Below are positions 1 through 64,000 of a DNA stretch of 64,000 nt, in pieces. The stretch is from contig JAWQFM010000002.1 in NCBI GenBank assembly GCA_033442325.1, positions 324,403 to 388,402 on the forward strand, in the 5' to 3' direction. How positions within the stretch are numbered: the first letter of the stretch is position 1; each line of letters opens with the position of its first letter. The translations under genes and the position numbers were made by a program. The DNA comes from Salpingoeca rosetta. Lineage: Eukaryota; Protista; Choanoflagellata. The notes below the pieces were generated by a model. The model searched no databases. It saw only the letters and a program-made list of their open reading frames with translations, and had not been told where the DNA came from.

Positions 1-138
1 CAGACACACACACACACACACACACTCTCTCTCTCTCTCTTTTCTCACCCCTCACGCCCCGCTCTGTCTTTCTCCCCCAACTCAACCCCCCCCCTCTCTG
101 TCTCTGTCTCTGTCTCTCTCTCAACCACACCCGAGCAG

Positions 139-769
139 ACGATTGTGGTACCCGTGAACGTGGTTTCCCAGCGGCTGATGGTTCACGGACAGTCCATCAC
201 CATGGGCGAGCGCATGGAGCCGCTGACGGCGCGTGCACTCGTCAGGCAAATCTACTCATCGCAGGTGTGGCGTCACTTCACATAACCTGCACTGCCTGAT
301 ACATGCTTGACGTGCCGTGCATGTTCTCCTGTCGTGCAACCACACGGCGGTCTCGTTCCCTCACCACCAACACCACTCATGCATCCCTGCACCTGTCACA
401 TCACGTCTACGTAGGGTCTGCGAGGGTTTATGAAAGGCTACTGGGCGTCTGTTGCTGCATTTGGCCCGAGCAGCGGCCTCTGGTGCGTGAGCTGTGCCAT
501 GCATCGCTTATTCGTGAATGTGTGTGTGTGTGTGCAAGTATATCGATAGGCATTCCAAGATGCACCCATTTCCGCTCGTTAGCGCACTCCTTCACACGCG
601 ACTTTGCTTGTGCGTGCACAGGTGGGCATCATATGGCGTCATCCGCCGGTGGCAATCAGGTGCGTGTACTTGTCATGTACCAACATCGGTCACGCGCTTT
701 TTTTTGCACGCGCAGTCGTGCTTCTCGGCACAGCCTTGCACTGCAGTCCACATTCAGGGTCATACGTGT

Positions 770-842
<73 letters not shown>

Positions 843-1082
843 AACAAACAGGTACCGAGGCAGTGCGCCAAGGAACGTACACGATTGCGCTGCAGGCGTT
901 GGCGGGAGCGATGGCTGGAGCCATCACGGCCGTCACCACAAATCCACTCGATGTTGTCCGCGCACGGCTCCAGGTGATGGGCTGTCTGTAGGCGGTGCTG
1001 AGGTGCTGAGGTGCTGTGTGTAAGTGTTGTCGGTGAGGTGGTGTGATTCTGGGATGTGTGCATGTGAGGTGTGTGTATGTTG

Positions 1083-1157
<75 letters not shown>

Positions 1158-1733
1158 TCAGTGGCTGTGTTTGAGTCGAGGCTACAGCGAATTGCAATTG
1201 CGGCTGGGCACGCATCATCACCTCACCATGCACCACACTGCACGTTCGCCACCCATCTTATGTCACCAGGTGGAGGGGCGTGCTGGCGACAAGCGTGGGT
1301 GGGCGACCATCTTCGGGGAGCTGTGGAAGGAGGAGGGTGTTCGTGGCCTCTTCAAGGGCGTGTCTGCCCGCGTGTTTTACATGGGATTCAACAGCCTGCT
1401 CATGATCACCACCTACGAGGTAATACGTTACTTGAACGTGTGTGTGTGTGCGTGCGTGTGTGTGTGTGCGTGCGTGCGTGTGTGTGTGTTTGCGTGAGAA
1501 TGTGTGTGTGTGTGTGCGCGTGTGGATGTGTGTTTGCGTGAGAATGTGTGTGTGTGTGTGTGTGTGTGTCTGTATCGAGAAATGGTGGCTCCAATGACAT
1601 CCTAACCCTCCGCTAATACCACCACCGCCATCACCACCACCATCATCCCCATCACCACCAGACTGTGAAGCGGTTGAGTCTGCGTGAGGACGCCGTGACG
1701 GAACAGGACGTCGCACTCGAGGCGTGCTCCTGA
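139..1733 (+). CDS. Mitochondrial carrier family (SLC25) protein, SLC25A44-like; 5'-truncated, multi-exon
   Basis: Exons at ~139-264, 414-482, 622-659, 852-973, 1270-1419 and 1662-1733 give carrier signatures [33 protein letters not shown] and [11 protein letters not shown]. Stop TGA at 1731-1733. Confidence 0.85.
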
Positions 1734-2226
1734 ACACACACGCAGACACACACATACACACGCACACACACACATACACACGCACACACACACACACACG
1801 CATACACACACAATTGCAGACACACACGCACAATTGCAGACACACACGCATACATGTATCCAGGCAGATTAGGTGTTCAGGTTACAAATGCCAACGGTCA
1901 CTGACGTACTCACTGCACACATTATCACTCATGCCACACAGCGTGCGTGTATTGTGTGGGTGGGGTAATGTGTAGTTGCTTGTTAGGCTGGCTGGTTAGT
2001 GCCACTGCGTGTGATGTGGTTTCGGTGACAGAAGAGGGAAGAGCATGCAGTGGACTGAAGCAATGATTGGTGATTGGTTGTTTATGGCACCAACTGGGGT
2101 GTTGTTAATGAAAAGACGAAAAGGCAAGACAAACACCGCAGATCGCGTCCGTGCCACAGCACGAGCTACGATGCGCACCACGCACGGACCACCCACCCAC
2201 ACATTTGACAGAAACACCACTACGTG

Positions 2227-2280
<54 letters not shown>

Positions 2281-2335
2281 CAGACAGACAGGGTGGGCCT
2301 AAACATTCAAGTCTAAAGGTGTGATGGAGACAGTG

Positions 2336-5952
<3,617 letters not shown>

Positions 5953-6206
5953 CCGGCCCTCTGTGTCACCCGCGATTATTGGTTGAAAATTTTCACAAAT
6001 CCTCACAACTTTGCTTGTTCCGCTTGGTGTTGGTGGTGTTGTGTGGTGGCTGCCTTCAAGCGAGCCAGCTAGCTTGGCAGCCTTCGATTGTTGCCTTCTT
6101 GCCTGCTGTCGCTCCCACGCTTTTGCGTGCCCTGCTTGTCTTGGGTTGGTTGGTTGGTCGGTTGGTTGGTTAGCCTGTTGACAGCTCGGGGGGCAAACCA
6201 ACAAAC

Positions 6207-12945
<6,739 letters not shown>

Positions 12946-12975
12946 TGCGTGCGAGCGCTTTTTGTGACACGTGGC

Positions 12976-13101
<126 letters not shown>

Positions 13102-13366
13102 AGTTGTTTTGTGTGTGGCGCGACGTTGTGGTGTCACTCATGGAATGAGCCAGTGGTGCTGGTTGGGAGGTGTGTTGGTTTGAGGTGCAGAGGCATGTTA
13201 CACCGTCACTGTCGACTTGTTGTCTCGTCCGCACGAGCAGTTGTTAGCTCTAGTTCAACGCACTGTACAAACGAATGTTGAAGATTGATGTGATCGACTT
13301 GTGGTAAGGAGCAAAGCCACATCAAGATATCAAGAAGATCAGGAAGATCAGGAAGATCAACACTTA

Positions 13367-13429
<63 letters not shown>

Positions 13430-13499
13430 ATTTTTTTCTTGCGTGCACATTGCACTACTGTTGCACATTGCTTTGCTTCTGCTCTCGTTGTGTTGCTTG

Positions 13500-14550
13500 A
13501 TGGAGGAGGCAGCGAGGGTGTTGAAGCGCCCAAAGTCGGAGGGCGTGCTTGGCGGACAAGAAGAAGAAGAAAGAGAAGGACAGAGGGTCACGCGGGCAAG
13601 CGCAAGGCGAAGGAAGCAAGCACAATCCAAGGAACACAAGAAGCAGGAAGACACGTCAATGGCGATGACGAGTGCGGCGCGGCGGCACATCCTGATCACG
13701 GGCAGTCCTGGAACGGGCAAGTCAACGCTCGTGTCGAAGCTGATTGCGCGCTTTAAGGACAAGGGTGTTCCCATGCAAGGGTTTTGGACCAAGGAGGTGC
13801 GGCAGGGCGGAAACAGGATTGGGTTCGACGTGGTGACTCTGGACGGCAAGGTGAGAAGGATGTATGGGACAGAGGGGTGTGCAGTGTGCGTGCGTGTGCG
13901 TGTGTTACTGCGGAGTCACGGTGCGCGTGCCACCGCAATTGATTTGTTGCCATGTGCACGTCCCACATGAAGACATGACGCTGGATAAGCCTCACGGTTT
14001 GTCAGTCTACGGCCACCCACAACTGCCTACTCTCTTGCTCCAGTGTTTGTTGTATGTACTCCTGTACTCACATCCACCACGCCTGCACACCTTCTCTGCT
14101 TGACTTTGTATCGCACAGGAGGGCGTGCTGAGCCGTGTCGGAGCCAAGGGCCCCCGTGTCGGCAAGTATGGCGTGAACGTGAAAGAGTTTGAGGAGCTTG
14201 CCCTGCCGTGCCTTCGAGCGGGCCCAGTGCAGAAGCAGGAGCAAGGCGGCGAAGAAGCAGGACAGCAGGGACGACAGCGGCAAGCAGTGCGCCTTGTGGT
14301 TGTGGATGAGATTGGCAAGATGGAGCTCTTCTCGCAGCCGTTCATGACAGCGTACAAGGGGCTGCTTGATAGCGCGGCTGACCGTGGCGTCGTAGTTGTG
14401 TCCACAATCGCCAAGCGGGGCCAAGGGTTTATTGCCGAAGTGAAGAGCAGGCCCGACGTTGACCTGCACGAGATAACGCGCGCCAACCGCGACGCCAAGT
14501 TTGAAGAGCTTGCCTCCACTCTCCTGCGCCAACTTCGCCCCTCATCATGA
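13500..14550 (+). CDS. NTPCR: NTPase_1/THEP1-family nucleoside triphosphatase, 2 exons (13500-13850, 14119-14550)
   Basis: HILITGSPGTGKST (Walker A), GFWTKEVRQGGNRIGFDVVTLDG, RVGKYGV and VVVDEIGKMELFS (Walker B). Confidence 0.9.
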
Positions 14551-14889
14551 GCAGGGGAGTGGAGAAAGAGGGGACGGAAGGGGGGAGTGAGGGGAGTGAG
14601 AAGTAGGAGAAGGAGAACGGACTGGACTGGACTGGGGTCAGCGAGAGAGCAAGAGAGGTAGAGAGAGAGCAAGAGAGAGGGGAGAGAGAGGGCGAGTCGT
14701 GGTGTCAGTGTCCATCCATATCCGTTGCTTTGTTCGCTGGCAAGCGCGCGGTTTCGTTGACATTTTCCCATAAATTTCACACCGTCAACAGCCACCAGTG
14801 TGCAACAGCGCCACAGCAAACGACACACACATCGACCTCCCACACTCCACCACTCCACCACTCCACCACCAACCGAACGAACACCGACC

Positions 14890-16132
14890 ATGGCTGGCGA
14901 CTTCCCCGTGGGCACGAAAGTGTGGGCAAAGTGGAGCAAGACGTTCTACCCTGGAAAGGTGAGAAAACCAACAAGCGAGTTTGACTGCTAGCGAATGGTG
15001 ACCGTGGCGGTCAACCCTCGTGTTGGTTATGGTGGTGTCGTGGTCCATTCAACAAACACGCATGTTTGTGCCACCAACAACGTCGCTTACCCGCACACAC
15101 ACATCTGTACAGGTTTGGGAGCCAACGGCGGAACAGAGCGCTGCCATGCCCAAGAGCAAGCCCTACTTTGTCTTTTATTACGGCGCCCCGATCAACGCAT
15201 GCTTGTCAGTCGTCTCGATGTCGTTGTGGCGCGCTTGGTCGTCATGGCTTGTAGCTCTTTGTGGCTTGCGCCCACACACAACCATGCACGCTTCTTTCCT
15301 GCAACATGCCTCACCCACACACCCCCTCACACACGCACACACTGTTGTTGCAGTGGTCACCATTCCAAGAAGGAGCTGCATCGCTTTGATGACGAGGAGT
15401 TCACTGCCAAGATGAAGGTGTCCGCAATGCTGTCGCACGTATCGTGTCGGTTATGGCTCTGAAAGAGACACTGTCTGCAACATGCGTTGGCCACACGTTC
15501 TCATGTTCGCCAAGTTCACCGCACTGCTCATATCCATGCCCATGGCTGTGCCCACCTTTGCAGAAGAAGAAGCTGTCTCGCGACATCAAGGCAGGCCTTG
15601 AGGTGTGTACTCCTGCCTGATGACGCGGGGGACCAGGTCTTGGTGGTTGTCGTGGTGCATTTGCTGCTGATTTGCTGCTGCATTTGCTGCATTTGCTGCT
15701 GCTCTGGTCCCTTGGTTTCACCTGGTACGTCATAGTACGTCGTGCTGTCGTCTCATCGCACCCCTTCCCCCACTTGCTGTCCAACTTCCAGGCCATTGAT
15801 GACCCCGCCGCCCAGCCTGAAGTGCTGCTCGCGTAAGACCACCACCCACGCGCGCGCACACCACCCATTCCCCTGCACGTGTGATGTTGAAAGCGAGAGC
15901 AACGTGTGCTGCATGCTGCGGGCCGTGCGAATGCGCGTGCGTGCGTGCGTGTGTGTGTGTGTGTGTCGCGTGCTTGCGTGTGTGATGTCTTCCGATGGCG
16001 CCATCTTGTTTCCTTTTCTCACTCATCCGTGGTTTTCATGCACGACTCACCGTTTTGCGAACACTGAACAGCCCCCAGGTAAGACAGCACGATATGTGCA
16101 TACGCGTGCATCTGTTGTGTGTTGTGTGATCC

Positions 16133-16204
<72 letters not shown>

Positions 16205-18007
16205 GGACATTTCCTTTTCTGTCCTCTTGCGGTTGCACAATTACGAAGCCCCTTCCTCACCCCCCACGCGCGCACACACACACACACACGCTCACACACA
16301 CACACACATACATACATACACACATACGCAATTGAAGGCTGTGTATGCTTCCCCTGAGGACGAGGAAGACAGCGGCGAGGAAGAGGCGGCGTCGGCACCA
16401 AAGTCGTCTGCACCCGCCCGTCTTCGCAGCGATGACGAAGACGAAGACGAGGATGAGGACGAGGACGAGGAAGAGTACCAAGCGCCCGAGGATGATGATG
16501 ATGTGAGTTATGGTGGTGTTGGTGGTGTTGGTGGTGTTGGTGATGTTGGTGGTGTTGACGTTCTCTTTGTGCGCGCGTGTCTACACGCGTGTGCACGTGT
16601 GTGGATGGGCGTCTGCACATGTGTAGCATTCCTGCATTCCTATCTCACCTCTGCCCCACCGTTCCCCACCTCTTCCCAACCGCCAACACGTGTTCACCAT
16701 ATCAGGAGAAGGACGAAGACTTTTCGCTTGACGGCGGGAAAAAGCGCAAGCCGCGCGCTCGCACATCCACGTCCACATCCAAGCGAGCAAAGACAACGCC
16801 TGCCAAGCGTAACAGGAAGACACCAGCAAGCAAGGCATCAACAACGAAGGCGAAGACAAAGCCGGCAGGGAAGCAGCGCCGTGGGAGCGGACGGGCGGCG
16901 GTTGTGTCCAATGCAGTCATCTCGAGCGATGAGGAGTCGGAGGATGAGGACCACGCCACCGATCAGCCAACCTTGAAGGTGCACAGAGCCTTTGCTGTGG
17001 CGATGTTTGGTTGCTGACGCTCGGTGGTGTTGCGTGGTGTGACAACCGCTGTTGTTTGTCCTTATCTTATATCCTTGTCGAAGTTCACACACACACACAC
17101 ACAACACAACGCAACACACCACAACACAACACAATGCAACGCAACGCAACGCAACACACCATGCACACGTGTGCAGAAGCGTGAGGCGGCGATGCCGAGC
17201 GAGCTGGCGCCGCTCAAGTCGCACGAGGATGTGCGCGGGAACGACAACGAGGCAGAAAGCGAAGATGACGTGATTGAGGACGCAGAGGCGCCCGCAAAGA
17301 AGCCAAAGAAGCAGCAGCAGCAGCAGGCACTGAAGGAGAAGAAGGAAAAGAAGGAGCGTAAGCCGCGAGAGAAGGAGAAGAAGGAGAAGAAGGAGAAAGC
17401 GCCAAAGAAGGAGAAGAAGGCCCGGGCGCCGAGGAAGAAGACAGCGCCAGCAAAGCAGGACACCCCAAAGAAAATCACAGACGCCGGTGCGTGAGGGGGA
17501 TTTCTTTGATCACGTGTGCTTGCGTGTATTCATGTGTGTGCGTGTGCGTGCGTGTTTTGTTTGTGAGTGTGTGTGTATGTGTGTGTGCGTGTGCGTGTGC
17601 GTGTGCGTGCATGCTTCGTGTGTGTATGTGTGTAGTGCGTGCGTACGTGCTTTGTGTGTATGCGTTTTCATCCCTCATCCACATGTATTGCATGCGCGTG
17701 ACATGGGTTTTGCTCGTGTGTAGAGCGGTTGGGCCAGCTCGTCTCGGAACTCAAGCGCTGTCTTCCCTCCAAGGGCGACGTGAGTTGTGCTGTGACGATG
17801 ACTCGTTTGGAGTGGAAGCGAAGGGAGCGGGGTGTGTATAGTGGAGATTACGTTCGCAGGCGTGGATGCACGTGTGATTGTGTGAGATGCGAGTTGTGTG
17901 CTTGTCATGCCACTCTGATGTTGCGTGTACCTGTGCACGCGTTCCAACACAAGCAAACCCACGCACCAACTCACCTGCCTCTCTGCCCTGCACCACACTG
18001 ACCACAC

Positions 18008-18084
<77 letters not shown>

Positions 18085-19207
18085 TCGTGCAACCGGCAGA
18101 AAGACGTGAGCGGTGCTGTCTCGCGTCTGAAAGAGATTGACGCACTGCCGCTGAGCCAGCGCACCATCACCGAAAACACCGACCACGTCGTCTCCATCCG
18201 CATGGTGGGTCGAGACGGGAGGGAGCGAAGACGGTGTGTGTGCGTGCGCGTGCGTGTGTGTGCGTGTGCGTGTGTGCGTGTGTGCGTGTGTGCGTGCGAG
18301 CCGAGTTCTTGTTGTGTGTGCGAGCCGAGTTTTGTTGTGTGTGCGAGCCGAGTTTTGTCGTGTGTGCTTTGCATCTTCTTTGCACCTTCTTCGCATGTTC
18401 TGACGTGCTGGAGACACCTGTTTTGCATCTGACACGCGTTGTCACCACTGTCACCTCGCCAGCTCCGCAAGTTTCCTGACCAGGCTGTGTCCTCTCATGC
18501 CAAGGCCATCATTGCCAAGTGGAAGGTGAGCTGTTGTTGCGATTGTAGCGGCGTTGTCTGTGCTTGCAAGCACCAGTAACACGCATCTGTGTGTGCAACC
18601 TCTCACGCCGCCTGTGCTGTGCTTGTGTGCGCGTGTGTGTGTGCGTGTGCGTGTAGACGATGGTGAAGGCGGCGACGGAGACGACTGGGCCGGCAAAGGA
18701 AGAGAAGAAGGAAGAGAAGAAGGAAGAGAAGAAGGAAGAGAAGAAGGAGAAGAAGGAGGAGGAAGAGGAGAAGGAAGAGAAGAAGGAAGAAGAGAAGAAG
18801 GAAGAGGAGAAGGAAGAGAAGAAGGAAGAAGAGAAGAACGAAGAGAAGAAGGAAGAAGAGAAGAAGGAAGAAGAGAAGAGAGAGAGAGAGAGAAGAAGGA
18901 AGAAGAGAAGAAGGAAGAAGTGAAGGAAGAAGTGAAGAAGGAAGAGAAGCAGGAGGGGGAGGGAGAGAAGAAGGGAGAGAAGGAAGAGGAGGAGGAAGCT
19001 AAGGACGCCCAAGACGAGCCGTCCAACAAGACCATAGCAGCAGAGACGACGGAAGCCAAGAAAGAAGAGACAGCAGCAGCCGCACCAGCGCCGGACACCG
19101 AACCAGCACTTGAAGCTGGAGACAAGAACGCGACAGCGCAGCCTGTCAGCAACGCCCGGGACACACCCTCCGTCCCGCCACCACCAGTTGTCTCGGCCCA
19201 GCAGTGA
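14890..19207 (+). CDS. PWWP-domain protein with an acidic/basic linker and a C-terminal TFIIS-N/IBD-like helical domain (HDGFRP2/LEDGF-like architecture)
   Basis: FPVGTKVWAKWSKTFYPGKV..KPYFVFYYG is PWWP-like. Exons ~17724-18525 give LVSELKRCL..DVSGAVSRLKEIDALPLSQRTITENTDHVVSIRMLRKFPDQAVSSHAKAIIAKWK. The last exon is KEE-rich and appears frameshifted. Confidence 0.7.
18293..18366. repeat. Intronic minisatellite, about 3 x 22-23 bp (gtgcgagccgagtt..ttgtgt)
   Basis: Direct read of the sequence. Confidence 0.8.
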
Positions 19208-19964
19208 TGGGCGGATGGGAACATCACAGTCTTCCACTGATGCTGTTGTCTCTGCTTGCCATATCTTGCTTGCCGTGTCTTGCTTGTCATGTGTTGGTCT
19301 GAGTTTTTTTTTTCGCTGCATGATCGCACCGTTTGTACTTGTGAACGATAGTAAACACGCTGTATTGTACTGAGATGGCCTGTACGCGGCAGCAGTCATC
19401 GTCATGTGTTGTTTTGTTTCAAGGAACGACAGCGCAACACTGGCGCTGGAAGCACTCTGGCCCAACACACACATCACCGCAAGATGCTCAAGCACAAGGG
19501 AAGTGCACACTCACATGCACGTCACACATGGGAAAGTGCACACTCACAAGCACGCCACACATCGCATCACAACATAACACGCGACACAAGTTAAAACACA
19601 CACACACACACATGGGCAGATGCACGTCACACATCACACACACACACACATATCACATCACCACACCACAGTACACCCTACACATGACACAAGTTAACGC
19701 AACACAACAGCATGTGCCACACGACAAAGCCACGGCCGTCATCAGGTCAGCTTCGGCACGACTCACAGCGACAAGAGATGGTAAAAACACATGGCGTGCG
19801 TGGCACGCGGTCTGATAGGGAAAGGAAAAGCAACCAATGGGACATGATGATAGCGAACACAACATCCACCGCACCACCAGCGTCCATTGGCGAAACGCGT
19901 CGGGTTGTGAGGAAGGTTTCACATCACTTCACATCACTCTGTTCTGGATCAGTTTGTTTGGGGA

Positions 19965-20620
19965 TCAGTTGGAGGGACGACAGCTACTCTCTTCAATGAG
20001 GGTGTAGCCGAGACCAGGGAACTCCACGCACACGCGCCGCTTGCTTCCAAAGTTGATGAGCGCAGTGGTGGAGTTGAATGCTGGCGCGGCATCGTTGCTG
20101 TTGTCGCTGTCAGGGCAGCCTCCACGGTAGGTGACCAGCTTGAATCGGCACTGGCGTGGGCTCTCATAGATGGTCGTCACTGCGGTGCAAGCGGTTGGGA
20201 GTTGCAGGGTGTTGGTTGTGGTCCATGAGGAAGGGCGGTTGAGGAGGCAGGAAGCGAACACGCAGGTGAACGAAACAGAAGAAATTCACACTCACATATC
20301 CAACAGCATGAGCGCGTGCAATGCACGGATAATACTTGCATGCACCAGGGCAGGCGTTACATGCACAGAGAGCACCCACATCACACATGTACAGCATGCG
20401 CATGTTGAGATGTACTTACGGTTGAATCCCTCGACACACTCGCCGGATGCGACACAGCTGCAACAACAAGCACGTTGCACATCATCGTGAGCCAACTTGA
20501 AGGACAAGCACCACTCAAAAAAAAAAAAAAAAGTACACACACACACACACACACACGCCCACACACGCCAACACACGCACACACACACGCACACACGCAC
20601 ACACACACGCACACACGCAC

Positions 20621-20714
<94 letters not shown>

Positions 20715-20925
20715 ACCGACAAACAAACAAGCCCCCAGCACAAGCCGCAATGTGTGTCACGCACTTTTTCTGGTAGAAGACGTGATTGCAAGCGTCCCTA
20801 TCAACCTCAACATCGAAGTCGCATTTCTCACAGATGGTGAAGCAGACGTTTTGTGCAGACACCACCGCCACCATCATCGCCGCTGCTGCAACAACAGCCA
20901 GCACCACACCCCGCCTCGCCATCAT
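19965..20925 (-). CDS. Small secreted cysteine-rich protein, about 137 aa, 3 exons (20925-20765, 20457-20420, 20179-19965)
   Basis: Signal peptide MMARRGVVLAVVAAAAMMVAVVSA. Phase-consistent GT-AG introns. Ten Cys in the mature part and NLT/NST sequons. Confidence 0.7.
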
Positions 20926-21438
20926 CAATCGCTCGCTGGTCGCCTTGTTCTCCTGTCTGCCTTCTTGTTGTCTTCTGCTGTGCTCCACCTTCTCTTACGA
21001 TTAATGGTGTCCTGTCAAAATTGACAGCTGGACGCGGGTTGGTTTTAAACGGGCTTACCAAATGAGTGATTTGTTACATTTTCACTCTCACACGGTTGTG
21101 TCGTTTCTGCACACAAGCACGCACGCACGCAAGCACGCAAGCAAGGGCAAGGCAGAAAAGGCGAGCGAGAGTTCCACTCTTTCGCCGAACCAAACAAAAC
21201 CAGGCAGGCAGAGAAAAAAAAAACGACGTTGCCAGTCTGGGAGGTGCGTCCACAGACCTGAGTGAGTGAGTGAGCGAGGGGGACATGAAGTGGACCACTC
21301 GCTGATGGATGGATGATGTGATGCGTGTGACACTGCGACATGCATACTTGCTACCCGCTGTCTTTGGCGTGGTTGTCACGAATGAGTTCCACCGTGCTGC
21401 CGTTTCCCTGCCTTGTGTGCATGTGTGCGTGTGCGCGC

Positions 21439-21478
<40 letters not shown>

Positions 21479-22247
21479 AACGACATGACCGCGTGCATGT
21501 TTCCCGCCATTGTTCACACAGATACCTGCCAACCTGCATGCCTTTGCCCTTACTGCAAACACAACCAACTGGACTGGTGCCAAACACGCATGCACAGAAC
21601 TCCAGTGTACCAGCAACCAACGGGTTCTTGGGAGAACGCGCGCTGTTGTGTGCGTTTGAGTGTGAAATCCCCATCCGTGTTCGTCCAGCGAGGTTTTGAG
21701 GGAACAACACAAGCAAGGCAGACAAACCTTCTGTTCCTCCTCTGCTAGCCTCACCGCACACAACGCAAACAGCGCCAAGTAGGCCTCCTTCCTGTCACCA
21801 GTCCTTTTCTCTTGTCTCGTTGGCCCATCAGCTCAGGTAGCGTTGCTTGTGTGCATTGTTCTACCACTGAGAACACCTTTTCATCCATTCTTCCAGTCGT
21901 TGCTTCTATTCCACTGGCCTCCACCACAACCACTCCGTCTCTTCTCTCCCAGTTCCTCTGTATTTCTCCCCTTTCTTTTCCTCCCTCCCTCCACACACAC
22001 ACACACTCTCTCTCTCGCTCTGTCTGTCTGTCTGTCTGTCTGTGCCTGTGTGTATTTGTATCCCTTCTTCCCCTCTCCGTGTTCCCATCTCCGTGTTCCC
22101 CTCTCTGTGTTCCTTCACCGTCTTTCCCTCTCTGTTTGTGTCTGACCCTCTCGTCCATGAGCACGACACCTCCTCATCTGAAACATACCCGCTCCCCCCT
22201 TCTATCGCTTGCCCTGCCACAACCACATGCACCAGCCATTGAAGGGC

Positions 22248-25093
22248 ATGGACTCCCGTCCAGAAGACAACCCTTTTGCACAGCAGGGCGCCATGGTGCC
22301 GCCCCAACACTATGATCAGCAGCAGCAGCAGCAGCATCAAACGACAACGGCGCCTGGGCAGCAGCCTCAGCAAATGATGCAGCACGCCATGAACGCCCAC
22401 ATGCCACAGCCCCAGCACCTGCCACAGCAGCAGCAACAGCAGCATCATCACCAAATGCAACCAGGCCACCTTCAGCACGGCGTGGCTGTCACAAGCACCA
22501 TGGGTGCCACACCGGGCATGACTCCTGACGCGGTACGTGTTTGTGTGTGTGTGTGTATGCGCTTGTGTGCGCGCTTGTGTTTGTGTGTGCATGTGCTTGT
22601 GTGCGCGTGTGTGTTTGTGTGCACATGTACGTGTTTGTGCTTGCATGTGTGTATGTGTGCATGTGCATCAAAGGCGCGTGATTCGCTGTCACCTGTTGCG
22701 AACAATTTCCCCATGTTTACTCCTACATCATCTCCTATTCGTATCCACATTCATACACTCCCTCACTTCACTCACCCTCAACTTCAGGCCCAGCTGGCAT
22801 GGACGCAGCCGTCCACCACATCTGTGCAAGCACACCAGCAACAGCCAGGTACGGCAGCCTGCTCGTGCCATGCTCATACCACCAGCGTGCTCTGTGACAG
22901 CACCGTACTGTTACGTGTGTTCATGTGTGTGTGTGCGTGTGTGTTCATGCGTGTTCTAACACTGCCTGCTTGTTCACCTGCCTTCACATCTACCTGCTGC
23001 CACCTGCCGCTGTTGGTTCTGCAGGCGTTTCCTCGTTTTCGGGATTTTCCGCAACGTCAGCCCACAGCACGCAGCAACAGCAACAGCAGCTGCCGTACGT
23101 TCACCACACACACACACACAGTTCTCGCCCCTCATCACTCAATGCACACACATACACATACACGTGCACATACACATACACGTGCACATCCACATACACA
23201 CGTGCACGTACACACCATCAGTGGGGTAAGTTTTTTTATCAGTGTTCTAACTGATGAGCACCATGCTCCCTCGCTCCGCTTCTTGACAGGGGCGGACTGG
23301 GCACGTCGGCGCCAGCAACATCGACAACACCGGCGTCGACAGCAGCTACCGCGATGGGCATGGTCCAGGGCACCCCACACGCGCTGCACCAGCAGCAGCT
23401 GCACGCCGCACCCCATCACCAGCATCAACAGCAAATGCATCTGCAGCACCAGCAGCTTCGCCAGCAGCACCAGCAGCATCACCACCAACAGCAACAACTG
23501 CACTTGCCACCTGGCATGATGTCGATGGCACCAACCACCTCCTCCCTGCAGGGCATGCCTGGCATGCAGCTTGTCACGTCTGCACCAGCACAGGCCACGT
23601 CGGCGCCTGTGATGGCGTCCACCGCGGGTGGCACCAGCGTCGCCGTCACCAGCAGCGGGGCGCCTGCAGCAAGAGCGACTGTGACCTCGGCCACGCCCGC
23701 CTCCATTGCCCGCGCAGCTCCGGGCACATCGGCGCCTGCCACGACCACCATGGCTGGAAGCGGCGCGGTAGCCACGTCGTCTGCAGCGGTCACAAGTGCC
23801 GGCGCAAAGCCCGCCATGCCGGCGTCGTCATCGTCTGCAGCAACATCGGCAATGGCAGCAGGCGGCGACAACCTCACGGCAGAGCAGCGCGAGCAGCGCA
23901 TGGTCGCGCTCACCATGACTTCCGTGCGTTTCTTGACCGTGCTTGCTTGTGTGTGTGTTGCGTGTGTGGTTGTGTACGTACGTGAATGCGTGTTTGAGAA
24001 CGTGAATGCCTGCCTGTGTGCGGCTGCGTGTGTATGCTGTGAGTACATGCCTGCCTGTGTGCGGCTGCATGGCTTTTCCGTCTTCATCTCACGACTCCAT
24101 TACCTGCCCATTCCCGTCACCACGGTGGTGCAGATGCAGCCCGGGTCTAGGGACGGCAGCGGCCAGCAGCAGCGCCACCTGCAGCACCAGCACCAGGGCC
24201 AGGGCGCGGGGCAGTCAAAGGCCCAGCACCAACAGGTGTGACTGAAATGCACGTGTTTGAATGCTCGCATGCATGTGAGTGAGTGTGTGCGTACGTTTGT
24301 ATGTGAGTGTGTGAGTGTGTGAGTGTGTGTGAGTTTCGCCGCGGGGTTGTTTGCATCCACCCTTGACCTTGTTTGTTCCTTTCTGACGTTGTGTGTTCCT
24401 CCCTCCTCCCCTCATGATCTTCCTCTAGATGCCTGCATCTTCGCAGCAGTATGCGCAGCACATTGTGCACTCCCAGGCCTCTGGCGTGCCTTTCACCTCC
24501 GCGAGCATGAACCAGGTATGTTTGATCCTGACGCGTGTGCGTATGTGAACATGCGTGTACGCTTGATCTACAAAGCTCTCCCCTTTGTGCATCGGTTGTA
24601 TGCCATGGGCGTCGTTTGTGGCGCTCTGTACAAGCGGCATGCCTAGCTCCATTACCCTTGTTTTTCTTCTTGATAATGTCATTTTATCGCCAACTCCCCC
24701 AGGACGGCTCCTCTGGCAACGTGCACATCAAGCAGGAGCAGGTTGGTTGCGCCCATGTACCGCCACAACCATGGCAGCTTCTTGTTGTTCTCGTTGGTTA
24801 TTGGTTGCTCGTTGTGCCTTCAACAACTAGCCGCCCCCACGTTTTGTTGTGTTTTCGCCACCACTCACATGATGTCTCGTGCCCGTGCACCTGCTGCAAT
24901 GCAGACTGCTGCTCTGACGGAGATGGCGAGCAACGGCGCCTTTGGCGGCCACCGCCGGCTCAAGGTCGAGGACGCCCTCACTTACCTCGACAGGGTATGT
25001 CTTGTTTGTTGGTGTTTGGCTTGCTTTTGGCTTGGTTTGTTTGTTCTTGTTCTGTTGGCGTTGTCGTTCTTGCTGCGCCCGTTTTGTCTGTGG

Positions 25094-25152
<59 letters not shown>

Positions 25153-27457
25153 CCGCATTGATAATGTATTCATGTCTTCTTTTCTCTCGCAACAAACAGG
25201 TGAAGGCGCACTTTGGCTCGCAGCCAACCGTGTACAACTCCTTCCTCAACATCATGAAGGACTTCAAGTCGCAAAAGTACGCACGTGTGCACAGCGGCAC
25301 CCTGATGTTACCCTCTCGTGCTGCTGCGCCCGCTGATGTGTGAACATGCATTGATCGCCTTTTTGAAGATGGTTTGGGTGTGCCAATTGATTTGGTTGGA
25401 TCTCACCCATACGTTTGATGTTTTGCTCTGTGTACTTTTCTCTTCTGCCTCCTCTATCCCTTCTGCCTTGCCCTCGCCAATTTCCCCGCGTGTGTGCCTG
25501 CTTCTCTTCTCATCCCCCCTCTCTTCTGGTTTGCAGCATCAACACGCCTGACGTGATCAAGAACGTCTCCCAGCTGTTTGAGGGACATCCGGAGCTCATT
25601 GTTGGCTTCAACACGTTCCTCCCACCAGGCTACAAGATTGAGATTCCCGATGAATCACAGGTGTGTGTGTGGAACATGTGTGTGCATGTGCGTGTATGTG
25701 TATGTGCGTGTGCATGTGTGCATGTGTGCGTGTGTGCGTGTGCGTGTGCATGTGTGCGTGTATCTGTGTGGATGTGTGTGGATGTGTGGGGAACATGTCT
25801 GCGCTTCCAACTCCAGCATGCAGCGCATGCATTTGTTCATTGTTCAAACATAACGCACCCACTTACCTTTACCGCCCCTTTTTTCCTTGCGCACATCTTC
25901 CGCTCGCCTCTGTCGTCCGCAGCCTGAGCAGATTGTTGTGAGCCAGCCGCGCAAGCAGCTTGAGTTCTCCCACGCCATCCAATACGTCAACAAGATCAAG
26001 GTGTCGTTCCTGCTGCGATCCACTGCATCCTTCAGAGTGCATGTGCTTTGCTGCGCTGTCGCTGTGTACCTCCACTTTCATGACCAGCACCATGACCATC
26101 ATCACCAGCACCGTGACCATCCCCCCTGCCTGTACTCACGCAATCTCCTTTCCTGCGACACGTCCTTGCGTGCGTGCCTGTGTGCTGAAACACAGACACG
26201 GTTCCAGTCAAACTCTGAGGTGTACAAGACGTTCCGCAAGATCCTGGACACGTATCAGAAGGAGCAGAAGACCATCTCGGAGGTGTACGAGCAGCTCGCC
26301 AAGTTGTTTGAGAATCACATTGACCTGCTTGAGGAGTTTTCGCAGTTCCTTCCCGAGGCAATCCCGGCAGCCAAGGCGTACAAGGAGCGCCAGCTGCAGG
26401 AGGCCGCTCGCCAGCAGCAGAAGCGAAAGGCGGTGCGTCAACACACAAAGACTGCGCACGTGTGTGTATGTATGTGTGTGTGTACTTATGTGTTTGTAAT
26501 GTGTGTCTAGCGTGGAGTGTGGTCCACGATCACGCTGATCGCTCCCTGTACCTTGTGATGTCTTGGCTCATTCACGAAACCCCTTTCTCTCTCCCTTGCA
26601 ACCCCTCTCCCCGTCTCATCATGTCATTGACCGTGTGTTGTACATGACAGGAGGCGCCGAAGCAAACACAGCAGCGTGCTGCCGCAAGCGCCGCGGAGAC
26701 AGATGAGGCGCAGCCGACCAAGCGTGCAAAGGAGGAACGGCGGCTGACAGGCGTTGAGAACAGGCCGCTTTCGAGCTACGTCCTCACCGACGAACTTCAG
26801 TTCTTCGACAACGTACGCACGCCCATGAACACGCAAACATGCACATGCACACGCATATGTTGCCTGTGTTGCCTGCAAGGCTTGCTCGGCCTTTTTCTGG
26901 CTTCGCCTGCTAAGTTAGCGCCACACGCCCCCCCCCCCCTTATCCTGCTCCTCTTGCCATTCTCATCTGTGTACTCTGGTCGCTCATACATGCCTGTCTC
27001 GTGTGCGTACATTCGATGTGTGTGTTCGCCGTTTCAGGTCAAGCGCCTGCTGCAGCCGCGCCCGCTGTATGACGACTTTCTGCGCTGCCTCAACCTGTAC
27101 AACAACAACATCATCAGCCGGGAGGAGCTGGTCACGGTTGCATCCAACTTCCTCGACAAGTACCCATCGCTGCTGCGCTGGTTCCGCCGCTTTGTTGGCG
27201 TTGGCGACGACGGCGAGGTCCTTGACCCGCATCAGCACGACATTGGTCAGTCCAATTGTTCATCTTTTGGCGAGGAGGAGTGCGAGGGAAGCAGTGCTTT
27301 CTCTTCTTGCCATTGCTTGTGTGCTGTGTGCCTGGTTGTGTGCTCGCTTGACAGTATAAACCATGGCGTGGCTCTGACCACGTGACGACCACCCACGCCC
27401 TTCACATGGTGAATGGGGCTGTTCTCATCTTTTGTCTGATGTCCATCGTCACGTGAT

Positions 27458-27556
<99 letters not shown>

Positions 27557-30504
27557 CTCTTTGCGCAGACCTGAACACGTGCCTGCAGGTTGAGGTGAGC
27601 TACCGCCGCCTGCCCGACGAGTTTCAGCACGCCCAGTGCAGCGGCCGCAAGAACATGGACCCATCACGTGAGTCGCTGCTGTCGGCCAAACTGACATGAG
27701 CTTTCACGCATCAGTTATTCTCCCATTAGATTTGTGCTTCATGTTAGCACAGCACACCAGTGCTTACTCCCACACTGTCAGTCTCGCCCACTCTCACCCC
27801 CGCATGCCCCTCACCCCACCGCACACCTCTCTGACTTGTCTTCACTCCCCCAGTGCTTGAGACGCTGAACAACCGCTACGTGTCGTTCCCGTCGTGGACG
27901 AGCGAGGACAACCAGTTTGTCACCGGCAAGAAGACGCAATACGAGGACAATCTCTTCAAGGTAATGCATGAGCTGCTGTTGTGTTTGTCAATAGCAGCTG
28001 CGAGCCCGGGAGCTGAGTGGCTCACGCTCACACGTCTTGTTGACCCACTAACTTCTCTTCCTTGTGTGTGTGTGTGCCATGCGCGTCCTTGCAGGCTGAG
28101 GACGAGCGGTTTGAGCTGGACATGCTGCTGGCAACGAACCAGTCCACCATCAACGCCCTGCAGACGTGCTACCGAGAGTGCAGAAGCAAAACAAACGCCG
28201 GCGAGACGTACACGCTCGACACAAAGCAATTCGGCACAAACAGCCACGTGAGTGTATGTGGTGTGCGTGCGTGCGTGTGTGTGCGCGTGCGTGTGTGTGT
28301 GTGTGCGTGCGTGCGTCATGTCGGTCCATGTGCGTGCTTGCGTGGCTGTGAGCGCACAGGCGAGCTCCGCCTTAGCTGTGTTCTTCGTTCATTGTCCCCC
28401 CCCCTTTTTTTCTTTGCTTGTGTTCGCTGTGCTGCTGTTTTGCTAACACGTGTCTGTGGCCATGTGCCCCCCTCCCCCACCTTCCTCCTTGTCAACTCAG
28501 GCGATCCACCACCGCAGCTTGAAGCGGCTGTACGGCGAGCACCTGGAAGAGGTCCTGAACGGCCTCGCCAGCAACCCGCTCAAGAACCTCCCCATCATCA
28601 TCTCCCGCCTCTCCCAAAAGGTGCGCGTCTTCGTATTGCTGCATATTGCGGCATATTTGTTGCGCATTTCCTGTTGGTCCTCCTCCTCCTCCTCCTCCTG
28701 GTGCGGAGTCATGCACATGCCCGCTGCTCGATGCACGATGCTCACATGTGTGTGTGTGTGTTTGTGTGCTCGCCTCCCTTGCTGTTGGATGTCAACCGTG
28801 AGCAGCAAAAGGAGTGGAAGGAGGTGCAGTTCTCCTGGAACCGGGAGTGGAAGCTTGTGTTTGACGAGAACTACCTGCGTGCGCTCGACCAAATTGGACC
28901 CTCGTCCAAGAAGAAGGACTTGAACGAGCTCAAGCCAAAGGCCATTCGCCAAGGCTTCAAGGAGCAGGCCGAGGCTCGCGCTGCGGTGAGTTTGCACCCG
29001 CTGTGTGTGTGTGTGTGCGTGTCCTGCATCGTTCGCGCGCTGTGCTGTCGGCCTCTTGCTTCGTTCTAGTTTTGTCTGTCGTCTTGGGCGTTTGATATGC
29101 AAGCGGTGTACGATGTGCTTTGGAGTCTGGTGCCCTTGTTCTCACGCCTTGCTGCATATGCGTGCGCTTGCATGTAAACGCACAGTACTTTGCACGTCTG
29201 CAGGAGCAGGGCGCTTCTCCTCCTGGCGACGCCCCGCTTGCCCGCCGTGTCTTCGACCTCCCTAAGGTGCACACAGAGCGGCAATGCACGTGTGTGATTG
29301 TTCACGTGCATGTGTGTGTGTACGTGTGCGTGTGTGTACGTGTGTGTATGCTTGGTTTGTGTCTGCAAGGGAGTTGAGATGAAACATCCTTTCGTCCTCG
29401 CACACGCTCTCATTGATGTATCCCTGATCCACAACAAACATGCCTTGCGACTTGTTGCCTGCCAGACAAATGCCATGGATGCATTTTTGGAGCTGTTCAA
29501 GGCGGCCATGAACAAGCACGCCGAGAAGGCCTGCGACAAACAGCTCATGATTGTACGTCTGGTAACCCGACTCTGCCTCACTTGCGCTTGTTGATCCGCT
29601 CTGAGACTTAGGCCTTATCCGACACCCAAACCTGCACACACATACACATTACGAACACACACACACATATTACGAACACACTCACTCACACATACACACA
29701 CACTCACTTACATGCTCACACATACACACAGGTGCTGTTCAAGACGATGGCTGGCTTTGTGAGAGGCGATGACATCTCGGAGGGTGTGTCTGCGCTGTGC
29801 CCTGTTGCACCCGCTGCCGCTCCCGCAGAGGAGGAACACGAGCAGCAGGAGCAGCCACAGCAACAGCAGGACCAGCAGGAGCAGCCACAGCAACAGCAGG
29901 ACCAGCAGTCGTCGTCCCAAGATACCACAGCCATGGATGCATCACAGGACACCTCCGACAGTGCCACCACTGCCGCTGCCACCACCACAGAGGGCGGTGC
30001 CACGACCACCACGGACACGTCGACTGATGCCGCGGACACGTCAACAGACGCAGCAAACACGTCGACCACCACCACCACCAAGGAGGAGGACACACAGGAA
30101 GACAGCAAGGACATGGAGACCATGCCAGACGCTAAGACGACGTCCACTGCAAACGGTGCGCGTGTGTGTCATTTGCATGTGTGTCGTGCGCATGGCTGAA
30201 TGTGCAAGTGGGTGAATGTGTGTTTGTGTGTGTACATGTGTACATGTGTGCATATGTGTGTGTGTGTACGTGTGTACATGTGTGCATGTGCGTGTAGTCG
30301 TGTGGGACATTGCCATTGTATCCCCCTCCCCTCTTCCCTCAAAACGAGGTGTGCCGGGATTACCACGACAGGAATTGCTTTTGAGGTGCAGCTGCCGGAC
30401 CTGGAGGAGCGCCGCCGCCAGGCACCGCGATCCTTCTTCACCTCCACCAAATGGGCCATCGCCTTTGTCCTCTTCGAGGTCCGGCAGCGTTTGTGCATGT
30501 GCAA

Positions 30505-30542
<38 letters not shown>

Positions 30543-31515
30543 ATATGTGTACTTGTGTCTGGCACATGACAACGTCATTGACCGTCCTGCCGGTTCACGC
30601 CCTGTGTACGTGATGCGTGTGCGTGTGCTGTAGACGCTGTATGAGCGGATTGCGCGCGTGAAGGAGCTGTGTGAACTCACCAAGGAAGCCGCCAAGCTGC
30701 CTCCAAGCGAACTCGCCAACATCGACCCCGCCATCGCCCTTGCTGTCAAGCTCGAAGGTGAGTCGCGTACAACAAGAGAAACAAAACAAATATAAAACTG
30801 GTGCTTGTGTGTGTGTGTGTTGATAGTTTCTGCTGCACCTGTGTGATTCATTTCTGTGTGCCTCATAGATTTCGTTGCACTCGTCCCGCAGCCCTCACAT
30901 TGTCCCTTTCTTGCCCTCGACCATTTCTGATTGGCTCGTGGCATTGACGCTGCAGGCGACGTGGCGAAGGACCAGCACTTTGAGCAGTTTATGGCCTGCA
31001 CGAAGGACCTCATTGCGAGCCCGGCCGACCAGTCTGCCTACGAGGAGGCCATGCGCAAGATGTTCGTCACACACGCGCACCGCCTCTACAGCATCGACCG
31101 TCTCTTTGGCTACCTCTTCAAGCAGGTGTGTGTGTGTGTGTGTGTAATTTTGTGGTCGTGTTTGTGTTTGTACTTTTTGGGCTGCCAACACGCCCACACC
31201 CTCTCTGCTCCATCTGTTAATTCCTCACACACACATGCGCGCGCACACAAACAAACACACCTCTGCACGACCAGATGTACTCTGTTGTCCTGGACCACAG
31301 CAGCCTGCACCTCCTGAGGCTGCACCAGGAGCGGTTCGGCCAGTCTGCAGGCATCGGCTCTGCGTATCACAAGGCCGCCCTTGACCATCTCGAGGACAGG
31401 GCTGCGCTGTACAAGGTCACGCGCACGGGTGAGCATCTCTCCATCGAGCTCATTGGCGACGGAAAGGTCCCCTGTGATGACGACATCCCAGACAAGACGG
31501 TATGTTTTGATGCGC

Positions 31516-31566
<51 letters not shown>

Positions 31567-33084
31567 CGTGCATGCTTGCGAGTGTCATACTGCTTCATGC
31601 CCTTTGCCTCAAGTTCTCATGCTTGTTTTTTTTTTCTTCGTTTGTTCACTCTTTCCATGTTTACGGCTGCAGAGCGAGTGGGCCAAGTATGTTGAAAAGT
31701 ATGTGAAGTACGACTCGGTCGATAGCGACCTTCTTGACCAGGGCAAGGCCCCGCCATTCCTCACAAGGTGAGATACGCACGAGTTTTGCAACACGTACGG
31801 CACAAGACACGCGGCAGACACGCGATTACCCACCACCACAAGTGTATGTATTCGTTGCTCCAGTGCTGTTGTAGAAGATGCTCACGAGGGCGAACGAACA
31901 AACTGTGCTGCAGGTCATACAACCAGGCCGGTGTTCCACACGAGACGGCCATGGACGGGTGCCTCTATGTTGATCGCCTGAACGCCAGGTTCCTCCTGGG
32001 CGACTACCGCCTGCGCATGGCTCCAAACGTGCGTGACCTTCCGCAATGCCGCGTGTTTGTGTGTGCATGTCTTGTGATGTGATGCGAGGCTTTGCGTGCA
32101 TGCCTGTCTGTGTAGGCGTGTGCGTGTGTGCGTGTGACGCCCATTGACTGTTTTTGCGCCTCGCCTTCATGGCCGTACTCACGTGAAGTTGCTGTGCTAC
32201 CTTGCTCTGACGCCCGTGTCATCCCACTTCACCCCACTCCCACCCGTCACCCAGGGCTGGGATGTGTTTGCGCGCCCTGGTACCAACCGGTCGTGGTCTG
32301 ACAAGAAGCACGTGGCGGCCTCTGCTGCGTTCCACCGCCAGATTGACCGCGCCCTCAAGCCCGAGCAGCGGGCTCCAGATGACAAGCTCTTCCTTGGGCC
32401 TCACGGTTGGTTGGAAACGCAAGGTGGTGGTGGCGGTCGTGGTGGTGGTGGCATGCACGGGTGCTGACTCCACGGCTCATTGTGATGCCTTGGGCGTTGC
32501 TCGCCACGAGACGATTGCTTTTCGCAATTTTCCGCGATGCTGTGTTTGTGGTTTCTCACGACGCATGCACCACCATGTGTTGAACGTGGTTGATTGGTTG
32601 ATCGATTGTAGGCACACACATGTTCTCCACCAAGACGGTGAATGGCGTGACTGTGCGCATGTGCACGTCCGCCAACTCAACAGACAAGACAGATACGACA
32701 ACGTCCAAGGGTGGGTTGCCTTGTACATGTGTGCGTGAGCGTGCGCGTGCGTGTGAGCGTGAGCGTGAGTGTGCGTGCGCGTGCGCGTGTGCGTGCGCGT
32801 GTGAATGTGCGTGTGAATGTAAACGTATCCGTGAACACAGAAACGTGCACATCTGTGCTTATCGTCTCCTGGGCAGCGGCTTACTCACATGGCTGTCCCC
32901 GTGTGGTGTTTTGGCATGATCGACAACAGGCTCGTCAGCAGAGGAGAGCGCGAAGCAGCCGGCCTCGTCGACTGCTGAAACAACACAGGGTACAGCCACT
33001 GATACCAAGGCCGAGGAGCCCAAGGCAGAGGAGTCGCAGAAGACGACCACTTCTGCCAGCCCACCTGCCACGACCACCGCTTGA
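22248..33084 (+). CDS. SIN3: Sin3 corepressor (paired amphipathic helix protein), many exons
   Basis: PAH1 [48 protein letters not shown]; PAH2 [23 protein letters not shown]; PAH3; HDAC-interaction domain [30 protein letters not shown]; C-terminal YEEAMRKMF. The start within the Q/H-rich N-terminus is approximate. Confidence 0.93.
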
Positions 33085-34461
33085 AGGAGGCATGCAGCTG
33101 TAAACTACTGCCAGTCGTGCCGCTGTTGACAGGCCAAGTCTACCTTCGTGTACCCGTTTCGTTTCTCGCCCTCCGCCTTTTTTTTTCTGTTTCGTTTGCA
33201 GCATCATTTCCTCGACCCCCACGAACAACAACAACAACAACACCTGTGCTGCTTCTGTGTTTCTCGCGCTCTCTTATGCATCTGGCATCATGAGGTTTGT
33301 TCTTTTCTGTTGGTGAATGTGCATTGCACCGACTACACCTGTCTCCCCACGTTCTCCCTTCAGTCCATGCTCTCCTTGTTTTTGTCGGGGCTGATCGCTT
33401 GCCAACTCCAGTGCGCGCTGACCCTGTTGTGGATATTGCGGAGACAAGAGGAGCCAGGGGTGGCACATGTACGTTGGGTGTTCCCTTTGCTTTGGTGGTG
33501 TGTAATTGAAAGTGTTGGTGTTGGCATTGTGTGTCGGCGTGTGCTGGCCCATGCCCCTTCACGTTGCGGTTTGTTGTTGGCTTGTTCGTGTGTTTGTTTT
33601 GTCGGTTGATTGGTTGCTTCTGTCCTCCTCCTCTTCCCCCGCGATGCCTTCCTTCTTGCCCCGCCCCGCCCCTCACTATATTCTCTCTATTCCTCTCAAC
33701 CTTCTCTTCTTCCGCCTTTGTGCTTCTTCATCTGACATGTGGCGTGTGCGGCTTTGAGCCCTTGCTGCTGCTCTGCTGCGCTTGCTGCATGTTCTCTTGT
33801 CCAGCCCTTGTTCTCTTTGACTGACCCTTACGCGTTGTTTATTGCTCACATGTTTGTGTACGTGTGTTGTTGATGTGCGTTTTGGACGCGTTGTTGTCGT
33901 AGCTGGTGGTTGTTTGTCCCATCCGTACGCGTGCGTGCGTGTGTGTGTGTGTGTGTATGTGCGCGCGCACGGGAAGCAACGTATTCAGTTGTCTCACGTT
34001 CTTCTTGTCTTCGCTTCATTCCATGCACTGCTTCAGCTTTTTCTCCCCTCAATACAACAACCAACCCATCACCACTGCTGCAAGAGCGTGGAAAGCACAA
34101 TCGTTCTCACACAAGAAGCACACCAACTAACTCTTCATCACGAGGTTTGTGTTTCCATTGTTTCTCTGTCTTGAACCAAGGTCCACAACACCACAACAAG
34201 CCGAGGTGCAAAGTACAAAACATAGAACATACACACACACACACACAGGCAAGAAGCAAGCACATAAACGCAAACAAGAGAGATACAACCTAGCAGCCGC
34301 CGCCACAAAAGCAGTCAACTTGAAACAAGGGGGAAAGGAGAATGGCATGCGCCAGTTTTGAACAAGATGGAAGATGAAAAGGCGCATTGGGGAGGGGGGG
34401 GGGGTACGCATGGGCTGTTGTGTTTTGGGGGAGGGGGGTTGGCAATCACTGCCGTTGCAGC

Positions 34462-37400
34462 TCAGAAGAGGAGGGCGAGTTTCTTTTTCTGTTGCTGGCG
34501 CCAGAGTGGTAGTGCCTGAAACTCGACCTTGGTGCATCCGAATACTTGCACGAAGACATCGTCTGGTAAACACAGCAACAAGATGGCATGCATGTGAGTA
34601 CAGGACACATTGCACCGCAACAACAGCAACACACGCACGCACACATAAACATACACATATAAACACACATATCACACGTACACGCACACACACACATATC
34701 ACACGTACACACGCACGCACGCACAAACAGCAACACCTCAAACCCAGACATACAAGCGTTCTCCCATGCGCACACACAGTGCACACATGAACAAGCATGC
34801 GCAACAAACAACGCCTTACCGCTCAAGTATCGCTCCTTGCAGGCGAGGTCGATGCCAAGGCGCTTCAGCTTGCTGTGATGTGTCGTTTGCAACTCCCTGA
34901 GTGGCAGGACAAGCTCGCTGCTCTGGCCACCCACGTCCTTCTCGCCACTGCCACTGCTGTTGCTGCTGCTATCTGAGCCGCCCCGATCCTTTCTTCGGCT
35001 CAGGAAACGGCGCCACTGCACCGCAATGCAACAGCAGGACATCAAGTACACAGTGAGTTCATGAGATGAGGGAGGACACTGGTTTCCACATGCATACGCA
35101 CGCACATACAAGTACAAGCATGCAAGTAACTAGACCATACATCTCCAACACACACATGTACACACACACACACATGAACACACATGAACACACACGCACA
35201 TACATGTGCACACACACATGTACACACACATGTACACACACACACACATGTACGCACACACATGTACGCACGCACACACATGTACGCACGCACGCACACA
35301 CACACACACATAGAAACGCCCGCACACCTTGCTGGGGGAGTCCGGTGGGGCGCTACCCTCGTCATGTGTCTGTGCGAGGGGGTCAAGTGCATCAGAACCA
35401 CGTGATGGCTTGGGCGCAGGCCGCGGAGGTGTGCGCGGATTACTGCTGAAGGTTGTCACCCTGGATGGCGAAGGTGGTGGCTTTGCCGCAGCAATTGCCG
35501 TTGTGGTGGTGTTGCTGCTGTTGGTGGGTGGCGGTGCCATTTGGTCGCTGGCTGCTGTCGCCGGCTGTGCCGCTGTTGATGTGTCTGTGGATGAGGATGC
35601 TCCTGCCGTTGGATGACCAATGGTGATGGAGGGGCGGTTTGCCACGAGACTCATGCGTGGCGTCTTCGCGTCGACCATGCGCTCGTAGCTTGACTTGCGC
35701 ACCAGCGCAACAGGTTCGCTCGCACGCGCTGTTGCCTTGGCGCCCACACTGCCATCTGCAGGCGACGCAGAGATGCTGGACTTGGCCGTTGCCACTCCAG
35801 ACGGTGATGAGGGTGTATCGGCAGGAGTGGCAGAATCCTTGCTCGAACGCGTTGCTGCTGGCGGCTTGAGTGGCTGAAGTTCGTGCTCCTTCTGTCGCTG
35901 CTCAAACATGGCGCGAACAGCCTGCACGTTGCTTGTTCCATCCGAGCACAAGGACGGGCGCGGCGATGTCACGACAGGTGGAACGAGCGACAGCTTCTTG
36001 CCAGGCTTTGACCCGCGCTCGGCCAGGCGCTGCTTGAGGTCTTCAATCACGCCACGCGGGGCCGCTGCGGTTGTGGACGGCGCCAAGGACGACGAAGAAG
36101 AAGATGCAGTTGTTGCCGCCGACTGCTGCTTCAAGCGCACAACTGAGTCAACACCAGTCTGGTTTGCCCGTTGCTGTTGTTGCTGCTGCTGCTCGCGGCG
36201 TCGAAGCATGCCGGCAGCGGCAGCGGCAATATCGCCTGCGGTCATGCTCGTTGTCTGCGTTGTCATGCTGCTGTCGGACGCGCTGCTCGTTTGGTCGCTG
36301 GCGTCGCTGCCAGCAACAGACGGCGCTGGTGGCATTGGAGGTGGTGGCGGCGGCGGCGTAGCAGATGAGGGTGGTGAGGGCCCACGCTTCGTTTTCGCAG
36401 CTGGCGACGGCGGCGCTGAGGATGCCGGGGACGTGGCGGTGCTGGATGAGTCATCAGTGGCCGTGCTGCGGCGCTTGGAGAAGAGCTTGCGAATGGACCG
36501 CGACATGCTGCCGGAGCGATCACGATCACGCGAACGGGATTCGTTTGGTGCTGCAGACGAGGACGACGAGGAGGAGGAGGAAGAAGAAGCAGCTGCGTTT
36601 GCACTTGAAGCTTCATTGGCTGCGCCTTTGCTGTTGCTGCTGTCCTTGGACTGGGCAGTTGTGCCCGCTGTGCGGCGTTGCCGATTGACGCTGGAGCGCT
36701 TCGAGCCGCCACGCTCAAACATACGAATGAGATCGCTCAGGCGGCCACCGCGAGAGCGGCCTTCAGCGGCCTTGCTGCTACCGTTGCTGTTGCTGGTGGT
36801 GGTGGCGGCTGCAGCTGCTTCATCGGAGAATGTTGGCGTTGGCTCTTCCTCGTGAAGGGTTTCCAAGCGGCCAGACTTGCCGTACGCGCCACGCTGTCGT
36901 TCCTTGTCGTCCTTCTTGCCCTGCTTCTTGTCCTTACTGCCTGCATCGTCATCGCTTGAACTAGAGAAGCGGCGGAAGGACTTGCGGAGGAACCAGGACG
37001 TGGATGAACGACGGCGCGTGCTGGATGATTCAGTATCGCTGTTGTCGCCATCACCATCGCCATCGTCATCAACGCTCATGCTGTTCCTCGCGTTGGTGCT
37101 GCCGATGCTGCTGCGCTTGCTGGTTGTCTGCTTATCTTCGTCGTCCGACTCCTCGCTCTTGCTTGTTCTGCGCGGAGCGAGAATCAGAAAGCGGGGCCGA
37201 GACTTGCTTGACTTTGAAGGTGGGGATGACGTCGATGCTGCTGCCGCTGATGATGATGTTGCTGTGGTGCTGCTGGTGGCCTTTGCTGCTGCGGCCGCAT
37301 CGGTTGTCGATGGTGATGACGATGACGCTGTGGGTGACGCGGGAGCAATACTCGCCGACGCTGCTTGCTGTGCAGTAGCACCAGCAACTGTTGTGGGTGC

Positions 37401-38782
37401 TGCTGTCGAAGCTGTTGCTGAGGATGACTGCATATGGGAGGCGAGTGGGGAGCCGGACGCAACCTGCTGCACGGCCTCCGATGCGGAGTTGCGCTTGCGC
37501 TGCCTCTCCCGCCGCTTCCGTTCAATTTCCTGGCGAATGGCGGCCTCTTGCTGCTTCCTCTCAATCTCCAGCTGGCGCCGTCGCTCCTGCTCCCGCTGCG
37601 CCACGTGCTCCTCGATGCGTCGGTACGTGTCCAGCCCGCCTGCGTGGCGCTGGTGCTGAAATGCGTTCGCTTCCTGCAGTTCCAGCGCGCGTTCCGAGGC
37701 AGCCACGCTGCCGCTGGCGCCACTGCCGCTGTTGCCGCTGCTGCCGTTGTTGCTTCGCGCCATCATCATATTCCACGTCTTGGCCGCGCGGGTTACGGAG
37801 TCCACACGGGTGCGCGGTGAGCGTAGGTGCTTGACGTCTGCCGGGACCTCTTGTGCAGGGGACACGAGGGCAGAGCCGTTGATGTTGACTGCACTCTCAT
37901 CTTCAGCAGCAAACACAGGGCCTCCGTTTGACCAGTGCTCCTGGTGTTGGCGCTGGCGTGACTCTGCTGCCTCTGCCAGCGGATACAGATCCTGGCTGTC
38001 GTCGGCGCTGAGGGCGGTGGAGGTGGAAGATGCATTCAAGAAGTCGTTCACCTCGTCCACAACATCCTGTTCATGTGGCAGCCCCGCGCGCTGCTGTGTT
38101 TGTTGTTGTTGTTGTTGTTGCTGCTGCTGCTGCTGTTGGTGTTCCTCGTCCATGGAGAGGGGCGTGCTTGGTGCTTCTGGCGTCACGTCGAAGATGGGGA
38201 TGATGCCTGCAAGCAGGTCGTTGTACAAACGATCAGCAGCATGCAGGTAAGCGAGGAGCTCTTGGGTGACGTCCACGCGCTCGCGACGTGCGCGTTCCTG
38301 TGCGCGGCGGGTGAGGCTGGCGAGCTTTGCTGTCTCTCGCTCGTAGTGCAGGCGCTCCCGACATTTTGTGCCTGGGGGCAGGTTGTTCTCAAACACACGC
38401 CAGCGGTCCTCCAGCTGACGGCGGCGTTCGTCGTCCTCTTCGTCTTCCCACTCCTCCATCGCTTGGTCCATGTCAAACCTACCGACACAGAGAGAAGTGG
38501 TTGATGGCGTGAGCAGTGGAAAGGGGGTGGTGTTACAAGCGTTGCTGTTGTTGTGGATATGGCTGCGCCATGGGTGCTGGTATCGAAGTGCTTTGGATGG
38601 TGTGCTCAGCCGCTAAACAACAAGTGCAGCGTAGTGGTGTGCGAGTGTGTCTGTGTCTGTGTGTGTCTGTGTGTGTCTGTGTAGGTGTCTATGTGTGTGT
38701 GTGTCTGTGTGCGTCTGTGTAGGTGTCTATGTGTGTGTGTGTCTGTGTGCGTCTGTGTGTCTGTGTAGGTGTGTGTCTGTGT

Positions 38783-38822
<40 letters not shown>

Positions 38823-39919
38823 AACAACTTCTGACTGACCATGAAGCACGCTGGTAGTCGGCTGGGTGGAAGGTGTGGTCGAGTGTGTTTCGTCTCAAGT
38901 CCCACGTGATGCGTCCCTTGTTGCGATTGCTTGCTTCATCCGATTCAAGCCTGCAGGGATAGAACGACAAAAGTGACCACAAAACAGCCAGTGAGACACG
39001 GGGAAAGGTAAGAGTAACGTTGTTGGCTGTGCTCTTCCACATGGTCAGGGGCGAGGAGTCAGACACGCCCTTTGGGCACTCGTTTCAACGATGCTGACAG
39101 AGTCACATGGTGATGCGTCAGCGTGACCCAACAACACACACAGCATACAGACAATACAGCACCAGGTAGCACTAGTCAAGCCTGTGACACGTTTCCCCAA
39201 AGCACTTTTGCTTGCAGCACATCAACACACCTGGAGGTTGAGAGAATGCCTTTGACACCGTCAACGCGCTCGCAGGTGATGGACACTTCTTGGTTGACGG
39301 CAATGTTCCAACTGTCGTTGCTCATGGAGCGCACGGTGATGTTCTGACATGCCTCCTCATGCACGATGGCCTTGGCGCGTGGGGACGTCTGCGCGTCTGG
39401 GCGGCGGGAGTACGGCTCCTCCTCAAACGAGTGGCGCGCGTTGAGATCGGCGAGCACGTCCAGGCAGTCTTCCATGTCGCTTGTTCCATCGTCGTCTTCG
39501 TCGGACGACGAGTCCAGGAGCTCCGAGTTCCACCGGTACAGGGTGTCGTCATTGACAAACGCACGCACCGATGGATTGACGCCAAAGAAGTATCCTGCAG
39601 TTGTGTGTTGTTCCAGCAACCACAAGATGGGCCGGACCATGTGTGAGCGTATGTGTGAGGGGGGGGGGGGTAACGTGTGTGTGTGTGTGTGTGTGTGTGA
39701 ATGTGTGAATGTGTGTGTGTGTGTGTGTGTGTGAATGTGTGAATGTGTGTGTGTGTGTGTGTGTGTGTGAATGTGTGTGTGTATGTGTGTATGTGTGTGT
39801 TTGTGTATGTGTGTGGCGGGTGGAAGCAAGGCGAGAACTTTGTGTTGTGTGGTTGAAGCTGGGCCGCTGGATGATATCGACCTAAAGTCCCGCACACAAG
39901 ACATACACACACACACACA

Positions 39920-39957
<38 letters not shown>

Positions 39958-40418
39958 AGCACTCACACACACAAGCACACACAAGCACTAAAATCTCAAT
40001 TACACCACTCAACACAACCGGACTCACCGTGCTTGAAGAGACGTGTGCCAAGGTGGACGGCATCCGAGACATCGTGGGCAAACCCTTCATTGAGCAGCCA
40101 CTCTGTCGTATCGATCCCAGCAAAGCAGCCTTCCACAACCCGGTTGTTGTGGGTGATGTCCGTGGTTGGCACCCCCTCGTATGAGATCATGCGGTTGGCC
40201 AGTTGCTCCAGCTGCATCGGTGTTGGCTCGCCGCCGTTGCTGAGTTGCATGGCCAAAGTCTGGCTGAGGCGGGGCACGTGACGCATGAGGGCGCCAGCAA
40301 ACTGGTCCATGAGCCCGTTGGCATGTGGCGCGTGATCGCTCAGCTTCATGTCGCTTGTTGTGACTGTGTTGCTCAGCTCAACTAGCCCATCGCTGCTCTG
40401 CTCATTCATTCTGAGCAT
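34462..40418 (-). CDS. Large DEP-domain + villin-headpiece protein with a >1000-aa low-complexity middle; 5' end uncertain
   Basis: DEP-like segment [12 protein letters not shown]...[17 protein letters not shown]...[11 protein letters not shown] 3.1-kb exon at ~38479-35328. C-terminal [45 protein letters not shown] matches the headpiece consensus. Confidence 0.75.
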
Positions 40419-41578
40419 CTGTGTCTGTGAAGCCGTGTGTGCGCCTGCTGCGCCGTTGAGCACAAGCGCTGCTGCGCCGCTGTTACTGATGTCTGGGGGG
40501 AGGTTTTGATACGGCTCGCCCCGATGGTGGGTGATGGTGTGGTTATGTGTTCTTGTTGTTGTTGCTGTCGCTGGTGGTGGTGGTGGTGGTGATGGATGAC
40601 ACGTCAATCAAACGCGCGCCACACAAGGATGTGAGCGAGTGTGATTTTCCTCCTTGGTGCGTGTGCACGTATCCCAAGCCACCCACGCAAGTGCTGCTGC
40701 TTTGCTGTGCTGCAAGGACAAGGAAGGGGCAGGGAGACATGAGGTGTGAGGGTGTGTGGGTGAACTGATGACGACTGCAGCAGCACTCGTTGTTCACCCA
40801 ACAACCCAGCGACTCCCAGAGCAACCACGTAGCAGCCAGACCAACCAAGGCGACGACGGGTGGGATCAAGTAGGTGGGTGGGTGAGTGAACGTGGGCTGC
40901 TTTGTGGTGCTGCTGCAACGAGGAATGCGCGACGATCAATCAACTATGCCACTATGCCACCCACTCGTGGCTGCTTCGAATTCCAAACAGGCGCGTGTGC
41001 ACGGGATGCGTCGCTCGTGTACGTGTGTGAATGTGTGAATGTGTACGTGTGTGTGTGTGTGTTTGTGTGTGTTTGTGTGGATGCAAGGAGTCGTAGGGAC
41101 TCAAAGGTGTGTGAGTGTGTGGTTGACATGGAATGTGTGTCATTGCCACCACCAAGCAAGGCGCAAGGCAAAGCAGAGCAAAGCTGAGACAGGCGCTTGC
41201 TCGCATTCCATCTTGGCTGGTTGGTGAGTCCTTTTTTCGTATGTTCGAATGGTGGCGTTGGGGCGTGTGTGCAGTGGCGAAGTGTTTTGTTTTGTCAGCA
41301 GCCGCGAAAAACCTGACCAGTACTGAAAAGGGCAACTCGCACGCCCAGTGCTCCTGTCATGTTTGACAGCGCCGCCAAATTCGAAAATCCAACAACCGCC
41401 AACAAGGAGCGACGACAGCAACGCACTCCCACACACGTCCGTGCACCACCACCACACACACACCGACCACACACACACACACACCACCACACCACACCAC
41501 ACATCCACCTCTCGTCCCCCACAGCCATAGACAACACGCATCCACACCCATACACGCACACAACATACCACAACAACA

Positions 41579-48518
<6,940 letters not shown>

Positions 48519-49166
48519 TTGATGGCAGCCGTGCCGGTAGTGTTGGTGCGAGGTGATGGTAGCGAGCGAGCGGGTGCGTGTGTGAGTCGGTGAATGAGTA
48601 AGTGGACCACATAGCTTGCTTTTGACATGCTATGCCATGTGAATGCTTGGATGTGTTGATTTCCTTTCTTCCTCGATGCTTCTTTTTTGTGTGTGGAGTA
48701 GTAGTGGAGTTGTGTGGTGTTCCCAGAAAAAGCCCTCTCTTTGCTTCCTTTCTTTTGCTTTCTTGCTGCATTGATTGTTTGCCGGATGTGTTGGTGGTTT
48801 GGTCTGTTGATTGGCCACCTCCTTGTTCACCTTTTGCTCCCTTTGATGGGCCCCTTGGCGTGTCCTGTTCATGTTCACGTGCGTTCTCCTTCTCTGTCTT
48901 GTGCTGTCAGGCTGTCTGCGTTCTCTCTTGCATGCTTGCTGTGTTGCATATGTCATTGCTGTTGAAAACCAAGAATGAACTTGAACCGCATCGCATCAAG
49001 TGAACGATGACAATGACATGAGTTAACAGTGTGAGCCACGCAAACAAAGCCTTCAAGCAAGCGAGCTAGCAGACGAGCTCGCAGAGAAACAAGCAGATGA
49101 GCAGACGAGCAAGGGACGGCGCGTTTCTCCCGGTCTCAGCACCAAAACAAAAAAAAGAAAAAGATG

Positions 49167-49249
49167 AGGTCAGGACGGGGTTCGAACCCGCGCTTTCGAT
49201 TGAAAATCACGGCCTAAACGTGACGCCTTAACCACTCGGCCACCTGACC
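49167..49249 (-). tRNA. tRNA-Leu, anticodon UAG, long variable arm
   Basis: Reverse complement reads GGTCAGG TG GCCGAGTGGTTAAGGC G TCACG TT-TAG-GC CGTGA TTTTCAATCGAAAG C GCGGG TTCGAAC CCCGT CCTGACC T, followed by a poly-T Pol III terminator. Confidence 0.95.
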
Positions 49250-49633
49250 ATCGGATATCACAGCTAATTTTCTGTCATTCCGTCACATATCAATCTATAC
49301 CCAACTTTGTCACCTCGTCCTCAAATCTGCACTTTCGCCCATTTGATAAAACTGCCAGCAAACAACCACCCTTGCGAACGAACACCCAACTGCAGCAGCA
49401 CAAAAGAGCACAGCGCGGCCGCCACGTATTCTCACACACGCGGCGAACGCACACACACACACACTCACACATAAAGCAACGGCAACAGCACAGCCACTGA
49501 CCAGCTGGCTGAACTCCCTCACATCATCATCATCATCATCACACCCAGCTCAGCAACGTGCGAGCACGGCGACCCGAAGACCTTGAAGTAGTTTGTAGTT
49601 GCTGTTCTCTTTCTAACACACACACAATCAGCC

Positions 49634-49754
49634 ATGGCTGAGCACCGCCTTCGCGAGCAGCAGTACGAGTACAATGCGGTACGTGATGCACCCGATTCCA
49701 CGTGCGTCATGTGTGATGTGCCCGTGTGTGCGTGTGTGTGTGTGTGCGTGTGTG

Positions 49755-49810
<56 letters not shown>

Positions 49811-52800
49811 CGTGACGTGTCTATGCTCGCACCCCTTCCTTTCTGACGCGCGCTCCAAGTGACTTAACTGCATATGTATGTCTGTGTGTTCACCCACCCC
49901 TTTGCTTCCTCACCCCCCCCCCCCCCGCTCCTTCTTCCTGTAGAACGCCAACTTGGTGTTGCAAGCTGACCGGAAGCTGCTCGACATTCGGGTGCGTGAT
50001 GACGCGACCGGTGAGGTCAAGTCCCTCAAGGGCCACCTCGACACAGTACGCATGGGCGACCGCGCCGTGCGCTCCATGCCACAGGACCTGCAGGAGCGCA
50101 AGAAGCGCCGCGCAGAGGCTCAAAGCAAGAAGAAGCCCGCGGCGTCGCTGCCTTCCTCCGTCCTCGCCAACTTTGCCGACCTCGGCCTCAAGTACTACCC
50201 AAAGACAAAGGACACGCAGCACTTTTACGAGCTCATCCTCTCCTACATCACCGACTTCCTCGGCAGCCAGCCCCAGGACATCCTCATGGGCGCCGCCGAC
50301 GAGATCCTCGCCGTGCTCAAGGACGAGGACATCAAGACAAAGGACAAGCAGCACGAGATCGCCTCCCTGCTCGGCCAGCGCGTCTCCGACGAAGAGTTTA
50401 CGCGCCTCGTCGGCCTGAGCCAGAAAATCACAGACTACCACGACACCACAGCCATGGAGGAAGAGGAGGAGCCCCTGGACGATGACACGGGCGTCGCCCT
50501 CGTCTTCGACCGCGATGAGGAAGAGGAGGAAACCACAGCCGCCGCCATGGCCGGCGACGAGGACGCAGAGGACCTCGATGAGGTCAAGGACATGGAGGAG
50601 GACGAGGAAGAGGAAGAGGCTGAGGCTGACATTGTCCGGGCCAACCTGCAGCGTGAGGCTGCGGCGGCCGCCGCCGCCGGCGACACGCTCAACCCCAGCG
50701 ACCTTGACGCCTTCTGGCTCCAGCGCCAGCTCGGCCAGTATTCCAAGGATGCCATGGAGACGCAGAAGCTGGCAGACCAGTCCCTCAAGGTTCTCGGCGA
50801 GGCCAAGGACGACCGCGAGTGCGAGAACCGCCTCGTGCAGGTGCTCGGCTTTGACAAGTTCGACTTTGTCAAGATCCTGCGCAAGCACAGGAACCTCATC
50901 TACCACTGCATCATGCGCGCCAAGGCCCAGTCTGACGCCGAGCGTCGCGCCATCGAGGCAAAGATGCGCGCCGATGACGAGCTTGCGCCGGCGCTCAAGC
51001 TGCTCAAGGAAGGCGCAGAGGGCGACAGCCGCGCCGAGGCCAAGGCACGCAAGGAGGCCCAGCGGCAAGGAAAGCTGGACCGCGACTTGGACACGGACGT
51101 GCGCGACGCCCACATCACCAAGCAGGTGCTCAACATTGACAACCTCGTCTTCTCCCAAGGCAGCCACCTCATGGCCAACCGCAAGTGCGCCCTGCCAGAG
51201 GGCTCCTTCCGCAAGTCCCACAAGGGCTACGAGGAGGTGTACGTCCCCGCCCTCAAGGCCAAGCCGCTCAGCGAGAACGAGAAGCTGGTGCCCATCTCAT
51301 CGCTCCCAGACTGGGCACAGAAGGCCTTTAAGGGCTTCAAGAACCTCAACCGCGTGCAGAGCCAGCTCTTCCCCACGGCGTTTGGCTCCAATGAGAACCT
51401 CCTCGTCTGCGCCCCAACAGGTGCAGGCAAAACCAATGTGGCCTTGCTCACCATCCTTCACGAGATTGGCAGGCACCTCCTCCCCGACGGCAGCGTCGAC
51501 ATTGAAAACTTCAAGGTGTGGATGTGTGTGTGTGTGTATGTGATTTTGGCGATGGCATATTTCAGTGCTTGGTGTTCTTGCTGCTGCTGTTGCTGCTGCA
51601 TCGTGTGTTCACCTTTTCCCGTGTGCTCTTCTTTTTTTTTTTTCGACCTTGCTCGCATGCACACTCACTCACACTTACATTCACACACACACGTTCTGGC
51701 CATCCCCTTGTCCTTCCTTTGCTCCCACCTTACCCTGCACAGATTGTGTACATTGCGCCAATGAAGTCGCTTGTTGCGGAGATGACGGGTAACTTCTCCG
51801 CACGCCTGGAGCCATACAACCTGAGCGTGGAGGAACTCACCGGTGACCAGTCCCTGACCAGGGAGCAGATTTTCAACACCAACGTCCTCGTCTGCACGCC
51901 CGAAAAGTGGGATGTCATCACACGCAAGGGCGGCTTTGAGGGCGTCGTTGGCCTCGTCATCATCGATGAGATTCATCTCCTCCACGATGAGCGCGGCCCC
52001 GTGCTCGAGTCCATCATTGCCCGCAGCATTCGCCAAGTCGAGCGCACACAGGAGAGCCTCCGCCTTGTTGGCCTCTCCGCAACATTGCCAAACTATGAAG
52101 ACGTCTCTGCTCTCCTGCGCGTTGACCCCAGCAAAGGTGCGACCCCCCGTGTGTCGTGCATCTGTGTGCGGTGTGTGTCTTCTGCTGTTCTGTGCTTGAA
52201 CCGCTTGTTCTTGTTCTTGTTCTTGTGCGCACGCGTGTGCCTATGCATCGCAGTTGAGTTGTTTCACGCCTCACACTTATACACTCACCTCAACTCAACT
52301 CAACTCACCTCACGCAACCAATTTCCCTACATTCCTACCCCCGCCGACATTCCCATGTTTTTATTTGTGTGCCGCCAGGTCTCTTCTTCTTCGACAACAG
52401 CTTCCGCCCCTGCCCCTTGGAACAGCAGTACATTGGCATCACGGAGCGCAAGGCCCTCAAGCGCTTCCAGCTCATGAACGACATCCTGTATGACAAGGTT
52501 GTTGCCAACGCCGGCCGCAACCAGGTGCTTGTGTTCACGCACTCGCGCAAGGACACCGCCAAGACGGCCCGCATGCTGCGCGACATGTGCCTGCAGAAGG
52601 AGATGCTTGGTGCCTTCCTCCGCGAGGATTCAGCCAGCGTGGAGATTCTCCGGGACTCTGCCGAGGCCACCAAGAACCGCGACCTCGTGGACCTCCTCCC
52701 ACACGGCTTTGCCATCCACCACGCCGGCATGACCCGCGCGGACCGCACGCTTGTCGAGGATCTCTTTGCCGGCCGCCACATCCAGGTGCTCGTCTCCACG

Positions 52801-53119
52801 GCCACGCTTGCCTGGGGTGTTAACCTTCCCGCCCACACCGTCATCATCAAGGGCACCCAAGTCTACGCCCCAGACAAGGGCGGCTGGACCGAGCTGTCCC
52901 CGCTCGATGTGCTGCAGATGCTTGGTCGCGCTGGCCGCCCTCAGTTCGACAAGCAAGGCGAGGGCATCCTCATCACCACACATGCCGAGTTGCAGTACTA
53001 CCTCTCCCTCCTCAACGAGCAGCTCCCCGTTGAGAGCCAGTTTATGTCCAAGCTCGCAGACAACCTCAACGCCGAGATTGTTGCAGGTACGTCCTCCTGT
53101 GCTGCCTGCATACAGGCAG

Positions 53120-53184
<65 letters not shown>

Positions 53185-56054
53185 CCCCCCCTCTCTGTCC
53201 GAGCCAACGATGCAAACTATTTTAATCTGTCAATCCCATGACAATTTACCATGATTACAACAACCTCTAGGTTACTGAGGCTCGTGTTTCTGCTTTTGCT
53301 CCACCTTATATGTGGGCGTGCGGTTACGCTGCATGTCGTCCTGTTACCTTCCTCCTTTCCTTCAACTTTCCTCCTCCTTCTCCCCCTCTTCTTTTGGGTT
53401 TGAGCCAACGATGCAAACTTTATCATAATCTGTCAATCCCATGACATTTTCCGTGATTACATCTACCTCTAGGTTACTGAGGCTCTGCCAACCCTCTCCT
53501 TGTTCCTCTTTATGTGTTGTCTCTCCACATCCTCCTCATTTTGTCTGTTGTATCTCTTGTGCGAGGCGCATGGGGTGTCACCGGTGATGCAAACTTATCA
53601 TAATCTGTCAATCCCATGACATTTCACCGTGATTATATTTACCTCTAGGTTACTGAGGTGCATCCACCTCGTCTCGTTTCCCCTCCCACTTTGACATTCC
53701 CCTTGCTCCTTTCCTTCCTTCCTTTTTTTTTTTTTTCAATCCCCATCCCTTACCCTTACAAGCCAGCACGCACGCGCTTGTGTGGCTGTCACCAGCTTGT
53801 TTACGATGAACCACACTCACAATGTGCATGAACTTGGTTGCGTGATACACCTCACAGGTACGGTGCAGAACCTCGATGAGGCCGTGCAGTGGCTTTCGTA
53901 CACATACTTGTATGTGCGTCTGCTGCGTAACCCTGCCCTCTACGGCGTGACGGCGGACGACCTTCGCAACGACCCCGTACGTTTATTTATGCTCGCGCTT
54001 CCATTTGCATGGCTCGCTTGACCGGCTCTCTGTTGGCTGGTTTGGGTGTCTCGGGCCACTCATATCACTCCTTGTTCGGCACTTGCACTTGTTCAATATC
54101 GTAATGGTTCCTTCAGAAACTGGAGCGCTTCCGTGCCAACCTCGTGCACACCGCGGCCCTCCAGCTTGACAAGAGCAACTTGCTCAAGTACGACAGGAAA
54201 ACTGGAAACTTCCAGGTTTGTAAGCACTTGCGTGTGTGTGTGTGCTTGGCGATTGGCTTTGTTGTTTGCTTGGTGTCGTGTGCATGCGATGACAAGGTCA
54301 CCGTCCGCTTACCAACAACCTCGTTTCCCTTGCGTTCGTGCATGCACGCAGGTGACGGATCTTGGTCGCATTGCTAGCCACTACTACTGTGACTTTCACA
54401 CCATCAGCATGTACAACAGCTTGCTCAAGCCCACCTTGACGGAGATTGAGTTGCTACGCATCTTCTCCCGCTCCAGCGAGTTTAAGCTCGTCAGGGTGCG
54501 TTGAACGCTTGGGGTTTACCTCTGCTCTGACGTGCGGGTGATGTGCTGTTGTTTGTTTGTTTGTTTTGCTTTGTTCCACCGTTTCCTCGTCGTTGTTGCC
54601 ACGCTCGTCCATGCTTTTCACGACTATCAGTCATGCTCACCCGCCTCACCCATCCACACCTTCGCCTTTTCTTGCTTCATTTGCGTGCAGGTTCGGGAAG
54701 AGGAGAAGCTTGAGTTGCAGACCCTGATGGAGCGCGTCCCCATCCCCATCAAGGAGAGCATTGATGAGCCGAGCGCAAAGATCAACGCGCTGCTGCAGTC
54801 GTACATCTCCAAACTCAAACTGGACGGCTTCTCTCTTGCATCAGACATGGTTTACATCACGCAATCTGGTACGTTGCACACCACTTGCCCCCTTTCATTG
54901 GACACACTGAATGTTGTTTTCGGTTGCTGTTTGCGGTTTGTTTGGTGTGCGGGTTTGTGGGGTTTGTACTGGTGTGAGCGTACCATCGCTGCTGTTTTCT
55001 GCTGAATGCTGCTGTTTTCTGCTCCTTGTGGTGGCCGATGCTCATTGCGCGTTGTTCTTGCCTTGCTGCTGCTGCTGCTTCACTTGTCCAGCTGGTCGCC
55101 TGATGCGTGCCATCTTTGAGATTGTGCTTCGTCGTGGCTGGGCCCAGGTTGCAGGCCGCGCCCTCACCCTCTGCAAGATGATTGACCGCCGCATGTGGGC
55201 AACGTAAGGCGCCTTTCTCTTCCATGCCCACGGGTTGTCACGTTTACTCCTTGGATCGCTGCTTCGCTTGCGTTCCTTGCCCGCCAACTTCATTTCTTGT
55301 GTGTGTATGTGTGGCTCTTGTTTCTGCTTGCCTCACCACCTCACGTTTGTGTGCCAATCACTTGCAGGGCGTGTCCACTGAAGCAATTCCCTAAGCTGAA
55401 CCCTGTTGCGGTGCAGAAACTGGAGCGCAAGGGCCTTTTCTGGTCCCAACTGACAGAGCTCAGTCACACCGAGCTTGGCGAGCTGATTCGCACGCCCGCG
55501 GTGAGTCCTCCAGATCTGGTGTTGTTGTTGCTGTTGTTGTTGGTTGTTGTTGCTGCTGCTGCTGCTGCTTCTTGGCTTTGTGTTTTGCTGCGCACGAGTC
55601 ACTTGTTGTCACGCTCACGATTTACTACCCCAATGTTTTTTGTTTTTTGGTCGTTACTTTGTCTTTATCAACAACAGCTGGGCAAGACCCTTCACAAGTA
55701 CATTCACTTGCTGCCCAAGATGGAGCTGAGCTCCTATGTCCAGCCCATCACCCGCACCACCCTCCGTGTGAAGCTCACCCTCAACGCTGACTTCCCTTGG
55801 GACGACGCTGTGCACGGCTCCCAGCAGAGCTTCTGGGTCTTCGTGGAGGTGTGTTTGGAAGCAACTTGTCGAGCCAACGGCTCGGTTGTGTGCCTCTGTG
55901 TGTCTGTGTGCGCGTGTGCCTTGCCTCCACCCAGCTCCTGATCTAAAGTGCTATGGCAACACGGTGCTCGGTCTCGGGCTCTCTCCTTGTATTCCCGACA
56001 TCTCCGCATTTCTCTTGTCCTTCTTGTCCATCCTCCTGCAATTTCTTGCTTTTT

Positions 56055-56150
<96 letters not shown>

Positions 56151-56480
56151 CCCCCTCTCCAGCCTTTTTTTTTCTTGTTTCGCTGTGCACTCCGATGATG
56201 AAGACTTTTCTTGTGGAGGGATTAGTACCGCGCCTGACCGTGCAAGCGCCCACCTCTTTCCCGTTGTTTCTCCCCATTCCCCTCTTTCGTTCTGCGCCTC
56301 TTCCTGTGTGCGGGCTGCTTCATGGTCTGGTGTCGCGAACATCTCGAAGATACTCGCGGATTATGAGAGCTGAGGAGTTGCACAGCTGATTTTTCCATCG
56401 TTCTTCTGTATTTGTGTGTGTGTGTGTGTACATCCTGGTGCTGCGCACACGCGCGCCCGCACACACACACACACAATCTC

Positions 56481-56536
<56 letters not shown>

Positions 56537-59500
56537 GCTGCGCCTTGCAACGCCTGCCTCACTCATCGCTCATCTCAACCGTCGATGTGCTTGCTCCTGG
56601 TGTGCGTGTGTCATAGGATGCGGACTCGGAGAACCTGTTGCATTATGAGTTTTTCTCACTCAAGAAGCGCTTTGCAGAACTGGACCACGTGCTTGAGTTT
56701 TTCGTGCCCATCACAGATCCCATGCCTCCCCAATACTTTGTCCGCGTCGTCTCTGACAGGTATGCGTATGTTGTGCAACACGACACTCATCGCACCGCAT
56801 GCACATGAATCCTCCGTTGTGTCGGTTTGGCTTGTGTCCCCCTCCCCAGCCCTCTCCCCTGTTGTCTTGTCTTCCGTCCGTTTCCTATCCTGCCCCTTTG
56901 TGCGCGGCTGGTATTAGCTTTAGTCCGCCTGTGTTCCTGTGCCAATGGGAAGATGATGAACCTTGACGAAGCGCGAGTTGCGCGCTGAGGCTTGGGAAGC
57001 GGCCCAACCAGTGTCGGATCACCGGGGGATCCCTGCCGCGTTGCCATGGTTCTCTCTTGAGCCTGGTTGCTTTTGTTGAGGCCATGCCACTCGTGCGCAG
57101 CCCCTGTTGTTGGACCGGCAGTCTGCTGGGACGAACCACCGTGACCCTTGCCGTTATTTTCAGTGATTACGTTTATCGTCACCGTCTGATTCCCATGTTG
57201 CTTGTGCTGCGTCTGTTACTCTGTTACCGCTTGTTCTTCCTGCGCCGCCTCAACGATGCTCGCAACGGCGACCCTTTGATTCGATTCTCTTCCCATCCTC
57301 TTCCTCTTCATTTTGTTGTGTTTGCGCGCTGTTGTGTTTGCGTTTTTGGCGCTTGCTCCCTTTGTATCACCACTGCAGTTTTGTGGTGCGTGTTTGCTGT
57401 CGCATCGTCGTGGCTTTCGAGATGCGTGGGCGTGATGAACCTTGACGAAGCGCGAGTTGCGCGCTGAGGCTTGGGAAGCGGCCCAACCAGTGTCGGATCA
57501 CCGGGGGATCCCTGCCGCGTTGCCATGGTTCTCTCTTAAGCCTAGTTGCTTTTGTTGAGGCCATGCCACTCGTGCGCAGCCCCTGTTGTTGGACCGGCAG
57601 TCTGCTGGGACGAACCACCGTGACCCTTGCCGTTATTTTCAGTGATTACGTTTATCGTCACCGTCTGATTCCCATGTTGCTTGTGCTGCGTCTGTTACTC
57701 TGTTACCGCTTGTTCTTCCTGCGCCGCCTCAACGATGCTCGCAAGGGCGACCCTTTGGTTCGATTCTCTTCCCATCCTCTTCCTCTTCTTCATTTTGTTG
57801 TGTTTGCGCGCTGGTGTGTTTGCGTTTTTGGCGCTTGCTCCCTTTGTATCACCACTGCAGTTTTGTGGTGCGTGTTTGCTGTCGCATCGTCGTGGCTTTC
57901 GAGATGCGTGGGCGTGATGAACCTTGACGAAGCGCGAGTTGCGCGCTGAGGCTTGGGAAGCGGCCCAACCAGTGTCGGATCACCGGGGGATCCCTGCCGC
58001 GTTGCCATGGTTCTCTCTTAAGCCTAGTTGCTTTTGTTGAGGCCATGCCACTCGTGCGCAGCCCCTGTTGTTGGACCGGCAGTCTGCTGGGACGAACCAC
58101 CGTGACCCTTGCCGTTATTTTCAGTGATTACGTTTATCGTCACCGTCTGACCCTCGCATTCAACCCAGCCAGCAGAGATGGTTGTTTTCCTTTTCATCGG
58201 GGCTTCTGTTTTTCCCTACCCAATGTCTCTCCCTTTGCCGCATACGCGATTGTTTTTGTCTGCTGCCCCCTGTTCCTCTCCCACACACACACACACACAC
58301 ACATGTTCTCTCGTTCCTTGGCTACTTGCGCTTGATGCCAACCTTTGCATCCTCGCAACACATCACTCACGTGCACACGCGCAACCTCCTGCCTTTGTCC
58401 AGGTGGATCGGCTCGGAGACTGTGCTGCCAATTTCCTTCCGCCATCTGATTCTTCCCGAGCGCTTCCCGCCAACGACCGAGCTGCTTGACCTGCAGCCGC
58501 TGCCGGTGACGGCACTGAAGAAGCCCGCGTACCAGCGCTTCTACGTGAACCGCTTCAAGTACTTCAACGCCATTCAGACGCAGGTGTTCAACGCGCTGTA
58601 CGACTCGGACGACAACGTCTTCGTCGGTGCGCCCACGGGCTCTGGCAAGACAGTGTGTGCCGAGCTGGCGATGCTGCGGTCCTTCTCGCAGAACCCCAAC
58701 GCCAAGTGCATCTACGTGGCGCCGCTGCAGGAGGTGTGCAACCGCATGCTGCCCGCGTGGAAGGAGATGTTTGGCAAGGGGCTTGGCAAGACGGTGGTTG
58801 GCCTGACCGGCGACATGAGCGCCGACCTGAAGCTGCTGGCGAGCGCCAACGTTGTGGTGGCCACGCCCGAGCAGTGGGACGTGCTGTCGCGTCGCTGGAA
58901 GCAGCGCCGCCACGTGCAGAACATTGCGCTCTTCATCGTTGACGACGCGCACATGATTGGCGCGGAGAACGGGCCCGTGCTGGAGATTGTGTGCGCGCGC
59001 ATGCGCTACATGGCCAGCCAGCTGGAGCGCAGGCTGCGCACCATCATGCTTGCCGTGCCCGTCGCCAACGCGCGCGAGATGGGCAGCTGGTGCGGCGTGT
59101 CCGGCTCCAACGTGTTCAACTTCCACCCCACCGTGAGGCCCGTGCCGCTGGAGCTGCACGTGCAAGGCTTCAATGCGGCGCACGCCACGGCCCGCCTCAT
59201 GCACATGGCTCGCCCCGTGTTCAACGCCATCAAGCGCCACTCCCCCAACAAGCCCGTGCTCGTGTTTGTGCCCTCGCGCAAGCAGGCGCAGGTGACGGCT
59301 GTGGACCTGTATGCGTTCGCTGCGGCGGAGGGCGCGGACAAGCGCTTCATCGGCTGCGACGAGGAGGACCTCAAGCGCTTCACGGACCGGCTCAAGGACG
59401 AGCACCTGCGGGAGACGGCGCTGAGCGGCATTGCGTACCTGCACGAGGCGCTCGATGACGAGGACCGCCGCATTGTGACGCACCTCTTCACGTCCGGCGC

Positions 59501-61240
59501 CATCCAGGTGCTGGTGGCGTCGCGCGACCTTGCCTGGGGCCTGTCCACGCCGGCACACTTGGTTGTGCTGCAGGACACGCAGTACTACGACGGCAAGGAC
59601 CACCGCTACGTCGACTACCCGCTGACGGACGTGCTGCAGATGATGGGGTACGCCGGGCGCCCTCTGCAAGATGACTGCGGCAAGTGCGTGCTGCTGTGCC
59701 AGTCCACCAAGAAGCAGGTCTTCAGCAAGTTCCTGAACGAGCCCATGCCTGTGGAGTCGCACCTCGACTATGTGCTGCACGACCACTTCAACGCCGAGGT
59801 TGTCACCAAGATTATCGAGCACAAGCAGGATGCGGTCGACTACCTGACCTGGACGCTCATGTACCGCCGCATGACGCAGAACCCCAACTACTACAACCTG
59901 CACGGCGTGACGCACCGCCACCTGTCGGACCACCTGTCCGAGCTGGTGGAGACGACGCTCAGCGACCTGGCGGAGAGCAAGTGCATTTCCGTTGACGAGG
60001 ACAACGATGAGATTTCCGCGCTCAACCTGGGCATGATTGCCGCGTACTACTACATTGACTACACCACCATTGAGCTCTTCAGCCGCTCGCTCACGGACAA
60101 GACCAAGCTTAAGGGTCTGCTGGACATCATCTGCGCCGCCACGGAGTTCAAGAAGATCCCAGTGCGCTACCGCGAGGACCGCGTGCTGCGCGTGCTGGCC
60201 AAGAAGGTGCCGCTGAAGCCGCGCACCAAGGTGCTGTACAACGACCCGCACGTCAAGGCCAACCTGCTGATCCAGGCACACCTGTCGCGCTTGGAGCTGT
60301 CGCCGGAGCTGCAGCACGACCAGGAGCGGGTGCTGGCGATTGTGCCGCGCCTGATCCAGGCGTGTGTGGACGTGCTGTCGTCGAGCGCGTGGCTGGCGCC
60401 CGCGCTGGCTGCCATGGAGCTGTCCCAGATGATCACCCAGGCGGTGTGGGTCACGGATCCGCTGCTGCGGCAGCTGCCGCACATCACTCAGGATGCGCTG
60501 AAGCGGGCCAGCGAGAACGAGCTGGAGAGCATCTTCGACATCACCGAGTGCGAGGACGACGTGCGCGACAAGGTGCTGCAACTGTCGCCGGCGCAGATGG
60601 CGGATGTTGCGCGCTACTGCAACCGCTACCCAAGCATTGAGCTCGAGTACGAGGTTGAGGATGAGGAGGACGTGCATGCTGGCGCGCCCGTGCTTGTTTC
60701 TGTTGCGCTGGAGCGCGATGAGGATGAGGACGACGACACTCCCGTTGGACCCGTCATTGCGCCCTTCTACCCTCAGCGCAAGGAGGAGGCCTGGTGGTGT
60801 GTGATTGGCGACACGGCATCCAACAGGTGTGTTTCTGTTGCAGTGTACGCGTGTTTGAGGGGGGGAGGCTTGTGGGTGCTGTTTTGTGTGTGTGTGTGTG
60901 TGTGTGCGTATCCTTGGAGGTTGGCGTTCCCTTGTGGTTGGATTGTGTGTTGCCTTGCTCTGTCGCGTGCGTGCAAACATAATAAGAGCATTGCTCCCTT
61001 TGACTCACCCGTGCCTTGTTCTTGTTCAGGTTATTGGGCATCAAGCGCGTTGCGCTGCAGCAGCGCTCTCGCATCAAGCTGGACTTTGTTCCACCCGAGG
61101 AAGGCAAGCACACGTTCAAGCTGTACTTCATGTGCGACTCGTATCTCGGCTGCGACCAGGAGTACGACCTGGAGCTGGATGTCAAGGAGCCACTGGAGAT
61201 GGACAGCAGCGAGGAGGAGTCGGAATCAGACGAGGAGTAA
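49634..61240 (+). CDS. SNRNP200: U5 snRNP 200 kDa helicase Brr2, about 14 exons
   Basis: [16 protein letters not shown]; first cassette [20 protein letters not shown] and [12 protein letters not shown]; Sec63 unit; second cassette APTGSGKT and DDAH; C-terminal [15 protein letters not shown]. Confidence 0.97.
53200..53284 (+). ncRNA. Intronic box C/D snoRNA, copy A (18S antisense element AATCTGTCAATCC)
   Basis: Terminal stem CGAGCC/GGCTCG, degenerate box C ACGATGC, D' ATGA, C' ATGATTA and D CTGA (53275-53278). Confidence 0.8.
53402..53485 (+). ncRNA. Intronic box C/D snoRNA, copy B
   Basis: GAGCC/GGCTC stem with the same boxes and guides as copy A. D box at 53477-53480. Confidence 0.8.
53579..53660 (+). 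ncRNA. Intronic box C/D snoRNA, copy C
   Basis: A different terminal stem (CACC/GGTG), box C GTGATGC and the same guides. D box at 53653-53656. Confidence 0.8.
56182..56386 (+). ncRNA. Long (~200 nt) intronic box C/D RNA candidate
   Basis: 12-bp terminal stem GCTGTGCA-CTCC / GGAG-T-TGCACAGC, box C ATGATGA (56195-56201), D' CTGA (56234-56237), internal stems and D CTGA (56370-56373). Confidence 0.7.
56945..57196 (+). ncRNA. Long (~240 nt) intronic box C/D RNA, tandem copy 1
   Basis: Stem ATGGGAA/TTCCCAT, box C ATGATGA at 56953, D' CTGA, a ~170-nt rod hairpin, C' GTGATTA and D CTGA (57186-57189). Confidence 0.72.
56953..58150 (+). repeat. Tandem repeat with 479/482-bp period, about 2.5 units, inside Brr2 intron 56760-58402
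   Basis: Three near-identical ~237-nt cores and two near-identical ~243-nt spacers that differ by a few substitutions and a 3-nt indel. Confidence 0.97.
57426..57675 (+). ncRNA. Long intronic box C/D RNA, tandem copy 2 (chimeric flanks)
   Basis: Box C GTGATGA at 57432 and D CTGA (57665-57668). The body is nearly identical to copies 1 and 3. Confidence 0.68.
57904..58159 (+). ncRNA. Long intronic box C/D RNA, tandem copy 3
   Basis: Stem ATGCG-T-GGG/CCC-T-CGCAT, box C GTGATGA at 57914 and D CTGA (58147-58150). Confidence 0.72.
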
Positions 61241-61655
61241 CAGGGAGATGGTCGCGCCCACACTTTCCAACACAAGCGAGCGGGCGAGAGTGCTTCATAT
61301 ATGATTTGTCGTTGTTGTCGTCGTAACGTGTGTTTCGTGACTATGCGTTGACGCTGATGCTGTTACATTTTTTTCCTCAAGAAGGGTGTTACCGCCGCTT
61401 GTCATTGGCGGATGTCCCTATTCCTCCAGCGCTTGGTGTTTGTTTTGTCACTTGTGTCAACCCTTGTTCTGCCTCTCCCTCTTCCCTTTCCTATTTCCTT
61501 TGACATCTTCTTCTTCTTTCTTCACCGTGCGTACCTTGACGTGCTCTTTGAAGCACCGTGCATTGTGCCCTGTACACCATACCAAACTAAACTAGACGGC
61601 CAACACAAAAGAGGGGGGTTGAGGTTGGAATACCATACATAATACACGCAAACGA

Positions 61656-61774
61656 TCAGGAGCTGGCTGTTGTCGTGTCCTGCTGTGGGCTGCTGGCGAG
61701 TTGCGCATACAGTCGCTTCACAGGAATGTCTGCCGCTTGTACACTTGCGCCTGCACCAATTCGTTGTGAGCAAA

Positions 61775-61839
<65 letters not shown>

Positions 61840-62378
61840 AAACAGGATGAGGTTGGGCCTGCACAATGCAAGGACATACTTTCGTCAACTCCAAGTGGCC
61901 ACCGCGTCTTGAACCGCCACTGACTAATGTCCTGCTCAGGCTCTACTCCTGAGTTGTGGTGTGGTGTGGTGTGGTGAGCGTGGAGGAGACCAGCATTTGG
62001 CAAAAACCGCCATAAACACAGAGGATGCGCCACACCACTTCCAACACGACCACGTGCTGCACGCTGCAAGCAGGGAAATGCTTCCTTCCCACCTGCTCGC
62101 AGGTATTCAAGGCCCGTCCACGCAATCATGCGGCCGTTGTCGGTGCAGAGCGCAGGCGATGGGAATGCAGGCTGCACACCATGCCACTCGCACAGCCACG
62201 CCACCTGTGTGCATGTGTGTGCATGTGTGTGTGTGCGCGCGCAAGAGAGAGAGAGAGAGAGAGAGTGTGTGTGTGTGTGTGTGAGTGTGTGTGCGTGTGT
62301 GTGTGCGCGCAAGAGAGAGAGAGTGTGTGTGTGTGTGTGTGTGAGTGTGTGTGCGTGTGTGTGTGCGCGCAAGAGAGA

Positions 62379-62409
<31 letters not shown>

Positions 62410-63038
62410 TGTGTGTGTGTGTGTGTGTGTGTGTTGCAACAGATCGTGTTCCGATGCTGCAGCAATGCTGTGCGCTTCAGCAAAAACGCCAAGAACCACC
62501 ATAGACGCACTCACCACCATCACCACACGCACCTTATCTCGGAGGTAGGCGTTACACGCCACACCGCCAGACACGACCATGGACGTGGGCATCTTGTCGA
62601 TGGAACGACAGTATAAGAGAGCCCTACATGCACATGCACAGCGACAGCGATAACCAACACGGAATGGTCAGAATATGCGCGTACTTCACGTAACCCTTGA
62701 GCAACGAACTGTCACACGCATGAGCGCTCGCACAAGTACAGACGCAATACACACACACACACACAACGCAATACACGCACACACACACACGCGCACACAA
62801 TACATGCACACCACACAACACAATACAAAACACAATGCACACACCTGTGTGACTGGACCATGATGTGGTGCAAAGCGGCGCGCTGGAAGGAGGCGGCAAT
62901 GTCACGTGCGTCCTGCAGAGGGAGAGAGTTGTCATCACGGCGATGCTGTGCAACGGCGCGCTCAGCCATCGTGCGCAGGCCAGAGAAGGAAAAGTCGCAG
63001 CTGCAGCACCCATTGTGTGTGTGTGTATGTGTGTGTGT

Positions 63039-63077
<39 letters not shown>

Positions 63078-63790
63078 GGCGGTGTAGGAATGGTGTGTGT
63101 TGGAATGTAAGTGTGGGATGTGGAAGTAACTATTATGTGGGATATGTGTGTGCGAGATGTGTGATGTGTGTGAAGGCCCGACGTGGCTGACGTCGCCACA
63201 GTGCTTGTTTACCTGCGCGCATGTCTAAGTGGATGGCATAGCTCGAAACGGTGCTCATCACCCTGGTGGAGTTGGTTTTGGTGCGGGTGAACGTGTTGGC
63301 AACTGTGGCAATAGGGGGCGGGGCCCATACACATACATGCACACACCCATGCACACACACACGCGCGCGCACACACACACACGCGCGCGCACGCAAACAC
63401 ACGCACACGCACACACGCGCGCACACACACACACACCTGTGCTGCAAGCTGTTCGACTTGTGGTCCGCCGCCTGTGAGATCCATGGCACGAGCCACCTGC
63501 AGCACGTGAACTAAGAGGAGAGATGGTCAAGATGCGAGGCAAGTCAGCAATACGGCACAAGCACCACCAGAATGCCCTTGCCTCCTCCCTTGCTTGCTGG
63601 CTCGCTCGCTGGTTTGGACACTCTCTTGCTTGCTTGCTTGCTTGCTGTCACCTTCTCAAAGGCATCGCCTGGGGAGTCGTCGAGGAGATTGCCCAGCCGC
63701 CGGAATCGCTGCACCCCCTCAGCCAGCAGCAGCATGCAGTGCCCACCCGAGGCCAGCAGCACCAGATATGGAAACTCAATCTGTGTTGCA
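61656..63790 (-). CDS. OSGEPL1: tRNA t6A threonylcarbamoyltransferase, TsaD/Qri7 (mitochondrial) type; 5' part lies outside the window
   Basis: [87 protein letters not shown] and RWPLG. Confidence 0.9.
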
Positions 63791-63823
63791 TGGTTGAGTA
63801 TATAAGTGGACATGAGTGTGGAC

Positions 63824-63920
<97 letters not shown>

Positions 63921-64000
63921 TGTCTGTGTCTGAGTCTGTATCTGTGTGTGTCTAACGTTTTACGTTGTTCATGGCTTATTCTAATGATTTTTTCATTTAT

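Follow-up and report, generated by a model that had tools for sequence, protein, structure and literature searches.

Within a single GT..AG intron of the Brr2 gene, Salpingoeca rosetta carries a tandem array of three similar units, each bounded by box C/D motifs. Positions are those of the window, i.e., the whole analysed stretch of 64,000 nucleotides, and all features given here lie on its + strand, the sense strand of Brr2. The host intron extends from 56760 to 58402, with GT at 56760 and AG at 58401-58402, and interrupts the arginine (R) codon of ..VVSD(R). A repeat unit of 482 bp was detected by TRF at 56954-58150, occurring in 2.5 copies with 98% matches, and alignment of the copies yielded three cores of 236 nt starting at 56954, 57433, and 57915. 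The cores of copies 2 and 3 are identical, and that of copy 1 departs from them at two positions in the apex. Homology between the cores opens with the T of TGATGA, before which copy 1 has A and copies 2 and 3 have G (RTGATGA), and stops at the A of CTGA. The C box (ATGATGA or GTGATGA) and the D box (CTGA), the pair by which the box C/D class is recognised, are thereby found precisely where each core begins and ends.

Copy 1, including its terminal stem, occupies 56946-57195. Its C box (ATGATGA, 56953-56959) is followed by a C-to-D' region at 56960-56988 that ends in the D' box (CTGA, 56985-56988), an internal rod at 56999-57142, and a C'-to-D segment at 57163-57189, which consists of the C' box (GTGATTA, 57163-57169), a spacer (57170-57185), and the D box (CTGA, 57186-57189). 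Copy 2 lies at 57424-57677 (core 57433-57668, C box GTGATGA from 57432) and copy 3 at 57905-58158 (core 57915-58150), the latter with a 3' flank unlike those of copies 1 and 2. The pyrimidine-rich spacer 1 (57190-57432, 243 nt) is ~98% identical to spacer 2 (57669-57914, 246 nt). The initial annotation had described three ~240-nt box C/D units in tandem, core limits exactly at RTGATGA and CTGA, the order C, D', rod, C', D, and Brr2 as the host, all of which was borne out.

Each copy is closed by a terminal stem. In copy 1, TGGGAA (56946-56951) pairs with TTCCCA (57190-57195); in copy 2, GCGTGGG pairs with CCCATGT, G-U pairs included; and in copy 3, TGCGTGGG (57905-57912) pairs with CCCTCGCA (58151-58158) at seven of eight positions. 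Between copies 1 and 3 the outer flanks show no relationship, and both limits of the array coincide with TGATGA and CTGA. Together with the ortholog described below, four different flank combinations form stems of 6-8 bp, and every one of these ranks in the top 0.6-3.6% when compared with flanks paired at random from the window. The earlier statement that copies 1 and 3 build their own stems from unrelated flanks was upheld.

The array copies were the only members of the family detected in the genome by BLAST and by pattern searches with the D guide and the first conserved block of the rod. Matches with three mismatches equalled the control count, and none of them was accompanied by the other blocks. 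A tRNA-like origin was rejected, since ARAGORN found nothing, as was kinship with a neighbouring ~200-nt C/D RNA, with which the C box alone is in common.

Constraint in a second choanoflagellate

A homologous RNA from a related choanoflagellate was identified in the same Brr2 intron, immediately 5' of the corresponding exon, on contig L050 of the Tara Oceans metagenomes. Between S. rosetta and L050 this exon is 87% identical in amino acids and 84% in DNA, with 61% identity at fourfold sites. The RNAs of both species have the C, D', C', and D boxes as well as the terminal stem, and the 5' TGGGAAG and 3' CTGAT.CCCA of copy 1 recur in the ortholog. Its C box reads GTGATTA (GUGAUUA), deviating once by U for G at position 6, and its D box is CTGA. 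The D' and C' boxes, CTGAG and GTGATT(A/G), occur in both species, one on each side of the rod, although boxes this short are weak evidence taken alone. The distance from C' to D is 16 nt in S. rosetta and 15 nt in the ortholog. Within the rod, identity is concentrated in three blocks, 57009-57027 (19 of 19 positions), 57102-57126 (22 of 25, or 34 of 41 over the BLAST segment), and 57132-57141 (10 of 10). The remaining intron is unalignable between the two species, spacers 1 and 2 have no ortholog counterpart beyond low-complexity similarity, and the ortholog is present as a single copy in ~1 kb of visible intron. Examining the orthologous intron had been put forward with the initial annotation, and the boxes and stems are indeed kept in the L050 RNA. 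The conservation of boxes, stem, and rod in a second species also supports its central claim, that the C/D boxes delimit a genuine RNA subject to selection.

Further orthologs were sought by an exon-by-exon search for Brr2. The more distant Brr2 of L066 (62% amino-acid identity) has an intron of ~37 nt here, and no homolog was found in 6.4 kb. At this position L054 and L066 have a tiny intron or none, and the flank available from L055 was too short. A metagenome scan with an 18-mer of the D guide plus D box returned 29 matches, approximately the number estimated by chance, none with a C' box or other similarity; the probe was a poor choice, as the D guide belongs to the non-conserved part.

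The rod is present in the minimum-energy fold of the S. rosetta RNA, and the rods of both species give the same helices when folded separately. The ortholog was recovered over its full length by a covariance model for which the S. rosetta rod was the sole input (53.7 bits, E 2.4e-10). On the covariance-model alignment, which covers two species only and is fitted to the model, 99.2% of cells pair and seven pairs at the rod base are changed on both sides, a combination matched by 1 of 500 shuffles and by none of the slid controls. The stability of the rod is no better than that of shuffles, with z-scores of -0.28 for the rod and -1.64 for the whole RNA. The long irregular rod proposed at the outset stands because of the comparison with a second species and not because of folding energy: covariation was added to the case, and extra stability over shuffles was not found. 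The apex is variable, with 76 nt in S. rosetta and 29 nt in the ortholog. Two elements of the lower rod are invariant, an internal loop of 5 x 8 nt in which AUCAC faces UUGYUGGA and a bulge (CGAACCA), and loop nucleotides are conserved as strongly as paired ones. A kink-turn in the conserved internal loop was considered and rejected, as reading the sequence gave no register with tandem G-A pairs.

Box-adjacent stretches and candidate targets

The stretches next to D and D' behave differently from the rod. The D-guide spacer (57170-57185) is identical to the ortholog at 7 of 15 positions and the D' region is unalignable, compared with 88-100% identity in the internal blocks and 61% at neutral (fourfold) sites. 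The C-to-D' region of copy 1, which had been designated the first guide, forms a 6-bp GC hairpin (AGCGCG/CGCGCT) overlapping D', and the ortholog has a longer hairpin there, so the D' guide lies within a hairpin in both species.

The guides were compared with the 18S, 28S, and pre-rRNA spacers of S. rosetta itself and with its U1, U2, U4, U5, and U6, of which U1, U2, U4, and U6 were found with Rfam models and U5, missed by its model, via the loop-I motif. This check, which the initial annotation had called for, gave no complement above shuffled controls apart from one borderline match of the D' guide, and snRNA targets were rejected. The ortholog's guides likewise have no targets above the null. 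The borderline match, at 18S 135-150, comprises 9 Watson-Crick pairs within 16 and scores 12 against a 95% null of 11.5. The site lies within a species-specific, non-conserved 18S insertion of 24 nt, and a lineage-specific methylation there (e.g., at 18S C137) is conceivable.

Both guides had been thought to pair with conserved 18S motifs with about one mismatch each. Pairing is weaker in the organism's own 18S, where two mismatches interrupt the D guide across the proposed stretch, only one of them within the scored 12-bp segment. The proposed sites score 7 (D') and 9 (D), both under the shuffle mean of ~9.4, and they were rejected as targets; relative to the conserved positions methylated in this region of yeast and human 18S, they are also shifted by 2-3 nt. 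No guide of at least 10 nt upstream of D or D' with a target at the fifth pair was found, which is true of orphan C/D snoRNAs as well. With guides unconserved, a hairpin at D', and no complement above shuffles, the suggestion of a guide-RNA family directed at snRNA or rRNA was not sustained. Single-sequence target prediction proved unreliable without a second species.

The conserved blocks were treated in the same way. As antisense to 18S, 28S, or the pre-rRNA spacers they were rejected, scoring no better than shuffles in ungapped and RNAduplex scans, and against the snRNAs they showed no complement above shuffles. An antisense role toward Brr2 or the window was likewise dismissed, as the blocks have no complement in the 64 kb that include the whole of Brr2.

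Known box C/D families

All Rfam 15 families, including SNORD17, U3, U8, U13, snR4, snR45, and the scaRNAs, were searched with cmscan, and no match was obtained in either species apart from sR3 at chance level (E ~1-6) in S. rosetta, although covariance models may miss a distant relationship because of the 170-nt insert. The anticipated lack of an Rfam entry for this family was confirmed accordingly.

Long C/D snoRNAs such as SNORD17 and U14 measure ~130-240 nt, and many are intron-encoded. Vertebrate SNORD17 and yeast U14, with its Y-domain stem, have C/D ends, a terminal stem, and an extra stem-loop between the two halves. The array RNA resembles them in its 5' C box, 3' D box, terminal stem, and D'-C' insert. 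While these RNAs conserve guide or rRNA-binding elements, the Brr2-intron RNA conserves its insert and not its guides. A U14 with a giant Y domain was rejected because domain A, the CAUUCGCAGUUUCCAC-type complement to 18S, is absent after the C box. RF00016 (U14) gave no match on the array region even at E up to 10, and two U14-like genes with domain A are present on another contig of the genome, a canonical U14 scoring 60.6 bits.

In U3, U8, U13/snR45, snR4, and U22, the C/D boxes provide stability and localisation while function resides in other conserved segments; several of these RNAs are long and were for a long time counted as orphans. Non-methylating C/D snoRNAs such as U3 and U8 act by conserved antisense to pre-rRNA, whereas the array blocks show none beyond shuffles, and the array RNA also differs from U3 and U8 in having no 5' extension ahead of the C box. 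The paired antisense segments with which acetylation guides (U13/snR45, snR4) flank a target cytidine in helix 34 or 45 of 18S were not found in scans of 18S, where neither the whole RNA nor the blocks exceeded shuffles and no top match fell at the 3' end.

Composite C/D-H/ACA scaRNAs (U85, U87, U88, U89) are ~270-330 nt long with C/D ends and a large domain between D' and C', and the array RNA shares both the ends and a large structured domain in that place. Reading of the sequence revealed no H box, no ACA three nt before the insert end, and no two-hairpin layout. A first apical UGAG, the CAB-box motif, occurs in copy 1 and in the ortholog but is mutated to UAAG in the other two copies, while every copy of the array retains another UGAG farther along the apex (57079-57082). 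Intronic snoRNA clusters of plants, flies, and green algae likewise hold tandem sister copies in one protein-gene intron, but the array unit is ~3x the usual length and has no recognisable target.

Interpretation of the array RNA

On the comparative evidence, the array is taken to encode a real, undescribed, and lineage-restricted RNA, whose expression and protein binding are predicted. It is probably an orphan, intron-derived box C/D RNA in which boxes and rod are conserved, whose function would be exerted via the rod, and which has no conserved ribose methylation to direct. The orphan, non-guide status is assigned because the sequence next to D' and D is free to change and lacks a complement in rRNA or snRNA. 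The mature RNA is expected to measure ~236-250 nt, with its ends predicted. After splicing of Brr2, the C and D boxes with the adjacent terminal stem would, as in other members of the class, form a kink-turn, which Snu13, Nop56, Nop58, and fibrillarin would bind, protecting the RNA from exonucleases. Three copies per intron would also require cleavage of the spacers. As the two-species comparison shows, selection maintains all four boxes together with the terminal stem and the lower portion of the D'-C' stem, and the RNA would probably act through this rod, by binding a protein or an RNA. More tentatively, the product could be a choanoflagellate-specific C/D RNP without guide function, in which the ends only stabilise and localise the RNA while the invariant loop and bulge on the covarying rod bind a specific protein or an RNA. 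If so, it would represent a new functional type of snoRNA in an intron of Brr2, the U5 snRNP helicase, possibly tied to spliceosome or snRNP biology.

The chief alternative is a canonical 2'-O-methylation guide or Cajal-body scaRNA, in which the D' guide, the D guide, or both pair with rRNA or snRNA and place fibrillarin on the fifth paired nucleotide and the rod is a mere insert. The full C, D', C', D layout, the conserved C'-to-D spacing of 15-16 nt, the borderline D' match at 18S 135-150, and the apical UGAG motifs of copy 1 and the ortholog speak for it. We regard it as unlikely, as the D guide (7/15) and the unalignable D' region contrast with blocks at 88-100%, a hairpin sequesters the D' guide in either species, and the proposed 18S sites, at 7 and 9, stay below shuffle means of ~9.4. 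Moreover, 28S, the spacers, U1, U2, U4, U5, and U6 are null, as are the ortholog's guides; the borderline site lies in a non-conserved insertion; and the first UGAG, which the ortholog shares, is intact in copy 1 alone, the second being the one kept in all three.

A cis-acting or host-linked element, either a core-spacer-core product resembling a sno-lncRNA or a coupling of Brr2 splicing or expression to snoRNP assembly, appears less probable still. Multiple snoRNA-type units in one intron are a precondition for a sno-lncRNA, the host is a core spliceosome helicase, and the intron position is the same in two species, but the spacers are unconserved, the ortholog shows a single copy in its ~1 kb of visible intron, and the conserved blocks have no complement in the 64-kb window with the whole of Brr2. 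The opposition of the 19- and 25-nt blocks on the two arms, beneath an apex ranging from 29 to 76 nt, would suit a small-RNA precursor, a snoRNA-derived miRNA-like hairpin with conserved arms as duplex and a variable apex as loop. Such a precursor is very improbable, since the invariant 5 x 8 internal loop and the bulge break the duplex into a poor Dicer-type substrate, loop nucleotides are conserved like paired ones, and the duplex does not include the third conserved block. That the array is a neutral tandem duplication within the intron, with box-like ends by coincidence, is hardly credible. In its favour, the copies are uninformative on constraint, since even with their spacers the units match at 98-100%, and the folding energy is unremarkable; this reading is nevertheless contradicted already by the two-species comparison, in which boxes, terminal stem, rod, and compensatory changes appear in an otherwise unalignable intron, and the array begins and ends exactly with TGATGA and CTGA.

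Choanoflagellates are the closest living relatives of animals, and genome editing works in S. rosetta. No choanoflagellate snoRNA catalogue was found in the literature searched, and the locus adds a family absent from Rfam. For annotation, a C/D RNA of ~240 nt was callable from the repeat limits alone. If the rod is the working part, the orphan RNA would join the few C/D RNAs with non-methylation roles (U3, U8, U13, snR4). Its constraint is reversed relative to an ordinary guide snoRNA, with boxes and rod kept and guides free. Another Brr2 intron contains three diverged copies of an ordinary C/D snoRNA of ~85 nt, which are conserved only in the 11-12 guide nucleotides matching 28S.

A triplicated box C/D RNA in a Brr2 intron

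From its sequence, the array is predicted to encode a real, selected, and undescribed box C/D-type RNA. It lies within Brr2/SNRNP200, which is coded by several exons on the + strand of the window (~49950 to 61300), in an assembly of 55.4 Mb. Pfam domains of the protein comprise a plug, a PWI, two DEAD/Helicase_C cassettes, two Sec63, and a wHTH. The upstream exon ends at 56759 within a split codon (R) and is followed by GTATGC, and the downstream exon starts at 58403 and is preceded by CAG, so the array occupies the sense strand of a single intron of 1643 nt.

Tandem Repeats Finder described 56954-58150 with a period of 482 bp, 2.5 copies, and 98% matches. Repeat comparison resolved a triplicated 236-nt core on the + strand, with starts at 56954, 57433, and 57915. 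The second and third copies have the same sequence, while copy 1 differs at two apical G-to-A positions, and one of these two differences converts a G-U to an A-U pair. Core homology extends from the T of TGATGA, with A or G in front of it, to the A of CTGA, and these limits agree with the initial annotation, which had bounded the core exactly by RTGATGA and CTGA. By our own estimate, with a few bases' slack allowed, it is very unlikely (~1e-5) that an arbitrary tandem duplication would place both limits on these boxes. The flanks to the left of copy 1 and to the right of copy 3 are unrelated to the spacers.

Sequence reading of copy 1 located the D' box (CTGA) at 56985 and the C' box (GTGATTA) at 57163, both on the + strand and both as previously placed. 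A terminal stem is possible in all three copies, each among the best 0.6-3.6% of 3000 random window flank pairs, which bears out the earlier observation that copies 1 and 3 each form their own stem from unrelated flanks. The flanks of copy 2 correspond to the 5' flank of copy 3 and the 3' flank of copy 1, and the stem still closes. BLAST and two pattern searches found no further copies in the S. rosetta genome.

None of 4227 Rfam models matched the RNA of either species described here at the gathering threshold, and matches with E up to 10 were chance matches only. The literature searched contains no account of snoRNAs in choanoflagellates, nor of a Brr2/SNRNP200-hosted one. Yeast U14 is arranged as C, domain A, stem, domain B, and D, and its box and stem layout is comparable to that of the studied RNA. 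Identity with U14 was excluded, with two canonical U14-like genes carrying domain A found on another contig. By sequence reading, an H/ACA layout is absent from the insert and a kink-turn cannot form in the conserved internal loop. ARAGORN found no tRNA-like element.

Conservation and rod structure in a second species

The exon downstream of the host intron was searched against a protein collection, and Brr2 was queried exon by exon. The closest relative was P0001 with 78% identity, on Tara Oceans metagenome contigs. On one of these, L050, the homologous exon starts at ~1027 and the upstream 1 kb is intron. The exon DNA is 84% identical to that of S. rosetta, with 61% at fourfold-degenerate sites. 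The introns are unalignable except within one RNA at L050 ~499-720, and the suggested look at orthologous Brr2 introns thus recovered a homologous RNA. Its 5' end reads TTTGGGA-AG-GTGATTA, followed in order by a long hairpin, CTGAG, GCGG, block 1, the apex, block 2, and block 3, and its 3' part consists of GTGATTG, 15 nt, and CTGA, then TCCCAAA. Conserved blocks 1, 2, and 3 (57009-57027, 57102-57126, and 57132-57141 in copy 1; block 3 is CGAACCACCG) are identical at 19 of 19, 22 of 25, and 10 of 10 positions, respectively. The apex measures 29 nt, compared to 76 nt in S. rosetta. In L053, a polymorphic sister contig, all differences lie immediately beyond the RNA. At the more distant Brr2 locus L066 (62% identity), the intron at the same position is only ~37 nt long, and no homolog was found within 6.4 kb; some other candidate Brr2 contigs lack the intron. 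The putative family is so far known from two related choanoflagellates.

The helices initially annotated for the rod between D' and C' (56999-57142 in copy 1) are present in the minimum-energy fold of the S. rosetta RNA, but its stability does not exceed dinucleotide shuffles (z -0.28 for the rod, -1.64 for the whole RNA), so that a single genome supports the rod no better than chance. Separate folding of the rods of the two species gave the same helices. A 4-bp helix reads CCCA/UGGG in S. rosetta but ACUC/GAGU in its ortholog, and CAG/CUG followed by a GU bulge occurs in both. UGUCGG pairs with CCGGCA or CCGAUA, two changes with pairing kept via wobble. The internal loop of AUCAC opposite UUGYUGGA is invariant, and a CGGGG/CCCUG helix leads into the variable apex.

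A covariance model that drew on nothing but the S. rosetta rod with its minimum-energy structure recovered the ortholog over its full length (53.7 bits, E 2.4e-10). In the resulting alignment, which favours structure because it was fitted to the model, standard pairs make up 99.2% of cells and 7 pairs are changed on both sides; these values were matched by 1 of 500 shuffles and by no structure slid 1-3 columns. Two points argue that the rod covariation is real: the folds were obtained independently, and invariant anchors fix the register of the adjacent covarying helix. The constraint pattern points to the rod as the putative functional part of the RNA.

Guide regions and candidate targets

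The 15-16 nt before D are not conserved, with 7 of 15 positions identical between the species. The region before D' is unalignable and forms a hairpin in both; the S. rosetta hairpin has 6 bp and overlaps D', and that of the ortholog has ~15 bp. A D+5-anchored rule was applied to the organism's own 18S, full 28S, rDNA spacers, U1, U2, U4, U6, and U5, with shuffled guides as the null. As a control, the ordinary ~85-nt snoRNA of another Brr2 intron returned a plausible 28S target with 11-12 perfect pairs.

Both guides had been suggested to pair with neighbouring 18S motifs, yet these sites scored 7 and 9, below shuffle means of ~9.4. The best D' match, 18S 135-150, scored 12, where the 95% null is 11.5, and sits within an insertion of 24 nt that is specific to this 18S. 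No other D or D' guide target in the scanned rRNAs, spacers, and snRNAs reached the null's 95th percentile, and the ortholog's guides had no targets either. Complementarity of the conserved blocks to rRNA and snRNAs did not go beyond shuffles, and their complement was absent from the 64-kb window. A guide-RNA family directed at snRNA or rRNA is hence disfavoured, with unconserved guides and 18S 135-150 alone above the 95% null. The RNA has the features that structurally define the box C/D class; it lacks the guide feature and is therefore an orphan, whose mode of action past C/D RNP formation we infer.

Other RNAs and rDNA

The Brr2 intron at ~53088-53858 contains three diverged copies of the ordinary ~85-nt box C/D snoRNA (53190-53665), with GATGCA as a C-like box, ATGATTA or GTGATTA as C', CTGA as D, and GAGCC/GGCTC as the terminal stem. 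What the three have in common is limited to the final 11-12 nt of the D guide, which match 28S perfectly (lsu7 3598-3609), with C3601 as the predicted methylation site. A neighbouring Brr2 intron carries a ~180-200-nt C/D-type RNA at 56194-56373 (TGATGA .. ATTATGAGAG-CTGA, terminal stem CTCC/GGAG), which was rejected as a paralog of the studied RNA. A homolog at 3196-3347 in the orthologous intron of L066, a more distant Brr2 locus (Logan SRR35819065, 62% amino-acid identity), shares its 5' stretch and its D guide with this RNA, which is therefore more widely conserved and has a constrained D guide. No rRNA target was found for that guide.

The sole U6 snRNA match (L012 1500-1700; G000:C9:815095..) ends at Rfam model position 68, and the remainder (GGATGACACGC..) resumes ~70 nt further on. 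The inserted stretch is without GT..AG ends and includes GGTTCGATGCC, which resembles a B box; this may be an insertion or intron of an unusual kind. Two near-identical U5 genes (L064 and L065, ~1440-1625; G000:C1:2704401 and C11:314489), with loop I GCCUUUUACUAGAGA, Sm site AUUUUUGG, and a 3' hairpin, were missed genome-wide by the Rfam U5 model and located by the loop-I motif. L065 also has a sub-threshold SCARNA2 match at 964-1170 on the - strand (34.8 bits, gathering score 48, E 1e-5).

The 18S is 2096 nt long with lineage-specific insertions, including 24 nt at 133-156. The 28S of rDNA copy L008 (G000:C30) diverges from the full-length copies L007 (G000:C3) and L009 after ~3615, which marks L008 as either truncated or misassembled. 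A tRNA gene (58.5 bits) occupies 49167-49249 on the - strand, opposite in strand to Brr2 and adjoining its start region on the upstream side.
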